Below are positions 1-64,000 of a DNA stretch of 64,000 nucleotides, one piece after another. The translations under genes were made by a program, and so were the position numbers. Each line of letters starts with the position of its first letter. Positions within the stretch are counted from its first letter, which is position 1. Under the pieces are notes generated by a model. It saw only the letters and a program-made list of their open reading frames with translations, ran no database searches and was not told the DNA's origin. Source of the stretch: Methanobacteriota archaeon (GTDB lineage: Archaea; JAADCQ01; Methanopyri; Methanopyrales; Methanopyraceae); contig JAMOPO010000057.1 in NCBI GenBank assembly GCA_027064425.1, positions 32,001 through 96,000 on the forward strand, read 5' to 3'.

Positions 1-462
1 CGCGTCCGCGACGCCGATCCGAGGCATGACCTCCGTGGCGCCCGTCACCTCGACCACCTCGACCTCCACGCCCACCTCCTCCTCGAAGTAGCGGCGCGTG
101 ATGTTGGGGAACTCGGTGGCGACGGTGCCCCCCTCCAGGTCCTCCGGCTCCTCCACGTCGGACTCCTCCGGGACCGCCAGCACCATCCTGGCGCGGCCGA
201 ACCGCAGGTCCAGCAGCTCCTCGACCTCGGCCCCGGACTCCACGACCAGGTCGTGCCCGGTGATCCCCAGCTCCGCCGCACCCTCCTCCACCAACCGCGG
301 GATGTCGGCCGCCCGGACGAACATGACCTCGACCTCGGGGTCGCTCGTGCCGGCCTTCAGCCGCCGGCCGATCGGCTCCTCGACCTTTATCCCCGCCCGC
401 TCCAGGAGGTTCAGCGCCGGCTCGTGCAGGCGACCCTTATTCGGCACCGCCACGGTTATCAT
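1..462 (-). CDS. hisG: ATP phosphoribosyltransferase (5' part, runs off window start)
   Basis: Manual translation MITVAVPNKGRLHEPALNLLERAG...MFVRAADIPRLVEEGAAELGITGHDL...VATEFPNITRRYF...VTGATE; not in the ORF track because the stop lies outside the window. Confidence 0.95.
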   Translation of the reverse strand, partial: MITVAVPNKGRLHEPALNLLERAGIKVEEPIGRRLKAGTSDPEVEVMFVRAADIPRLVEEGAAELGITGHDLVVESGAEVEELLDLRFGRARMVLAVPEESDVEEPEDLEGGTVATEFPNITRRYFEEEVGVEVEVVEVTGATEVMPRIGVADA

Positions 463-492
463 CCGACCGGCCCTGGCGGAGCCGCGGCGGTC

Positions 493-509
493 GCTACTAT
501 TAACGTAGC
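493..509. promoter_or_regulatory. TATA-like element (TATTAA) flanked by GCTAC/GTAGC inverted repeat in the hisG/deaminase divergent region
   Basis: GCTAC-TATTAAC-GTAGC; the only AT-rich patch in the 61-bp divergent gap. Confidence 0.45.
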
Positions 510-523
510 CGGGGCGGGCGCGC

Positions 524-1825
524 ATGCGGACGGCCGTTCTCGGCGGGGTCCTCGTCACCCCGGACGAGGTCATCGAGGACGCGGGGCTGCTGATCGAGGA
601 CGGGAAGATCGCGTTCGTGGGCACGCGGGAGGAGCTAGAGGAGTCCGAGGACTGGGAGGACGAGCTCACCCTCGACGAGCACGACGTGATCCTGCCGGGC
701 CTGATCAACACGCACACGCACGGTCCGATGACCATCTTCCGCGGCGTCGCCGACGACCTGCCGCTCATGCAGTGGCTGGAGGAGGAGATCTGGCCGCTGG
801 AGGAGCGGCTGGACGCCGAGAAGTGCCGATGGGGCGCCGCCCTGGCCGCCGTGGAGGCGCTGAAGTCGGGCACCACCTGCCTCGTGGACATGTACTTCTA
901 CATGGACGCGGTCGCGGAGGCGTACGCCGAGGCCGGCATCCGGGCCGTCATTTCCCACGGCATGATCGACCTGGGCGACGAGGACAAGCGCGAGGAGGAG
1001 CTCAAGGAGACGCGCCGAATCTACCGCAAGTGCCACGGGCTGGAGGACCTGATCGAGGTCTCGCTGGGCCCGCACGCACCCTACACCTGCTCCGAGGAGC
1101 TCCTGCGCGAGGTCCGACGGCTCGCGGACGAGTGGGGCGTGAAGATCCAGATCCACGTCGCGGAGACGCGGGACGAGGTCAAGCAGGTGAAGGAGGAGAC
1201 GGGGCGCCGGCCCGTCGAGTACCTCGACGAGATCGGGCTCCTGGGTGACGACGTCATCGCCGCCCACTGCGTCTGGCTCACGGACGAGGAGATCGACACC
1301 CTCGCCCGCCGCGAGGTTATCGTCTCCCACAACCCGGCCAGCAACATGAAGCTGGCCTCGGGCGTCAGCCCCGTCCCGGACATGCTCGACAGGGGCGTCA
1401 CCGTCACGATCGGCACCGACGGGTGCGCCAGCAACAACAACCTGGACATGCTGGAGGAGATGAAGCTGGCCGCCCTGCTGCACAAGGTCGACCGCGAGGA
1501 CCCGACCGCGACCAAGGCCCTGAAGATCCTGAAGATGGCCACGAGCTGGGCGGAGGGCGTGTACTCACTGGCGAAAATCGGCAGGATCGAGGAGGGCTAC
1601 GCCGCCGACCTCGTCATCCTGGACGGGAGCTCGCCGAGAATGAGCCCGTGCCACAGCCCGGTGTCGAACATCGTGTACTCGGCGACCGGGGCCGACGTGA
1701 AGCACGTGTTCGTGGGCGGGGAACAGGTGGTCGAGAACGGGCGCGTGACGACCGTGGACGAGGAGGAGGTGCTGGAGCGCGCCAGGGAGTGCGCCGAGCA
1801 GCTCACCGCCAGTAATCGTACCTGA
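524..1825 (+). CDS. mtaD: 5'-deoxyadenosine / MTA-SAH deaminase (amidohydrolase family)
   Basis: PGLINTHTH, GPHAPYTCS, IHVAET, AAHCVWL, HNPASNMKLASG, GTDGCASNNNLDM motifs. Confidence 0.88.
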   Translation: MRTAVLGGVLVTPDEVIEDAGLLIEDGKIAFVGTREELEESEDWEDELTLDEHDVILPGLINTHTHGPMTIFRGVADDLPLMQWLEEEIWPLEERLDAEKCRWGAALAAVEALKSGTTCLVDMYFYMDAVAEAYAEAGIRAVISHGMIDLGDEDKREEELKETRRIYRKCHGLEDLIEVSLGPHAPYTCSEELLREVRRLADEWGVKIQIHVAETRDEVKQVKEETGRRPVEYLDEIGLLGDDVIAAHCVWLTDEEIDTLARREVIVSHNPASNMKLASGVSPVPDMLDRGVTVTIGTDGCASNNNLDMLEEMKLAALLHKVDREDPTATKALKILKMATSWAEGVYSLAKIGRIEEGYAADLVILDGSSPRMSPCHSPVSNIVYSATGADVKHVFVGGEQVVENGRVTTVDEEEVLERARECAEQLTASNRT

Positions 1826-2549
1826 ACCCCAGGTACACCCCTGCACCCACGGCGGCCACGGACACGAGGCCCAGCAGGATCCACCCGGTCACGTCCGAGC
1901 GAGCCCCAGCGGCCCGCTTCAGCCCCCGCGCCAGCCGCTCCATGACCTCCTTCACCTTCTTCCCCGCCTTCTCGAAGACCGACTTCACGCCCGACGCGAT
2001 CTTACTCACGGCGTGACCGATCGCCTTACCGACGGCCCTGACGGCCTCACTCACGCCCTTACCGACGCCACCTGATCCACCGCCCTTGCCTCCGCCACCG
2101 CCACCGAACAGGCGGCTCAGGACTCCACCTCCTCCTCCGGAGGATGCGCCTCCCTTACCGCCTCCTCCTCCGCCGCCACCTCCACCGCCGGCGGACGGGT
2201 GCCCGCCGGCTCCGCCACCGCCGCCCTTGCCACCACCGCCTTTCTTCCCGCCACCACCTCCCTTACCGCCTCCTCCCGAGGGCTTGCTGGGCTTGCCGTG
2301 CGCGGCGCCCCCTCCCCCGTGACCTCCCCCGCCCCGGCCCGCGGACTTGGGCGACTTCCCCTTAGGGGCCGGGGCGGGGTGTGAGGCGGGAGGGGGCGCC
2401 GCGTGGCTTCCTCCACCACCCTTTCCTCCGCCTCCGGACGACCCCGACACCGAGGGTGCCGGGGGCGGTGGCGGCAGGACCTGAGCCTCGGCCGGGATCA
2501 GCGCCGCGAGGAGGATCGCGACGATCGCCGCAGCAGCGGCACCGCGCAA
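1803..2549 (-). CDS. Gly/Pro/Lys-rich low-complexity exported protein with C-terminal membrane anchor
   Basis: TTG start after GGGGCTGA; signal-like N-terminus (AAAAIVAILLAALIPAEA), poly-Gly/GGK repeats, amphipathic helix, C-terminal TM WILLGLVSVAAVGAGVYLGF. Confidence 0.65.
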   Translation of the reverse strand: MRGAAAAAIVAILLAALIPAEAQVLPPPPPAPSVSGSSGGGGKGGGGSHAAPPPASHPAPAPKGKSPKSAGRGGGGHGGGGAAHGKPSKPSGGGGKGGGGGKKGGGGKGGGGGAGGHPSAGGGGGGGGGGGKGGASSGGGGGVLSRLFGGGGGGKGGGSGGVGKGVSEAVRAVGKAIGHAVSKIASGVKSVFEKAGKKVKEVMERLARGLKRAAGARSDVTGWILLGLVSVAAVGAGVYLGFRYDYWR

Positions 2550-3856
2550 GCTATCAGCCCCGCCAGTGGTGATAGCGCAGTCTTTACGGCTTTTCCGACC
2601 AGGAGGAGGCCGAGCCCGACCCCGAGCGCCATCGACACCAGGTTCCACGGCTCGGGCAGCTCAGGGAGCCACCCACCGAGCCACCCGCCCGACTGCCGCT
2701 GCGCCTCGCCCGCGGTGACGTCGGAGATGCGGACCGGGATCTTCCGGTACCCTTCCAGGTACTCGGTGTACAGCCGCTTGACCTCCTCGTACTCCGGGAG
2801 CAGCTCCTCGCGGACCAGCCTGGCCGCCCTCCTCGTCTGACCGCCCTCCAGCAGTGCCGCGACCCGCTCGCACTCGCCGGACATCTCCCGGAGCAGCGAG
2901 GAGATCCGGCTCGCCAGCCCGGCCAGGTGGCGCAGCAGGTCCGCGTAGTCGGGGTGCCTCCCGGCCGACTCCTCCAGGTACCGCGCCGTCCGGCTCCAGA
3001 CCTCGGCCGCCATCGCGTACCAGTGGGCGAGCTTCCGGTAGCCCTCCGGCGTGGGCGGCACGCGGCCTCCCTCGAGCGCGTACATGTACAGCGCCTCGAG
3101 CAGGGCCTTGTCGAGCTCCGTGCGGTAATTGTCGTAGTTCGGCGGCATCTCCTGGCCGACGAAGTAGTACCCGTTCTCGAAGGTGACCGCCGGGATGCCG
3201 GCTCTGGCCACGGGCGCGGTGACCCACGGTGGTGACGTGCCCGTCTGCCGCGGGTCCACGCGGGCGCCGATCACGCCCGCCAGGGCCTCACAGATCTCCA
3301 GAGCCTTGCGGTACGAGGTGGGGTTGTCGTTCCCGTGGACGGGGCCGGCCGGGATCAGGATGAACTCTGAGACGCCCCACCAGGGCCGGTGCGCGTGCAC
3401 GTCGATGAACAGCTCCGGCCGCCCGGTGATCCCGACGCCCACCTTGCGGCCGAGCTCCTCGGGGTTCAGCACGTAGTGGAGCACGTGGTGGTAGAACGTC
3501 AGCTGGCCCAGGTCGCGGGAGACCTGGTAATCTCGCCGCCGGTCGCCGGTCGTGTAGTACTCCTTCGGTATCCTGATCCATGAGACGACGAGCGTGCCCT
3601 TGAACTCGCCGGAGTACCTCACGAACCACTGCACGGCGTTGAACATGCACTGGTGGGCCTGGTGCTCGAGCGGGTGGACGCCCAGGGAGATCCAGACGAA
3701 GTGCCCGCTCCCGTTCTTCCACACGTAGTACTCGACGGGGACGCGGTAGGTCACGCCGTTCAGCGTGACCTGGTAGACCTCCTTAAGGTGCCCGTACTCC
3801 AGCGCGGTTGCTCCCGCTGGAATCAGGGTGATCGCGAGGAGGAGCGTGGGTAGCAT
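2498..3856 (-). CDS. Exported, membrane-anchored M14-like (Zn carboxypeptidase/AstE fold) protein
   Basis: Signal peptide MLPTLLLAITLIPAGATA; GVHPLE (HxxE), FIDVHAH, AVTFE motifs; helical domain and C-terminal hydrophobic segments with basic tail. Confidence 0.6.
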   Translation of the reverse strand: MLPTLLLAITLIPAGATALEYGHLKEVYQVTLNGVTYRVPVEYYVWKNGSGHFVWISLGVHPLEHQAHQCMFNAVQWFVRYSGEFKGTLVVSWIRIPKEYYTTGDRRRDYQVSRDLGQLTFYHHVLHYVLNPEELGRKVGVGITGRPELFIDVHAHRPWWGVSEFILIPAGPVHGNDNPTSYRKALEICEALAGVIGARVDPRQTGTSPPWVTAPVARAGIPAVTFENGYYFVGQEMPPNYDNYRTELDKALLEALYMYALEGGRVPPTPEGYRKLAHWYAMAAEVWSRTARYLEESAGRHPDYADLLRHLAGLASRISSLLREMSGECERVAALLEGGQTRRAARLVREELLPEYEEVKRLYTEYLEGYRKIPVRISDVTAGEAQRQSGGWLGGWLPELPEPWNLVSMALGVGLGLLLVGKAVKTALSPLAGLIACAVPLLRRSSRSSSRR

Positions 3857-3892
3857 CCGCGGTCCCCCGGGCGCGGTGAGGGAGGAAAGTAA

Positions 3893-4034
3893 TGTACCCG
3901 GCGGCCAGGTCGCCCGGTCACGGAACGGCGTCACGGCCTACTCCCGGGCGTGACGGGTGGCTGTACCGGGAGCGTGACAGCGGGGTTCATCGCGCGGTGA
4001 ACACCGCCTCACCCCGCCGGGGGCCCCGACCGGC
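3893..4034 (-). ncRNA. Two-hairpin box H/ACA pseudouridylation guide RNA
   Basis: Two hairpins, each with lower stem, pocket, 7-8 bp upper stem and tandem-GA K-turn. ACA lies 14 nt (3964-3962) and 15 nt (3895-3893) from the upper stem. A pyrimidine tract follows; TTATAGAA is upstream at 4054-4047. Confidence 0.75.
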
Positions 4035-4074
4035 CGGAGCCTCGCCTTCTATAACTTCTCGGGGGTGCACGTGC

Positions 4075-5349
4075 GTGGTCGTGGTGAAGGAGGGTGAGTA
4101 CGCGATCCGGGACCCCTCCCTGGCGCCCAAGGGTCGGGACATGATCGAGTGGGCCCGCGACCACATGCCCGTGCTGCAGCTCATCCGGGAGCGGTTTGAG
4201 GAGGAGCGGCCGCTGGAGGGCGTCACGATCGGGATGACCCTGCACCTGGAGGCGAAGACGGCGGTCCTCGTGGAGACGCTGATGGCGGGCGGCGCGGAGG
4301 TGGCGATCACGGGCTGCAACCCGCTGTCGACGAAGGACGAGGTGGCGGCGGCGCTGGTGGAGGAAGGCGTGCACGTGTACGCGTGGCGCGGTGAGACTCG
4401 GGAGGAGTACTACGAGAACATCGACCGGGTGCTGAGCCACGAGCCGGACATCGTCGTGGACGATGGGGCGGACTGCATCACGCGGTTGCACCTGAAGTTC
4501 CCGGAGCTGGCCGAGGAGGTCATCGGCGGGACGGAGGAGACGACGACCGGCGTGCAGCGGCTCCGGGCCATGCACCGGGACGGGGAGCTGAAGTTCCCGG
4601 TGATCGCGGTGAACGACGCGAAGACGAAGTACCTCATGGACAACCGGTACGGGACGGGCCAGAGCGCGCTGGACGGGCTGATGCGGGCGACGAACGTGCT
4701 GATCGCCGGGAAGACCGTGGTCGTGGCGGGCTACGGCTGGTGCGGTCGGGGCATCGCGCGGCGGGCGCGGGGCCTGGGCGCGGACGTGATCGTGGTGGAG
4801 GTGGACCCGATCAAGGCGATGGAGGCCGTGTTCGACGGGTTCCGGGTCATGCCGATGGACAAGGCGGCGGAGGAGGGTGACATCTTCATCACGGCGACCG
4901 GCAACCGGGACGTGATCCGCGGCGAGCACATCGAGAAGATGAAGGACGGGGCCATCCTCGCCAACGCCGGCCACTTCGACGTGGAGATTGACAAGGAGTA
5001 CCTGGAGGAGAACTGCGAGGAGAAGATCGAGCGGCGCGGGGGCCTGGTCACGGAGTACCGCATGCCGGACGGGCGTCGGATCTACCTCGTCGCGGAGGGC
5101 CGGCTCGTGAACCTCGCGGCGGGCGAGGGGCACCCCATCGAGATCATGGACATCAGCTTCGCCCTGCAGGCGCTCTCGATCGAGCGGCTCGTGCAGGAGG
5201 GCGAGTCGATGGAGCCCGGCGTGTACGACGTCCCGTCCGAGATCGACCGGAAGGTCGCCGAGCTGAAGCTCGAGTCGATGGGCGTCGAGCTCGAGGAGCT
5301 CACGCCGGAGCAAAAGGAGTACCTGAGGAGCTGGAAGGAGGGCACGTGA
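4075..5349 (+). CDS. ahcY: Adenosylhomocysteinase / S-inosylhomocysteine hydrolase
   Basis: [48 protein letters not shown]; GTG start after GGGGGTG. Confidence 0.96.
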
Positions 5350-5356
5350 TCCGACC

Positions 5357-6334
5357 ATGCGCGTGTTCCTGCCCGAGCCGGACGAGCGGGCCCGCCGCCT
5401 CGCCGAGGAGTACGGCCTGCGCCCCTACATGGTCGCCCGGTACCTCGAGTTCCTGGGCCGCCGAGAGACGCGCGAGATGCTCGAAAGCATCGACGACATC
5501 CGCCCCGCCATTCGCACCAACACCCTCCTCGTTGAGCCCGAGGACCTGCGGCGCCTGCTCGAGGAGGAGCGCGGCTTCAAGCTCAAGCGCTGCCCCGAGC
5601 CCATCGACGAGGGCTTCTGGGTGGTCGAGGACCCGCCCATCTCCCTGGGCGCCACCCTCGAGTACATGCTCGGGTACTACATGCCCCAAGACGCGGCCTC
5701 GATGGTGCCACCCGTCGTCCTCAACCCGCAGCCCGGGGAGCGCGTGCTCGACGCGTGCGCGGCCCCCGGTGGCAAGACCACGCACCTCGCCCAGCTCATG
5801 CGTAACGAGGGCACGCTGATCGCCATCGACGTGGACCCCGACCGGGTCCGCAAGCTCAAGAGCAACCTGCACCGGTGCCACGTGGCGAACTGCCTCGCCC
5901 TCCGCATGAACGCCCTGGACCTCCCGCAGACCAACTGGGAGTTCGACCGCATCCTCCTCGACGTCCCCTGCACCAGCGAGGGGGCCATGCACAAGGACCC
6001 CAGCCGGAAGCGCAGCCGCGATCCCGAGGACATCGAGCACTGCGCCCGCCTTCAGCGCCGGCTCCTCCGCGCCGCCGTCGAGGTGCTCAAGCCGGGCGGC
6101 GTCCTCGTCTACTCCACCTGCACGTTCTCCCCGGAGGAGAACGAGCTCAACGTGCAGTACGCGGTCGAGGAGCTGGGCCTGGAGCCCGAGCCCGTGGACA
6201 TCGACTGGGTCGAGCCCGGGCTCAAGGTGCCAGGCGTGGACCGGGAGGTGCGGCGCGCCTGCGCCCGGCTCTACCCGCACCGGCACGGGATGGAGCTGTT
6301 CTTCGTCGCCAAACTCCGCAAACCCCTCGGCTAA
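5357..6334 (+). CDS. NOL1/NOP2/Sun family RNA m5C methyltransferase
   Basis: QDAASM, VLDACAAPGGKT, ILLDVPCTSEG, VYSTCTFSPEENE. Confidence 0.92.
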   Translation: MRVFLPEPDERARRLAEEYGLRPYMVARYLEFLGRRETREMLESIDDIRPAIRTNTLLVEPEDLRRLLEEERGFKLKRCPEPIDEGFWVVEDPPISLGATLEYMLGYYMPQDAASMVPPVVLNPQPGERVLDACAAPGGKTTHLAQLMRNEGTLIAIDVDPDRVRKLKSNLHRCHVANCLALRMNALDLPQTNWEFDRILLDVPCTSEGAMHKDPSRKRSRDPEDIEHCARLQRRLLRAAVEVLKPGGVLVYSTCTFSPEENELNVQYAVEELGLEPEPVDIDWVEPGLKVPGVDREVRRACARLYPHRHGMELFFVAKLRKPLG

Positions 6335-6384
6335 GGCCCCATCGATCATTACATGATCACCAAGGGATTCCCTCGTCATCGGGG
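6323..6384 (-). ncRNA. Box C/D guide sRNA candidate
   Basis: CCCC-G-ATGACGA(C)-GGGAATCCCTTG-GTGA(D')-..-ATGATCGA(C')-TGGGGCCTTAG-CCGA(D)-GGGG; 4-bp terminal stem. Confidence 0.75.
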
Positions 6385-6389
6385 CCCCG

Positions 6390-6830
6390 TTGGACCCGAC
6401 GCTCGACTTCGAGATCACCCTCACCGAGCTGGACGTGCCCGGTCCGGTGCGGCAGGACGCGGTGGGACTCCTCAGGTGCGTGCTCGACGCCCTCGAGGGC
6501 GCCGACGCCCACATCACCGCCAAGCATCGCCGCGAGGCCCGGGCCGTGGTCGAGGCCGAGGACGTGCGAGCCAGCGTGATCGTCGAGCTGGGATCCAGGC
6601 GCCCGAGGCTCTCCGCCACGGTGGACGACCCGAGGTTCCCGGAGGACGTGCTCGTCCGCGCGTCCGAGACCGGGGTCCGCTCCTTCTCGTTCGACGTCCA
6701 GGGGGAGTCGCTGCGCCTTCAAGGACGGTTCGACGTCGGGTACGTGCAGGTCGAGGTCGTGGGCGGTGAGCTGGGTCGGGAGCTGCTGGACCGGCTGCGG
6801 GAGCGGGGGCTGCACGTCGTCGAGGTCTAG
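6390..6830 (+). CDS. Hypothetical protein
   Basis: 146-aa ORF with host codon bias filling the gap between two sRNAs; no recognised motif. Confidence 0.6.
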   Translation: MDPTLDFEITLTELDVPGPVRQDAVGLLRCVLDALEGADAHITAKHRREARAVVEAEDVRASVIVELGSRRPRLSATVDDPRFPEDVLVRASETGVRSFSFDVQGESLRLQGRFDVGYVQVEVVGGELGRELLDRLRERGLHVVEV

Positions 6831-6890
6831 GCGTCGGCAAAGGGGGAGCTCCTCATCCCGGCGTCGGCCATGCGGAGACCTCCTCATCCG
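6831..6890 (-). ncRNA. Box C/D guide sRNA candidate
   Basis: ATGAGGA(C, includes the stop of the upstream glycosyltransferase)-GGTCTCCGCATGG-CCGA(D')-CGCCGGG-ATGAGGA(C')-GCTCCCCCTTTG-CCGA(D). Confidence 0.8.
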
Positions 6891-7951
6891 GCCGCGAGCT
6901 CCTCACAGAGGGTAACGAACCTTTCGCGGGCGTTCCCACCGAACAGCTCCCGTCCCCGCTCGCCCATCTCCCGCAGCCGGTCCTCACCGGCCTCCATGGC
7001 CTCGCTGACCGCCCGCACGACGCTCTCCTCGTCCGCCGCGTCCTCCGCCGCGAAGGCCACCCCCAACCGCTCGAGCTTCTTCGCCGTCACGTACTGGTGG
7101 TCCCGCAGGACGTCCCGGCGCGGCAGGACGACCACCGGCTTCCCGAGGGCGGCCGCCTCGACCGGCGTGGCCCCGCCCAGGCACACGATCAGCCGGGCCG
7201 CCTTGAGCAGGGCGGGGAAGTCGTGGAAGAACCGGCGCGCGACCACCCGCCGGCAGCCGCCCTCGAGCCTCCGTTCCAGTCGCTCCGGGTCCATGGCCCG
7301 GCCCGTGTTCACCACCACGTCCCAGCCCTCGAGGAGCCCCCGCTCGGCGCAGGCGACCAGCGCGCGCAGCGCGGGCTCGTACCCGCCGGAGCCGGTCGTC
7401 CACACCAGGACGCGCTCCCCGAGGTCGTACTTGGAGCGGGCCTCCTCCGGGTCCGCCTCGTCGAAGGCCCGCGGGAGCACGATCCCCACGCTCACGGCCC
7501 GATCACCGTAGTACTCCTTCATGTCCCGGTCCCACACGCCGACGAGGTCCGCGCAGTACTTGGCGACGCGGCCGGAGACCGAGACGACGTCCGTGGGCTC
7601 GTAGTGGGCGACGGGCAGGCCGCGGAGCTTGCCGACGATCATGGGTCCGATGGCCACGCCGGCCCCGGTGGAGAGGACGAGGTCGGGGTCCACCTCGGCC
7701 AGCGCTCGCCGGGCGCGCAGGAGATTGCGCAGACCCCCAAGAGCCGCGCGCCAGACCGGGTCCCCCACGCGGCGCGGTCTCGGCAGGCCGATGCGCTCCT
7801 TGAAGCCGGCGCGGTCCAGCCGCTCCCGGGCCTGCTCGGAGTCCTCGTTCACGGCGAAGACCACCTCGTGACCCCGGTCCTCGAGCTCCTCGGCGAGGGC
7901 CACGGCCCGAGTCAGGTGACCCCCGTCCCCTGAAGCTATTAGCACGCGCAT
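6884..7951 (-). CDS. MurG-like GT28 glycosyltransferase
   Basis: MRVLIASGDGGHL, STGAG, TTGSGG, GGATPVEAAALGKP, RDHQY; ATG at 7951. Confidence 0.8.
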   Translation of the reverse strand: MRVLIASGDGGHLTRAVALAEELEDRGHEVVFAVNEDSEQARERLDRAGFKERIGLPRPRRVGDPVWRAALGGLRNLLRARRALAEVDPDLVLSTGAGVAIGPMIVGKLRGLPVAHYEPTDVVSVSGRVAKYCADLVGVWDRDMKEYYGDRAVSVGIVLPRAFDEADPEEARSKYDLGERVLVWTTGSGGYEPALRALVACAERGLLEGWDVVVNTGRAMDPERLERRLEGGCRRVVARRFFHDFPALLKAARLIVCLGGATPVEAAALGKPVVVLPRRDVLRDHQYVTAKKLERLGVAFAAEDAADEESVVRAVSEAMEAGEDRLREMGERGRELFGGNARERFVTLCEELAAG

Positions 7952-7976
7952 CGCCGGCCTCCCCCGGGGAGCCGGG

Positions 7977-9185
7977 TTGAGCGTCGAGGTGGGGATCGTC
8001 GGGAAGCCGAACGTGGGGAAGAGCACGTTCTTCGCGGCCGCGACCCTCTCCACGGTGGAGACGGGCGACTACCCGTTCACCACGGTCGACCCCAATAAGG
8101 GCGTGGCGCACGTCGTCTCGGAGTGCCCGTGCCGGGAGTTCGGGGTGGAGTGTGACCCCCGGAACTCCGAGTGCGTGGAGGGGAAGCGGTTCGTCCCGGT
8201 GGAGCTGATCGACGTGGCGGGTCTGGTTCCGGGGGCCCACGAGGGCCGCGGGCTCGGCAATCAGTTCCTGGACGACCTCCGGCAGGCGACGGTGCTGATC
8301 CACGTGGTGGACGCGGCGGGGGCGACGGACGAGGAGGGGCAGCCGTGCGAGCCGTGCTCGCGGGACCCGGTCGAGGACGTGCGGTTCCTGGAGCGCGAGC
8401 TGGACGAGTGGATCGCGGGCATCCTGTCGAGGGACTGGGATCGGACGGTGAAGCGGGCGAGCCTGGAGAAGAAGCCGGCGGCTGAGGTGCTGCGGGAGCG
8501 GCTGGCTGGCATCGGGGTGTCGATGGAGGACGTGGAGAGGGCGCTGGACGAGGCGGAGGTGCCGGACGATCTCGAGGAGTGGTCGGAGGAGGACCTGCGC
8601 CGGTTCGCCCGGGAGATCCGGAGGGTGAACAAGCCGGCGGTGATCGCGGCGAACAAGGCGGACATCGACTGCGCGGAGAAGTACATCAAGCGGCTGAGAA
8701 GGGAGGTCGAGTACCCGGTCGTGCCGACGTGCGCGGAGGCCGAGCTGGCCCTGCGCCGGGCGGCGGAGCAGGGGCTCATCCGCTACCTGCCGGGGGAGGG
8801 CGACTTCGAGGTCCTGAAGGAGGACGAGCTCAGCGACGAGCAGCACGAGGCGCTGGAGTTCATCCGGGAGAAGGTGCTGAAGCGGTGGGGGTCGACGGGC
8901 GTCCAGGAGGCGATCAACAGGGCCGTTTTCGACGTGGCCGGGATGATCCTGGTTTACCCGGTCGAGAACGAGAACAAGCTGACGGACTCGGAGGGGAACG
9001 TGCTCCCGGACGCGTTCCTAGTGAGGGAGGGGACGACGGTCCGGGAGCTGGCCTACAAGATCCACACGGAGATCGGAGAGAGTTTTAATAGAGCGGTGAT
9101 CGTGAGGCCAGACGGGTCCCAGGAGGTCGTGGGTGAGGATTACGAGCTCGAGCACGGTGACGTGGTCAAGATCCAGACCTCTTAG
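7977..9185 (+). CDS. ychF: Obg-family ATPase YchF with TGS domain
   Basis: [40 protein letters not shown]-terminal TGS. Confidence 0.93.
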
Positions 9186-9203
9186 GTTCGGGGGTGACCC
9201 CCG

Positions 9204-9677
9204 CTGGTCCCCGCCCTGCTCCTGGCCCTGTGCCTGATCGTGGGCGTCGTCGGCCCCGCCGCGTGCGCGGAGGTGAAGCCCGAGCTGCAGCGGGATCAGG
9301 AGCGCGCACTAGCGCAGTCGTCGGAGGAGCAGGTAAACACCCCGCCCAACGAGGCCGTGAAGCCGATGGTTCCAGAGTCGGGCTCGAAGGTGGAGGAGTC
9401 GGTGGCACCGAGCAGCAGGGAGGAGGCCCCGGAGGAGAAGGTCGTGCGGGCCTCGGAGAGGTCGGGTCCGGTCAGGGAGAAGAAGTCTGAGAGCGCGGGC
9501 GGCGGGCGAGTCGCCGAGAACCTGAAGACGAGGCTCCGTCAGCCGGACGTGGCGGAGAGGAACAACGTGAGCGCGCAGCTGCTGGTGGGTGCCCTGATCG
9601 CGGCCCTGGTGGGCGCTTACAGCATCGCGAGCCGGAAAAAGGGTGAGGGAGGCGTGGCGAAGGTCCCAGCGGCCTAG
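9204..9677 (+). CDS. Small exported protein with C-terminal TM anchor
   Basis: Probable CTG start after GGGGTGA gives signal-like MVPALLLALCLIVGVVGPAACA; charged linker; TM LLVGALIAALVGAYSIA followed by SRKK. Confidence 0.6.
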   Translation: MVPALLLALCLIVGVVGPAACAEVKPELQRDQERALAQSSEEQVNTPPNEAVKPMVPESGSKVEESVAPSSREEAPEEKVVRASERSGPVREKKSESAGGGRVAENLKTRLRQPDVAERNNVSAQLLVGALIAALVGAYSIASRKKGEGGVAKVPAA

Positions 9678-9687
9678 TCGGACCCGC

Positions 9688-9951
9688 CTAGTCGGACTCG
9701 GACTGCATGATCTCGTCCGCCGCCTTAATCGCCGCCTCCGCGGCCTTCTCCACCGCCTCCTCGATCTCCTCGTCGGACAGCTCGCTCAGAGGGTGGACGG
9801 TGACCTCGACGCGAACGTCCACGTCGTCCCCGTCAACGACCACTCGAACGTCCACGTCCTCCAGGTCACGCTTGGGAATCCGGCGGTAAAGCTCCCTCAA
9901 CGCCACCTCCTGGATTTTTTCCACCTCCTCCACACTCAGCTCCCGGGGCAT
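9688..9951 (-). CDS. DUF3194-like small protein (typical prefoldin-beta neighbour)
   Basis: MPRELSVEEVEKIQEVA...IPKRDLEDVDVRV...AIKAADE; conserved position after pfdB. Confidence 0.7.
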   Translation of the reverse strand: MPRELSVEEVEKIQEVALRELYRRIPKRDLEDVDVRVVVDGDDVDVRVEVTVHPLSELSDEEIEEAVEKAAEAAIKAADEIMQSESD

Positions 9952-9958
9952 CGGTACG

Positions 9959-10336
9959 CTAGGCGGCCCCTCCACCTCCTCCAGCCTGCTGCTGTTGCTG
10001 CTGCAGGACCTTCTGGAGGCGCTTCTGGAGGCTCTCGATCTGCTCCTGCACCCGCTTCTCCTGCTTCTCCAGCGTCTTGACTCGGAGCTCCAGCGTCTCC
10101 TTACGGTCCTCCAGCTCCTCCTTGACCTCGTCCTTATCCGCCTCGATGAGCAGACCGCCCACGGTCTTGTAGATCCGCGTCTCCTCCTCGATCTCCTCCA
10201 GCTCCTCGAGCGCGCGCTCGATCTCACGCAGCTGCATCTCGAGCTGCTGCTTCTGAGCGACGATCGAGCTCAACTGCTGCTGGAGCTGCTGAAGCTGAGC
10301 CACCTGCTGCTCAACGTTCTGCTGCTGTTGAGCCAT
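9959..10336 (-). CDS. pfdB: Prefoldin beta subunit
   Basis: Coiled coil with IYKTVGGLLIE hairpin; superoperon context. Confidence 0.93.
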   Translation of the reverse strand: MAQQQQNVEQQVAQLQQLQQQLSSIVAQKQQLEMQLREIERALEELEEIEEETRIYKTVGGLLIEADKDEVKEELEDRKETLELRVKTLEKQEKRVQEQIESLQKRLQKVLQQQQQQAGGGGGAA

Positions 10337-10610
10337 CCTCTCGCCCCCCTTCCAGGAGCTTGAGCACGTTTTCGGACACGGTAAGGAGCCGGAGCGTCCC
10401 GGTAACGGAGGCCCTCAAGGCCGGGATGTCCTCGGCCAGGATGGTTATTTGTATGTTATTACCCCGGCGCTCGGCCCGAACCTCGCTCCTCTTGGTCGGC
10501 ATCGCCTCGAGGTCCGGGAGGACGGCCTCGTAGACGACCCGAGCCGCCCGCTCCGACTCGAACTCCGCCTCGCACTCGAACTCGTGCAGGGGGCGACCCA
10601 CCGAGCCCAT
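10311..10610 (-). CDS. pcc1: KEOPS complex subunit Pcc1
   Basis: ARVVYEAVLPD...RSEV...ITILAEDIPALRASV; position between Brix protein and pfdB. Confidence 0.85.
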   Translation of the reverse strand: MGSVGRPLHEFECEAEFESERAARVVYEAVLPDLEAMPTKRSEVRAERRGNNIQITILAEDIPALRASVTGTLRLLTVSENVLKLLEGGREDGSTAAER

Positions 10611-10675
10611 CCCCGACTCGAACACCGGGTTAAGCCTCGAATTAGATTGAGCCTCGAACTGGATCTCGACTCGGA

Positions 10676-11263
10676 TTAGATCTCGAACTTGCGGTCCCGG
10701 ATCTCGAACCGGCGGTAGAAGATGGAGGGGCCGACCTTCTCGGAGCCTCGGTAGAAGGTGATCGTGCCCAGGTGCGTAGGGTGGCTCTCGATCACCAGGA
10801 GCGCGTCAGCGAAGGCCTCGTCGAGCACGTCCTCAAGGGAGCCCGTGCGGGGAACGAACTCGACTCCGAGGAGGTCGGAGAGGGCCTCCGCCACCTTCAC
10901 GTGGCCGGAGACGGGGCGCTTGGACGTGGTGATCGCGAGCGTGCCCTCCACGTTGATGCGCTTCGCGTCGTGGTGCGAGAACTCGCGCTGGAGCTTAACG
11001 CCTCCCAGGGAGAAGTAGAGGCGCTCGCGCGGCGGGATCTCGGAGATGTCGATGACGGTGATCCGGGCGGGGTTACCCTTCGCCTCTGAGATGTACAGCA
11101 GGGTTTCCGCGTCGTTCTCCAGGGCCTCGAGCACGGTGTCTCGGAGGTTCTTGGTGCCCCGCTGGACGTAGACGGCCTCGGGGATGGCGCACTCGAGGTC
11201 GCGGCAGAGGGATCGCGTGCGGCGGGTGGGGCGCTGGGAGGTGGTGATGGCGACGACTTTCAA
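10676..11263 (-). CDS. Brix/Imp4-domain ribosome biogenesis protein
   Basis: ITTSQRPTRRTRSLCRDL, QRGTKNL, EAKGNPARI; TTG start overlaps the rpoP stop (TTGA). Confidence 0.88.
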   Translation of the reverse strand: MKVVAITTSQRPTRRTRSLCRDLECAIPEAVYVQRGTKNLRDTVLEALENDAETLLYISEAKGNPARITVIDISEIPPRERLYFSLGGVKLQREFSHHDAKRINVEGTLAITTSKRPVSGHVKVAEALSDLLGVEFVPRTGSLEDVLDEAFADALLVIESHPTHLGTITFYRGSEKVGPSIFYRRFEIRDRKFEI

Positions 11264-11427
11264 CGGGCCTTGTACCTCCTGGGCACCGGCTGCCGCGGCT
11301 TCATGACGATTCTGAACCCGCAGTGGGTGCACCGGATGGGGTCCTCGTTGATGTTCAGCCGCACCTTCTTGCCGCAGCGCATGCAGACGTACTCGTACTT
11401 CTCCTCCTCTTCCTCGTAGGCGACCAT
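11260..11427 (-). CDS. rpoP: RNA polymerase subunit P (Rpo12)
   Basis: Manual translation MVAYEEEEEKYEYVCMRCGKKV...IRCTHCGFRIVMKPR; below the ORF-track cutoff. Confidence 0.92.
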   Translation of the reverse strand: MVAYEEEEEKYEYVCMRCGKKVRLNINEDPIRCTHCGFRIVMKPRQPVPRRYKAR

Positions 11428-11428
11428 G

Positions 11429-11707
11429 TTACCGCTCCTCCTCTTCCTCTAGGGCCTTTCGAATGGCTCGCTCCACCATTCTCTGGGCCTCGGTCTCCGG
11501 GTAGTACGCGCCGCCCGCGAACTCCGTGCCGCACTTGGTGCACCGCCAGATGCCGGTGCCCACGCGCTTCACGGCCTTCCGGTGGCACACCGGGCACTCG
11601 TGCTTCTGGCGCTGGACGGACTCGATCTCGGCCACCCGACGCCGGATGCGCATTCCGTACCTCGGGCCGAACCGGCCGGCGGGTCCTACCTTCTTGGTCC
11701 GACCCAT
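11429..11707 (-). CDS. rpl37ae: 50S ribosomal protein L37Ae (eL43)
   Basis: [31 protein letters not shown]. Confidence 0.97.
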
Positions 11708-11725
11708 CGCGCCTCACCCCCGGGC

Positions 11726-12529
11726 TCAGAGCTGCGCCTTGACGACCCCCCTAATTTCTTCCGCCTTTTTCACGGCCAGGTCGATGGCGTCGTCGAGCAG
11801 GTGCTCGGGGAGCGAGCCGCGCTCGCCCTTCTGCACCGCGCAGATTCGGCCCTCCTCGGTCACGGTGACGGTGATGCGGGCGTCCATGACCACCTCCTCG
11901 TCGAGGCAGGGGTCGACCAGGAGGTGCTCGTCCACGAGGGCGATGGTCACGGAGACGGGGAAGTCGCGGACCTCGAGCGGGGTCAGCTCGGTCTCGTCGA
12001 CCTCGACCTCGTCGTCCACCACCTCGGCCTTGGGCACCCTGGTCCGGTGCAGGGCGGTGACGGAGCCCAGCAGTGAGGCGTCGAACAGGTTACCGTCGTG
12101 GTCCAGCACGTGGATGTCCACGAAGGTGACCCAGCAGTGCTCGCCCTCCTCGATGCACAGGGACTTCATGTCGATCATCTCGGACTCCCGGATGCCTCGG
12201 TCCACGACGCGGGAGAGCTCGATGGCGTTCTCGTCGGGCGGGCCGGGCTCGAAGGTCGGGTCGGCGAGGGGTACGAGCTCGGCGTTCACGGCCAGGGCGC
12301 CCTCGTCGGGGGAGTCGGGGTACGGGGTGCCCACCTCCAGCTTGACGCCGACGACGAGCTGGGTGTTGCCCAGGCGGACGAGGGCGGAGCCGTTGGCCTT
12401 CGCGATCACGTCCGGCTGGACCTCGATGGGCCGGAACTCCTCGAAGTCGCGACCGTCCACGCGCTCGCCGGCCTTGATCGCCTCCAGGACCTCGTGCCGC
12501 TTGATCCGGGCGAGCAGGTCCTGGTCCAA
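11726..12529 (-). CDS. rrp42: Exosome core subunit Rrp42
   Basis: RVDGRDFEEFR, FEPGPPDENAIELSRVVDRGIRES, LDHDGNL. Confidence 0.95.
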   Translation of the reverse strand: MDQDLLARIKRHEVLEAIKAGERVDGRDFEEFRPIEVQPDVIAKANGSALVRLGNTQLVVGVKLEVGTPYPDSPDEGALAVNAELVPLADPTFEPGPPDENAIELSRVVDRGIRESEMIDMKSLCIEEGEHCWVTFVDIHVLDHDGNLFDASLLGSVTALHRTRVPKAEVVDDEVEVDETELTPLEVRDFPVSVTIALVDEHLLVDPCLDEEVVMDARITVTVTEEGRICAVQKGERGSLPEHLLDDAIDLAVKKAEEIRGVVKAQL

Positions 12530-12541
12530 GGCGCGCGACCC

Positions 12542-13264
12542 CTACTCCTCTCCGTACTTACGCTTGAGCGCCCTCCGCTGCTCCTTGTAGACGATCTTGC
12601 AGCCCTTCTTGGCCAGCTTGACGGCCTTCTTGAACTCCTCAGGGGTCATGTCGCCGTCCATCTGAAGCAGGGTGATCTCGCCCTCCTTGGGCATCATCGC
12701 GAGCGGGACGTCCGCCTCGCCGTAGCCGTCCTCGTAGTACATCGGGTCGAGCACGATGTGCCCGTCCACCTTGCCCGCGGCGCAGGCGGCGACGAGGTCC
12801 CGCATCTCGATCCCCGCGTCGGCGAGGGCGACCGAGGCCGCAGTGATCCCCGCGCACCGCGTGCCCGCGTCCGCCTGCAGGACCTCGACGAAGATGTCGA
12901 TGGCCGTGCGCGGGTAGTACTCCGTGAAGATCGCCGGCTCCAGCGCCTCCTTGGACAGCTTGGAGATCTCGATCGAGCGCCGGTCGGGCCCCGGCCGCTT
13001 CCGCTCGTCCACGGAGAACGGGGCCATGTTGTACCGGAACCGCACCACGGCCCGGTCCGGCTTCTGCTTGTGCCGCGGGTGCAGCTCCCGGGGCCCGTAC
13101 ACGGCCGCCACGATCCGGTTAGCGCCCAGCTCCACGTACGCGGACCCGTCCGCGCGCTTGAGCACTCCGGCCTTGATCTTGAGCGGGCGCATCTCGTCGG
13201 GCTTCCGACCGTCGAGCCGGAGCCCGTCCTCCGAGATCAGACGCTCCGGCTCCTCCTCCGGCAT
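12542..13264 (-). CDS. rrp41: Exosome catalytic subunit Rrp41
   Basis: [34 protein letters not shown]. Confidence 0.96.
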
Positions 13265-13270
13265 GCCCAC

Positions 13271-13990
13271 TCACCACCGCGAGAGCCTCCTGATGTTGGA
13301 CTTCAACCAGTCGGTCAGGCCCTCGAGGTGCGACCGACGCTCGATCTCCCGCAGGGCGCGGGCCGCCAGGGCCTCCCGCTCGCGCTTGGGCTCCTCCCGA
13401 GCCTTGACGTAGATCCGCCCGTTGGCGCCCACGATGATGTCGCACTTGAGCTCCCGCTTGAGCATCTTGATCATGGAGCCCTCGCGGCCGATCACTCGGG
13501 GGACCTTAACCGGGTCGATGTCGACCACGCGCCCCCCTTCCAGCCTGCCCAAGCGCACCGGGGCGTCCTCCTCCAGGATCGAGATCTCGATCCGCTGCAC
13601 CGGGTTGACGTCCTTGACGACCGCCGCGAGCACGTCACCCTCCTTGAAGTACTTCGACAGGTCCGTTTCGATCAGATCCACCTCCTCCTCCAGCGCGTTG
13701 GAGACGTGCAGGATGGCCGGGAGCGGCGCTCGGATATCGACGAGCCAGGTGGAGAACCGGACCTCCTGGACGACGCCGACGACCAGGTCGCCCGGGGTGG
13801 GCCGGTAGGGGCCGGCGAGCGGGATGACGCGGATCGTGCGCCCCTGGACGTCGGCCAGCCCGGTCACCTTGGAGTAGACCTTGTCCTTCTCCATGTAAGT
13901 GCCCTCGCTGGCCACGACCTGCCCCTCCGCCAGCCGCTCGCCCGGGGTGACGACCTCCCGGTCCTTGACGTGCATCTCGTACTCCGACAA
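13271..13990 (-). CDS. rrp4: Exosome RNA-binding cap Rrp4
   Basis: VTPGE, S1 domain, KH motif KVPRVIGREGSM, GANGRI. Confidence 0.95.
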   Translation of the reverse strand: MSEYEMHVKDREVVTPGERLAEGQVVASEGTYMEKDKVYSKVTGLADVQGRTIRVIPLAGPYRPTPGDLVVGVVQEVRFSTWLVDIRAPLPAILHVSNALEEEVDLIETDLSKYFKEGDVLAAVVKDVNPVQRIEISILEEDAPVRLGRLEGGRVVDIDPVKVPRVIGREGSMIKMLKRELKCDIIVGANGRIYVKAREEPKREREALAARALREIERRSHLEGLTDWLKSNIRRLSRW

Positions 13991-13997
13991 CGTTCGA

Positions 13998-15059
13998 TCA
14001 CCTCGACACCCGGTCGGGTAGCTTGGGAACGACGTTCGCGGCGAGCTCGAGCGCGTGCTCCGCGTCCTTCAGGTCCAGGACCTCCGCGGGCGAGTGGAGG
14101 TACCTCGTCGGCACGCCGATCACGCCGGCGGGTACGCCGCCGCGGGTGAGGTGGATCGCGGTCGCGTCGGTCGTCCCGCCCTCTCCCACCTCGAGCTGGT
14201 AGGGAATGTCCAGCTCCTTGGCGGTCTCGATGAGGAGCTCCCGGACCTTCGGGTGCGAGATGAGCCCGCGCCCGCTCGCGTCCACGACGGTGATGGCGGG
14301 CCCCTCGCCCAGCTTCAGCTCCGCCTCCTTGACCCCGGGCACGTCCCCGGCGACCGCGGTCTCGAGCACGAGGGCCGCGTGCGGGTAGATCTCGAAGGCC
14401 GACGTCCGGGCCCCTTTCAGCCCGACCTCCTCCTGAACGGTGCCGACGAAGTAGACGGTCGGGTAGTCATCGTCCGCCTCCTCGGCCAGCCGCTCGGCGA
14501 GCGTCAGGAGGAGTGCCACGCCGATCTTGTCGTCCAGGCCGCGCCCGTTCACGCGGTTGGAGGCCAGCTTGGTGAACTCGCCCTGGAGAACGCCCACGTC
14601 CCCAACGCTGACGAGCTCCTCGGCCTCCTCCCTGTCCGACGCGCCGATGTCGATGAACATCTCCCGGTGCTCGGGTACCTTGCGCCGCTCCTTCTTCTTC
14701 TGCACGTGCGGGGGCTTGGTGCCGACGACTCCGGGGACCTTCTCGCCCTCCGAGTTCAGGATCACGACGCGGCTGCCGGGCAGGATCTTGTCGTCCACGC
14801 CGCCCAGCTTGGCGAACTTGAGGAAGCCCTGCTTGGTGATGGACTTGACGATGAACCCGACCTCGTCCATGTGGGCGGCGAGCATTACCTTGTACTTAGA
14901 TCCCTCGAGCGTGCCGATGACGTTGCCCATCACGTCCACGTGGACGTCGTCGCAGCACTCCTCGAGGACCTCGCGGACGTACTCGCGGACCTCGTCCTCG
15001 CGCCCCGGTGGGGCGGGTCGCTCGACCAGCTCGCGCAGGTGCTCCTCGATGCGTTCCAA
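13998..15059 (-). CDS. M42 (TET/FrvX) metallo-aminopeptidase
   Basis: AAHMDEVG, LDDKIG, QEEVGLKGA, GGTTDA, RYLHSP. Confidence 0.92.
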   Translation of the reverse strand: MERIEEHLRELVERPAPPGREDEVREYVREVLEECCDDVHVDVMGNVIGTLEGSKYKVMLAAHMDEVGFIVKSITKQGFLKFAKLGGVDDKILPGSRVVILNSEGEKVPGVVGTKPPHVQKKKERRKVPEHREMFIDIGASDREEAEELVSVGDVGVLQGEFTKLASNRVNGRGLDDKIGVALLLTLAERLAEEADDDYPTVYFVGTVQEEVGLKGARTSAFEIYPHAALVLETAVAGDVPGVKEAELKLGEGPAITVVDASGRGLISHPKVRELLIETAKELDIPYQLEVGEGGTTDATAIHLTRGGVPAGVIGVPTRYLHSPAEVLDLKDAEHALELAANVVPKLPDRVSR

Positions 15060-15062
15060 GGC

Positions 15063-15785
15063 CTACGGACCCTCCAGCTTCTTGCGCTCGAGGATCTTGC
15101 TCTCGTAGTCGCCCTTCGTGACCTCGTTGAGCTTCTCGAAGAAGTCCTCCTGAACCCCGGCCGGGAGCTTGACCACCGCGATCCAGGAGCCGTCCTCCTG
15201 CCACTCCTCCTGCTCGATGTCACCGTACTCCCGGACGATGCCCATCGCCTGGCCGGTGTACTTCGCGGGGATGCGGATGGCGACCTTCACCTCCTCGAAC
15301 TTCATCGGCAGGTGCGGTCGGAGCTGCTTGATGACCTCCTTGACCTGCTCCTCCGCGCTCTTCATCGGGTCGATGTGGACGCCGGCCTCCTCCATCGCCC
15401 GCTCGATCCGCTCGGGTGGGTGGGGCGCGCCCGTGCGCGGGTCCACGGCCCGCTTGGCGATCATGTGGATGATCTGCTTCTTGACCTCCTCCTGCATCTT
15501 CCGGCGCTGCTCCGCCGTGAGCTGAATCTGGCCCTCCTTGATGATGATCTCCGCGACCTTGGTCGGCTCGGTCGTGCCGAAGACCTCCTCCATCGCCTGC
15601 TCGGAGGCCCGCTCGCCCTTCCTCGCGTCCCGAAACACCTGCTCGACGGCCAGGATCTCCTCCACGTCGACGTCCTCGCCCTCCCGCAGCTTCCGCGCAC
15701 CCTCCGGGTCCACGAGGACCTCGAACCGCTCCCCGCCCTTCTCCAGCCGGGCCACGACGGCCTCCTCAAGGCTGACGCGCGCCAT
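15063..15785 (-). CDS. Ribosome maturation protein SBDS/SDO1
   Basis: [40 protein letters not shown]. Confidence 0.95.
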
Positions 15786-15787
15786 CG

Positions 15788-16534
15788 CTACCCGGCCCCT
15801 TCGATCTCCTCCGGCTCCTCGCCACCGGTGACCTCGCGGAAGATCTCCTCGATCTTCTCCCGCTCGAGCTTCCGGAACCCGTCCTCATCCACGACGGCGA
15901 TCTCCAGGTTCTCGACCGTGGTCTCCTCCCGGGAGGCCTCGTAGAGGGCCTTCACGGCGAGCTCGACCGCCTCGTCCAGGGACATGTCCTCCCGGTACTC
16001 CTCCTCGAACACGTCCAGCGCCTCCTGACGACCCTCGCCGATGGCCGTCGCCTTGTGCTCGGTCAGCGCACCGCTCGGGTCCGTCTCGAAGAGGCGGCAC
16101 CCCTTCGTGTCCACGCCCGCGATCAGCAGCGCGGTACCGAAGGGTCGGACGCCACCGTGCTGCGTGTACACCTGCTTGAGATCGCAGATGGACTTGACCA
16201 GCACGTCCACGTCGATGGGCTCACCGTACGTGTACCGGTAGGTCTGCGCCTCGACCCGGGCCCGCTCCACCAGCACCCTCGCGTCCGCCACGAGGCCAGC
16301 GGTCGCGGCCCCGATGTGCGTGTCGATCTGGTACACCTTCTCGATGGACTCGGGCTCGATGAGCTTGGAGGTGACCCGCTTGTCGACCCCCAGCACCACG
16401 CCCTCCTCGACCTTGATCCCGAGCGCGGTGGTGCCCCGCTTGACCGCTTCACGCGCGTACTCGACCTGGAACAGCCGGCCGTCCGGGCTGAATACGGTGA
16501 TCGCGCGATCGTACGCGGTCTGGGCCGGCTGCAT
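15788..16534 (-). CDS. psmA: Proteasome alpha subunit
   Basis: [31 protein letters not shown]. Confidence 0.97.
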
Positions 16535-16546
16535 GGTCAGCACCCC

Positions 16547-17020
16547 TCAATCGGGCAAGGGATCTTCGTAACTCGCGTGAGCGACGATCCTCCCGTCCTC
16601 CACCACGTCCACCTCGCCGTTCTCGTAAATTAAGAACGTCCGACCATCCACCTCCTCGACGTCCCACCGCGGCACCCGGGAGAGGAGCCGCTCCGCCCCT
16701 TTAACCGTTCCGGAGGTGCCCAGCACCTCCAGAAACACCCGACCGAGCTCGGGATCCTCGCGGTACAGGGACAGCGCCGCCCGCGCCGGGGACTCCTGAC
16801 CACGCTCGACCCGAAGGATGCCCGCGCGAAGCTCCTCGTCCCAGCGCATCAGCCACGGGCGGAGCCGGCCCATGCCGACGGGACCGAGCACGTCGGACAG
16901 GGCCCGGATAACGAGCTCCCGGGCCCCGTCGAAGTCCAGCTCCTCGAGCCGCTCGGACCAGACCTTGAACGCGATGTAGCGCCACCGGGGCCGCAGGGTG
17001 GAGGTGATCCTAACCCCCAT
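16547..17020 (-). CDS. rnp2: RNase P protein Pop5 (Rnp2)
   Basis: TLRPRWRYIAFKV, GILRV, VLGTSGTVK. Confidence 0.9.
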   Translation of the reverse strand: MGVRITSTLRPRWRYIAFKVWSERLEELDFDGARELVIRALSDVLGPVGMGRLRPWLMRWDEELRAGILRVERGQESPARAALSLYREDPELGRVFLEVLGTSGTVKGAERLLSRVPRWDVEEVDGRTFLIYENGEVDVVEDGRIVAHASYEDPLPD

Positions 17021-17750
17021 CCTCCACCACCGCCACCCCGGGGACGACGAACAGGTGCTTGCAGGCCACGTTCCAGCGCAGGAACTCGCGGGGTGACTCC
17101 ACCAGCACCTCCTCGATCTCCTCCTCGGTCAGCCCGATCAGGGACAGCACGTCCTCCAGCTGCTTGGGCGGGATCAGCTCCAGCGGGTCGCGGGAGCCGA
17201 GGGCGACGGTCACGGGGAACCGCTTCCTCCGGCGCATGCGGAGGAGGTCCCGGATCCTCGACACCTGCCAGGCCAGGCGCTCCCCGCTCCGGCGCAGCAG
17301 GCGCGAGAGGTCGATCTCGACGTACGTGTGCTTCTCTCGGGCGAGCTCGATGTCGTGCTTGCCCAGGCCGGCGTGCGGGTTCCCGCGCTCGGGGTGCGAG
17401 AGCGTGTCCACGCGCGTGTCGGAGAGGGCGGTCCGGTTGATGTCCGGCTCGCCGCCGCCCACGGCGAGGTAGTACACCTCGGGCCGGACGCGGGCGATGG
17501 CCCGGCGGAGCTCGCTCGGGGACTCGGCCTCGAGCTTGCACCCGGGGAGAAGCAGCGCGTCGACGCGGTCCTGGATGTCGGCCAGCTCCTCGTTCAGCCA
17601 CTCCAGCTCGCTCAGGTCGAGGTCCTCGGCCCGGAGCTCGAGGGACAGGACGACGACGTCGTAGCCCAGCCGGTCGGTGGCGAGGGCCATGCGGAGGGGG
17701 TCGACCTCGTCCACGTGAACGCGGAGGGCGAAGTGCTCGGCGCGCTTTAG
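17010..17750 (-). CDS. rnp3: RNase P protein Rpp30 (Rnp3); start codon uncertain
   Basis: INRTALSDTRVDTLSHPE, PHP-like barrel; frame is open upstream of GTG 17714 through HFALRVH to a CTA overlapping the upstream stop. Confidence 0.85.
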   Translation of the reverse strand, partial: LKRAEHFALRVHVDEVDPLRMALATDRLGYDVVVLSLELRAEDLDLSELEWLNEELADIQDRVDALLLPGCKLEAESPSELRRAIARVRPEVYYLAVGGGEPDINRTALSDTRVDTLSHPERGNPHAGLGKHDIELAREKHTYVEIDLSRLLRRSGERLAWQVSRIRDLLRMRRRKRFPVTVALGSRDPLELIPPKQLEDVLSLIGLTEEEIEEVLVESPREFLRWNVACKHLFVVPGVAVVEDGG

Positions 17751-18208
17751 TCGGTCGAGAAGATACCTAGCCGTTTCAGGGCCTTGATCCCGCCCTCCCG
17801 GCTCGCCGGGTACGCCTCCAGGTTCAGCTTCACCCGAACCACGTCGTCCGTGTCCGATACTCTAAGCTCCCCCAGGTACGCGCTCTGCTTGTCGAACCGG
17901 ATGTAGAAGTTCCCGTGATCGTCCACGCGCCGCTCGACCTCCTCCCAGACCCGTCGCTTCTCCTCCTCCGGCAGGTGCTTGCGCCAGTGCTCGAGCACGC
18001 GCTCGATGTGGGCCTTCCGAGTCAGCCGCACCTGGAAGATGGTGATGGGGTTCCCGTGGTGGCCCTCCGCGTAGAAGGTCTCGACCTCGACGTCGTCCTC
18101 CTCCGTTACGCCCCCGAGAACGTTCGACAGCGCCTCGAGCACCTTGTCCTCGTCCTCCGTCGCGTGCGCGATCACCCGGGCGGAGATGCTGTTGACGGGA
18201 AGGGACAA
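17747..18208 (-). CDS. Exosome-superoperon RNA-binding protein (COG1325/DUF54 type)
   Basis: AHATEDEDKVLEAL, GHHGNPI, FYIRFDKQSAY. Confidence 0.85.
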   Translation of the reverse strand: MSLPVNSISARVIAHATEDEDKVLEALSNVLGGVTEEDDVEVETFYAEGHHGNPITIFQVRLTRKAHIERVLEHWRKHLPEEEKRRVWEEVERRVDDHGNFYIRFDKQSAYLGELRVSDTDDVVRVKLNLEAYPASREGGIKALKRLGIFSTD

Positions 18209-18226
18209 AGCAAGGGGAGGCCCCCG

Positions 18227-18811
18227 TTACTTCCCGCGCCTCCGGTGCGCGCGGATGCTCGGCCGCACCTTCTCCGCTCCCTTACCGCGCTTCCGCAGGC
18301 CGCGCGACTTCTTGCCCGCGCTCGTCTTACCCCGGAACACGCGGCCCTTCTGGGACTTCTGACAGATCCAGTTGATCCGGTGGTCGCTCTTGATCTGCGG
18401 GTGGTACGGGTCGACCATGATCACCTCGTAGTACTTGTACTGACCGTCCTCGCCGACCCAGTACGAGTTCAGCACCTCCAGGTTCGGGTACTTCCGCTGG
18501 GCCCGCTCCTCGGCGATCCACTGCCGGCTCTTACCGGGCGAGAACTTGTTCTTACCCATGCGCTTGGGTCGGCGGCCCTTCCTCGGCCGGGACTTGCGCC
18601 GGCCTCCCTTCGGCACTCGGACCCGGACGATCACGTAGCCCGGCTTGGCCCGGTACCCGAGCCGGCGGGCCCGCTCGATCCGGGTCGGGCGCTTGACGCG
18701 CTGGACCGCGGGACCCTTCCTCCACTTCGGCAGCCGCTTCTTCAGCAGCTCGCCCACGTACGAGTCCTTGGGGCGCTTCCACGCCTCGCGCTGGTACTTG
18801 TACATGGACAT
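18227..18811 (-). CDS. rpl15e: 50S ribosomal protein L15e
   Basis: [44 protein letters not shown]. Confidence 0.97.
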
Positions 18812-18868
18812 GGCCACTCTCCCCTCCCGCGCCCGCGCCGGTCCGGGCTTAAGTGTTTACCCGAGGGG

Positions 18869-19606
18869 TCACTCCCCGCCCTCTCGCACCTCTTCCAGCG
18901 CCTCGGCGATGAGCTTCCGCACCGCGTCCCGGCCCTCGCGCACCCGGGTCAGGAACACCTCGGTGGGCGTGACGCGCTCGAGGATCGCGTCGACGAGCTC
19001 GTCCGTGGGCTCCTCGCCCAGCTCCTGCAGCCGGGCGCGCACGATCCCGCGCGCCGCCTTGATGACCTCCTCCGCGAACTGGGCGTCGGCGTTGTCGGCG
19101 AGGTGCACGATGAGCGCTTCCGGCGTGTTCGGCGGGACGGGGCTGCCCCGGCCGTGGTGGGCGGCGACCGCGTGGATCAGCTCCATCGGCGCTCCCCGGG
19201 CGTAGAGCTCGGCGGTCAGGGCGGTGAGGTGGTCGAGCCGGCGGGCGAACTCGGAGTACTTGTACCCGCCCTCGCTCTCCTCGTAGGAGACCGCCTTGCC
19301 GAGGTCGTGCAGGATGGCGGCGGCGAGCACGACGTCGCGGTCGACCTGCACGCCGTAAACCTCCTCGAAGACCTCCGCCATGGCGAGGGCCAGCTTGGCG
19401 GTGGCCACGGTGTGCTCCAGGAGCCCGCCCGGGTAGGAGTGGTGTCCCTTGCGGCTGGCGGGCGCCTCCTCGAGCCCGTCGAGCTCGGGCGCCTCCTCGT
19501 GCGAGAGGCCCTCCTCCAAAAGCTTCTTAACGAGGTCTCGGAGCTCGGCGTCCTCGATGTCGTCGACGAGCCGCTCCAGCTCCTTTAGCAGCTCCTCCCG
19601 GGCCAA
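18869..19606 (-). CDS. mptB: HD hydrolase, probable dihydroneopterin 2',3'-cyclic phosphate phosphodiesterase (methanopterin pathway)
   Basis: APASRKGHHSYPGGLLEHT, LHDLGK, LDHLT..AELY.RG, AHHG, IVHLAD pattern of the MptB family. Confidence 0.7.
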   Translation of the reverse strand: MAREELLKELERLVDDIEDAELRDLVKKLLEEGLSHEEAPELDGLEEAPASRKGHHSYPGGLLEHTVATAKLALAMAEVFEEVYGVQVDRDVVLAAAILHDLGKAVSYEESEGGYKYSEFARRLDHLTALTAELYARGAPMELIHAVAAHHGRGSPVPPNTPEALIVHLADNADAQFAEEVIKAARGIVRARLQELGEEPTDELVDAILERVTPTEVFLTRVREGRDAVRKLIAEALEEVREGGE

Positions 19607-19670
19607 CGCTGGCTCCCCTCGGGGGTTCTAGTGATGGCTGAGGGGAGGTCCTTTCTGCTGGGAGAGTAGG

Positions 19671-21173
19671 GTGCCGGACCGCGTCCGCATCTTCGACACG
19701 ACGCTGCGGGACGGGGAGCAGACGCCCGGGGTCAGCCTGACGAAGGAGGAGAAGCTCGAGGTCGCGCGGAAGCTGGACGAGTTCGGCGTGGACACGATCG
19801 AGGCCGGGTTCCCGGTGGCGAGCGAGGGCGAGTTCGAGGCGGTCAAGGCGATCGCCGGCGAGGGCCTCGACGCGGAGGTGTGCGGGCTGGCGCGCTGCGT
19901 TAGGGGGGACATTGACGCGGCGATCGAGGCGGACGTGGACTGCGTGCACGTGTTCATCGCCACGTCGGACATTCACCTGAAGCACAAGCTGGAGATGTCT
20001 CGGGAGGAGGCGCTGGAGCGGGCCGTGGAGGGCGTCGAGTACGCGAAGGAGCACGGGGTGACCGTGGAGTTCTCGGCGGAGGACGCGACGAGAACCGACC
20101 CGGACTTCCTGCTGAAGGTTTATAAAGCTACCGTGGAGGCGGGCGCGGACCGGATCAACGTGCCCGACACGGTGGGCGTGATGACGCCGCCGCGGATGTA
20201 CCGGCTGGTTCGACGGATCGTGGACGAGCTCGACGTGCCCGTGAGCGTGCACTGCCACGACGACTTCGGGATGGCCGTGGCGAACTCCCTGGCCGCGGTG
20301 GAGGCGGGCGCGGAGCAGGCTCACGTGACCGTGAACGGGATCGGTGAGCGCGCGGGCAACGCCGCGCTCGAGCAGTTCGTCATGGCACTGAAGGCCCTTT
20401 ACGACGTCGAGCTGGACGTGAAGACGGAGATGCTGGTCGAGCTGTCGCGGCTGGTGGAGCGGCTGACGGGCGTGGTCGTCCCGCCCAACGCGCCGATCGT
20501 TGGCGAGAACGCGTTCGCGCACGAGTCGGGCATCCACTCCCACGGCGTGATCAAGTGCGCGGAGACGTACGAGCCGATCCGGCCGGAGGACGTCGGTCAC
20601 CGGCGCCGGATCGTCCTCGGCAAGCACGCGGGCCGGCACGCGATCAAGAAGAAGCTGGAGGAGCTCGGGATCGAGGTCAACGAGGAGCAGCTGCGGGAGA
20701 TCGTGCGGCGGGTGAAGGAGCTGGGCGACAAGGGCAAGCGGGTGACCGAGGAGGATCTCGAGGCGATCGCCCGGGACGTCGTGGGCGAGGTGCCCGAGTC
20801 CGAGGCGGCGGTCCGGCTGGAGGAGCTGGCCGTCATGACGGGGAACCGGATGACGCCCACCGCCTCCGTGCGCGTGCGGCTGAAGGGTGAGGAGCGGAGC
20901 GCGGCCTCGACCGGCGTGGGCCCCGTGGACGCGGCCCTCAAGGCCCTGCAGGACGCCATCGAGGAGCTGGGCCTGGAGGTCGAGCTCAAGGAGTTCCGGC
21001 TGGAGGCGATCACCGGCGGCTCCGACGCGCTGGCGGAGGTGATCGTGAAGCTGGAGGACGAGCGAGGGCACACGGTGACGGCCCGTGGGGCCTCCGAGGA
21101 CATCGTGATGGCCAGCGTTCGGGCCTTCGTCAGCGGCGTCAACCGGCTGGTCAAGCGGCGCGAGGAGGACTAG
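19671..21173 (+). CDS. leuA: 2-isopropylmalate synthase
   Basis: DTTLRDGEQ, HCHDDFG, GERAGNA, HESGIHSHG (LeuA-like rather than CimA-like); C-terminal regulatory domain. Confidence 0.8.
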   Translation: MPDRVRIFDTTLRDGEQTPGVSLTKEEKLEVARKLDEFGVDTIEAGFPVASEGEFEAVKAIAGEGLDAEVCGLARCVRGDIDAAIEADVDCVHVFIATSDIHLKHKLEMSREEALERAVEGVEYAKEHGVTVEFSAEDATRTDPDFLLKVYKATVEAGADRINVPDTVGVMTPPRMYRLVRRIVDELDVPVSVHCHDDFGMAVANSLAAVEAGAEQAHVTVNGIGERAGNAALEQFVMALKALYDVELDVKTEMLVELSRLVERLTGVVVPPNAPIVGENAFAHESGIHSHGVIKCAETYEPIRPEDVGHRRRIVLGKHAGRHAIKKKLEELGIEVNEEQLREIVRRVKELGDKGKRVTEEDLEAIARDVVGEVPESEAAVRLEELAVMTGNRMTPTASVRVRLKGEERSAASTGVGPVDAALKALQDAIEELGLEVELKEFRLEAITGGSDALAEVIVKLEDERGHTVTARGASEDIVMASVRAFVSGVNRLVKRREED

Positions 21174-22192
21174 ACCGGTGGCTCGAGCCCCAACCGGTCC
21201 GCCACCTCACGCAGCGCTCTCACCGACCCCTCCGGCAGCTCCAGTCCCTCCCGAAGCGCCCTCTCGCGGCGCCTGAACTCCGGCTCCCCGGGCAGCAGGA
21301 CGTCCTCCCCCGACTCCTTCACCTCCGCGATCAGCCGCTCCAACCGCTCGAAGTACTCGTGCTCGTTCACCAGCGCCGAGACGTCCAGCGCCGCGAACAG
21401 GTCGCCCTTGTTGCACGGGACCGTGGGGTCCGTCGTCCCGCGCACCTCCCGACCCGCCGCCGCGCCCACGACCGGGCCCGCGAGCACCTCCAGGGCCAGG
21501 CAGAGGGCGTACCCCTTGTGCTCGCCGAACGGCAGCAAGGCGCCCTCGAGCGCCTCCTCCGGGTCCGTAGTGGGCTCGCCGTCCGGCCCCACGGCCCAGC
21601 CCTCCGGGATCTCCCGATCCTCCTTCAGCGCCTGCAGGACCTTCCCCCGGGACACCAGGCTCGTGGCCATGTCCACGACGATCGGCGGCCCGTCCCGGCG
21701 CGGGAACGCGATGGAGAGCGGGTTCGTCCCCAGCACGGCCCGGGAGCCGCCGTACGGGGCGACCGCCGGCTCGGTCCCGCAGGTCGCGAACCCGACCATG
21801 CCCCGCTCGGCGATCAGGGTCGTGTAGTAACCCGCGATCCCGTAGTGAGACGAGTTCCGGACGGCCACCACCCCAACCCCGTGCTCCTCAGCCAGCTCCA
21901 CGGCCTTCAGGGCGGCCCGATGGCCCACAACGTGGCCCAGCGAGTGGTTCGCGTCGTACACGATCGTGGCGCCGCGCTTCGAGACCCGCTTCAGGGTGAT
22001 CTCGGCGCGGATGGCCCCGCGCTCTATCCCTTCCACGTACCCGGGAAGCCGCAGGACGCCGTGCGAGTGGAAGCCGCGAAGGTCCCCCTCCACGATCACC
22101 TGCGCCGCGATCTCGGCGTCCCGGCGGGGCACCCCCACGGCCGTGAAAGCCTCGGTCACGAAGTCCAGCAGCTCGCGCGGGTCGACCCTCAA
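21170..22192 (-). CDS. comC: Type-2 malate / (2R)-sulfolactate dehydrogenase
   Basis: DLRGFHSHG, NSSHYG, GTNPLS, VDMATS, HKGY; lies in the com cluster. Confidence 0.8.
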   Translation of the reverse strand: MRVDPRELLDFVTEAFTAVGVPRRDAEIAAQVIVEGDLRGFHSHGVLRLPGYVEGIERGAIRAEITLKRVSKRGATIVYDANHSLGHVVGHRAALKAVELAEEHGVGVVAVRNSSHYGIAGYYTTLIAERGMVGFATCGTEPAVAPYGGSRAVLGTNPLSIAFPRRDGPPIVVDMATSLVSRGKVLQALKEDREIPEGWAVGPDGEPTTDPEEALEGALLPFGEHKGYALCLALEVLAGPVVGAAAGREVRGTTDPTVPCNKGDLFAALDVSALVNEHEYFERLERLIAEVKESGEDVLLPGEPEFRRRERALREGLELPEGSVRALREVADRLGLEPPV

Positions 22193-22755
22193 CCCTCCTC
22201 CTCCCGGAGCGCTCTGACGAAGCGGACCTTGATCTCCTCCGGGGTGAGGTCGATCAGCGGCACGTCCGCGTTACCGGGCTCCACCTCCAACCGGACCATC
22301 CGGGGCCCGCGGGCGCTGAGGGCCCGCTCCAGAGCGTCCCGGGCCCCCTCCGGATCGTCCGCCTCGTAGTACCTCATCCCGTGCGCCCGGGCGACCCGCT
22401 CCCAGTCGATGAGGCGCGAGGGCGTGGGCTGGTCGCCGGTGGTCGCGTACGTGGAGTTGTCGACCAGGACCAGCGTGTAGTTCTCCGGGGACTCCTGCGC
22501 GATCGTGGGCAGGATCCCCATGTTCATCATGAGGCCGCCGTCGCCCTCGACGGCGAGCACCTCGCGCTCCGTGGTCAGCGCGAGGCCGAGCCCGACGGAG
22601 CAGGACTGGCCCATCGCGCCGAGCATGTAGAAGTTGAGCGGTCGGTCGTGCGCGTGGTACAGCTCCCGGGCGGGGAACCCGAGGTGCACCACGACGATCG
22701 CGCCGTGATCGTCCGCCACCTGGCCCACCACCTTCAGCGCATCGATGCGGCGCAC
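22189..22755 (-). CDS. comE: Sulfopyruvate decarboxylase beta subunit
   Basis: GFPARELY, NFYMLGAMG, EGDGG...DN..YATTGDQ ThDP motif. Confidence 0.9.
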   Translation of the reverse strand: MRRIDALKVVGQVADDHGAIVVVHLGFPARELYHAHDRPLNFYMLGAMGQSCSVGLGLALTTEREVLAVEGDGGLMMNMGILPTIAQESPENYTLVLVDNSTYATTGDQPTPSRLIDWERVARAHGMRYYEADDPEGARDALERALSARGPRMVRLEVEPGNADVPLIDLTPEEIKVRFVRALREEEG

Positions 22756-22819
22756 CCCGATCGCCCCCGGTCACGGAACTTACTAAAGCTTGGGCCCGGG
22801 CGACCGCGGAGGGGCGAGG

Positions 22820-23590
22820 ATGAAGGCGTTCGAGCGGTCGATCCGCGTGCCGGAGGTCGACGGTGCCACGGTGATGCTGGACAAGGGGCTGACCCCGGAG
22901 TTCGTGCGCTCGTTCTTGAGAATGGCGGGCGACTACATCACCGGCGTGAAGATGGGCTGGGGTACGGCCCGGCTGATCGACCGGGAGATCGTGGAGGAGA
23001 AGGTGGAGCTGTACACGGACGCGGGGTTGGACGTGTTCCCGGGCGGCACGCTGGCGGAGATCGCCGTGTCTCAGGGGACGTTCGAGGACTTCCTGAGCGA
23101 GCTGGACGAGCTCGGGTTCAACGCGGTGGAGATCTCCGACGGCATGATCCCGATGTCCATCGAGAAGAAGTGCGAGCTGATCGAGCTCGCGCGGGAGCAC
23201 GGGTTCACGGTTTACGCTGAGGAGGGCAAGAAGCGGGACGAGGAGTACTCGGTCCTGTCGCCCTCGGACATGGTGGGCCGGATGGTGAAGTGCGTGGAGG
23301 CGGGCGCGGAGTACGTGATCGTGGAGGCGCGGGAGAGCGGTGAGCACGGGCCGATGGGGGCGGAGAAGCGGGAGCGGGTGAGGATTCTGTCGGAGATCGT
23401 GAAGGGGGTCGGGATCAAGCGCGTGATGTTCGAGGCGCCGGAGAAGGAGCAGCAGTTCGAGCTGATCGTGAAGTTCGGCCCGGAGGTGAACATCGCCAAC
23501 GTGCCGCCGGAGGAGGTCATCCCGCTGGCGACGCTGCGGGCGGGGCTGCGGGCCGAGACCATGGGCCGCGTGGCGCTGGACGGTGAGTAG
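22820..23590 (+). CDS. comA: Phosphosulfolactate synthase
   Basis: MLDKGL, KMGWGT, GGTLAE, EISDG, VEARESG, FEAP. Confidence 0.93.
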   Translation: MKAFERSIRVPEVDGATVMLDKGLTPEFVRSFLRMAGDYITGVKMGWGTARLIDREIVEEKVELYTDAGLDVFPGGTLAEIAVSQGTFEDFLSELDELGFNAVEISDGMIPMSIEKKCELIELAREHGFTVYAEEGKKRDEEYSVLSPSDMVGRMVKCVEAGAEYVIVEARESGEHGPMGAEKRERVRILSEIVKGVGIKRVMFEAPEKEQQFELIVKFGPEVNIANVPPEEVIPLATLRAGLRAETMGRVALDGE

Positions 23591-23592
23591 CC

Positions 23593-24090
23593 TTGAGCGT
23601 GGACGAGAAGATCGTGGAAGCGCTGGAGCGGGCCGGCATCACCTTCGTCTGCTGGCTCCCCTGCTCCCTCCTCGGCGGTGTGATCGAGCTGCTCGAGGAG
23701 CACCCGGACATCAAGACCGTGCGGGTCTCTCGCGAGGAGGAGGGGGTCGGGATCTGCGCCGGGGCGGCGCTGGCCGGGGAGAAGCCGGCGCTGGTCATGC
23801 AGAACTCGGGGCTAGGGAACTCCGTCAACGCCCTCTGCTCCCTGACCCTCACCTACCGGCTCCCGCTGCTCATGCTCATGAGCCATCGCGGGTACCTGCA
23901 CGAGGACATTCCGGCGCAGGTGGGGATGGGCAAGGCCGCGCCCAAGATCCTGGAGGCGCTCAACCTGCACACCTACGTGGTGGAGAGCCCCGACGACCTC
24001 GACGTGATCGAGGGAGCGTGGCGAACGGCGGAGTCCGCCGGAGAGCCCGTGGGCGTGTTCCTGACACCGAGGCTGTGGGAGTCAAAGTGA
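23593..24090 (+). CDS. comD: Sulfopyruvate decarboxylase alpha subunit
   Basis: LPCS, REEEGVGICAGA, MQNSGLGNSVNAL, SHRG. Confidence 0.92.
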   Translation: MSVDEKIVEALERAGITFVCWLPCSLLGGVIELLEEHPDIKTVRVSREEEGVGICAGAALAGEKPALVMQNSGLGNSVNALCSLTLTYRLPLLMLMSHRGYLHEDIPAQVGMGKAAPKILEALNLHTYVVESPDDLDVIEGAWRTAESAGEPVGVFLTPRLWESK

Positions 24091-24588
24091 GCCGGTGACG
24101 TCGTCGAACACGTAGTAATTGACGTCGAAGTCGTTGTCCACGACGGCGACGACGAGGTCGAACTCGGTGCCCTGGACGGACCGCACCCACTCCACCACGT
24201 CCTCGGGCGTGAAGTCGTCGGTCTCCTCGTGCAGGACCTTGACCGCGATCCGCTCGTCCTCGCCCCGAAAGGCGCGGAAGTCGGTCCCGAACCGGCGGCC
24301 CGGCTTGGGCTTCCAGCCGCGCTGCCGCAGGTCAGAGTAGACGGCGTACCGGACCAGGAACCGTGGATCCTCTCGCAGGAACTCCTCGATGAGCCGCTCC
24401 AGCGTGAGCTTCTCGCCCCTCTTTTTAACCTCCAGCCGGCCGACCTCGCACAGGAACGTGGCCTCCTCGGGCCAGAGCCAGAGCCCTTCCCGGGACGGCT
24501 TGCCGTACATCGACGAGTAGAACCGGTTGGCCTGGCGCTTGTCGCGGATCAGGACCTTCCCCTCCCGAAGCTCACCGACCACGGTCAT
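24082..24588 (-). CDS. tRNA splicing endonuclease, non-catalytic (structural) subunit
   Basis: EndA fold (YGKP, VYSDLRQRG, KPG..FG.DF) but the catalytic Tyr position reads Phe and there is no His loop. Confidence 0.75.
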   Translation of the reverse strand: MTVVGELREGKVLIRDKRQANRFYSSMYGKPSREGLWLWPEEATFLCEVGRLEVKKRGEKLTLERLIEEFLREDPRFLVRYAVYSDLRQRGWKPKPGRRFGTDFRAFRGEDERIAVKVLHEETDDFTPEDVVEWVRSVQGTEFDLVVAVVDNDFDVNYYVFDDVTGSL

Positions 24589-24787
24589 CGATCTCCACCC
24601 GTAAGACGGTGTCTCCGACCTTGACCTCGTCGCCCTCGAACACGAGCCACCAGGGCTTAGTCACCCGCTCCCCGTTGACCTCGACCTTGCCCCGCTCGAT
24701 CAGCCTGCGGGCGCGCCGACGGCTCTCCGCGACGCCCATCGTGACCAGGAACTGGTCGAGCCGCAGGCCGCCGACGGGCGCCCTCAA
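24572..24787 (-). CDS. Stand-alone S4-domain RNA-binding protein
   Basis: RLDQFLV..G.AESRRRARRLIERGKVEVNG. Confidence 0.85.
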   Translation of the reverse strand: MRAPVGGLRLDQFLVTMGVAESRRRARRLIERGKVEVNGERVTKPWWLVFEGDEVKVGDTVLRVEIDDRGR

Positions 24788-25293
24788 CCCACCTCCTCGC
24801 CCTCTTCGCCCTCCTTCTCCTCATGCTTGGGCACGCGCGGCTTCCTCACCTCGTAAATGGGCTTGCCGTCGATCGTCTCCGGGGCCAGCCAGTCGATCAC
24901 CTTGTCCACGTCGTCCGGGTTCTCCGGGAAGATCTCGACGACGATCGGGCCCAGCGGCGACTCGCCGCCCTCCGAGAAGCTCACCGCCTTGGCGAACGCG
25001 GCCTGCTTGTTGAGGTGGAACAGGATCGAGCCCTCCGCCGTCACGCCCTCCTTCAGCACCCGCCGCGCAGCGTCCAGGATCTCCTGCTCTCGCAGCAGCT
25101 CGTAGATCTTGCCCAGGGAGAGGCGCGCCTGCGGTCCCTTGCACTCGAACTCGATCCGCTTGACGTCGCCCAGCTTCTCCTCGCCCACCTTCTCGAACAG
25201 GTCCATCTCGAAGAGGTTCTCCAGCGCCCTCATGACCTTCTCCTCGTCCTCAGTAGGGTACACGTACGTTGTCAGGACCACCCGGGAGATCAT
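24784..25293 (-). CDS. UPF0201/DUF54 RNA-binding protein
   Basis: VYPTEDEEKV..ALENLF, ILDAAR, LNKQAAF, SPLGPI. Confidence 0.85.
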   Translation of the reverse strand: MISRVVLTTYVYPTEDEEKVMRALENLFEMDLFEKVGEEKLGDVKRIEFECKGPQARLSLGKIYELLREQEILDAARRVLKEGVTAEGSILFHLNKQAAFAKAVSFSEGGESPLGPIVVEIFPENPDDVDKVIDWLAPETIDGKPIYEVRKPRVPKHEEKEGEEGEEVG

Positions 25294-25852
25294 GCGGGTC
25301 CTCACCCCGCAGCAGGGACCTCAGGACGGACCTGCACTTCTCCCGGAACTCCGGCAGGCTGATCCGCTCGTTCACGATCATCACGTCCGCGCGGGAGATC
25401 ACCTCGCCGATGCCGAACCCCAGCTCCCGCTCGTCCCGCTCCTCGAACTCCCTCCGCGTCTCCGGATCGTCCTCCCGACCGCGCTCTCGCAGCCGCTCGA
25501 ACCGCGTGTCCGGGGACGCGTGGATGGCCACGATGACGACGGAGTCCTCCCCGAACCGGTCCTTGAAGTACTCAACCTCCTCCGGGTTCCTCACCCCGTC
25601 CACGACGACCACGCCCGCCCGACGCAGCTCCCGCTCCACGTCGTCGGCCACCAGCCGGGCCACCGCGTCCATCCCGTGCTCCTCGCGCAGCCGCTCCGCG
25701 GTCTCCCCGACGTCCATGCCCCTCCGCTCCGCCTCGCGCCTCACCGCGTCACCCATCACGACCACCGGGATGCCCTCCTCCCGCGCCACCTTCACGAACT
25801 CTCCCTTGCCCGCGCCCGGCATCCCCACCACGCAGATCAGCAACGCGACCAC
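25250..25852 (-). CDS. UPF0200 P-loop kinase (dephospho-CoA kinase-like)
   Basis: GMPGAGKG, VMGDAVR, DGVR, RDEREL.FG. Confidence 0.85.
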   Translation of the reverse strand: MVALLICVVGMPGAGKGEFVKVAREEGIPVVVMGDAVRREAERRGMDVGETAERLREEHGMDAVARLVADDVERELRRAGVVVVDGVRNPEEVEYFKDRFGEDSVVIVAIHASPDTRFERLRERGREDDPETRREFEERDERELGFGIGEVISRADVMIVNERISLPEFREKCRSVLRSLLRGEDPHDLPGGPDNVRVPY

Positions 25853-25882
25853 CCCCGCTTTCCGTCGCGAAACTCCCGTATT

Positions 25883-26944
25883 TTAAGACTGGGCCGCGCG
25901 GAGGAACCTGCGCAGCAGGCGCGAGTCCAGCCGCTCCAGGAGCTCGGAGGCGAGCGACATGAGCTCTCGATCCACGGGGAACGGATCCCCGGACTTGCAT
26001 CCGAACGCGAGCGTGTACTCCGCCGGATCCCGGTAGTCGGGCCCCTCCCCGTGCACCACCTCCGCGATCAGGGCCAGTGCCCGCGTGAGCGAGGGCCCGA
26101 CCCCGCGCGTCCGGAGCAGGTCCGTGAAGCTCTCGGGATCCCGCTCGTACAACCGCTCCAGCACCTCCCGGTCCAGTCGGCGCGGCAGGCGGCGCAGAAC
26201 CTCCTCCGGCACCTCCACCCCCCGGTCCGCGTCGATGAACCGATCCAGCGGCCCGCGGATTGAGGCCCGGACCCGCCTCCACTCGCGCAGGACCCGGTCG
26301 GGCCCCTCGGAGACCAGGTCAAGGATCGCCCGGCGGCACCCGCTCGGCTCGTCCCCCTGCAGGGAGAGCACGTCCGCGGGCGCGCTGGCGGCGACGGGGT
26401 GCCGCTCGGTGAAGCTCTCGGTATCCTCCCAGCTCCAGTGGTAGCGGCGGGCCGTGCGCTCCTCGGTGTTCATCCCCTGCTGAATCACGACCCAGCGACC
26501 CGACTCGTCGAAGGCGATCGTGTGATGGTAGAGCTCGTGCCCGTCCTGCAGGCAGACCGTGTCGGACTTGGCCGCGAGGCGGCTGGCCTCGATCAGGGGC
26601 TCGGGATCGACGCCGAGCTCCTCGGCCCGCTCTCGAACGAGCTCCGGGGTCTTGAGCCCGAGGCGCCCCTTGCCACCGACGAGGGCGAGCCCGTGCTCCT
26701 CGGGGTTCAGGGCCTCGCGGAGGGCGGCCGTGACGACGGTCGTGCTGCCGGAGGTGTCCCGCTCGTAGCCCAGGAGGCAGGCGAGGGACTGGAACCACTT
26801 GGGATCGGAGAGGCGGCGGAGGGCGCCCTCGGTCCTGTACTCGTCGACGATGAGCCGGAAGAGCTCCCGGGAGAGTCGGACCATCTCGGGGAAGTGCTTG
26901 GGTGGTGGGCAGCTAACCAGCCGAAGGTCGGCGGCGCGGGGCAA
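25883..26944 (-). CDS. DUF763 family protein
   Basis: RLSDPKWFQSLAC, SGSTTV, GGKG, QDGHELYHH, QQGMN, ARRYHW, GVGP. Confidence 0.85.
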   Translation of the reverse strand: MPRAADLRLVSCPPPKHFPEMVRLSRELFRLIVDEYRTEGALRRLSDPKWFQSLACLLGYERDTSGSTTVVTAALREALNPEEHGLALVGGKGRLGLKTPELVRERAEELGVDPEPLIEASRLAAKSDTVCLQDGHELYHHTIAFDESGRWVVIQQGMNTEERTARRYHWSWEDTESFTERHPVAASAPADVLSLQGDEPSGCRRAILDLVSEGPDRVLREWRRVRASIRGPLDRFIDADRGVEVPEEVLRRLPRRLDREVLERLYERDPESFTDLLRTRGVGPSLTRALALIAEVVHGEGPDYRDPAEYTLAFGCKSGDPFPVDRELMSLASELLERLDSRLLRRFLRAAQS

Positions 26945-26961
26945 CGGGGCGGTCCCCGTAT

Positions 26962-26980
26962 CGTTACGAGTTTCGTAACG
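26962..26980. repeat. Perfect 8-bp inverted repeat (CGTTA-N9-TAACG) downstream of tRNA-Met
   Basis: CGTTACGA-GTT-TCGTAACG. Confidence 0.8.
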
Positions 26981-26991
26981 GTTTCCGGTTT

Positions 26992-27107
26992 TGGTGCCGG
27001 GGCCGGGATTTGAACCCGGGACCTCGGGGTATCCCAGGCCCGTGTCACCCTCACGGGGTCATCGGGCCCTATGAGCCCCGCGCTCTACCAGGCTAAGCTG
27101 CCCCGGC
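26992..27107 (-). tRNA. Elongator tRNA-Met(CAT) with 39-nt intron (27031-27069), encoded CCA, C at position 8
   Basis: GCCGGGG acceptor stem, GGTTCAAATCC T-arm, CTCATA loop; BHB motif CTCA/TGGG with 3-nt bulges. Confidence 0.93.
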
Positions 27108-27170
27108 CTCACCAGGGCCGTGCGGACGCCTTTTGGGGGTGCTAAAAAAGGTTACGTGGGGTGCGCCGGG

Positions 27171-28133
27171 TTGGAGGTGCTGGTAACGCTGAACCCGGAC
27201 GTGAGCCCGGAGGACACGGAGCGCGTGGCGGAGGCCATCAGCAGGGAGCTGGGCGTGCGGGCCAGGCCGGACCCGCTGAAGCCGGTGCGTCGACTCCGGG
27301 TGGAGCTGGAGGGACTGGAGGACCTGGACGAGCTGAGGCGGAGGTTCCCCGAGGTCTCCCGGATCATCATCATCCGGGACGAGGGCGAATCCACGGGCCT
27401 GGAGGAGCTGGTGGCGCGAGCCCGGGAGGCGGTGCGGGGGGAGGTGCGCGAGGACGAGACCTTCGCCGTGGACGCGCGGCGCCTGGACAAGACGCTGCCC
27501 TACAGCTCCCAGGACATCGCGCGGGAGGTGGGGGACGCCGTCCGGAAGGTGACCGGGGCCTCGGTGGACCTCGATAACCCGGACAAGTACGTCGACGTGC
27601 ACGTGTCGGAGGACGGGTACCTGATCGGCGTGACCCCGGCGACGCTGCGGGAGCCGAGCCGGCGGTGGCTGCCCGCGGACGCGTTCCGGCACGTCTACGT
27701 CTGCTGCGAGCGGCCGGAGCTGGAGTACGAGATCGCGGACCTGATCCGGGTGACGGCGGCGCTGGGGTTGGGCGGGCTGATCCTCGTGGAGCCGCGGGAG
27801 GAGAGCCTGGAGCGGGCGCGCGAGAAGGTGGGGGCGGCGTCCCTGGTGAACCTGAGGGTGGTGGACGACCTGGAGGAGGCGGTGGAGGGGTTCGACGTGG
27901 TGGTGGGGCTGCACCCGACGGGACCGGAGGGTGAGTCGCGGCTGGTCCAGCTGGCGCGGTCGGGCGACCGGGTGTGCCTGCTCGTGGGCTCGGAGCGGGA
28001 GGGGCTCAGCCGGCGCGCGAAGCGGCTGGCGGACGCGCTGGTGCACCTGGGCCCGACGACGGCCGAGCCGATGCGGACGGCGAACGCCGTGGCCTACGCG
28101 CTGGGGGTGCTGGCGGGCGCCGCGAGCGATTAA
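27171..28133 (+). CDS. THUMP-domain + SPOUT RNA methyltransferase
   Basis: TFAVDARR...S.DIAREVG....GASVDLDNPD (THUMP); LVGSEREGL, MRTANAVA (SPOUT knot). Confidence 0.85.
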   Translation: MEVLVTLNPDVSPEDTERVAEAISRELGVRARPDPLKPVRRLRVELEGLEDLDELRRRFPEVSRIIIIRDEGESTGLEELVARAREAVRGEVREDETFAVDARRLDKTLPYSSQDIAREVGDAVRKVTGASVDLDNPDKYVDVHVSEDGYLIGVTPATLREPSRRWLPADAFRHVYVCCERPELEYEIADLIRVTAALGLGGLILVEPREESLERAREKVGAASLVNLRVVDDLEEAVEGFDVVVGLHPTGPEGESRLVQLARSGDRVCLLVGSEREGLSRRAKRLADALVHLGPTTAEPMRTANAVAYALGVLAGAASD

Positions 28134-28134
28134 T

Positions 28135-28201
28135 CCCGTCAGCCACCGCTCCCACTCTTCATCGGCGGCGCCTCGTAGACCCGGTTGACACATCATCCGG
28201 G
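28135..28201 (-). ncRNA. Box C/D guide sRNA candidate
   Basis: CCCG-G-ATGATGT(C)-GTCAACCGGGTCT-ACGA(D')-GGCGCCGCCG-ATGAAGA(C')-GTGGGAGCGGTGG-CTGA(D)-CGGG; fills the intergenic gap. Confidence 0.75.
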
Positions 28202-28210
28202 GGAACCAGC

Positions 28211-29023
28211 TTGCTCGAGCGGGTCTTCCAGCGGGTGCACCGTGAGGGTCGCGGGGCGCTGATCGGGTACTTAACTTGCGGGTACCCGGGCCTCGAGGAA
28301 ACGGTGGAGCTGGCCCGGGCGATGCGCGACGGAGGGGTCGACATCCTGGAGCTGGGAGTGCCCTTCTCCGAGCCCATCGCGGACGGTCCGACGATCCAGA
28401 AGGCCGTCGATGAAGCGCTGAAGGCGGGGACCACGCCCTGGGACTGCCTGGAGGTCGCGGAGGAGGTCTCGGACTTCGTGCCCGTGGTGCTCCTGTGTTA
28501 CTACAACACGCTGCACGCGAACGGGATCCGGCGGTACCTGGAGGCGGCGGCGGACGCGGGCGTGTCCGGGATCATCGTCGCCGATATGCCCGTGGAGGAG
28601 TCCGACGAGGTGTGGGAGGCGGCCAGGGACGTGGGCATCGACGTGATCTACCTGGTGGCCCCCTCCACGACCGAGGAGCGTCTCGAAATGATCGGTGAGC
28701 GGGCCTCGGGCTTCGTCTACGTGATCTCTCGGTACGGCGTCACGGGGGCCCGGGAGGACCTCTCCGAGGGGACCATCGAGCTGGTGCGGTGGGTCCGGGG
28801 CTACGTGGACGTCCCCATCGCCGTCGGGTTCGGGATCTCGAAGCGGTGGCACGTCCGGGAGGTCGTGGCGGCGGGCGCGGACGGCGCGATCGTGGGCTCC
28901 GCCTTCATCGACCTCATCCACGAGTCCGAGGACCTGGAGGAGGCCAGGGAGCGCGTTCGAGAGCTCGCCGAGCGGCTGGTGGAAGGGGCGAGGGAGGGGT
29001 ACGAGCGGCGCTCATCGGGATAG
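28211..29023 (+). CDS. trpA: Tryptophan synthase alpha chain
   Basis: LELGVPFSEPIADGPTIQ, YYN, GVTG, VGFGIS, IVGSA. Confidence 0.96.
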   Translation: MLERVFQRVHREGRGALIGYLTCGYPGLEETVELARAMRDGGVDILELGVPFSEPIADGPTIQKAVDEALKAGTTPWDCLEVAEEVSDFVPVVLLCYYNTLHANGIRRYLEAAADAGVSGIIVADMPVEESDEVWEAARDVGIDVIYLVAPSTTEERLEMIGERASGFVYVISRYGVTGAREDLSEGTIELVRWVRGYVDVPIAVGFGISKRWHVREVVAAGADGAIVGSAFIDLIHESEDLEEARERVRELAERLVEGAREGYERRSSG

Positions 29024-29386
29024 GGCGCGCCGGGCCGCGGCCTCCAGCATCGAGGCGGCCCGGCCGGCGGCCCTGTCGATCACCCGCTCCAGCTCCTCCT
29101 CCAGCACCTCGTCGGCGACCTCCAGCACCAGGTCCAGCGTCTCCTCGAGCTCGTCCGGATCCGGTAGGTTGGGGTTGGATCGACTCAGCTCCTCCTCCAG
29201 CGCCTCCTCCAGGTGGGCCTGAGCCCGATCGGCCAGCGCGGGCACGAACCGCTCCTGAAGCTCCGTGCTCAGGGTCTCCCGGATCGAGTCCTCGTCCACC
29301 TCGAGCTTCTCCGCCAGGTAGACCTCGCACCACAGGTTCAGCAGGCGGTCCATGAGCCGCTCCCGGACCTCATCCGTTGACACCAT
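29012..29386 (-). CDS. Hypothetical acidic helical protein
   Basis: ATG at 29386, host codon bias. Confidence 0.6.
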   Translation of the reverse strand: MVSTDEVRERLMDRLLNLWCEVYLAEKLEVDEDSIRETLSTELQERFVPALADRAQAHLEEALEEELSRSNPNLPDPDELEETLDLVLEVADEVLEEELERVIDRAAGRAASMLEAAARRALSR

Positions 29387-29409
29387 CCTCCGAGCCAACG
29401 GGAAGCCCC

Positions 29410-29727
29410 CTACCCCTCGACGCTCAGGTGCTCGTCCAGGTCCTCGAGGATCCTCTTCGCGCTCCGCTCGGCCACCATCCCCAGGATCCACTCCGTGTCC
29501 TTCATCGCCCGCTCGACGGCCCGGCACACCGCGTCGACGAGGAACCGGCACTCGTCCACGTCCACACCGGCCTCGGAGAGCCGCTCCAGGTAACGATCCC
29601 GGAAGTCCTCGCCGAACCGCTCCAGCTCCTCCCGGATCCCGCTCGACAGCTCCCCGAGGCTCAGCTCCTCACGGACGCGGCTCGCCAGGTTGGGCAGCAC
29701 CTCCTCCAGGGGATCCTCCTCCGCCAT
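29410..29727 (-). CDS. Hypothetical acidic helical protein
   Basis: ATG after GGGGT SD-like site; host codon bias. Confidence 0.65.
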   Translation of the reverse strand: MAEEDPLEEVLPNLASRVREELSLGELSSGIREELERFGEDFRDRYLERLSEAGVDVDECRFLVDAVCRAVERAMKDTEWILGMVAERSAKRILEDLDEHLSVEG

Positions 29728-29786
29728 CGGGTGACCCCGCCGGTGTTCACGTTCCGACGTAGGATAAGTCCTTCGAAAAGGGGGAA

Positions 29787-29853
29787 GGGGTCGGGAAGTC
29801 CGCCTTCGCTCATCCCCGGTTCCGGGTCGCCCAAGGCTGAACTCCTCATCCCG
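29787..29853 (-). ncRNA. Box C/D guide sRNA candidate (probable dual 16S guide)
   Basis: GGG-ATGAGGA(C)-GTTCAGCCTTGG-GCGA(D')-CCCGGAACCGGG hairpin-G-ATGAGCGA(C')-AGGCGGACTTC-CCGA(D)-CCCC. Confidence 0.8.
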
Positions 29854-29896
29854 CGCAAGACTTTTTACGCGAGTGGACGCGGTGGGCCCGGGAGGA

Positions 29897-29974
29897 GGGC
29901 CCGCAGCTCAGTCCGGTCAGAGCGCGGGGCTCATAACCCCGTGGTCCCGGGTTCAAATCCCGGCGGGCCCACCA
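29897..29974 (+). tRNA. tRNA-Ile2(CAT) (agmatidine type), encoded CCA, C at position 8
   Basis: GGGCCCG acceptor stem typical of archaeal tRNA-Ile; CTCATAA loop; GGTTCAAATCC; TTTTTA promoter-like element at 29862. Confidence 0.85.
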
Positions 29975-29982
29975 CCCCGAAT

Positions 29983-30001
29983 CGTTATGATGACTATAAC
30001 G
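29983..30001. repeat. Inverted repeat (CGTTA-N9-TAACG) downstream of tRNA-Ile2
   Basis: CGTTAT-GATGACT-ATAACG. Confidence 0.7.
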
Positions 30002-30968
30002 TTGTCCCGGCCGAGGCCAGCGCGGGTAGCGGGTAGAGCGGGGCCATCGCCGTCATCGTCACCCAGTCCAGCCTCCCCCTCCGACCCCGGAGGTAGAGCG
30101 CGAGCATCGAGGCCATCGGGACCAGGAGGTACGTCAGGTCCCGGGGCGAGAGGTCCCACCGGGTGAAAACCAGTCCTATCGAGACCGGGAACGTGGCCTG
30201 GAACACCATCGCCCCGGTCACGTTGCCCAGGGCGAGGCGGTCGCGCCCGCGGATGTACCAGATCACGCTGTTCACCTTCTCCGGCAGCTCCGTGGCCACC
30301 GGGGTCAGCAGGGAGGAGACGACCAGCGAGCTCAGCCCCACGCTGAGGGAGATCTCCTCGACCCCGCGGGCAAAGCTCCGGGCGCCGAGGACCATCAGGA
30401 GGACGGAGACGGCGAGCAGCAGGGTGGACAGCGCGGCCGCCAAGGCCGGGTGGGCCAGCTCCACGGGGAGGGAGGGGCGCTCGATCGGCTCGCCGATCCC
30501 GGACAGCCGCTTCAGGTAGTACGCGTACAGTGCGATCAGGAGGGCCGCGACCGCGCACCGCAGGGGCCACGACTTGACGAGGGTGGCGAGGAGCGTGAGC
30601 GCGTAGGCGGCCAGGAAGTGGCGGGCGTCGAATCGGAGCTGGTCGCAGCGCACCTCGGGGGAGCCCCTGTACCCGAGCGCGCTGGCGAGCGCGACCGCGA
30701 TCCCGCCGACGCCCATGGCCAGGGTGGAGAGCATGAGCGGGGCGCCGAGGATGGCCCCCACCGCCACGCCTTCCTGCCGGCCCGTGGCGATGGCGACGAT
30801 GGGCACGAGGGTCTCCGGCAGGGCGGTGGCCACGGCCGCCACGAAGCTGCCCACGAAGCCGGCGGGGAGCTTGAACCGGTAGCTGATCCACTCCACGACG
30901 TTGGTAAATACCCAGGCCCCGAGCAGGACCTCCGCCATGCCCGAGACCAGGTCCACGACCGCGCTCAA
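29994..30968 (-). CDS. Sodium:calcium antiporter (CaCA family)
   Basis: Two alpha repeats, AVATALPE and PVATELPE...GNVTGA; multiple TM segments. Confidence 0.88.
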   Translation of the reverse strand: MSAVVDLVSGMAEVLLGAWVFTNVVEWISYRFKLPAGFVGSFVAAVATALPETLVPIVAIATGRQEGVAVGAILGAPLMLSTLAMGVGGIAVALASALGYRGSPEVRCDQLRFDARHFLAAYALTLLATLVKSWPLRCAVAALLIALYAYYLKRLSGIGEPIERPSLPVELAHPALAAALSTLLLAVSVLLMVLGARSFARGVEEISLSVGLSSLVVSSLLTPVATELPEKVNSVIWYIRGRDRLALGNVTGAMVFQATFPVSIGLVFTRWDLSPRDLTYLLVPMASMLALYLRGRRGRLDWVTMTAMAPLYPLPALASAGTTL

Positions 30969-31005
30969 GCGGGGGTCCCCTGGGTTGGTTAAGGGTACGA
31001 TCAAG

Positions 31006-31278
31006 CTGAGCCGGTGCGGGCTCAGGGCGCCCGAGTGCGAGCCGGTCCGGCGGTCCTACTTCGAGCGGCTGCGCCGCTTCCGGGACTATCAGGTACGGAA
31101 GCTGTACGAGGAGGGCGTGCGTATAAACGTATTGGCGAGGCTGTTCGACCTGTCCGAGGGCGAGGTTCGGGAGATTCTGCTTAAGCCGCCGAGGTGCGCC
31201 CGGTGCGGCAGGAAGCTCCGCCGGAACGTGCCGCTGTGTTCCGAGTGCGAGCGGGTGCTGAGGGAGTCCGAGGAATGA
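31006..31278 (+). CDS. Small HTH + C4 zinc-ribbon protein; start uncertain (CTG?)
   Basis: RDYQVRKLYEEGVRINVLARLFDLSEGEVREIL helix-turn-helix; CARC..CSEC; stop overlaps the mobA ATG. Confidence 0.6.
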   Translation: MSRCGLRAPECEPVRRSYFERLRRFRDYQVRKLYEEGVRINVLARLFDLSEGEVREILLKPPRCARCGRKLRRNVPLCSECERVLRESEE

Positions 31279-31805
31279 TCGGGGCGGTGCTGATCGGTGG
31301 GCGCGGGCGGCGGATCGGTGGGGACAAGCCCTGGGTGGTCGTGGAGGGGAGGCCGCTGGTCGAGTGGGCGACGAGGCTTCTGAGGCGGGTCGGGTGCGAG
31401 CGGGTTTACGCGGTCGCCCCCGTCCGCGACGCGCGCTGGGACGGTCCAACGATCCGGGACAGCGGGGGAGGGCCCGCGGACGGTATTCGGGCCGTGCTGG
31501 AGGCGTTTCCGGGCGAGCTCGTCTGCGTGACCGCCTGCGACGTGGTGTTCGACCCGGAGGCCTTCTCCCGGTGCGACCCGGTGCCACGGCACGTCAAGGG
31601 AACGCTGTTCCCGATGCTCCTAAGGGCCGAGGAGGTCCCGCGGGCCGAGTCCGTGCGGGAGCTGCTGGACCGGCTGGGCTCGGTCGGCGTGGAGGTGCCG
31701 GCGGTGGACGCGGACCGGCCGGAGGACCTCCCTCGGTACCGGGCGCTGCTGCGTCGGGTCACCGGACGAAGTGCTCGCGGCGCTTCCGCTGGTACTCCTC
31801 GATGA
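31275..31805 (+). CDS. mobA: Molybdenum cofactor guanylyltransferase-like NTP transferase
   Basis: LIGGRGRRIGGDK, GPADGI, ACDV, DADRPEDL. Confidence 0.75.
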   Translation: MIGAVLIGGRGRRIGGDKPWVVVEGRPLVEWATRLLRRVGCERVYAVAPVRDARWDGPTIRDSGGGPADGIRAVLEAFPGELVCVTACDVVFDPEAFSRCDPVPRHVKGTLFPMLLRAEEVPRAESVRELLDRLGSVGVEVPAVDADRPEDLPRYRALLRRVTGRSARGASAGTPR

Positions 31806-33756
31806 TGCGCACGATCTCCTCTCGCTGCTCCTCCCGCTCCTCCTCCTTCCACCGCTCTCGGACGCGCTCGATCGCGCGGCGCAGCTCGTCCGACTCGACG
31901 AGTGCCAGGGTGCCGGCGCGCTTGACGGTCACGTCCCGGCCCTCCTCCAGCAGCGGCAGCTTCAGCTCCCGGAACTTGGCCCGGGCCTGCTCGGGCACGG
32001 CGGACTCGTCGGGCACGATCACCGCCTCCGGGTCGAGGTCCTGGAGCTCCTCCACGTTGGACTCGCTCATCCCGCTGGGATCCTCCACGTAGAGCGCGAA
32101 CACCGGCGGGGTCCGCAGGTCCGAGAGCACCTCGTGCGAGGCCTTCTCCACCTCCACCACCGGGACGCCCTTGCCCGAGCGGAGGATGGCGTTGAGCCGC
32201 TCCGCCTTCCTCAGCCGGCGCTCGAGCTCCTGCCGCCGCGACTTCTCCCGGTTAAGCTCCCGCCGCAGGCGCTGGATCTCCCGCTCCTTCGCCTTCAGCC
32301 TCCTCTTCACGCGCTCCTCCACGAGCTCCTCGATCCGGTCCTGCAGCGACTCGAGCTTCTCCTTCAGCTCCCTGTTCTCCTGCTTGAGCTTGTCAACGAG
32401 CCGCTCCAGGTACTCCAGCTCGCGCTCGTACTCCCGGAGCTTGTTCTCCCGGGACTCCAGCTCGCGCTCCAGCGCCCGAATGCGGCGCCGGTAGCGGTCG
32501 ATTCGCGCCCGGTCCTTCCGGCGCTGGCGCTCGATCGTGCGCTCCTTGCTCACGATCTTAAGGGCGTCCGAGACGGGGAGTCCCTTGATCACGTAGCTGG
32601 CGGCCTTCAGCACGTCCCGACGCTTGGCGTCCTCCGGCGCCCGCCGCTCCACCTTCTTGATCGTGGGCTTGACCAGCGTGTGGTACGCCTTGATCGCGGC
32701 CGCGAGCGCGTCCCGCTGGTGGGTGTCCCGGGGCCGCACCCGCTCGCCGCGCTTGGCCAGGTGGCCCTTCACCAGCTCCCGCTTCTCATCGACCGAGAGG
32801 CTCCGCTTGGGCCGGTACAGCTTGGCACCCAGGGTCCGGGCCAGCCGCTCGACGGCGGTCGGAACCGGCGAGACGTCCGTGGCCACGACCGCCGGCCGGC
32901 CCAGGGACTCCACCCGCTCCACGATCTCGCTGATGGACACGTTCCGCGAGCTCTCCAGGTGGATGACCGCGCCGTCGGCGTTGAGCACGGCGACCGCGGT
33001 CGTGGCGCCCGGATCCACACCCACGGTGAGGAGCTCCCGCCGGTGCGACTCCCCGCGGAAGGTGATCTTGTCCTTCAGGACCGGCTCGACCTGGACCTTG
33101 ACCTCCGAGGTGTCGACGCTGTCCACGATGGGCTTGACCCGGTCGTAGCGCTCGTAGACCACGAACTCGGCCGAGGCGTATCCACCCTCCGCCTTCCTGA
33201 CGTGCAGATCGTAGTCGATGCCCTCCCGCTCCAGCGCCGCCTGAAGCTCCTTAACCGCGCGCTTGACCGCCGCGTGCAGGTTCCGAGCGTACCGGGACTG
33301 GCTGAACCCGCCCTGCCCCGGCCTGCGCGCCCGACCGATCCGGATCCGAGTCTCGTCCTCCAGGACGAAGACCTCGCTGCCCACGCCCATCCGGGCCAGA
33401 CGGGCGCAGGCCTCGGCCTCCTCCTCGGGATCCTTCGGGTCCGGCACGGGGATCCCGTGCTCCCGGGCCAGGCGCTGGAGGGATCGCTGCTCTCCGGGCT
33501 CCCCGGTCACCTGGACGACGCGCAGGGTCGGGTGCGCCTTGATCACCTCCATGAGCTCGGAGGTGCTGTCCAGGAGCTCGTACACGTTGTCCACGGCCAG
33601 AACGTCCGGCTCGGTGGCGAGAAGCAGGTCGAGCAGGTCGTCCCGGGACAGGCGCTTCCTGAGCACGACCTCGTCGTCCTCGAGGACGACGACCGCGTAC
33701 TCCGGAGGATCCTCCCGGACGACATCCACTCCGACCACGATCACGATCCCGCGCAC
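31759..33756 (-). CDS. DUF460 family RNase H-like / coiled-coil protein
   Basis: LAVDNVYEL, GGFSQSRYAR, VGVDPG, VATDV, HQRDALAAA, long coiled coil. Confidence 0.85.
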   Translation of the reverse strand: MRGIVIVVGVDVVREDPPEYAVVVLEDDEVVLRKRLSRDDLLDLLLATEPDVLAVDNVYELLDSTSELMEVIKAHPTLRVVQVTGEPGEQRSLQRLAREHGIPVPDPKDPEEEAEACARLARMGVGSEVFVLEDETRIRIGRARRPGQGGFSQSRYARNLHAAVKRAVKELQAALEREGIDYDLHVRKAEGGYASAEFVVYERYDRVKPIVDSVDTSEVKVQVEPVLKDKITFRGESHRRELLTVGVDPGATTAVAVLNADGAVIHLESSRNVSISEIVERVESLGRPAVVATDVSPVPTAVERLARTLGAKLYRPKRSLSVDEKRELVKGHLAKRGERVRPRDTHQRDALAAAIKAYHTLVKPTIKKVERRAPEDAKRRDVLKAASYVIKGLPVSDALKIVSKERTIERQRRKDRARIDRYRRRIRALERELESRENKLREYERELEYLERLVDKLKQENRELKEKLESLQDRIEELVEERVKRRLKAKEREIQRLRRELNREKSRRQELERRLRKAERLNAILRSGKGVPVVEVEKASHEVLSDLRTPPVFALYVEDPSGMSESNVEELQDLDPEAVIVPDESAVPEQARAKFRELKLPLLEEGRDVTVKRAGTLALVESDELRRAIERVRERWKEEEREEQREEIVRIIEEYQRKRREHFVR

Positions 33757-33789
33757 CCGCGCGGGGGGTTGTCACGAGCCGGCGAGCGT

Positions 33790-34326
33790 TCACTTAAGAA
33801 TAAGCTGTCGGGCGACCGCGTTCGCCATGTGATCGCCCGAGAGCTCCCGCACCACCTCCAGGCAGGCGTCGACCGCGAACGCGGGACCCCGGGTCGTGAT
33901 CACCCGGCCGTCCCGCACCATGCCGCGCTCCACCGGCTCCGCGCCTCGAGCCCTCAGCTCCGCCTCCAGGCCCGGGTAAGTCGTGGCCCGCCTGCCGTCG
34001 AGCACCCCGGCCTCGGCCAGGACCAGCGCGCCGGAGGAGAGACCCACGACCAGGCCGCGCTCGCTCACCGACCGCACGAGCTCCAGGCACCTTCGGTAGC
34101 CCGTGAGCGTGGTGGGGGAGGAGCCCCCGGGGATCACGACGGCCTCGTAACCCCCACCCTCCGCGTCCCAGATGGTGGCGTCAACGCTGAGCCGCAGCCC
34201 GTTCACGCCCTCCACCTCCTCCTCGACCCCGACCAGCTCCCAGTTCAGCCCGCCCCGCGAGAGCACGCTGATCGCCGCACCCAGCTCCAGCTCCTCGAAC
34301 CCCTCATCGATGAGGATCGCGATCAA
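33790..34326 (-). CDS. DJ-1/PfpI family protein
   Basis: DEGFEELE, VIPGG, ATTYPG, ITTRGP; nucleophile elbow reads LSSG (Cys absent); TTG start. Confidence 0.85.
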   Translation of the reverse strand: MIAILIDEGFEELELGAAISVLSRGGLNWELVGVEEEVEGVNGLRLSVDATIWDAEGGGYEAVVIPGGSSPTTLTGYRRCLELVRSVSERGLVVGLSSGALVLAEAGVLDGRRATTYPGLEAELRARGAEPVERGMVRDGRVITTRGPAFAVDACLEVVRELSGDHMANAVARQLILK

Positions 34327-34374
34327 GGGGAACGCCCCTCGCCGGTGGTGTCCCCGGGCCCGAAGAAACCATCC

Positions 34375-34920
34375 AAGCTCGTCGCCGCGCTGCACGCGCG
34401 CCGGCTGGAGGGGCGGAGCGCTGGTCCTGAGCACGCAGGCCGCCGATGGACGAGGTGCGGACGCACGGGGAATACCTCGAGGACCCGGTCTCGGAGGGGA
34501 CCCGCCGGACGCTCGCCGCCAACGGCGCCGGGCCGCGGTTCGCGGTCACGTAGCGGGCTCTCGGGCCTTGATCGAGCGCTCGCCGCGCCCGGGAGGGTGC
34601 GGTGAGTCGGGGAATCGCGCCCACGGGTGGAGGATAGAGCCGCCGCTGCCGGGGATCTGGGCGGGGTCTTGCCTGAAGGAGCGTGATCGTGACGACCCGC
34701 TGACCCGGACCCCCTCGGTGGGCGCGCCCGGTTCGTCGAGTCCGAGCTCGACTGGGCCGTCCTGGCGCGCCCGGAGGGAGTGATCCCGGGGTTCCGGGGT
34801 CATCGTCGGGTGGGGTGACAGGTACGGTAACGGGTGGCTCGTTCCGGCCTTGGCGAGGCCGTGCCGCGGGTCGTCGTGAGGTTAAGGGTGAGAAGGAGGA
34901 GCTGGGGTGGCTCCTGAAAA
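34375..34920 (+). pseudogene. Probable multiply frameshifted gene remnant
   Basis: Short protein-like, codon-biased fragments in alternating + frames (MDEVRTHGEYLEDPVSEG; RFVESELDWAVLARPEGVIPGF; VIVGWGDRYGNGWLVPALA). Confidence 0.35.
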
Positions 34921-34934
34921 ACGCGAGGGGGGCG

Positions 34935-35666
34935 TTAGCGGCGGCCGCCTCGGCCCGTCTTCCGGGCCGCGATGTGTCCGACCTTCTGCCCGGGTGGCGC
35001 CCCGCGGGCGACGGTCGTCGGCTTGCCGGGGCTCTGGTGGTTGCCACCACCGAACGGGTGGTCGACGGCGTTCATCGCCACGCCGCGCACCTTGGGCCAC
35101 TTGCCGCCCTTCGAGCGCATGTGGTGGTACTTCTTACCGGCCTTGACGAACGGCTTCTCGCGCTTGCCGCCGCCCGCCATCACGCCGATGGTCGCGCGGC
35201 ACCGCGGGTCGAAGGCGCGGATCTTGCCGGAAGGCAGCTGGACGTAGGTCTTGCCCACGTCGTGCGCGACGATGGTGGCGTAGCAGCCCGGGGCCCGGGC
35301 GAACTTGCCGCCGTCTCCCGGCCGTCCCTCGATGTTGAAGATCGGGACTCCCTCGGGGATCTCCGCCAGCGGCAGGGTGTTACCCGGCTTGATCTCGGCG
35401 GAGACGCCGCACTCGATGGTGTCGCCCACCTTGGTGCCCTCGGGCACCAGGACCAGCCGCTCCTCGCCGTCCTCGAAGCGCACGCGGGCCACCGGTGCGT
35501 TCCGGGCGGGGTCGTGGATGAGCTCGATGACCTTGCCGACTACCTTCCCCTTCTTCTCCTTCTCGTCGTAGGGTCGGTGCCCGGCGCGGCCACGGTACCG
35601 GTGCGAGGGTGCGCGGTACGTGGGCGAGCCGCGACCGAGGCGCTGCGGCCGGATGCGCTTGCCCAT
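34935..35666 (-). CDS. rpl2: 50S ribosomal protein L2
   Basis: HDPARNAP, RGVAMNAVDHPFGGG. Confidence 0.97.
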   Translation of the reverse strand: MGKRIRPQRLGRGSPTYRAPSHRYRGRAGHRPYDEKEKKGKVVGKVIELIHDPARNAPVARVRFEDGEERLVLVPEGTKVGDTIECGVSAEIKPGNTLPLAEIPEGVPIFNIEGRPGDGGKFARAPGCYATIVAHDVGKTYVQLPSGKIRAFDPRCRATIGVMAGGGKREKPFVKAGKKYHHMRSKGGKWPKVRGVAMNAVDHPFGGGNHQSPGKPTTVARGAPPGQKVGHIAARKTGRGGRR

Positions 35667-35681
35667 GGGGATGCACCCCGC

Positions 35682-35969
35682 CTACAGGATGCCCAGCTCC
35701 ACGGCGATGTCCTCGGCCCGGTACTCGGGCTTTAGCTTGACGTAGGCCTTTTTCTCGCCCTTGGGCGTGATGAGCGTGTTCACTTTCTCGACCTCGACGT
35801 CGAAGAGCTCCTCGACGGCCTTCTTGATCATCGGCTTGGTCGCGTCGCGCCGGACGATGAACGTGAGCTTGTTCTCCGCCTCCAGCAGGCGCATGGCCTT
35901 CTCCGTCGCCAGCGGGTACAGGAGCACGTCGTGCGGGTCCTCAATGCGCGGACCGCGTCGCTTCGCCAT
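35682..35969 (-). CDS. rpl23: 50S ribosomal protein L23
   Basis: TEKAM, NKLTFIV, KKAYVKL. Confidence 0.97.
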
Positions 35970-35982
35970 GGGGTTCGGCCCC

Positions 35983-36765
35983 CTACTCGCCCAGTCGCTC
36001 CTCCAGGACCTCGATCGCGGAGGGCGTGTACACGGTCAGCCGGCCCGGGTGAGCGCCGGGGGCGAGGTGCTCGACGTTGAGCTCCATCGCCTTGACCACG
36101 TCGACGCCCGGGTGGTTCCGGGCCCCGAGCTCGATGCCCTCGAACTCGTCCACCACGATCAGGACGCTCTTCGGCTTGACGTAGCGCCGGCCGCGCCGCT
36201 TGCCCTTACCCGCGCGGATGCGGCGCTTCTTCTTGGCCCGCTCCACGTCGTCCCACAGGCCCAGGTTCTTGAAGAACTCTCGCACCTCCCGGGCCTTCCG
36301 CAGCTCTCGCAGCTCGTCCACGACGACCAGGGGCAGCTCCGGAACCTCGTCGATGATGTGGCCTCGGTCCTCCACGAACTCCGGCTTGGCGGTGGCCGCC
36401 AGGGCGGAGCGGAGAGCGGCGCGCTTCTCCTTCCGGTTCACCTTCTGGCTCCAGTCCTTCTCCGGCTTCGGTGGGTGGGCCTTGCGCCCGCCGACGGCCT
36501 GGGCGACGCGGGCGGCGCGGCCGGCGGCCGGGTGCCGCTCGCCCTTGATCCGTGGCACCATCGCGACTCCGTAGCCCGCACCCCACGACTCGGCGCTCGT
36601 GCGCATACCCGCCCGCGGGTCCGTACCGTAGGGCTGCCGCCGGTTCGCCTGGAACGCCAGGACCACGCGCCGGATGAGGTCCTTCCGCACGGGCTCCTCG
36701 AAGAACTCCGGCAGCTCGATCTCGTCCACCTGCTCGCCCTCCAGGTCGAACACTGGGACCTTCAC
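35983..36765 (-). CDS. rpl4: 50S ribosomal protein L4
   Basis: [36 protein letters not shown]. Confidence 0.97.
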
Positions 36766-36777
36766 GACGCGACCCCC

Positions 36778-37863
36778 CTACGCGCTGGCGGTGCCGCCCA
36801 GCTGCTCGAGGATGTCCTCCTCGGAGGCCTTCGGCCGCACGCCCTGCTGCGACGTCCGGCTGATGTACAGGATCTCGGGCGCACCCTTCGGCGCGTTCTT
36901 CGGCGGCCGGACCGCGGGCCGCAGCCGGATCAGGCGCTTCTTCGGCCCGGGCACGGTACCGTGGATCAGGATGTAGTCCCCGCGCACGACGCCGTAGTTC
37001 ACGAAGCCGCCCTTCGGCGTGACCTCCTCACCGTTCTCACCGATCTTGAGGATCCGCTTGTTGTGCTCGGTCCGCTGGTGGTACCCCACCTGACCGGCCA
37101 TCGGGACCGTCCAGCGCACGCGCGAGGGCGTGATCGGACCGATCGAACCCACGTGCCGACCCTTCTGCTTCCGCTGGGCCTTCCGGTCCTGGATCGTGAC
37201 GCCCCAGCGCTTGACCACGCCCTGGAAGCCCTTGCCCTTCGTGATGCCGGAGACGTCGACCATCTCACCCTCCTCGAACACGTCACTGGCCCGGATCTCC
37301 TGGCCCAGGATCTCGGCCGCGTACTCGAACCGCTCCCGCACGTCCTTGCCGCCGATCCGGTACTCCATCACGTCCGGCTTCTTCTTCGGCACGCCGGCCT
37401 TCTTGGGCTGGGTCGCCACGATCACCCGGACCTCGTCCACGACGCCCTCGTCCACCAGCTCCTCGATCTTGTCCAGGTCGCCCGCCTCACCCTCCTTGGG
37501 CACCGTGAAGACGCGATCCATCTCCAGCTCCTCCGGGATCTCCGCCCACGCCTCCGTCAGGCACTTGTACCCGTCCGGCGTCGCCGCGTACACCCGGACG
37601 GCCGCCACGTACATGGGCGGCGCGTCGAGCACGGTGACCGGGACCGCGATCTCCTCGCCCTCCGTCGGGCTGTTCGGCCAGTCGTCGATCATGATCACGT
37701 GCGTCATTCCGGCCTTGTAGCCCGCGAACCCCTGCACTCGCACCTTGTCCTCGTCCGGCCAGCTCCTTATCCTCGGGACGGGCCTCGACGCGCGCTTACG
37801 CGGGCTGAACGCCAGCGAGCCGCGCCTTGGACGACCCGGGTTCCTGCGCCCACCGCGACCCAA
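36778..37863 (-). CDS. rpl3: 50S ribosomal protein L3
   Basis: PRRGSLAFSPRKRA, GYKAGMTH, TKGKGFQGVVKRWG; TTG start at 37863. Confidence 0.97.
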   Translation of the reverse strand: MGRGGRRNPGRPRRGSLAFSPRKRASRPVPRIRSWPDEDKVRVQGFAGYKAGMTHVIMIDDWPNSPTEGEEIAVPVTVLDAPPMYVAAVRVYAATPDGYKCLTEAWAEIPEELEMDRVFTVPKEGEAGDLDKIEELVDEGVVDEVRVIVATQPKKAGVPKKKPDVMEYRIGGKDVRERFEYAAEILGQEIRASDVFEEGEMVDVSGITKGKGFQGVVKRWGVTIQDRKAQRKQKGRHVGSIGPITPSRVRWTVPMAGQVGYHQRTEHNKRILKIGENGEEVTPKGGFVNYGVVRGDYILIHGTVPGPKKRLIRLRPAVRPPKNAPKGAPEILYISRTSQQGVRPKASEEDILEQLGGTASA

Positions 37864-37938
37864 CGCGCGCACCCCCAGTCTTGGGCACGGCCCGCCCGGA
37901 CGGGGGTATAAAGATTGACCGTACCGGAGGGCGAAGGG

Positions 37939-38745
37939 GTGCACCGCGAGCTCTTCGAGCGGAAGAGCCCGGAGGCGATCCTCGAGGACCTGCTGGACTT
38001 CGCCGAGCGCGTCCAGACCGCCTACAAGCGGGTGAACCCGCCCAAGCTCGGGGAGCGGCTGCGCGGGGTCAGCCTGCAGGACCTCATCCGGGAGTTCTTC
38101 GAGCAGCTGAGCCCGGACGTGCTCCGAGACGCCCTTGGGGTCGAGGACGGCGAGGTAAGGAGTTATCGGGACCTCGACGCGATCCTGCGCGCGCTCGAGG
38201 ACGAGCTGGAGGAGCGTCGGGAGGACCTGAGGAGGGTCCGGCACGCGCTGGGCAAGTACCTGTTCTCCCGCACCTACGTCCTGGGGTGGCTGGCCGTCCG
38301 GGTCACGGGGAAGGAGCGGAGGAGCGACTGGCTGATGGGGCTGGTCAGCCGGCTGGTGGAGACGGAGCTGCTGGCGGAGGAGGCCGCGCTCATCGCCTCC
38401 GTCGTCGACGCCGAGGACGTCCGGGAGTGGGCGGAGGAGTACCTCGGGGAGTTGGAGCTCGGCGCGATGTTGGAGGGGGCGGAGCCCGAGGAGGAGGCTG
38501 AGGCGCCGGAGGAGTCCGGGGAGGAGGAGCTAACCTTCGGCGAGGACCGGCTGGAGCCGGAGCCCAAGCTGGAGGTGTGCGTGGTGAGGGGGCGGCTGCC
38601 GCGGTTCGTGGACCCGGACACTGGGGCTGTGGTCCCGGACGCTCGGGCGGGAGATTTATTGGTGGTAGGGGGGACCGCGGCCAGGATACTCTCGGAGCGC
38701 GGAAGGCGGTGGGGTGGACCGTTCGCCAGGATGGTGCGCAGGTAG
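37939..38745 (+). CDS. Divergent GINS subunit (Gins15/Gins51-like)
   Basis: Helical N domain, acidic linker, C-terminal B-domain-like [12 protein letters not shown]...GDLLVV...ARILSERG; immediately upstream of rpl44e; TATA GTATAAAG at 37906. Confidence 0.6.
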
Positions 38746-38758
38746 GGGGTTTGGCGGC

Positions 38759-39040
38759 ATGGTCAAGCTGCCGAGGAAGATCCGGACGTACTGCCCGTAC
38801 TGTCGGAAGCACACGGTTCACGAGATCGAGAAGGCGGAGAAGAACCCGCCGCGGAAGATGTCCTGGGGTCAGCGGCAGTTCGAGCGGGTGCTGAAGGGTT
38901 ACGGTGGCTTCCCGCGCCCGAAGCCGTCCGGGGAGAAACCCACTAAGAAGGTCGACCTACGGTACCGATGCACGGAGTGCGGTAAGGCTCACACGCGGAA
39001 GGGCTGGCGGGCCGGCACGCTGGAGTTCGAGGAGGAGTAA
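38759..39040 (+). CDS. rpl44e: 50S ribosomal protein L44e (eL42)
   Basis: [31 protein letters not shown]. Confidence 0.96.
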
Positions 39041-39057
39041 GCCGGGGGTGAGGCTCC

Positions 39058-39291
39058 TTGGCCGAGGAGCGTGAGGAGGAGCGCCTGCTGAGGCGGTTTA
39101 CGGAGTCGGATCTGGTTCCGCAGCCGCGGAGCCGGTTCCTGAGGGTGGAGTGCGTGGACTGTGGGAACGAGCAGGTGATCTTCGGAAACGCGAGCACGGT
39201 CGTTCGCTGCCACATCTGCGGCCGGGTGCTGGCGAAGCCGACGGGCGGTAAGGCGAAGGTGCTGACGAAGATTAAGGAGGTCCTCGAGTAA
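39058..39291 (+). CDS. rps27e: 30S ribosomal protein S27e
   Basis: [28 protein letters not shown]. Confidence 0.96.
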
Positions 39292-40094
39292 TGCCTCGCA
39301 AGCTCTCGGAGCTGCCCGAGGAAGGCGAGGTTGTGATGGCCACGGTGGAGCGGGTGGAGGATCACGGCGCCTTTGTCACGCTGGACGAGTACCCGGAGGT
39401 CGAGGGCTACATCCACATCTCGGAGGTGGCGAGCGGCTGGGTCAAGAACATCCGGGACCACGTGAAGGAGGGACAGAAGGTCGTCGCCAAGGTGATCAAG
39501 GTTAACCCGAAGAAAAAGTACGTGAACCTGTCCCTGCGGCGGGTCACGGACCACCAGCGGAAGGAGAAGCTCAAGGAGTGGAAGCGGGAGCAGCGGGCGG
39601 AGAAGCTGCTGGAGATGGCGGCGGAGGAGCTCGGTAAGGACCTGGACGAGGCGTACGAGGAGGCCGGGTACAAGCTGATCGAGGAGTACGGCTCGCTGTA
39701 CGACGCGCTGGAGCGGGCGGCCTCGAACCAGAGCCCGGAGCCGCTGCTGGAGGCGGGCATCCCCAAGGAGTGGGCGGAGAAGCTGGCGGAGCTGGCGATC
39801 GAGAACATTGAGCCGGGTCGCGTGAAGATCGAGGCCTACGTGGACCTGAGCTGCCCGGCGCCGAACGGTGTGGAGATCATTAAGGAGGCGCTGCGGCGCA
39901 TCGAGGAGTACGACGAGGATGACGTGAAGATGGAGGTGCAGTACGTCGGCGCGCCGAGGTACCGGATCCGGGTGGACGCGCCGGACTACAAGACGGCGGA
40001 GAAGGCGGTCCGGAAGGCCGCGGAGGAGGCGATCGAGTACGTGGAGGAGCACGGTGGCGAGGGCGAGTTCCATCGAGAGCTGGAAGAGGGGTGA
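39291..40094 (+). CDS. eif2a: Translation initiation factor aIF-2 alpha
   Basis: S1 domain HISEVASGWVKNIRD, LSLRRV, GAPRYRI. Confidence 0.96.
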   Translation: MPRKLSELPEEGEVVMATVERVEDHGAFVTLDEYPEVEGYIHISEVASGWVKNIRDHVKEGQKVVAKVIKVNPKKKYVNLSLRRVTDHQRKEKLKEWKREQRAEKLLEMAAEELGKDLDEAYEEAGYKLIEEYGSLYDALERAASNQSPEPLLEAGIPKEWAEKLAELAIENIEPGRVKIEAYVDLSCPAPNGVEIIKEALRRIEEYDEDDVKMEVQYVGAPRYRIRVDAPDYKTAEKAVRKAAEEAIEYVEEHGGEGEFHRELEEG

Positions 40095-40098
40095 ACTC

Positions 40099-40302
40099 GT
40101 GCCTAAGCGCCTCCGCAGGTGCAAAGAGTGCGGGGAGTACACCCTACAGCGGGACAAGTGCCCGCACTGCGGCGGAGAGGTGGAGGTGCCTCATCCCCAC
40201 CGATTCTCGCCGGAGGATCCGTACGGCAAGTACCGGAGGAGATTAAAAAAGAAGATCTGGATCGAGAAGTTCGGGCCTCCCCCGGAGGGGGAGGGGGACT
40301 GA
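40099..40302 (+). CDS. nop10: H/ACA RNP protein Nop10
   Basis: RRCKECGEYTL..KCPHCGG...PHP.RFSPEDPYGKYRR. Confidence 0.94.
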   Translation: MPKRLRRCKECGEYTLQRDKCPHCGGEVEVPHPHRFSPEDPYGKYRRRLKKKIWIEKFGPPPEGEGD

Positions 40303-40304
40303 CG

Positions 40305-41129
40305 ATGGACCTCCTAAAGCTCGCTCGCGGGAGCACCGTCATTCGGCTCGAGTTCGAACCGGACGTGGAGAAACCCGTGTTCGTGGAGGGCCTGCCCGGC
40401 ATCGGTCACGTCGGCAAGCTCGCCGCCGAGGCCATGATCGAGGACCTCGGGGCGGAGAAGTTCGGCGAGCTCTACTCCCCCTACTTCCCGCCCCAGGTCT
40501 CCGTGAACAAGGACGGGATCGTGGAGGTGATGAAGAACGAGTTCTACGTGTACGAGTCGGACAGCTCGGACGAGCCGGACATCATCTTCCTCGTCGGCAA
40601 GGCGCAGGTGCAGGGCGAGCTCGGCCAGCACGAGGTGGCCATCAAGGTGCTCCAGACCGTTAAGGAGTTCGGAACAGAAACCATCTTCACGCTCGGCGGG
40701 CTGGGCACCGGCACCTTCCCGTCCGAGCCCAAGGTGGTCGGGGCGGCCACGCACAAGGAGATGATCGACCTCCTTAAGGAGCACGGGGTGGAGATCCGCA
40801 CCGGAGACAGCGGAGGGAACATCGTCGGCGCCTCGGGACTCCTTCTCGGCTTCGGCAAGGTCATGGGAATGCGCGGTGCCTGCCTGATGGGCGTGACGCC
40901 CGGTCACCTGATCGACCCGCGCGCGGCCATGGCGGTCGTGGAGAAGCTGTCCGAGATCCTGGGCGTTGAGGTCGAGGCGGAGTCCCTGAGGAAGCGCGCG
41001 GAGAAGTTCGAGCGCGAGGTCTCGCAGCAGCTCGAAGAGATGCCCTCGATGGAGGAGATGCAGCAGCAGGTCCAGCAGCAGGAGGTGGAGGAGGGCAAGC
41101 CGGAGGAGGACCTGCGGTACATCGGGTGA
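40305..41129 (+). CDS. PAC2-family proteasome assembly chaperone
   Basis: EGLPGIGHVGKLAA, FPPQV, TLGG, IVGASGLLLG, DPRAA. Confidence 0.9.
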   Translation: MDLLKLARGSTVIRLEFEPDVEKPVFVEGLPGIGHVGKLAAEAMIEDLGAEKFGELYSPYFPPQVSVNKDGIVEVMKNEFYVYESDSSDEPDIIFLVGKAQVQGELGQHEVAIKVLQTVKEFGTETIFTLGGLGTGTFPSEPKVVGAATHKEMIDLLKEHGVEIRTGDSGGNIVGASGLLLGFGKVMGMRGACLMGVTPGHLIDPRAAMAVVEKLSEILGVEVEAESLRKRAEKFEREVSQQLEEMPSMEEMQQQVQQQEVEEGKPEEDLRYIG

Positions 41130-42016
41130 GGTCATTGGCCCGCACGATCCACCGCGCTCTTTTTTCCGCGATCGCGCCCCTGCTCCTGTCCCTGCTGCCC
41201 TTCTTCTGGATCCCACACCTGGCCTTCCTCCTCGCCGCGCTGGGCATCTGCGCGGAACGGTACGGAGTCCCGGCCACGTCCATGGTCTCCGGCATCGTGG
41301 CGCTGGCGCTGATTTTCGGGCAGCCCTACCTGGCCGCCCTCGCCGCCGTCATCGGCGAGCTAACCATCGCGGAGGCGCTTAGACGCAAGCTCTCGGACGA
41401 CCCGGTGGCCTCGACCCTGCACTCCGCCGTCGGGGGCGCGGCGGCCGCGGTACTCGTCGGCCAGGCGATGGGTGGAACGCTCCACGCCATCATCTTCGGC
41501 CTCACGATCTTCGCGGCGTTCATCCGGCCCCCGCTGGCCCCGAAGCTCTACGAGCGTCGGGAGCGGTACGACCCCTGGAACTCGATCGTCCTGGCCGCCC
41601 TGATGCTGTTCGGGCTCGTTCCCCTGGTCGGGATCGGCAACGCCTGCCTGGCCTTCCTCGTCGCGAAGGGGGTCGACGGCTCCGGCGGTCTCGCTCAGTT
41701 CATCCCGCGCTCCGTGAACCCGGTGGTCTCGCTCGAGGGGCTCAAGGTCCGCCGGGTGGAGGAGGGCATCAGCCCGATCGGCACGCTCTTCGAGTTCCTG
41801 ACCGCGCTGGGCCTGGGCCTCCTCATCACGGGCTCCTGGAAGGGCGGTCTCGCGATGGGGGCGACGGTCACGATCGCCGACGTCGTGTCCAACGTAACCG
41901 GAGTTGAGAAGTACCACAAAGGGGACGACCTGCTCATGACCCTCGCCGCCGCCTGGACGATCCACACGTTCGGCACCCACGGGCTGCTCACGATCACCCG
42001 GCACCTGCAGGGGTGA
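41126..42016 (+). CDS. Polytopic membrane protein, possibly divergent DUF92/TMEM19-like
   Basis: About 8-9 hydrophobic segments; loop ...KVRRVEEGISPIGTL resembles the DUF92 GxVSxxGT motif. Confidence 0.55.
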   Translation: MRSLARTIHRALFSAIAPLLLSLLPFFWIPHLAFLLAALGICAERYGVPATSMVSGIVALALIFGQPYLAALAAVIGELTIAEALRRKLSDDPVASTLHSAVGGAAAAVLVGQAMGGTLHAIIFGLTIFAAFIRPPLAPKLYERRERYDPWNSIVLAALMLFGLVPLVGIGNACLAFLVAKGVDGSGGLAQFIPRSVNPVVSLEGLKVRRVEEGISPIGTLFEFLTALGLGLLITGSWKGGLAMGATVTIADVVSNVTGVEKYHKGDDLLMTLAAAWTIHTFGTHGLLTITRHLQG

Positions 42017-42022
42017 GGCGGC

Positions 42023-42508
42023 GTGGGCTGGCGCTACCCGACCGCCGCCGTCGCCATCTCCCTCTTCATGTACTCCGGGGTCGACACGGAGCCGCTGCAG
42101 TACTGCACGGCCCAGTGGGTGGAGTCGCTCCTCCGCGCGCTGGGGGTCAACCTCCCCAAGACCGGGTACACCTTCCAGGTTGGCAAGGTCAACGCCGTGA
42201 TCGTTAAGGGCTGCGTGGTGTGGCCCGCGATCTCCATCTTCATCGGCCTGATCCTCGCCACCCCGGGCCCCTCGCTGGCCCGGAAGCTCCTGGCCGTGGC
42301 CGTCTCGACCGCGGTCATGACCGCCGGGAACGTCCTCCGGCTCGCCTTCATGTTCTACATGATGGAGGTCTGGGGCGTCGGGTTCACGCTCGCCCACGAC
42401 GTCGTCGGCCAGCTGATCGGCCTCCTGATCATCGTGCTCGCCGGCTGGGCCGCCTTCGAGATCGTCCCAGAAACTGAAGAGAAGCTGCGCGAGCTGATCC
42501 CCGTCTAG
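42023..42508 (+). CDS. Archaeosortase/exosortase family protein
   Basis: VIVKGC (Cys), GNVLR (Arg), AHD (His) putative triad within TM helices. Confidence 0.8.
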   Translation: MGWRYPTAAVAISLFMYSGVDTEPLQYCTAQWVESLLRALGVNLPKTGYTFQVGKVNAVIVKGCVVWPAISIFIGLILATPGPSLARKLLAVAVSTAVMTAGNVLRLAFMFYMMEVWGVGFTLAHDVVGQLIGLLIIVLAGWAAFEIVPETEEKLRELIPV

Positions 42509-42518
42509 GGGGAGCAAG

Positions 42519-43769
42519 GTGCGGACTTACGATGCCGACTTCCACCTCCACTCCAAGTACTCCGGCGGCACCTCCCCGAAGATGGTCGTGAAGGAGATCG
42601 CCCGGGGAGCGGTGAGGAAGGGGCTGGACATCGTCGGGACCGGGGACATCCTGCACCCCCGGTGGCGCAAGCACGTGCGCCGCGAGCTGGAGGAGGACGA
42701 GCACGGCCTGCTCCGCGAGCCGCGCACCGGCGTCCTGTTCGTTCCCACGGTCGAGATCGAGGACCGGAACCGGGTTCACCACCTCGTGATCCTGCCCTCG
42801 CTGGACGAGGCCGAGGACCTGTACGAGGACCTCGAGCCTCACTCGCCGGACATCACCGAGGAGGGTAGGCCGCGGGTCGACCTGTCCGGGGCCGAGCTGA
42901 TCGACCTGCTGAAGGAGCGGGAGTGCCTGGTGGGGCCGGCGCACGCGTTCGTCCCCTGGACCAGCGTGTTCAAGGAGTACGACTCCCTCTCCGAGTGCTA
43001 CGGCGACGCCGTGGACAGGGTGGATTTCGTGGAGCTGGGCCTCTCCGCGGACTCCAGCTACGCGGACCGGATCTCGGAGCTGCACGACTACACGTTCCTC
43101 ACGTGCTCGGACGCACACTCACCCTACCCGCACCGGCTCGGGCGGGAGTTCGTCCGGCTGGAGCTGGAGGAGCCCTCCTACGACGCGATCAAGGCGGCGA
43201 TGCACCGGAAGCCGGGCGGCCGCGTGGTCCTGAACGTGGGCCTGGTCCCGGAGCTGGGCAAGTACAACCGGACGGCGTGCGCCCGGTGCAAGCGGCAGTT
43301 CGAGCTGGAGGAGGCCGAGCGGCTGAACTGGCGCTGCCCCGAGTGCGGCGGCCAGATCAAGAAGGGCGTCCGGGACCGGGTGCTGGAGCTGGCGGACCTG
43401 GAGGAGCCGGAGCACCCGGACCACCGGCCACCGTACCTGCGGATCGTCCCGCTGTCGGAGCTGATCGCCAAGGCGCTCGGGATCTCGACCGTCACGGCGA
43501 AGAAGGTGAACGCCGTGTGGAGCGCGCTCGTCCGGCGGTTCGGGAGCGAGATCGACGTCCTGGTTGAGGCGCCGCCGGAGGAGGTGGCGGAGGTGGACGA
43601 GCGGGTCGCGGAGCTGCTGAAGGCCTTCCGGGAGGGGTCCGTCAGCATCCGGCCCGGCGGAGGTGGGAGGTACGGCGAGATCGTCACGGGAGAGGAGGGT
43701 GAAGAGGAGGGCGAGTCGGAGGACGGCAGGGTGGTCCAGCGGACGCTGGATGACGTCCTCCGGGGGTAG
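42519..43769 (+). CDS. TIGR00375 PHP-family protein (endonuclease Q-like)
   Basis: DFHLHSKYS, GTGD, GPAHAF.PW, ELGLSAD, SDAHS, GKY..TAC..C, CPECG, GGGRYG. Confidence 0.88.
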   Translation: MRTYDADFHLHSKYSGGTSPKMVVKEIARGAVRKGLDIVGTGDILHPRWRKHVRRELEEDEHGLLREPRTGVLFVPTVEIEDRNRVHHLVILPSLDEAEDLYEDLEPHSPDITEEGRPRVDLSGAELIDLLKERECLVGPAHAFVPWTSVFKEYDSLSECYGDAVDRVDFVELGLSADSSYADRISELHDYTFLTCSDAHSPYPHRLGREFVRLELEEPSYDAIKAAMHRKPGGRVVLNVGLVPELGKYNRTACARCKRQFELEEAERLNWRCPECGGQIKKGVRDRVLELADLEEPEHPDHRPPYLRIVPLSELIAKALGISTVTAKKVNAVWSALVRRFGSEIDVLVEAPPEEVAEVDERVAELLKAFREGSVSIRPGGGGRYGEIVTGEEGEEEGESEDGRVVQRTLDDVLRG

Positions 43770-43773
43770 CCTC

Positions 43774-45252
43774 GTGCCCCTGATCCGCCGCAGGCGCCTC
43801 CGTCGGTTCTTGGAGCGGATCGAGGTGCGGGTCGGGATAGAGGAGGAGCTGTTCCTGATCAACCGCCGCGGCTCGCTCGCGCAGGCGGCCGACGACGTGA
43901 TGGTGGAGGCGGCCGACCTCCTGGAGTCGGACTCCTCCCTGCTCGACGCGTGCTGGGAGTACATCCTGGGTCTGGACCCGGAGCCCAACCGCGCCCAGAT
44001 CGAGTACATCACCCAGCCCGTCCCGCCCGACGAGGTCCGAGACGCCTGCGAGACCGGGCGGGAGCTCATCCGCAAGGCGGCGAGTAAGCTCGGCCTGCTC
44101 GTCATGCTGGAGAGCATGCACCCGGTCGAGAGCGACCCGCTCCCCATCAACGGGACGCACGTGAACGTGGCCATCCGGCTCAAGGACAAGCCGTACATGA
44201 CGCCCTCCCAGGTCTGCGCGGTCTACAACTACCTCTGGTACCACCTGCCCACGATCATCGCGGCCACGGCCAACTCGCCCTACTGCTGCGGTGGGAAGAA
44301 CCTCGCCGCCAGCTGCCGGCTGCTGAAGAGCCGCGTGCTCAAGCCCAACCGGCACGCGAAGCTGAAGCGTCCTCCCAAGAGGCCCACCCTGACTCAGACG
44401 CAGTACTACGGTCGGCTCCGGTACAAGCTCCGGCTCCGTAAGGACACGGAGTTCGAGGAGCGGGTGGTGGCGCACCCTAACGGCAAGCGGCTGGTGGACA
44501 TCACCCCGCGCGGCCCGGCCTCGAACGTGACGGGGGACGAGAACGAGAGTCCCGACCGGAACCGGGTGGAGGTGCGCGCGATCGATAACCAGAAGTCCCT
44601 GGACTACCTGCACGACGTGGTCCTGCTGATCGTGGGGCTGAGCATTCACGGGTTTTATCTCCACGAGAAGGAGGGTCGGACGGACTACCCGGACAAGAAC
44701 CACCGCAAGAACCGGGAGCTGGCGATACGGGCCGGAATCGAGGCCGAGTTCGTGCAGGACGGCCGCGTCGTCAAGGCCCGCGAGGCCCTGCTGGAGCTGG
44801 TGGGCCTCGTGGAGGACATCGTCGACGAGTTCGGGCTGTCCTTCCGGTCCCAGCTGCGCAACGGGAAGGCCGAGATCGAGAGTCGCCCGGCCCTGCGCGT
44901 GGAGCGACAGTTCGAGGAGCTGGCGAGGTACGAGGGGAAGGAGGTCGTCGTCCAGCTGGGCTCGGACCGCGTCATCGAGATCGGTGGGAAGCGGGTCCGA
45001 ATCCCCGAGGGCACGCGGCTGGTGGGGAAGCTGACCAGAGTCGCGGATTACGAGTACCGCCGGGATAAACTGGGCCTCGTCAAGCACATAGTGAAGGCGA
45101 AGATCACCGCCGGTGTCGACCGGCCGGTGGTCGTGGTCGAGCGGGAGGGCGTCGTGGGCCGGCTACCGCGGGGTGTTAGGGTGCCGCTCAAAGAGGGTGA
45201 CCGGATCGTCCAGCTCGAGTACGTGAGCCGGGGGATCCCGGGTCGGTGGTGA
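43774..45252 (+). CDS. Glutamate-cysteine ligase family 2 (YbdK/GCS2-like) carboxylate-amine ligase with C-terminal beta-rich extension
   Basis: VGIEEELFLIN, QIEYIT, NGTHVNV, ATANSPY, RVEVRAID, NR.LAIR.G. Confidence 0.75.
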   Translation: MPLIRRRRLRRFLERIEVRVGIEEELFLINRRGSLAQAADDVMVEAADLLESDSSLLDACWEYILGLDPEPNRAQIEYITQPVPPDEVRDACETGRELIRKAASKLGLLVMLESMHPVESDPLPINGTHVNVAIRLKDKPYMTPSQVCAVYNYLWYHLPTIIAATANSPYCCGGKNLAASCRLLKSRVLKPNRHAKLKRPPKRPTLTQTQYYGRLRYKLRLRKDTEFEERVVAHPNGKRLVDITPRGPASNVTGDENESPDRNRVEVRAIDNQKSLDYLHDVVLLIVGLSIHGFYLHEKEGRTDYPDKNHRKNRELAIRAGIEAEFVQDGRVVKAREALLELVGLVEDIVDEFGLSFRSQLRNGKAEIESRPALRVERQFEELARYEGKEVVVQLGSDRVIEIGGKRVRIPEGTRLVGKLTRVADYEYRRDKLGLVKHIVKAKITAGVDRPVVVVEREGVVGRLPRGVRVPLKEGDRIVQLEYVSRGIPGRW

Positions 45253-45974
45253 TCGACGTTCACAACCACCTCGGGGAGGACGTGGACGGTACCGTCCAGA
45301 CCGTGGAGATGCTGCTCGCCAAGATACGGGTCAGCGGGATCGACCGGGCGGTCGTTTTCCCCTTCAACGACGTGGACCCGGGTGTGTGCTTCTCCAAGGC
45401 GAACGACCGGATCGCGCAGGCCTGCTCGGAGCACGAGGAGCTGATCGGGTTCTGCCGGGTGGACCCGAACTGCGAGGAGGTGGCGGTGGAGGAGGTCGAG
45501 CGGTGCGTGCGCGAGCTGGGGCTGAGGGGGGTCAAGCTGCACCCGCGCAGCCAGTCCTTCTACCCGGACGATCCCGAGGCAGTGAGAGTGGTGGAGAAGG
45601 CGGCCGACCTGGGCGTCCCGGTGATCATTCACACGGCTCGGGGGGAGCCCTTCTCGGACCCCGTCCGGGTGGGGCGGCTGGCGGAGGAGGTCCCGGACAC
45701 GCCCATCGTGATGGCGCACATGGGGAAGGAGCTGGGGTACGACGCGGCGATCAAGGTCGCGGAGGAGCACGAGAACGCGTACCTCGAGATCTCGCTGGTC
45801 AAGGACCCGAAGGTCATCGAGCGGGCGGCGGAGGTGGTGGGTGACGAGCGCATCCTCTTCGGCTCGGACTCGCCCTACGGCAGCCCCGCCGCGCAGCTGG
45901 AGGTGGTAAAGAAGGCCGACGTCGACCACGATAAGATCCTGGAGAAGAACGCGAAGAAGCTGCTGGGGCTCTAG
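45246..45974 (+). CDS. Amidohydrolase_2 family metal-dependent hydrolase
   Basis: IDVHNH, GVKLHP, IIHT, MAHMG, LFGSDSP. Confidence 0.88.
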   Translation: MVIDVHNHLGEDVDGTVQTVEMLLAKIRVSGIDRAVVFPFNDVDPGVCFSKANDRIAQACSEHEELIGFCRVDPNCEEVAVEEVERCVRELGLRGVKLHPRSQSFYPDDPEAVRVVEKAADLGVPVIIHTARGEPFSDPVRVGRLAEEVPDTPIVMAHMGKELGYDAAIKVAEEHENAYLEISLVKDPKVIERAAEVVGDERILFGSDSPYGSPAAQLEVVKKADVDHDKILEKNAKKLLGL

Positions 45975-45976
45975 GC

Positions 45977-46711
45977 TTGCCGCTGAGAAGCCGCGCCGTG
46001 GAGCTGATTCTCCGGGAGGGAATCTCGGACGTTCGGGAGCTCTCCGAGCGGCTCGATGTCCCGCCGGAGGAGCTCGAGCGCATCCTGGCGGGCGTCCCTG
46101 GCCTGTCGATTGGTGACGGTGAGGTGCGCCCGGAGGTGAGGCTGCGCGGCTACGTGGAGGTGCGAGGAACGCGCCCGATCCTCCTTACGGCCCCGCACGC
46201 GCAGGGACCCGGGGCGGACGTCTTCACCGGCGAGATCGCGTGGTGGGTGGCGCAGATCTCCGGATGCTACGCGCTCATAGGAACGGTCAGCCGGAAGTCG
46301 CGCCTGCCCGGGGAGGACCGCCCGGCGGACTACAACCGAGAGTGGGCCCGGGACACGCCCTTCCGGCGCCGGATCTCGGAGCTGATCGAGGAGCACGGGA
46401 TCCGCTTCATCGTGGACCTGCACGGGATGGAGTCCGACCCGGTCCGGCCGGAGATCGACGTCGGGGCACTGGGCGGGGAGGCCGCTCAGGGCGAGCTCGT
46501 CTCGAAGATCGTGGAGCGGCTGGAGGAGTGCGGGTTCGACGTGGGGTTCGAGCAGGAGTTCTGCGGCGGGGACATCCTGGAGTACCACTGCGACGGCGAG
46601 CGGGTGCAGGGGATTCAGCTGGAGCTGTCGGACGAGCTGCGGGAGTTAGACGAATATAGAGGGATCCTGGCCGTGCTGGTGGTCGTTAACACGTTACTGG
46701 GGGAGTTGTGA
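45977..46711 (+). CDS. N-terminal HTH + N-formylglutamate amidohydrolase-like domain
   Basis: DVRELSERLDVPPEELERIL HTH; LLTAPH, SR..., DYNR, VDLHG, IQLELS. Confidence 0.7.
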   Translation: MPLRSRAVELILREGISDVRELSERLDVPPEELERILAGVPGLSIGDGEVRPEVRLRGYVEVRGTRPILLTAPHAQGPGADVFTGEIAWWVAQISGCYALIGTVSRKSRLPGEDRPADYNREWARDTPFRRRISELIEEHGIRFIVDLHGMESDPVRPEIDVGALGGEAAQGELVSKIVERLEECGFDVGFEQEFCGGDILEYHCDGERVQGIQLELSDELRELDEYRGILAVLVVVNTLLGEL

Positions 46712-46714
46712 TAC

Positions 46715-47191
46715 ATGGTAGCCGTCGTGCTCGTCGGTCACGGTAGTCGGCTGCCTTACAACCGGGAGGTCGTGGAGAAAATCGCGGAGTACGTGGAGGA
46801 GATGGGCGACTTCGAGACCGTCGAGGTCGGGTTCATGGAGTTCTCGAAGCCGTCCATCCCGGAGGCCGTGAGGCGGGCGGCCGAGTCGGGCGCGGACAAG
46901 ATCGTCGTCGTCCCGGTGTTCCTGGCCCACGGGGTGCACACCAAGCGGGACATCCCGAGGATGCTGGGTCTAGAACCGGACTGGGAAGAGGATGAGGGAG
47001 GAGATGAAGGGCACCACCACGATCACGGTCACGACCACGACCATGATCACGATCACCATGGGCACGATCACCGCGACCACGAGCCCGTGGAGGTGGACGC
47101 GGAGATCATTTACACGGAGCCGATAGGCGCGGACCGACGCATCGCCGAGATCATCCTGGATCGGATCGAGGAAGCGCTGAAGGAGGAGTAG
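46715..47191 (+). CDS. cbiX: Sirohydrochlorin Co/Ni chelatase (CbiXS/CfbA) with His-rich insert
   Basis: VGHGSR, VPVFLAHGVHTKRDIP, (HD)n tract. Confidence 0.9.
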   Translation: MVAVVLVGHGSRLPYNREVVEKIAEYVEEMGDFETVEVGFMEFSKPSIPEAVRRAAESGADKIVVVPVFLAHGVHTKRDIPRMLGLEPDWEEDEGGDEGHHHDHGHDHDHDHDHHGHDHRDHEPVEVDAEIIYTEPIGADRRIAEIILDRIEEALKEE

Positions 47192-47194
47192 GCC

Positions 47195-47860
47195 TTGTCT
47201 GGCCTCATCATAGCGACGCTGACGGGACGCACCGTCGAGGACATGGTCGAGCTGGCCATCGAGGCCGTGGAGCAGGGAGCCGACATGCTTGAGGTCCGGC
47301 TGGACTACTTGGATAACCTCGACCTGAGGACCGCGCTGAGGGCCGTACGGGAGTGCTCGATGTACGAGCGCGTGGTCGCCACGCTGCGCCGGAAGGAGGA
47401 GGGCGGCCTGTACGAGGGGGACGAGGAGCGTCGGCTGGAGATCCTGGAGCGGGTCTCTGAGGAGGCGGACTTCGTGGACGTGGAGCTGGACGTGGCGGAG
47501 GAGGACGTGATCGACCCCGCGTGCGACGTGATCGTGTCCCACCATGACTTCGAGGGGACGCCATCCAAGGAGGAGCTGTTCGAGCTGCGAGACCGGTGCG
47601 CGGAGCTGGGAGACGTGGCGAAGGTGGTGCCCACGGCCAGGAGTCACGCCGACGCGCTTCGGGTCCTCGAGATGGTCGCGACCGCCGACTCGCCCACGAT
47701 CGGGTTCGCGATGGGCGAGCTGGCCCGCTACACCCGCGTCGTGAGCCTGCTCATGGGCGGGTTCGCGACGTACGCCGCGGTCAGGGGCGCGGCCGCTCCG
47801 GGGCAGATGACGGTTGAGGAGGTGAGAAAGATGCTGGAGATCCTGAAGAAGGAGCGCTAG
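47195..47860 (+). CDS. aroD: Type I 3-dehydroquinate dehydratase
   Basis: EVRLD, TLR...EGG, SHHDF..TP, AMG, APGQ. Confidence 0.92.
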   Translation: MSGLIIATLTGRTVEDMVELAIEAVEQGADMLEVRLDYLDNLDLRTALRAVRECSMYERVVATLRRKEEGGLYEGDEERRLEILERVSEEADFVDVELDVAEEDVIDPACDVIVSHHDFEGTPSKEELFELRDRCAELGDVAKVVPTARSHADALRVLEMVATADSPTIGFAMGELARYTRVVSLLMGGFATYAAVRGAAAPGQMTVEEVRKMLEILKKER

Positions 47861-48588
47861 AGGCGCTCGAGGATCTCCCTGGCCGCCTTCCGGCCCGAGC
47901 GCAGCATCCCGCCGAAGACTGGGCCCATCCGGTAGGCTCCTCGGACCGCCGACGCCGCCATCCCGACGACGAAGAGGCCCGGCTTAACCTCCCGAGTGTG
48001 CTTCTCCACGAGCTCCTCGCCCCGCTCCGCCCACATCGGCCCCTCTCCCTTCACCTCCACGCCCGCGTGCTTGCAGACCGCCGCCTCGTGACCCGTGGCA
48101 TCCACGGTGAACCTCGCCTCCATCGGCAGTGGGTCCACGTGAATCCCGGCCCGCTTGGCGGCCGTCCAGTTAACGACGACGCCCTCGATGCGACCCTGCC
48201 GCTCGATCACGTCCTCGACCTCCAGCCCCACGAGGATCGTGGCACCGGCCTCCACGGCCGCGTGGGCGAGCTTGATCGCCGCCTCCACGGGGTTGAACGC
48301 GAGGAGACCGTCCTCGGCGGGCTCCACCTCGACGCCGATCTCCTCCAGCAGCTCACCGTCCTCCTCCATGACGACGCCCGCAGGGAAGAACATGCCACCG
48401 CCGGTCATCCCGCCACCGACGTAGAGCTGCCGCTCGACGACGGTCACATCCACGTCGTTCTTGGCGAGCTCGTAGGCGCAGGTGAGGCCCGCCGGCCCCG
48501 CCCCGACGACGATCACGTCGCTCTCCGCGCAGTCGTTAAGCAACTCGTAACCTTTCCTGAGGATGGAGGAGGTGACGGCCCGCTCCAA
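47857..48588 (-). CDS. thi4: Sulfide-dependent thiazole synthase
   Basis: GAGPAG, GGGM.GGG, HVDP (His form), DATGH, RMGP.FGGM. Confidence 0.92.
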   Translation of the reverse strand: MERAVTSSILRKGYELLNDCAESDVIVVGAGPAGLTCAYELAKNDVDVTVVERQLYVGGGMTGGGMFFPAGVVMEEDGELLEEIGVEVEPAEDGLLAFNPVEAAIKLAHAAVEAGATILVGLEVEDVIERQGRIEGVVVNWTAAKRAGIHVDPLPMEARFTVDATGHEAAVCKHAGVEVKGEGPMWAERGEELVEKHTREVKPGLFVVGMAASAVRGAYRMGPVFGGMLRSGRKAAREILERL

Positions 48589-48615
48589 GGTCGACCCCCG
48601 GGCGCGCCGCCGGCC

Positions 48616-48993
48616 TTACTCGGACTCGGCCAGCTCGCGGAGGCGGGCCTCCAGCCGCTCGATCTTCCGGCGGATGTCGTTCCGGAACTCATCGAACCGC
48701 TGCTCCAGCTCCCCCACCCGGCGGTCGAGCGCCTCCAGGCGCTGCTCCACCTTCTCAACGTCCTCGGTGGTGGCCAGACCCCAGCTGTCGATGAGCTCCT
48801 CCACCCGTCGCTCGATCATCTCGTCGACGCGCTTCGCGATGACGTCCGATCCCGGGGCCAGAGACAGCTTCCCGCCGAGCAAGGTGGAGGACTCCCCTGA
48901 CTCGGACTCGGCCCTGCCGCGGATGATCAGGGCCACGATGACGATCGCGGCCAGCGTAACCACACCGACCGCGATGAACTCGGCAATGGTCAT
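48616..48993 (-). CDS. Membrane-anchored coiled-coil hypothetical protein
   Basis: N-terminal TM, LATTEDV, heptad repeat C-terminus. Confidence 0.7.
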   Translation of the reverse strand: MTIAEFIAVGVVTLAAIVIVALIIRGRAESESGESSTLLGGKLSLAPGSDVIAKRVDEMIERRVEELIDSWGLATTEDVEKVEQRLEALDRRVGELEQRFDEFRNDIRRKIERLEARLRELAESE

Positions 48994-49380
48994 TCAGTCA
49001 CCACCTTCCTCCAGCTTCTCCAGATTCTGGGAGATCTCCTCCAGCTTCTTAAGCTCGTTCTCGAGCTCTAGCCGCGTCATGCGCGTTTCAACGTCAATAT
49101 ATTTTTCCGCGATGCTCATCAGGAGCGACCGGATCGTACTCACCCGGTTGAGCACCTTGGTGTCCTCGGGCAGATAAAAAAGCAGGTCGAGGAGCTTCCG
49201 GCGCTCGAGGTCGGCCCTAACCAGCTCCACCTTCTCGCGCTCGACCTTCAGCTCGAGCTCCCGGACGTGCAGCTTGCGGGCGTAAATTCGGGCCGCGATC
49301 GCGGTGACGATGATGAGCGTGACGCACCCGATCAGGGCGGTGAGGACCAGCGGCTGCGTCAGCGCCTGCAGGAGGTTCAC
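48994..49380 (-). CDS. Membrane-anchored coiled-coil hypothetical protein
   Basis: N-terminal TM, heptad repeats; abuts neighbours. Confidence 0.7.
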   Translation of the reverse strand: MNLLQALTQPLVLTALIGCVTLIIVTAIAARIYARKLHVRELELKVEREKVELVRADLERRKLLDLLFYLPEDTKVLNRVSTIRSLLMSIAEKYIDVETRMTRLELENELKKLEEISQNLEKLEEGGD

Positions 49381-49384
49381 CCGA

Positions 49385-50176
49385 CTATCCCCGCAGCTCG
49401 CGGTCCAGCGCCTTGATAATGTTTTCCGCCGACTCCATGTCCCCGGTGATGTCGACGGTCAGCGGCGTGATCACGATCGAGCCCCGCCTCAGCTCGTAGA
49501 GGTCTGAGCCCTTCGGGGGATCCTCCAGCACCTCCCCGTCGATCCAGAAGTACCGGCGACCGCGCGGGTCGTACCGCTCCTCGATCTTGGGTCTGTACAT
49601 GGTGAAGGCCAGTGGGGCGGCGGTCACGCGCCCGTTCCAGCGCTCCGGGCTCGGCACGTTCACGTTCAGCACACCCTTCCAGTCGGTGTCGGAGAGTACC
49701 TTCAGCAGGCACCGCAGCACCCTGGAGGCGAGGGTGAAGTCCACGTCCTCGTCGTCCGGGTTGTTGTCCATCCGGGCTCGAACGCTCCGGACCTCCTGGG
49801 AGATCGCGATCGCCGGGATGCCGTTCCCGTACGCCTCCAGCGCCGCGCCGACCGTTCCGGACGTGGTGATGTCGGCGCTGAGGTTTTCACCCAGGTTGAT
49901 CCCGGAGACCACCAGGTCGGGCGGCTCGTCCATGACCGAGAAGGCGCCGATCAGCACGGCGTCCGCCGGCGTCCCGGAGATGGCCAGCGCCTCAACGCCC
50001 TCGATCTCCATCTCCTCCGCTCGGACGGGCTCCAGCAGGGAAATGCTGCGTCCTACCCCGCTCTGCTGGGTGGCGGGCGCCACCACCGTCACCTCGCCGA
50101 ACTCCTTGCAGACGCGGACGGCCTCCCGGAGCCCGGGCGAGGCGATCCCGTCATCGTTGGTGATCAGAATTCTCAC
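49385..50176 (-). CDS. surE: 5'/3'-nucleotidase SurE
   Basis: ILITNDDG, SGTPAD, SGINLGEN, SGTVGAA. Confidence 0.95.
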   Translation of the reverse strand: MRILITNDDGIASPGLREAVRVCKEFGEVTVVAPATQQSGVGRSISLLEPVRAEEMEIEGVEALAISGTPADAVLIGAFSVMDEPPDLVVSGINLGENLSADITTSGTVGAALEAYGNGIPAIAISQEVRSVRARMDNNPDDEDVDFTLASRVLRCLLKVLSDTDWKGVLNVNVPSPERWNGRVTAAPLAFTMYRPKIEERYDPRGRRYFWIDGEVLEDPPKGSDLYELRRGSIVITPLTVDITGDMESAENIIKALDRELRG

Positions 50177-50933
50177 GCCAGGGCGTCCCCCTTAGCCTTC
50201 CCGCGTACACGACCTCCGCGGGCCCCTCTAGGAACGGTCCGTCGAGCAGGACTCGCAACCTGCCGCCGGCGGTGCTGACCTCCACGGCGTGCTCCGCGCC
50301 GAAGACCTCGGCGTAGACGATCGAGGCCGCGACCACGCCGGAGCCGCACGCGGGGGTCCAGCCGACGCCGCGCTCGTAGGTGCGCACCCGCAGGGCGTCC
50401 CCGGCCGGGGCGGCGAAGGTCACGTTCACGCCGCCGCGCTCCGCGTACTCGCGCTGGATCTTGCGGGCCTCGGAGGTGAGCCCGCGGGCCCCGCGGACGG
50501 GGTCGCGCTCGGTCAGGCGGACGAGGTGAGGGACGCCGGCGTCGACCTCGAACCCCAGCTCCGTCACCTCCTCCACCCGGGCTCCGGGAACCTCCACCCG
50601 GACCTCGTCCCCTCGGACCTCCACGGAGTGCCGACCGGCCAACGTTCTCAGGACCTTAACGTTCTCGCCGCGCACGTCCACCGCGTACCGGACCGCGCAG
50701 CGGGCCGCGTTCCCGCAGAACTCGGCCTCGGAGCCGTCCCGGTTGAAGATGCGCATCTCCACCTCGGGCGGGTCAACCCGGACGAAAACCACGCCGTCGG
50801 CGCCCACGCCCGCCCGCCGGTCGCAGGCCCACCGGGCGAAGTCGGCCTTCTCGCCCTCCGGCACCTTCACCCCCTCCGTCTCGTCCACGAGGATGAAGTC
50901 GTTGCGGGCCCCGTGCACCTTCCAGAACCGCGA
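50151..50933 (-). CDS. dapF: Diaminopimelate epimerase; canonical start missing (TCG at expected position)
   Basis: RFWKVHGARNDF, GVGADG, EFCGNAARC, GVPH, ERGVG.T.ACGSG. Confidence 0.88.
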   Translation of the reverse strand, partial: SRFWKVHGARNDFILVDETEGVKVPEGEKADFARWACDRRAGVGADGVVFVRVDPPEVEMRIFNRDGSEAEFCGNAARCAVRYAVDVRGENVKVLRTLAGRHSVEVRGDEVRVEVPGARVEEVTELGFEVDAGVPHLVRLTERDPVRGARGLTSEARKIQREYAERGGVNVTFAAPAGDALRVRTYERGVGWTPACGSGVVAASIVYAEVFGAEHAVEVSTAGGRLRVLLDGPFLEGPAEVVYAGRLRGTPWRENSDHQR

Positions 50934-50948
50934 GGAGACCTCCCCCCG

Positions 50949-51668
50949 CTAGAGCCGGCGGAGCGCGTCCACGATCTGCGTCTTCGCCTCCGTCTTCTCG
51001 TCCACGTCCTTGACCACCTTCGCCGGCACGCCCGCCACCACCTTACCGGGCGGCACGTCCTCGGTCACCACGGCCCCGGCCGCCACGACCGCCCCCTCGC
51101 CCACGGTCACGCCCTCCAGGATGACCGCGTTCGCGCCCACCACGACGTTGTCCTCGATCACGACGGGCTTGGCGCTCGGCGGCTCCAGGACGCCCGCGAT
51201 GACCGCGCCCGCCCCGATGTGCACGTTCTTTCCAATCTCCGCGCGGGACCCGATGACCGCGTTCATGTCGATCATCGTGTTGTCACCGATCTTCGCGCCG
51301 ATGTTGATCACCGCCCCCATCATCACGACGACGCCCTTGCCCAGCTCCACCTTCTCCCGGATGATCGCCCCCGGCTCGATTCGCGCGTCCTTGAACCTGG
51401 AGTAGTCCGCGAGTGGGACCGCCCGGTTCCGGTGGTCCAGCTCCTTATGGTAGTACTCCACCGAGTCGTCGTCCTCGATCACCTCGAGGATCTCGTCGTG
51501 CTCACCGACCGCGACCACGTGGTCCAGGCCCGTGAACACCTTCACGTCCTTCACGCGCTCCTCGAGGCGCTCCGCGAGCCCCTCGGGGTCGTCCGTCTTG
51601 ATGTAGAACCGGGCGATGGTCCGCTTGGGGCTCTCGGAGATGTACCGGATGAGCTCCTCAGGGTCCAT
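50949..51668 (-). CDS. dapH: Tetrahydrodipicolinate N-acetyltransferase
   Basis: RNRAVPL, ARIEPGAIIRE, MMGAVINIGA, AGVLEPPSA.PV hexapeptide repeats. Confidence 0.88.
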   Translation of the reverse strand: MDPEELIRYISESPKRTIARFYIKTDDPEGLAERLEERVKDVKVFTGLDHVVAVGEHDEILEVIEDDDSVEYYHKELDHRNRAVPLADYSRFKDARIEPGAIIREKVELGKGVVVMMGAVINIGAKIGDNTMIDMNAVIGSRAEIGKNVHIGAGAVIAGVLEPPSAKPVVIEDNVVVGANAVILEGVTVGEGAVVAAGAVVTEDVPPGKVVAGVPAKVVKDVDEKTEAKTQIVDALRRL

Positions 51669-51682
51669 GTCCGCCACGCGCC

Positions 51683-52264
51683 TCACCCCACCAGCTCCAG
51701 AAAGTTTCTGGCGATGACGTCCCCGCCTTCCGTCATGAAGCTTTCAGGATGGAACTGCAGGCCGTACACGTCGTGATCGGTGTGCCGGATAGCCATCAGC
51801 TCCCCGTCGTCCTTGGCCCACGCGCAGGCCTTGAGCTCGTCCGGTAGGCTGGACTCCTCGACGACCAGCGAGTGGTACCGCATGGCCTCGAACGGGTTCT
51901 CCAGGCCGGAGAGGACGCCCTCACCCGTGTGCTCGATCGGCGAGGTCTTCCCGTGCATGATGCGCTCGGCGCGCCGGATCCGGGCCCCGTACGCGACCCC
52001 GATGCACTGGTGGCCCAGGCAGACCCCGAGGATCGGGATCTCGCCGGCGAAGCGGCGGATCGCCGGGATCGACACGCCGGCGTCGCGCTCCGGGTGCCCC
52101 GGACCGGGGCTGATGATGAGCCCGTCCGGGTCCAGCCGCTCGATCCGGGAGAGCGGGACCCGGTTGGAAACTACCTTCAGCTCCACGCCCTCGAAGGTGG
52201 AGAACAGGTGGTAGAGGTTGTACGCGAAGCTGTCCCTGTTGTTAATCAGCACCAGTCGCCTCAA
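51683..52264 (-). CDS. trpG: Anthranilate synthase component II
   Basis: N.DSF.YNL, SPGPG, GVCLGHQ, RYHSL, QFHPES. Confidence 0.93.
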   Translation of the reverse strand: MRRLVLINNRDSFAYNLYHLFSTFEGVELKVVSNRVPLSRIERLDPDGLIISPGPGHPERDAGVSIPAIRRFAGEIPILGVCLGHQCIGVAYGARIRRAERIMHGKTSPIEHTGEGVLSGLENPFEAMRYHSLVVEESSLPDELKACAWAKDDGELMAIRHTDHDVYGLQFHPESFMTEGGDVIARNFLELVG

Positions 52265-53642
52265 GGATGGCACCCACCATCGCCTTCATCTTGTTCTCCG
52301 TCTCCTCCCACTCCCGCTCGGGGACCGAGTCGTACACGATCCCCGCCCCGGCCTGCGTGAACCAGCGCCGACCCGTGGAGAAGATCGTGCGGATCGAGAT
52401 GGCGAAGTCCATGTCGCCCGTCCAGCTGACGTACCCGACGCCGCCCGCGTACGGGCCCCGCTTGTACACCTCGAGCTCGTCGATGATCTCCATCGCTCTC
52501 ACCTTCGGCGCGCCCGAGACCGTGCCCGCCGGGAAGGTGGCCCGGAGCACGTCCCACGGGGTGACCCCGGGGCGCCGCTCCCCCTCCACCTCGGACACGA
52601 TGTGCTGCACGTGGCTGTACTTCTCCACCTCCATGAGCCGGGTCACGCGGACCGAGCCCGGGCGCGAGACCTTGCCCACGTCGTTCCGGGCCAGGTCCAC
52701 GAGCATGGCATGCTCGGCCCGCTCCTTCTCGTCCTCGAGCATCTCCCGGGCCAGCTCCTCGTCCTCCTCCGGCGTCTCGCCCCGGGGCCGGGTCCCCGCG
52801 ATGGGCTTCGTGACGATCCGGTCACCCTCCAGCTTGACCAGCGTCTCGGGGCTGGACCCGACGATACGGTGCTCGCCGAACTCCAGGCAGTACATGTAAG
52901 GGGACGGGTTGATCTCTCGCAGCCGGCGGTACACCTCGAGCGGGTCGGCCGCGGCCCGTACCTCCACGCGCCGGGAGAGCACGACCTGGAAGATGTCGCC
53001 CGAGATGATGTAGTCCCGGGCGCGCTCGACCATCTCCTCGAACTCCTCCTTCCCCACGTCCCGGCGCACGGAGCCGGCCCGATACACCTTCGGCACCGTC
53101 GCCTCCGGCAGGTCCTCGGCGCACTCCTCGATCACCTCGGCCTTCCACTCGACCTCGTACTCGTCCGGGTGCACGGAGACCAGCTCCACGCGGTCCTCAA
53201 GGTGGTCGTACCGGATCACCGAGTCGTACAGGCACAGCTCGAACTCGGGCCACTTCGGGTCCGGCGTCGTCGTCGGCCGTACGTCCAGCCAGTCCTCGAC
53301 CACGTCGTACGAGATGTAGCCCACCAGCCCGCCGACGAACCCGGAGCCCTCCACCTCCGGCAGCTCGGAGAACAGCCGGCGCATCAGCTGAAAGTAGTCC
53401 TCGTCCCCCCGCTTCTCCGCCCGGTCGACCAGGTCGTACTCCGGGTCCCAGACGTCCACGCTCACCTTTCCGTCCGAGCACTCCACCTTCAGCGCCGGGG
53501 CGAAGCCGACGAAGGAGTACCGACCGCTCGCGCCGATCTCGGCCGACTCGAAGAGGAACGTGTGCGAGGACAGCTGCCTCAGGGCGGCGTACAGCTCGTC
53601 GGGCGTGGCGTCCACGTCCAGCTCCTTCACCGTAAGGCGCAT
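52242..53642 (-). CDS. trpE: Anthranilate synthase component I
   Basis: FESAE, GDIFQVVLS, NPSPY, PIAGT, EHAMLVDLARND, GTVSGAPK. Confidence 0.94.
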   Translation of the reverse strand: MRLTVKELDVDATPDELYAALRQLSSHTFLFESAEIGASGRYSFVGFAPALKVECSDGKVSVDVWDPEYDLVDRAEKRGDEDYFQLMRRLFSELPEVEGSGFVGGLVGYISYDVVEDWLDVRPTTTPDPKWPEFELCLYDSVIRYDHLEDRVELVSVHPDEYEVEWKAEVIEECAEDLPEATVPKVYRAGSVRRDVGKEEFEEMVERARDYIISGDIFQVVLSRRVEVRAAADPLEVYRRLREINPSPYMYCLEFGEHRIVGSSPETLVKLEGDRIVTKPIAGTRPRGETPEEDEELAREMLEDEKERAEHAMLVDLARNDVGKVSRPGSVRVTRLMEVEKYSHVQHIVSEVEGERRPGVTPWDVLRATFPAGTVSGAPKVRAMEIIDELEVYKRGPYAGGVGYVSWTGDMDFAISIRTIFSTGRRWFTQAGAGIVYDSVPEREWEETENKMKAMVGAILEATGAD

Positions 53643-54385
53643 TGGACCGCGCTCCCCATCAGCTTCGGCGATACGTGCACCTCCAGGTACGCGGCCACGG
53701 CCAGCGCGAAGATGCAGTAGGAGGTGCCGCGCACGACCCAGCTCGGGGGCCTGAGGCTCGCGTCGGGCCACCGCCGATGCACCTGGTCGTGGTGGATGAG
53801 GTAATCCGCCACGTAAAGCCCAAGCGCCGTGGCCATGATCACCGTGGGGAACTCGATCAGCCCGTGCGGCAGCAGGAGCAGCTTAATCAGCCGGTACGCG
53901 CCGAACTTGTCCGCGACCGACGCGAAGAAGGAGCCCGCCGCCAGCCCGTTGATGAACGGGACCACGAGCGGGCCCAGCTTCAGGGTGAGTATCACGTCGG
54001 CCTCCCGGTACCCGCTCACCTCGTACCCCATCAGCCTGGCCGCGCGGATCAGGACGCGTGAGTATGGAGGATCCTCCATCGCCCGGCGCAAACGGTCGGG
54101 CGCCACCGTCAAAACCAGGCGGTCGAGCAGCAGCGCCGCGATGCCACCGAACACGCACAGCAGCACCACTACCGCGTTCCAGAGCAGGATCGCGACGGTG
54201 ATCCGCTCCCGAGGCAGCGGTAGCAAGGCTGCCAGCTTCTCCACCCGGTGCTTCACGGCGGCGACGATCAGCTGCGGCATTTTGGGGAAGAGCAGGTAGA
54301 GGGCCACTCCCAGGATCGAGGAGGCGCCGAACAGCTCCGCCGCGATCCTGACGTACACCCGGAACGGTTTTACGCCCGGCCCCAT
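53627..54385 (-). CDS. SpoIIM/DUF95-like membrane protein
   Basis: ILLWN, FING, LLLPHGLIEFP, VAAYLE. Confidence 0.75.
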   Translation of the reverse strand: MGPGVKPFRVYVRIAAELFGASSILGVALYLLFPKMPQLIVAAVKHRVEKLAALLPLPRERITVAILLWNAVVVLLCVFGGIAALLLDRLVLTVAPDRLRRAMEDPPYSRVLIRAARLMGYEVSGYREADVILTLKLGPLVVPFINGLAAGSFFASVADKFGAYRLIKLLLLPHGLIEFPTVIMATALGLYVADYLIHHDQVHRRWPDASLRPPSWVVRGTSYCIFALAVAAYLEVHVSPKLMGSAVQCALR

Positions 54386-54458
54386 AGGCGCCCGCCCTCA
54401 GCGGCGGGCCGGTGTGGTGGCGTCCGAGCGGTCGACCCGGGCCGCGACCGAGCTCGAA

Positions 54459-54521
54459 GGTAATGAGGAATGCGGTGGCCCTCCTCCTCGAGGGATGACG
54501 AGTACGGCGGATTGCCGAGCC
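54459..54521 (+). ncRNA. Box C/D guide sRNA candidate (D' degenerate)
   Basis: GGT-A-ATGAGGA(C)-ATGCGGTGGCC-...-ATGACGA(C')-GTACGGCGGATTG-CCGA(D)-GCC. Confidence 0.65.
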
Positions 54522-54547
54522 GCGGGGGGCGATGGGGACGGACCCAG

Positions 54548-56182
54548 TCACCTGACCTCCGCCTCCAAGGTCACGAACACCGGTCCCTTCACCTCGATCC
54601 TCTTCCCCTTGTCCGTGATGTACCGCAGCAGCCGGTCGGAGAGCTTGATGTTCACCTGCGACGGGCGCGAGACCTTCCGCGCGCGGACCGTCGTCTCGCC
54701 GCCCCCCGACGCCAGCAGCTCCTCCACCTCGTAGGCCAGCCGCGCCGCGAGACCCTCGTCGAAGGAGACGCCCGAGTCCACGCCTTCTTCCCGGATCTCC
54801 CGCCCGAACTCACCCTCCGGCGGGACCGCGTACACGCTCCCGTCCCGCACGTACACCCGGTTGAACGCCGCCGGTCCCGCCAGCGGCTCACCCTCCTCCC
54901 GCTCCACCGCCCGCACGACCACCTCCATCCCCTCGAACTCGCCCTCGAACAGCGTCACCTCCACCGGCCCCTCCTCGTCCGCGTGCTCCCGGAGCCCGCG
55001 CACGACCTCCCGCACCAGCCGCTCCCCGAACGACGTCGCCGGCTTAACCTCGTAGTCGATCATCCGCGCCAGCTCCAGGTCCGACGGCTCCCACGGCTCG
55101 TGCTCCACGTACGCCAGCGCCCGCACGTCCTCGATCCCGTACAGCACCATGCAGAGCCGCTCCACGCCGATTCCCAGGTTCAGCACCGGGTACTCGATCC
55201 CGTACTCCGCCAGCGCGACCGGCGAGTACAGCCCGAACGTGGCGATCTCCACCCAGCCCGGGCCCAGCTCCTCGTCCTCCACCGAGTCCTCCAGGTCCGG
55301 GTGGTACGCGTACACCTCCGTCTGCGTGCCCGGCACGTAGTACTTCGACATCTTCTCGTCCGGCACGAACTCGAAGTCCTCGAACCCGAACTGCCGCAGG
55401 ATCGCCTCCGCCACCGCCTTGCCCGTGTCCACCGTCACGTCGTCACCCACCACCACGCACGAGGCGGAGAAGTAGGAGTACAGGTGGCTCTCATCCTCTC
55501 GCTGCTCCCGCCGGAAGCACCGATCGATCGAGAACAGCTTCAGCGGCGGCTCCTCCCGCTTCAGGATCTCCGAGAGCGTGATGAACCAGCCCGCCGTCAT
55601 GTGCGACCGCAGCGTCAGCGGCGGGTCCAACGGCTCCGGCCGCAGCCTCCGGAACTCCGGGAACACCTCCTCCAGCACCCGCACCGCCGTCCCATCGTCC
55701 GTGTTCAGCGCCTCCGCGATCGCGTGCGTTAGCTCGTCACCGTCCAGCTTGCCCTTCTTGTACTCGTGCAGCGTCTCCCGCAGCCGCTCCACCTCCTCCT
55801 CCGACGGCTCTCGACCCAGCACCTCCGCCAGCTTCTCCACCTTGTCCTCACCCAGCCCCACGTCCGGGCGCGGGAGACCCGCCAGGTAGAAGCACCGGTC
55901 CAACACCGCCGCCGCCTCCGGCCCGAACTGCTTGTACACGTCCTCCTCCGGGATGATCACCGGGTTCACGACCTCCTTGAACCCCGCCCGCAGGTACGCC
56001 TCCCGCAGCCGCTGGATCGTTTCAAAGAGCGGGTGAGGCTCGCCCGCCTCCACCTTGAGCCGCGGGTAACGGTCCTCCAGCCCCGGCTCCCGAACCAGCT
56101 TCGCGCCCTCCTTCCACGCCCGATCGAAGTCCTCCCGAGCCAGCGACCGGAGCTCCTCCAGCCGCTCCTTGTCGAAAGGCAT
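54548..56182 (-). CDS. sepS: O-phosphoseryl-tRNA(Cys) synthetase
   Basis: KQFGPEA.AVLDRCFYLAGLPRPDVG, LRSHMTAGWF, FRREQ, EIATFG.YSP. Confidence 0.95.
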   Translation of the reverse strand: MPFDKERLEELRSLAREDFDRAWKEGAKLVREPGLEDRYPRLKVEAGEPHPLFETIQRLREAYLRAGFKEVVNPVIIPEEDVYKQFGPEAAAVLDRCFYLAGLPRPDVGLGEDKVEKLAEVLGREPSEEEVERLRETLHEYKKGKLDGDELTHAIAEALNTDDGTAVRVLEEVFPEFRRLRPEPLDPPLTLRSHMTAGWFITLSEILKREEPPLKLFSIDRCFRREQREDESHLYSYFSASCVVVGDDVTVDTGKAVAEAILRQFGFEDFEFVPDEKMSKYYVPGTQTEVYAYHPDLEDSVEDEELGPGWVEIATFGLYSPVALAEYGIEYPVLNLGIGVERLCMVLYGIEDVRALAYVEHEPWEPSDLELARMIDYEVKPATSFGERLVREVVRGLREHADEEGPVEVTLFEGEFEGMEVVVRAVEREEGEPLAGPAAFNRVYVRDGSVYAVPPEGEFGREIREEGVDSGVSFDEGLAARLAYEVEELLASGGGETTVRARKVSRPSQVNIKLSDRLLRYITDKGKRIEVKGPVFVTLEAEVR

Positions 56183-56247
56183 CCAGGCTCCCCCGGGGGA
56201 TGAGCCCCGACGGTGAACTTATGATAGCGTCCCCGACCGGGCCGCGC

Positions 56248-56304
56248 GGGATGAGGAGGTCCCCCAGAGCCGAGCCGGATGAGGAGTGGACTCGGGACCG
56301 ACCC
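56248..56304 (+). ncRNA. Box C/D guide sRNA candidate with own promoter
   Basis: GGG-ATGAGGA-GGTCCCCCAGAG-CCGA-GCCGG-ATGAGGA-GTGGACTCGGGA-CCGA-CCC; both guides 12 nt; TTATGATA about 29 nt upstream. Confidence 0.85.
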
Positions 56305-56383
56305 ACCCGGCCCCGCTTTCACCGACGACGAGTGCGGACACAACCGATCGCAGGCCCTCGCCGCTCCCTGGGGGACACCCATC

Positions 56384-57175
56384 ATGCGGTGGATGCGGTG
56401 GAGAGCCTGGCGGCCCCCGTTAGACCGCTTGATACCCTGGAGAGTTACCATCGCCCTGATTCTGCTCGTCTTCGTCCTTGTCTGCGCCGCCGGCGCCCTC
56501 GCGCTGGTGGCGGCCAAGGGAGTGACGCGCATGAGCGCGAGGACGTACGTCGAGAACTTTAGCGGCGACGCGCCGAACCGCCTGAGCGTCAGCGTCACCG
56601 TCACGGGAGACGGCGACACGCTCGCGAGCTGGAGCGTCGACGGCATGAAGAGCAAGTCGGTGTCTAGGAGCTGGTTCGGGATGGTGGGTAGCGTCACGGT
56701 GACCCTCGACGCCAACTACCGCGCCACTTGGCTGAGCGTGGGGGCGAGTAAGACCGTAGCGATACGCTTCGACCGTGACGAGAACGGTCGCGTGCGCGTA
56801 CGAGTGAGTGGCGATTCCTCCGCGGTGGCGACCAGCACCGAGGACGGCAGACCGATGCTCGCGTGGCTGGTGTGCGAGAGGGGCGAGGGCGGGCAGGCCT
56901 GCGTGCTGATCATGAGGGTCGAGCCGGTCGACGGTCACGGGTGGAAGGTGGAGCACGACGGGGACCGCCCCGTCGTATGCTGGGAAGCCGAGAAGGAGGC
57001 CCGTATCAGGCTCAAGGTGATCGGGGTGGGGACGGAGGGAACGGTCACGCGAGTCATCGACATCACGTGGTCTCACAGCCGGTGGCCCTGGCGCGAGTCC
57101 GGGAGCACCGCCGAAGAGCGGGCCAGCCTCATCGACCTAGTCGTTCCCTGGCCCTTTCTTGCCCTGCCGGAGTGA
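56384..57175 (+). CDS. Hypothetical membrane-anchored beta-rich protein
   Basis: N-terminal TM (IALILLVFVLVCAAGALALV) followed by beta-strand-like extracellular region. Confidence 0.55.
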   Translation: MRWMRWRAWRPPLDRLIPWRVTIALILLVFVLVCAAGALALVAAKGVTRMSARTYVENFSGDAPNRLSVSVTVTGDGDTLASWSVDGMKSKSVSRSWFGMVGSVTVTLDANYRATWLSVGASKTVAIRFDRDENGRVRVRVSGDSSAVATSTEDGRPMLAWLVCERGEGGQACVLIMRVEPVDGHGWKVEHDGDRPVVCWEAEKEARIRLKVIGVGTEGTVTRVIDITWSHSRWPWRESGSTAEERASLIDLVVPWPFLALPE

Positions 57176-57381
57176 GGTTTGGAGCCGCCACGAGCGACCG
57201 GGATCGGCCGGGCGTTGAGGGCTCATGGGCCATCAGGTCGGAGCCGGTGTGCAGCTCGTGCGGTCAGCGGGCGGCCCGTCAGAGCCGGTTAAGAGTACCG
57301 CCGGGACCCGGTAGGAGGCAAGGGTGGCGGGGTCGTCGAGCGCCTCAGCGCGCTGGTGGCGGCGCTGGCTGGCCGGCGCAG

Positions 57382-58005
57382 TCACTCCTTCTCCAGGGTC
57401 CTGCGGAGCTCCTCGGTCTTGCCGGCGATGGTGACCTCACTGCGGGTCTTCTCGAGCAGCGAGCGGGCGACGTCCTGCTTCCGCTTGAGGTTGGGCACGA
57501 CGGCGCGCGGGTAGTCGAAGGTCATGGTGAGGGAGTAGATTTCCTCCATGATGCTGAGGAACTCCTCGGCGCGGTCGAGCTCTCCCTCGCGGAGGGCGTC
57601 GACGACGATGCGTCGGAGCTCGCCCACGACGTCGAGGAGACCGAGGAGGTAGGCGCGCGGGCTCACGTTGATCTCGTCCGGGGTGGGCACGCGGCGCTCT
57701 TTGACGATGCGGTACAGGATCTCCGCCTCGGCGTACTCCTGAAGGTGGTTCTCGGCGAAGCCGGTGCGGAGGAGCTCTGGGAAGTCGCCGAGCAGGTCGT
57801 GGAGCTTGGAGACCAGCTCGGCCGCCTTGTCGAGCTTGTCGCGGGCGGCCTCGAGGTCGCCGCGGTGGATCTCGTACACGGCCTCGGAGCTGAGCTTGTG
57901 GAGGTCTCGGAGGATGACCTGAGCCTCGTCCCGGGCCTCGTCGAGGGCGTCGAGCTCTCCGCGGATCTCCTCGACCACGTCGCGGAGCCGGTCAACCTCG
58001 GCCAT
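57382..58005 (-). CDS. Translin/TRAX family protein
   Basis: QEYAEA, YLLGL.DVVGELRR, LKRKQD. Confidence 0.85.
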   Translation of the reverse strand: MAEVDRLRDVVEEIRGELDALDEARDEAQVILRDLHKLSSEAVYEIHRGDLEAARDKLDKAAELVSKLHDLLGDFPELLRTGFAENHLQEYAEAEILYRIVKERRVPTPDEINVSPRAYLLGLLDVVGELRRIVVDALREGELDRAEEFLSIMEEIYSLTMTFDYPRAVVPNLKRKQDVARSLLEKTRSEVTIAGKTEELRRTLEKE

Positions 58006-58081
58006 GGGGGGCGGTTCCCCCCGTAACGGAGTTTAACCTCGGTACGTTGACCAGGCGTAGAGTCGCCCGGGGGCCCACGAG

Positions 58082-59158
58082 GTGGTCGACTGGCGGGAAA
58101 TACCGGTGAGGCCGACGCCGGTCGCGGTAAAGAAGCTGAAGGAGGCGTGTCCGACGGTTGAGTCGCTGCCGTTCGACCCGATCCCTAAGCGGCTGGAGGA
58201 CGGGGTGAACCCGAGCCCGGTGTGCGGGTTCAGCCGGGCGCACCCCATGTTCTTCGGGGACGGGCCGAAGGAGTCGCACTGGCGGGAGGGGCTGTGGTCG
58301 GAGCTGGAGGTGTTCCTGAGGGTTCGCCCGCGGAAGCTCCACTGGGATGAGGTGATCCTCGGGTTTCTCGACCTGGTGGGGGCCGTCTGCCGCCGGGCTA
58401 GTGAGTTCTTTCTGGAGCCCTCGATGGGGGAGGCGCTGCGCGTTTGCACGGCGCTCAGGATGCTCGGGAGGCTGTGCCAGGAGGGTGAGTCGAAGGGCGT
58501 CTCGAGCGGCACCCTGAGCGAGGCTCTCGAGGTCATCTCTGGGGTGCTGGAGGTCGAGCTGGACTTCCTAACCTCGAGCCAGTCCCTGCTGCTGTCGACC
58601 GGGCTGCTGGACGCGTTCAAGCGGTGTCTGCCGCTGCGTCCCTCGTGCTGGGTTGAGTTCGCCCTGCAGTGTCACGCCTGCGCGCACCGCGGCGTGAAGG
58701 CCGAGGACGTGCTCGAGGACGTGGAGGAGCTGGGGGTGGAGGATGCCGAGGAGTGCCGCGGCCGCGTTGAGCGCGCCGTCGACCTGGCGGTGAGGGGGCT
58801 CGAGGACCGGATCGGCGAGCTGGTGGGCCGGTACCGCCTGAGCGAGCTGATGAGCATGGACGTGGAGGAGTTCGCGGAGCGAGTCTCCGAGACCCTGGCC
58901 GACGCGCTGGCGCTGCACGCTAAGCCGGTGGTCGCGCTGGTGGAGGAGCCCGAGGGAATAGTGGAACGATGGTTGTCCGTGCCGGAGGATATTGAGGTCG
59001 ACGACGTTAAGGTGCCGCCCGGCGAGTACGATCCGATGTGGAGGGACGCGGAGCGCACCGAGCGGGCCTTCGCCAGGGTTGACGTGAAGGAGCTGGTGAA
59101 GCGGAGGTTCCGGAAGTTAATCGAGGAGATCCGGGAGGCGCTCGGGTCCGGCCGATGA
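58082..59158 (+). CDS. Hypothetical protein
   Basis: 358-aa ORF with host codon bias, helical; no recognised motif. Confidence 0.65.
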   Translation: MVDWREIPVRPTPVAVKKLKEACPTVESLPFDPIPKRLEDGVNPSPVCGFSRAHPMFFGDGPKESHWREGLWSELEVFLRVRPRKLHWDEVILGFLDLVGAVCRRASEFFLEPSMGEALRVCTALRMLGRLCQEGESKGVSSGTLSEALEVISGVLEVELDFLTSSQSLLLSTGLLDAFKRCLPLRPSCWVEFALQCHACAHRGVKAEDVLEDVEELGVEDAEECRGRVERAVDLAVRGLEDRIGELVGRYRLSELMSMDVEEFAERVSETLADALALHAKPVVALVEEPEGIVERWLSVPEDIEVDDVKVPPGEYDPMWRDAERTERAFARVDVKELVKRRFRKLIEEIREALGSGR

Positions 59159-59210
59159 GGAGCCCACCCCGGTGCCGACGGGAGATGGGGAGGGGCTAGG
59201 GTACCGAGGC
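59151..59210 (+). ncRNA. Box C/D guide sRNA candidate
   Basis: GCC-G-ATGAGGA-GCCCACCCCGGTG-CCGA-CGGGAG-ATGGGGA-GGGGCTAGGGTA-CCGA-GGC; box C contains the upstream stop codon. Confidence 0.8.
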
Positions 59211-59272
59211 GCCTCGGCCCCCGTCCAACTCGTCATCGGGCCCCTCAGACTCGGGGTAGGATCCTCATCGGC
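59211..59272 (-). ncRNA. Box C/D guide sRNA candidate
   Basis: GCC-G-ATGAGGA-TCCTACCCCGAGT-CTGA-GGGGCCCG-ATGACGA-GTTGGACGGGGG-CCGA-GGC. Confidence 0.85.
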
Positions 59273-59273
59273 C

Positions 59274-60632
59274 TCACGAGCGCACCAGGCGGGCGGTAAA
59301 GAAGCCCTCGGTCCGGTGCCGGTGGGGCCACAGGCGCCTGACGCGGTCGTGCCACGGGTAGCGCTGACCGCGCCACCGCTCGACGCCGGGCGATCCGAGG
59401 TCGAACGGCTCCTCGGGCTCGAACCCATCCTCTTCCCGGAGGAACCGGCGGACGACCTCCTCGTTCTCGACGACCGTGACGGAGCACGTGGAGTACACGA
59501 GCGAGTGCTCGGCCAGCGGGGCGACGCCCCGGAGAATGGCCAGCTGCCCGCGAGCGTACCGGTTGACGTGCCGCCAGCGGACGGTCCACCGGGTTTCGGG
59601 CGACCGGGCGTACGCGCCGGAGCTCGAGCAGGGTGGATCGACGAGCACGTGGTCGAACCGCTCCGAGTCGAGCTCCCGCTCCAGCTCGGTGGCGTCCGCG
59701 CGGCGGATCCGCGCCTCGACGCCCCACCGCCGGAAGTTCCGGCGCATCTCGCGGAGCCGGCGCGGGTTCACGTCCACGCACGTGAGCTCGATCTCGCCCT
59801 CCGCCAGGGCGTAGAGGTAGGCGGACTTGTTCCCCGGGGCCGCGCACGCGTCCAGGACCGAGTCGCCCGGGTCGGGCCGCAGGGCGTACGCCGCGGCGGC
59901 CGAGGCCTTGTCCTGGTACGCGACCCAGCCCCGGCGGTACGGCTCCGTGCGGACGGGCGGAACGTCGTGTTCCACCACCCGGAGGATCAAGGGGACGTCT
60001 GGGTCCTCCTCGACCACCACCCCCTCCTTCTCCAGCTCGAGCACGACCTTGTCCGGGTCGATCAGGTGCGCGTGGACGCGGAGGTAACGCTCCGGCTCCC
60101 GATTGTTCGCCTCCATCAGCCGCTCCAGCTCCTCCCGGCCCAGGGTGTCCAGGAGGTGGCGGACGAACCACTCCGGGTGGGAGTACTCGATCGCGAGACG
60201 CTCGATCTCGTCCCGGGCGCGGTCCAGGACGTCGTCCATGGACAGCTCCTCGACGTCGTAGAGGACGGCGTTCACGAACCGAGCCGGGCCCTCACCCAGC
60301 TCGTCGAGCACGATCTTGACGGCCTCGTTGGTGGCGATCGCGGGCTTGACGTCGTTGAACTTCATCTCGAACGTGGCCACGCGGAGCGCGTTGCGCACCC
60401 AGGGGTCCAGGTCCCGAACGCTCGAGTTCCGTACGGCCGCCTCCAGGAACGCGTCGATGGTCCTCAGCCGCTTCATCAGCTCCATGCAGTACGCGTGGAT
60501 GGTTCCCCAGACCTTATGATCCTCGACGCCCTCACTCAGCAGCACGCGCTTAACGCAGGAGCGCAGGGACCTGCGCGTGCGCTCCCACCGCACGAGCACG
60601 CGGACGGTCAACTCCTGCCGGCTGAGCCCCAA
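59274..60632 (-). CDS. NusB-domain RsmB/Sun RNA m5C methyltransferase
   Basis: N-terminal LRVATFE..NEAV..FVNAVL; QDKAS, DACAAPGNK, DPPCSSSG, YSTCS...ENE. Confidence 0.9.
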   Translation of the reverse strand: MGLSRQELTVRVLVRWERTRRSLRSCVKRVLLSEGVEDHKVWGTIHAYCMELMKRLRTIDAFLEAAVRNSSVRDLDPWVRNALRVATFEMKFNDVKPAIATNEAVKIVLDELGEGPARFVNAVLYDVEELSMDDVLDRARDEIERLAIEYSHPEWFVRHLLDTLGREELERLMEANNREPERYLRVHAHLIDPDKVVLELEKEGVVVEEDPDVPLILRVVEHDVPPVRTEPYRRGWVAYQDKASAAAAYALRPDPGDSVLDACAAPGNKSAYLYALAEGEIELTCVDVNPRRLREMRRNFRRWGVEARIRRADATELERELDSERFDHVLVDPPCSSSGAYARSPETRWTVRWRHVNRYARGQLAILRGVAPLAEHSLVYSTCSVTVVENEEVVRRFLREEDGFEPEEPFDLGSPGVERWRGQRYPWHDRVRRLWPHRHRTEGFFTARLVRS

Positions 60633-60657
60633 CCCTCCTCCCCCCGGGGGAAGCCCC

Positions 60658-61614
60658 GTGTACCTGGCCGAGGTGATCGGGGACGAGGCGCGGCGGATCG
60701 GGGTGCTCGGGATCGGCGGCGGTGGGGACATCGTCGGCGCGGCCCACACCTACCGGCGGGCCCGGGTGGACCTGGACCCCGAGCTGCTGGTGCTCGGCGG
60801 TCTCACCTGGGAGCGGGCCGTCGTGGACCCCGAGCCGGGACCGCGCTCGCGGGACGAGATCCTGGGCGACGTGGAGTGGATCCACGACCGGGTGGGGGTG
60901 CTCCGGGGCGAGGCCCGGCCCCGGCGGGGCTCCGAGTTCGCGGAGTCCCGGGTGAGGAGGGTTCTCCGGGAGCTCGGCCACTCGGACGTCCAAGTGGTCC
61001 TGATCGACGTGGGCGGTGGCGTCGAGGGGACCGTCGATGGGCTCCGGGCGCTGATGGATCACTTCGACCTGGACGTGCTCATCGGCGTGGACGTGGGCGG
61101 GGACGCGCTCGCCCGCGGGGACGAGCCGGGCGTGGAGAGCCCGCTCGCGGACTCCATCATGACGTGCTCGCTCGCCAAGCTGGAGGACACGGTGCTCGGC
61201 GTGTTCGGGTGGGGCTCGGACGGAGAGCTGACCCGGGAGGAGCTGCGGCAGCGCTTCTCCGAGATCGCGGCCGAGGGAGGGTACCTCGGGGCCGTCGGCC
61301 TCACTCGGAAGGACGTGGAGTTCCTCAAGTTACTGGTGGAGGAAGTCGAGACCGAGGCCAGCAGGATCCCCCTGCGCGCGGCGGAGGCGGGGGATCTGGG
61401 CCCGATCGAGATCCGGGGTGGGTATCGAACGGTCGAGCTCGGCCCAGCGTCCGTGTGCACCTTCTACTTCGACCCGACCGCGGTGGCGCGCGGGAGCATC
61501 CTGTGCGAGCTGGTCGACGGGACGTGCAGCGTGGAGGAGGCACACGAGCGCGTGCGCAGCGAGCTCGGGATTAAGACGGAGCTGGACTGGGAGCGGGAGC
61601 GAGCGGAGCGGTAG
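60658..61614 (+). CDS. DUF1152 family protein
   Basis: GIGGGGD, GVDVGGDALA.G.E...SPLAD, GWGSDGEL. Confidence 0.85.
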   Translation: MYLAEVIGDEARRIGVLGIGGGGDIVGAAHTYRRARVDLDPELLVLGGLTWERAVVDPEPGPRSRDEILGDVEWIHDRVGVLRGEARPRRGSEFAESRVRRVLRELGHSDVQVVLIDVGGGVEGTVDGLRALMDHFDLDVLIGVDVGGDALARGDEPGVESPLADSIMTCSLAKLEDTVLGVFGWGSDGELTREELRQRFSEIAAEGGYLGAVGLTRKDVEFLKLLVEEVETEASRIPLRAAEAGDLGPIEIRGGYRTVELGPASVCTFYFDPTAVARGSILCELVDGTCSVEEAHERVRSELGIKTELDWERERAER

Positions 61615-61625
61615 GGGGTCAACCC

Positions 61626-62468
61626 TTGATCCCGAACCGCGTCCGGGTCGAGCGCGTGGTGCGGTGGGCCCTGGAGGAGGACGTCGGCCGCGCCGACGTG
61701 ACCTCTTCAGTAGTTCGGGACGAGGAGGCCGGGGCCGTGATCGTGGCTAAAGAGGCGGGGGTCGTGTCGGGCACGCTGCCCGCGAGGACCGCCTTCGAGC
61801 TGCTGGACTGCGACGTGGAGGTGCTGGTTCGAGACGGGGAAGAGGTCGAGGAGGGGGAGGAGGTGCTCCGAATCGAGGGCCGGGCCGTCGACGTGCTCGC
61901 GGCCGAACGGGTGGCGCTCAACTTCCTCATGCACCTGTCCGGGATCGCGACGGCGACCCGGGAGGTCGTGGAGAGGGTCCGCCGGGTGAACCCGGACGTG
62001 ACGGTGGCCGCGACGAGGAAGGTGCACCCGATCACGGGCTTCCTGGAGAAGAAGGCCGTGGCGGACGGGGGCGGCGATCCGCACCGGCTGGGCCTGGACG
62101 ACGCCGTGCTCATCAAGGACAACCATCTGGCCCTGGTCGGGTCGGTGGAGGAGGCCGTGCGCCGGGCCCGGGAGGAGGTAGGGTTCACCAAGCTCGTGGG
62201 AGTGGAGGTCGAGTCGCCGGAGGAGGCCGAGGAGGCGGCCCGCGCGGGCGCGGACCACGTGCTGCTCGATAACATGCCGCCAGAGCGCGTGCGAGAGGCG
62301 GTCAAGCGGGTGAGGAGGATCGACGACGAGATCATCCTCGAGGCCTCGGGCGGAATCACCCCGGAAAACGCGCCCGAGTACGCCCGTACCGGGGTGGACG
62401 TGATCTCCCTGGGCTGGCTGACGCACTCTGCGCCCGCCCTCGATATGAGCATGCGCGTGGTCACCTGA
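61626..62468 (+). CDS. nadC: Quinolinate phosphoribosyltransferase
   Basis: ERVALN, SGIAT, ATRK, HRLGL, IKDNH, LLDN, EASGG. Confidence 0.95.
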   Translation: MIPNRVRVERVVRWALEEDVGRADVTSSVVRDEEAGAVIVAKEAGVVSGTLPARTAFELLDCDVEVLVRDGEEVEEGEEVLRIEGRAVDVLAAERVALNFLMHLSGIATATREVVERVRRVNPDVTVAATRKVHPITGFLEKKAVADGGGDPHRLGLDDAVLIKDNHLALVGSVEEAVRRAREEVGFTKLVGVEVESPEEAEEAARAGADHVLLDNMPPERVREAVKRVRRIDDEIILEASGGITPENAPEYARTGVDVISLGWLTHSAPALDMSMRVVT

Positions 62469-63426
62469 GCCGCTCCCGGAGCTCGCGGACGAAGTCCGAG
62501 AGCGTCATGACGAACCGGGCGTCCGCGATCCGGTGCGCGTACGCGTCCGGGTCGGGGTTCACCGACACCACGAAGTCCGACTCGAACCGGACCGCGAACG
62601 CGTCGAAGGAGGCGCCCACGAGGAACAGCACGTCCTCCCGCACGGTGTTGCCCGTGTTGACGCCCGTCGGCGGAATCCCGGGGAGGAACTTGGACGCGTG
62701 CTTGGTGCAGTACACCCGGACCTTGAGCCCCGCCTCCTTCAGCGTCTCCTTCAGTCGATTCACCTCCTTCCACTCGTTCCCGAGGGAGGACGTCACCGCC
62801 GGCAGATCACCCGAGACGTCGCCCAACACCCCCTTCCCGACCACGAGGGCCACGCTGTCGTAGAACTCGAGCGCGCGCAGCAGCTCCTCCCAGCCCGCCT
62901 CTCCCGTCGGTTCAACCTGGGCCTCCCCCGACGGTGGCCGGCTCGACAGGAGCAAGTCCTCCGTCAGGATCACGCACGCGAGCCTGTGCTCCTTCCGGGA
63001 CGTCTTGGCGGCGCGGACTATCGCGTCCTCGACCTCCTCCTGGGTCCCAGGCACTTCTACCCGGAGCTTCCACTCCCTCACCACGTCGGGGAGCTCCACG
63101 GAGCACGTGTACGAGCCGCGCCCGTCGGCGTCCAGCCCGACGATTAAGAGCCCCGGCCAGTCGCCCTCCTCCGCGAGGAGCTGCGCCGCCACGTACACTC
63201 CCTTGTCCTTCAACACCGCCGCGCCGAACCCACCGGACTGGGCCAGACCGACCACCAGCCCGACCGCATCGAACTCCGAGGCCACCGGGATGACCTCGAA
63301 CGGCTGGTCCCCCTCCTCCAGCTTCCGAACGACCTCGTTCAGCGGGAACCCCGGCAGGTAGGCGACCGCGTCCGGCTTTAGCCTCCTCAGCGCCCTCAGT
63401 ACCGCCTCCGACCCGAGCCCGGTCAC
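62461..63426 (-). CDS. ThDP-enzyme Pyr-like domain plus DHS-like middle domain, lacking PP domain
   Basis: AYLPGFP, VASEFDAVG, LVVGKG, LFLVGAS, VSVNPD; no GDG..N motif. Confidence 0.55.
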   Translation of the reverse strand: MTGLGSEAVLRALRRLKPDAVAYLPGFPLNEVVRKLEEGDQPFEVIPVASEFDAVGLVVGLAQSGGFGAAVLKDKGVYVAAQLLAEEGDWPGLLIVGLDADGRGSYTCSVELPDVVREWKLRVEVPGTQEEVEDAIVRAAKTSRKEHRLACVILTEDLLLSSRPPSGEAQVEPTGEAGWEELLRALEFYDSVALVVGKGVLGDVSGDLPAVTSSLGNEWKEVNRLKETLKEAGLKVRVYCTKHASKFLPGIPPTGVNTGNTVREDVLFLVGASFDAFAVRFESDFVVSVNPDPDAYAHRIADARFVMTLSDFVRELRERLR

Positions 63427-63438
63427 CCCAGACCCCCC

Positions 63439-64000
63439 ATGGGGACCGCCACGATGATCCTGCGCTTCGTACTCCTGCTCTCGCTACCGGTCCCGGTCGA
63501 AGGGGCGGAGATCCAGTGGGTGAAGCTGGCTCCCGGAACCGAGTTTCTGGCACCGGGTCCGCTGATTAGGACCATCCGGTTACCCACCGAGGTGCGCTTC
63601 CTGCTGCCGGATCCGGACTTCGGACAGGTCGAGTTCGACTCCGACATTAACGGGGACGGGAGAGTCGACCACGCCTGGTGCGGTGAGGTCGCAGCCCTCA
63701 CGGTGTACAACGTGGCGGTGGCGGAGGGGCTGTGGAGACCCGCCCGCGGGTTCCCGCTGACCCCGGCGGAGCTCGAGAGAATCGAGACCACGTTCGAGAA
63801 GAGCACCGGAATTCCGGTGGAGGACGACCGGTCTAACGCGCCCACAGTCACCTTCATGGCCCCGTACTACCCGGCGCTCGCCGCGATCGCCGGCGGCCCC
63901 ATCGGGGCCCTCGTCTGAGCGGGAGCGCGGTCTGGGGTGACGGTTCCGACGCACGCGGTCGTGATCCTGGGGACCTCGCCTTCCGGCAGCGTCCTGGTGG
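63439..64000 (+). pseudogene. Exported C39-like cysteine peptidase interrupted by in-frame TGA (63916-63918); runs off window
   Basis: Signal peptide, DINGDG loop, WCGEVAA before the stop; frame continues ...THAVVILG...VLV. Confidence 0.5.

Follow-up and report, generated by a model that had tools for sequence, protein, structure and literature searches.

Archaeal box H/ACA guide RNAs follow a compact set of published rules. These include an H2 helix of 5-6 bp, a distance of 14 or 15 nt between the ANA box and the target residue, and a 3' guide that outweighs the 5' guide, as set out in PMC2377435. A second account gives a spacing of 14-16 nt and places the K-turn 5-6 nt above the pocket (PMC7991803). 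For M. kandleri, small-RNA sequencing by Su et al. (2013; PMC3695527) yielded 126 C/D and 6 H/ACA sRNAs. The H/ACA sRNAs are listed in Supplementary Table S1 of that paper, and the main-text passages on them name no targets. Apart from this study, full-text literature searches returned no paper on Methanopyrus H/ACA RNAs.

The locus described here lies in a 64,000-nt stretch of a Methanobacteriota archaeon genome. This whole stretch is referred to as the window, and coordinates are given within it unless another sequence is named. Window positions 4030..3893 on the minus strand, a stretch of ~138 nt that lies upstream of the divergently transcribed ahcY, very probably encode an archaeal box H/ACA guide sRNA with two motifs. 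In a preliminary description of this DNA, the minus strand upstream of ahcY had been read as an H/ACA guide with two K-turn hairpins; anatomy, conservation and covariation all agree with that assignment.

Anatomy of the element and its neighbouring genes

In both hairpins of window 4030..3893 (minus strand), a pocket separates the lower from the upper stem, a GA/GA K-turn sits above the upper stem, and an ACA box stands 3' of the lower stem. Read along the minus strand, hairpin 1 runs GUCGGG-GCCCCC-GGCGGGGU-GA-(GGCGGU GUUC ACCGC G C)-GAU-GA-ACCCCGCU-GUCACGCU-CCCGGU-ACA-GCC. Hairpin 2 follows directly after this GCC as ACCCG-UCA-CGCCCGG-GA-(22 nt)-GA-CCGGGCG-ACCUGGCCGC-CGGGU-ACA. The individual features and the flanking genes are listed below.

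4075..5349, plus strand: ahcY (S-adenosylhomocysteine hydrolase), divergent; start near GTG 4075, not ATG 3892
4049..4054, minus strand: AT-rich, TATA-like TTATAG, 18 nt before the first lower stem begins
4025..4030, minus strand: hairpin 1 lower stem, 5' strand GUCGGG; pairs with 3970-3965
4019..4024, minus strand: hairpin 1 5' pocket strand GCCCCC; 5' guide CCCCC (4023-4019), complementary to the GGGGG 3' of the predicted 23S target
4011..4018, minus strand: hairpin 1 upper stem, 5' strand GGCGGGGU; five of eight pairs with double-sided changes
3987..4010, minus strand: K-turn 1, with GA (4010-4009), GA (3988-3987) and the 3-nt bulge GAU (3991-3989)
4008-3992, minus strand: K-turn 1 C-stem and loop, GGCGGU-GUUC-ACCGC-G-C; covaries, with three double-change pairs
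3979..3986, minus strand: hairpin 1 upper stem, 3' strand ACCCCGCU, from sequence and covariation analysis
3971..3978, minus strand: hairpin 1 3' pocket strand GUCACGCU; 3' guide GUCAC (3978-3974), complementary to the GUGAC 5' of the predicted 23S target U
3965..3970, minus strand: hairpin 1 lower stem, 3' strand CCCGGU; alternative partner GCCGGG 3902-3897
3962..3964, minus strand: ACA box 1, 14 nt past the upper stem; invariant in 6/6 genomes
3954..3958, minus strand: hairpin 2 lower stem, 5' strand ACCCG; conserved part CCCG alone, in 5/6 genomes
3951..3953, minus strand: hairpin 2 5' pocket UCA; 5' guide (C)GUC, including G3954 (and C3955), pairing with 16S GAC(G)
3944..3950, minus strand: hairpin 2 upper stem, 5' strand CGCCCGG; 95.2% of cells paired
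3918..3943, minus strand: K-turn 2, with GA (3943-3942), an irregular C-stem and loop (3941-3923), the bulge CGU (3922-3920) and GA (3919-3918)
3911..3917, minus strand: hairpin 2 upper stem, 3' strand CCGGGCG, from sequence and covariation analysis
3901..3910, minus strand: hairpin 2 3' pocket strand ACCUGGCCGC; 3' guide CCUGGCC (3909-3903), complementary to 16S GGCCAGG
3896..3900, minus strand: hairpin 2 lower stem, 3' strand CGGGU, from sequence and covariation analysis
3893..3895, minus strand: ACA box 2, 15 nt past the upper stem and 14 nt past the A.A closing position
2498..3856, minus strand: downstream gene on the same strand as the element, ATG 3856; no Pfam family; signal-peptide-like N-terminus (by eye)

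The two hairpins share a common layout. One closing position (G.U in hairpin 1 and A.A in hairpin 2) is followed by six pairs, above which come one further position, the tandem G.A pairs, a 3-nt bulge (GAU and CGU, respectively) and a short C-stem. Both ACA boxes are flush with the lower stems, at CCCGGU and CGGGU, and are aligned in all six genomes of the genus; in G004, the most diverged of these, two ACAs overlap at the second box. Alignments give the same ACA spacings of 14 and 15 nt in the orthologues. The upper stems, GA..GA pairs, ACA boxes and both spacings named in the preliminary description are all found at the place it gave. Its lower stem for hairpin 1, GGGGC/GCUCC, can be formed in the window but is broken in the orthologues, where GUCGGG/CCCGGU is the conserved stem. 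The pockets of hairpin 1 are therefore GCCCCC and GUCACGCU.

The element is separated by 44 nt from the ahcY start and by 38 nt from the downstream gene. It is masked by a 485-codon ORF (3892-5349, plus strand) that extends ahcY upstream. ATG 3892 does open a frame continuous with ahcY in the window, as would be seen if the stretch coded for an N-terminal extension of AhcY, but the Pfam AdoHcyase match begins only at residue 69 of the 485-aa ORF and orthologues align from GTG 4075. In three of the six genomes the extension is broken, with an in-frame stop within the element and no start codon upstream of the conserved ahcY start. Within the stretch, close relatives differ by 1-nt indels, and the changes compensate for RNA pairing. 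A coding extension is thus scarcely credible, and the longer ORF is fortuitous. Among named AhcY loci, the closest come from MAGs that bear the labels Methanobacteriota (94%, 93%) and Methanopyri (83%).

An AT-rich element lies at a similar distance from the first stem in five of six orthologues, and ~10 nt further away in G004. Judged by its sequence, TTATAG is a possible promoter element, possibly shared with the divergent ahcY, which may itself be leaderless and transcribed from a bidirectional promoter in common with the sRNA. Archaeal transcription typically starts ~26 nt from the TATA centre. The TATA-like element lies close enough for transcription to begin, possibly, at the first stem strand or within it. 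On the other strand the hexamer reads CUAUAA and lies ~26 nt upstream of ahcY GTG 4075; GGGGGUG at 4061-4067 is a possible Shine-Dalgarno match.

RNA data from four size-fractionated runs (X1-X4; three samples from one study) were compared with the congener stretch L004:1200-2000. The congener orthologue was contained without differences in RNA contigs of 585-942 nt, spanning 561-597 of the 801 nt. These contigs cover positions 1200/1240 to 1792-1800 at a mean word depth of 52.6-67.1, and beyond ~1796 the depth is 0 or 4.6. Since each contig carries a single depth and crosses both neighbouring genes, the contigs show neither a discrete sRNA nor its ends nor its strand.

Comparison of the window with Rfam, which the preliminary description had suggested, gave no matching H/ACA family at gathering score. 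At E up to 10, the sole match within 3700-4250 was a chance miRNA match outside the element. Elsewhere in the window Rfam identifies tRNA genes at 26995-27107 (minus strand) and 29897-29971 (plus strand), the first of which is 113 nt long, suggesting an intron.

Predicted rRNA targets and protein partners

From knowledge of the family, the K-turn of each hairpin would bind L7Ae, and the lower stem together with the ACA box would bind Cbf5-Nop10-Gar1. The internal loop would open so that its strands could base-pair with the rRNA flanking an unpaired U-N, and the U would thereby reach the active site of Cbf5 and be converted to pseudouridine. Hairpin 1 (CCCCC and GUCAC) would address the U in 23S 5'-GUGAC-U-A-GGGGG-3', and hairpin 2 (CCUGGCC and (C)GUC) the first U of 16S 5'-GGCCAGG-U-U-GAC(G)-3'. 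We infer transcription, RNP assembly and the rRNA modifications alike. The protein partners are encoded, all above curated cut-offs: Cbf5 (480.8 bits), Nop10 (84.2), Gar1 (31.9) and L7Ae (102.4). The Nop10 gene is located in the window at 40108-40254 (plus strand), ~36 kb from the guide RNA.

No rRNA was found in the window's genome assembly (57 contigs). Congener rRNAs were used because the genome's own rRNA is not assembled: 23S from G001, G002, G004 and G005, and 16S from G001-G004. Every U was scanned for contiguous Watson-Crick pairing of both pocket strands around U-N. For hairpin 1 the best site was 23S GUGAC-U-A-GGGGG, a short duplex of 5+5 pairs (next best 6-7), which is unique in each of the four congener 23S sequences. 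It is located at 1972-1974 (congener numbering); in alignment with E. coli the target U corresponds to C1761 and stands just before the conserved GACUGUUUA(U/A)UAAAA. The site is also present in the 23S of another archaeal family, and a further family has A there.

For hairpin 2 the best site was 16S GGCCAGG-U-U-GACG, with 7+4 pairs, again unique in 4/4 congener 16S sequences. The last one or two of these pairs draw on bases of the hairpin's own short lower stem: the 5' side offers two pocket bases, or 3-4 pairs if the 4-5-bp lower stem opens. The site is at 990-993 (congener numbering), where the U is the first loop base of the helix 33 region hairpin; we give the location as helix 33 region only, because the E. 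coli position assigned by MAFFT (~1020) falls in a variable region. When the 16S and 23S of one congener were shuffled 2000 times with dinucleotides preserved, the best score equalled or exceeded the observed one in 1.05% of shuffles for hairpin 1 and 0.25% for hairpin 2 (P 0.0105 and 0.0025). Most likely, this RNA would direct one pseudouridine in 23S and one in 16S. The second U was also tried as the hairpin 2 target, with the 3' guide counted from the base beside the 6-bp stem; this gave no site with at least three pairs on both sides.

The hairpin 2 target had been predicted letter for letter in the preliminary description, and GGCCAGGUUGAC occurs once in each of the four congener 16S sequences. 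The motif predicted for hairpin 1, GUGAC-U-N-GGGG, is likewise found once per congener 23S (4/4), but not at the proposed place before GUGAAAGGCCAAUC; in the congeners its context is GUGACUAGGGGGGGCC, just 5' of GACUGUUUAAUAAAA. Corroboration of this target had been sought in a C/D guide elsewhere in the window. The guide in question is indeed present in a C/D box-like RNA at 59273-59210 (minus strand), but the best rRNA complement of its D' guide is an 11-nt stretch of 23S at ~1641-1651 in the congeners, CUCGGGGUAGG, which precedes the hairpin 1 site by ~325 nt. None of eight congener rRNA sequences contained the merged target GUGACUCGGGGUAGGA, assembled from both guides, and the sequence before GUGAAAGGCCAAUC differs. 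With its 23S match ~325 nt away and the merged string absent, the C/D guide provides no independent corroboration. The region 59150-59273 of the window holds two convergent C/D-box-like sRNAs, both starting with GGCCGAUGAGGA, the plus-strand RNA at 59150 and the minus-strand RNA at 59273. A perfect palindrome, CCGAGGCGCCUCGG (59204-59217), marks their meeting point, and their boxes read CCGAUGA / CUGA / CGAUGA / CCGA.

Within the window's own genome, a complement to hairpin 1 of 13 pairs (7+6) was found at G000:C29:9916 (plus strand; locus L026:1517). This complement runs antisense to the ORF of a predicted membrane protein, and in both closest relatives having the region the target U and its flanks are changed. 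On these two grounds it was rejected as a target and judged a chance match. A second own-genome match to hairpin 1 (6+4) is at C24:370 (minus strand), where there is no Rfam family.

The covariance model R1 of the element also has a second match in the same genome, at G000:C52:73717-73852 (minus strand; locus L024:1501-1636), scoring 31.9 bits. This locus has the same geometry with different pockets, UCUGGGUC and CCGGAGGG. Its lower stem CCCCCG/CGGGGG is flush with an ACA, seven pairs and a U.U lie under a GA/GA K-turn, and the spacing to the ACA is 14 nt. The best rRNA complements, 23S U2887-2889 (7+4) and 16S U8 (6+5), need G.U pairs. It is probably another H/ACA sRNA.

These observations bear on whether the element might bind L7Ae through its K-turns for some purpose other than guiding pseudouridylation, for example as the leader of the downstream secreted-protein gene, as a regulator of that gene, or as an antisense or promoter-occluding RNA for ahcY. 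Its placement 38 nt upstream of a same-strand gene and 44 nt from the ahcY start would suit such a role, as would the RNA-library contigs that continue through the element into the downstream gene. That role nevertheless leaves unexplained two ACA boxes at 14-15 nt, the invariant pocket bases and the unique bipartite complements in 16S and 23S, and the second locus repeats the geometry elsewhere with different pockets. We therefore hold it to be very improbable and retain the element as a pseudouridine guide.

Conservation, covariation and alternative pairing

R1 matched all six genomes of the genus and none of 35 genomes of other archaeal genera. Scores ranged from 124 to 155 bits in five genus genomes, the window's included, and dropped to 49.5 bits (E 5.9e-6) in the diverged G004. 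By BLAST, the stretch was found in four of the five other genus genomes and in 0/25 further archaea. All six copies lie between ahcY, at 83-100% identity, and one common downstream gene, at 62-78% in the five other genomes. The structure, conservation of which had been put forward as a check on the guide, is recovered by R1 in 6/6 genomes.

Covariation was assessed in a model-fitted alignment, which leans towards the structure. There, 92.0% of 212 cells form standard pairs, compared with 37-56% when the 3' partners are slid. Double-sided changes are seen in 10 of 36 pairs, a count equalled by 1/500 shuffles, and the covariation score was reached by none of 500. RNAalifold applied to a structure-blind MAFFT alignment recovered both upper stems and the K-turn stems, and did not recover the two lower stems. 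The covariation signal is weak when only the five close sequences are used. Folding energy is uninformative in this 74% G+C stretch, showing no significant difference from shuffles (z -0.39, -0.83 and +0.52).

Individual helices contribute differently. The clearest covariation is in the upper stem of hairpin 1, which is GGCGGGG/CCCCGC(U) here and GAGCCGG/CCGGCUC in G004. The hairpin 1 lower stem is paired in 97.1% of cells with one double-change pair, its outermost pair being A-U in three genomes, G-C in two and G.U in one. In K-turn 1, GA and UGA are invariant (6/6). The top pair of the hairpin 2 upper stem is G-C in four genomes and unpaired in two. The hairpin 2 lower stem, CCCG/CGGG, is 4-5 bp long and paired in 85.7% of cells, with no covariation.

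Guide positions are more constant than the remaining columns: 19 of 20 are invariant across the six genomes, versus 56 of 122 other columns (Fisher P 1.8e-5). The CCCCC and CCUGGCC guides and the GUCA of hairpin 2 are invariant in 6/6, and the GUCAC guide is kept in 5/6, while outside guide positions the most diverged copy retains 59% identity. The exception is G004, in which GUCAC is GUCUC and gives a U.U mismatch with that genome's own unchanged 23S. In the same copy, the hairpin 1 lower stem has a C.A mismatch and the GA/GA of K-turn 2 is AA/GC, with a clean 8-bp C-stem GGUGGUGG/CCACCGCC and a GAU bulge.

The lower stems also admit another pairing, in which CCCGGU (3970-3965) joins GCCGGG (3902-3897). 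Only hairpin 2 would then amount to a full H/ACA motif, its basal stem 6-7 bp long and its 5' pocket enlarged, and hairpin 1 would be a 5' K-turn hairpin lacking a lower stem of its own; or the RNA might switch between folds. RNAalifold on the structure-blind alignment reports this long-range helix, paired in 36/36 cells with two compensatory pairs, but both of these come from G004 alone. Cross-pairing of the lower stems is expected in any case, because both use nearly the same words. With the equivalent of the CCCGGU/GCCGGG helix, the ACA spacing of 15 nt and the whole 3' guide are preserved in G004. The TATA-like hexamer lies 18 nt before GUCGGG, so that a start ~26 nt from its centre would fall inside this strand, which speaks for the alternative fold. 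However, GUCGGG is conserved and the sequence just upstream of it is not, and the outer pair covaries with the 3' strand of hairpin 1. Long-range pairing also leaves unexplained the conserved guides of hairpin 1 and its 14-nt ACA spacing, which fit a unique 23S site. This alternative fold, or a switch into it, is in our judgement decidedly unlikely. For the basal helix of hairpin 2 by itself, the data fit both its own CCCG/CGGG and CCCGGU/GCCGGG, and the choice is ambiguous.

A further reading takes the two guide modules to be structurally coupled. Because the lower stems share CCCGG/CCGGG words, the 3' strand of hairpin 1 can pair either with its own 5' strand or with the 3' end of hairpin 2. 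The RNA could then alternate between two forms, one with both motifs and one with a single motif on the long basal helix, and in G004 hairpin 1 might be decaying as hairpin 2 takes over its strand. The guide mismatch and weakened stem of hairpin 1 in G004, along with the two compensatory changes for hairpin 2, are the features behind this proposal. We regard such coupling as unlikely; if true, it would offer a snapshot of multi-motif H/ACA RNAs losing or gaining modules.

Relation to described H/ACA guide RNAs

Read as a two-motif guide, the locus is a guide RNA gene so far missing from the annotation of Methanopyri genomes, and its recognition removes a tempting but excessive extension of ahcY. 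It also provides two testable predicted pseudouridine sites, one in 23S near E. coli 1761 and one in the 16S helix 33 loop, in the ribosome of a Methanopyrus-like organism that lives at about 100 °C or hotter. In the genomes searched the family is confined to the genus, Rfam does not contain it, and the R1 model could seed a new entry. Understanding of how H/ACA RNPs work is unchanged, and the biology is ordinary.

The anatomy conforms to published archaeal H/ACA motif rules. Between K-turn and pocket lies the 6-bp upper stem, flanked by a closing position on the pocket side and a further position beneath the GA pairs. With the closing pair included, the stem below the K-turn has seven pairs, more than the 5-6 reported for Pyrococcus.

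The closest described relatives in form are the multi-motif H/ACA sRNAs of Pyrococcus, such as Pab35 and Pab105 with two motifs each (Muller et al. 2008, PMC2377435), in which the ANA is flush with the lower stem as it is here. As described there, the two systems also have in common a K-turn above the pocket, a distance of 14 or 15 nt between the target U and the ACA, two-part complementarity to rRNA flanking an unpaired U-N, and a 3' guide stronger than the 5' guide. They differ in their lower stems, which are 6 and 4-5 bp here and at least 7 bp in the Pyrococcus search descriptor (PMC2377435). Unlike the Pyrococcus sRNAs, the element has an extra closing position in the stem below the K-turn. 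Sequence homology with them was not detectable, given that Rfam returned no family match and model R1 found none beyond the genus.

In Pyrobaculum, atypical H/ACA-like sRNAs, reportedly described by Bernick et al. in 2012, are said to be K-turn hairpins that guide with an incomplete pocket, which makes them pertinent to the alternative fold. In the present RNA neither ACA box and neither pocket strand is missing, and all are conserved. In Haloferax volcanii, sR-h45 likewise consists of two stem-loops, each guiding rRNA pseudouridylation by Cbf5 (PMC7075261). According to that report both of its hairpins act on 23S, whereas one 23S and one 16S target are predicted here, and the sites of the two RNAs differ. 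The orthologue in the congener G002 (G002:C1:356812-356952, minus strand) may be one of the six H/ACA sRNAs counted for M. kandleri in PMC3695527. The RNA is thus a further H/ACA guide of a familiar type, possibly already listed for one congener.
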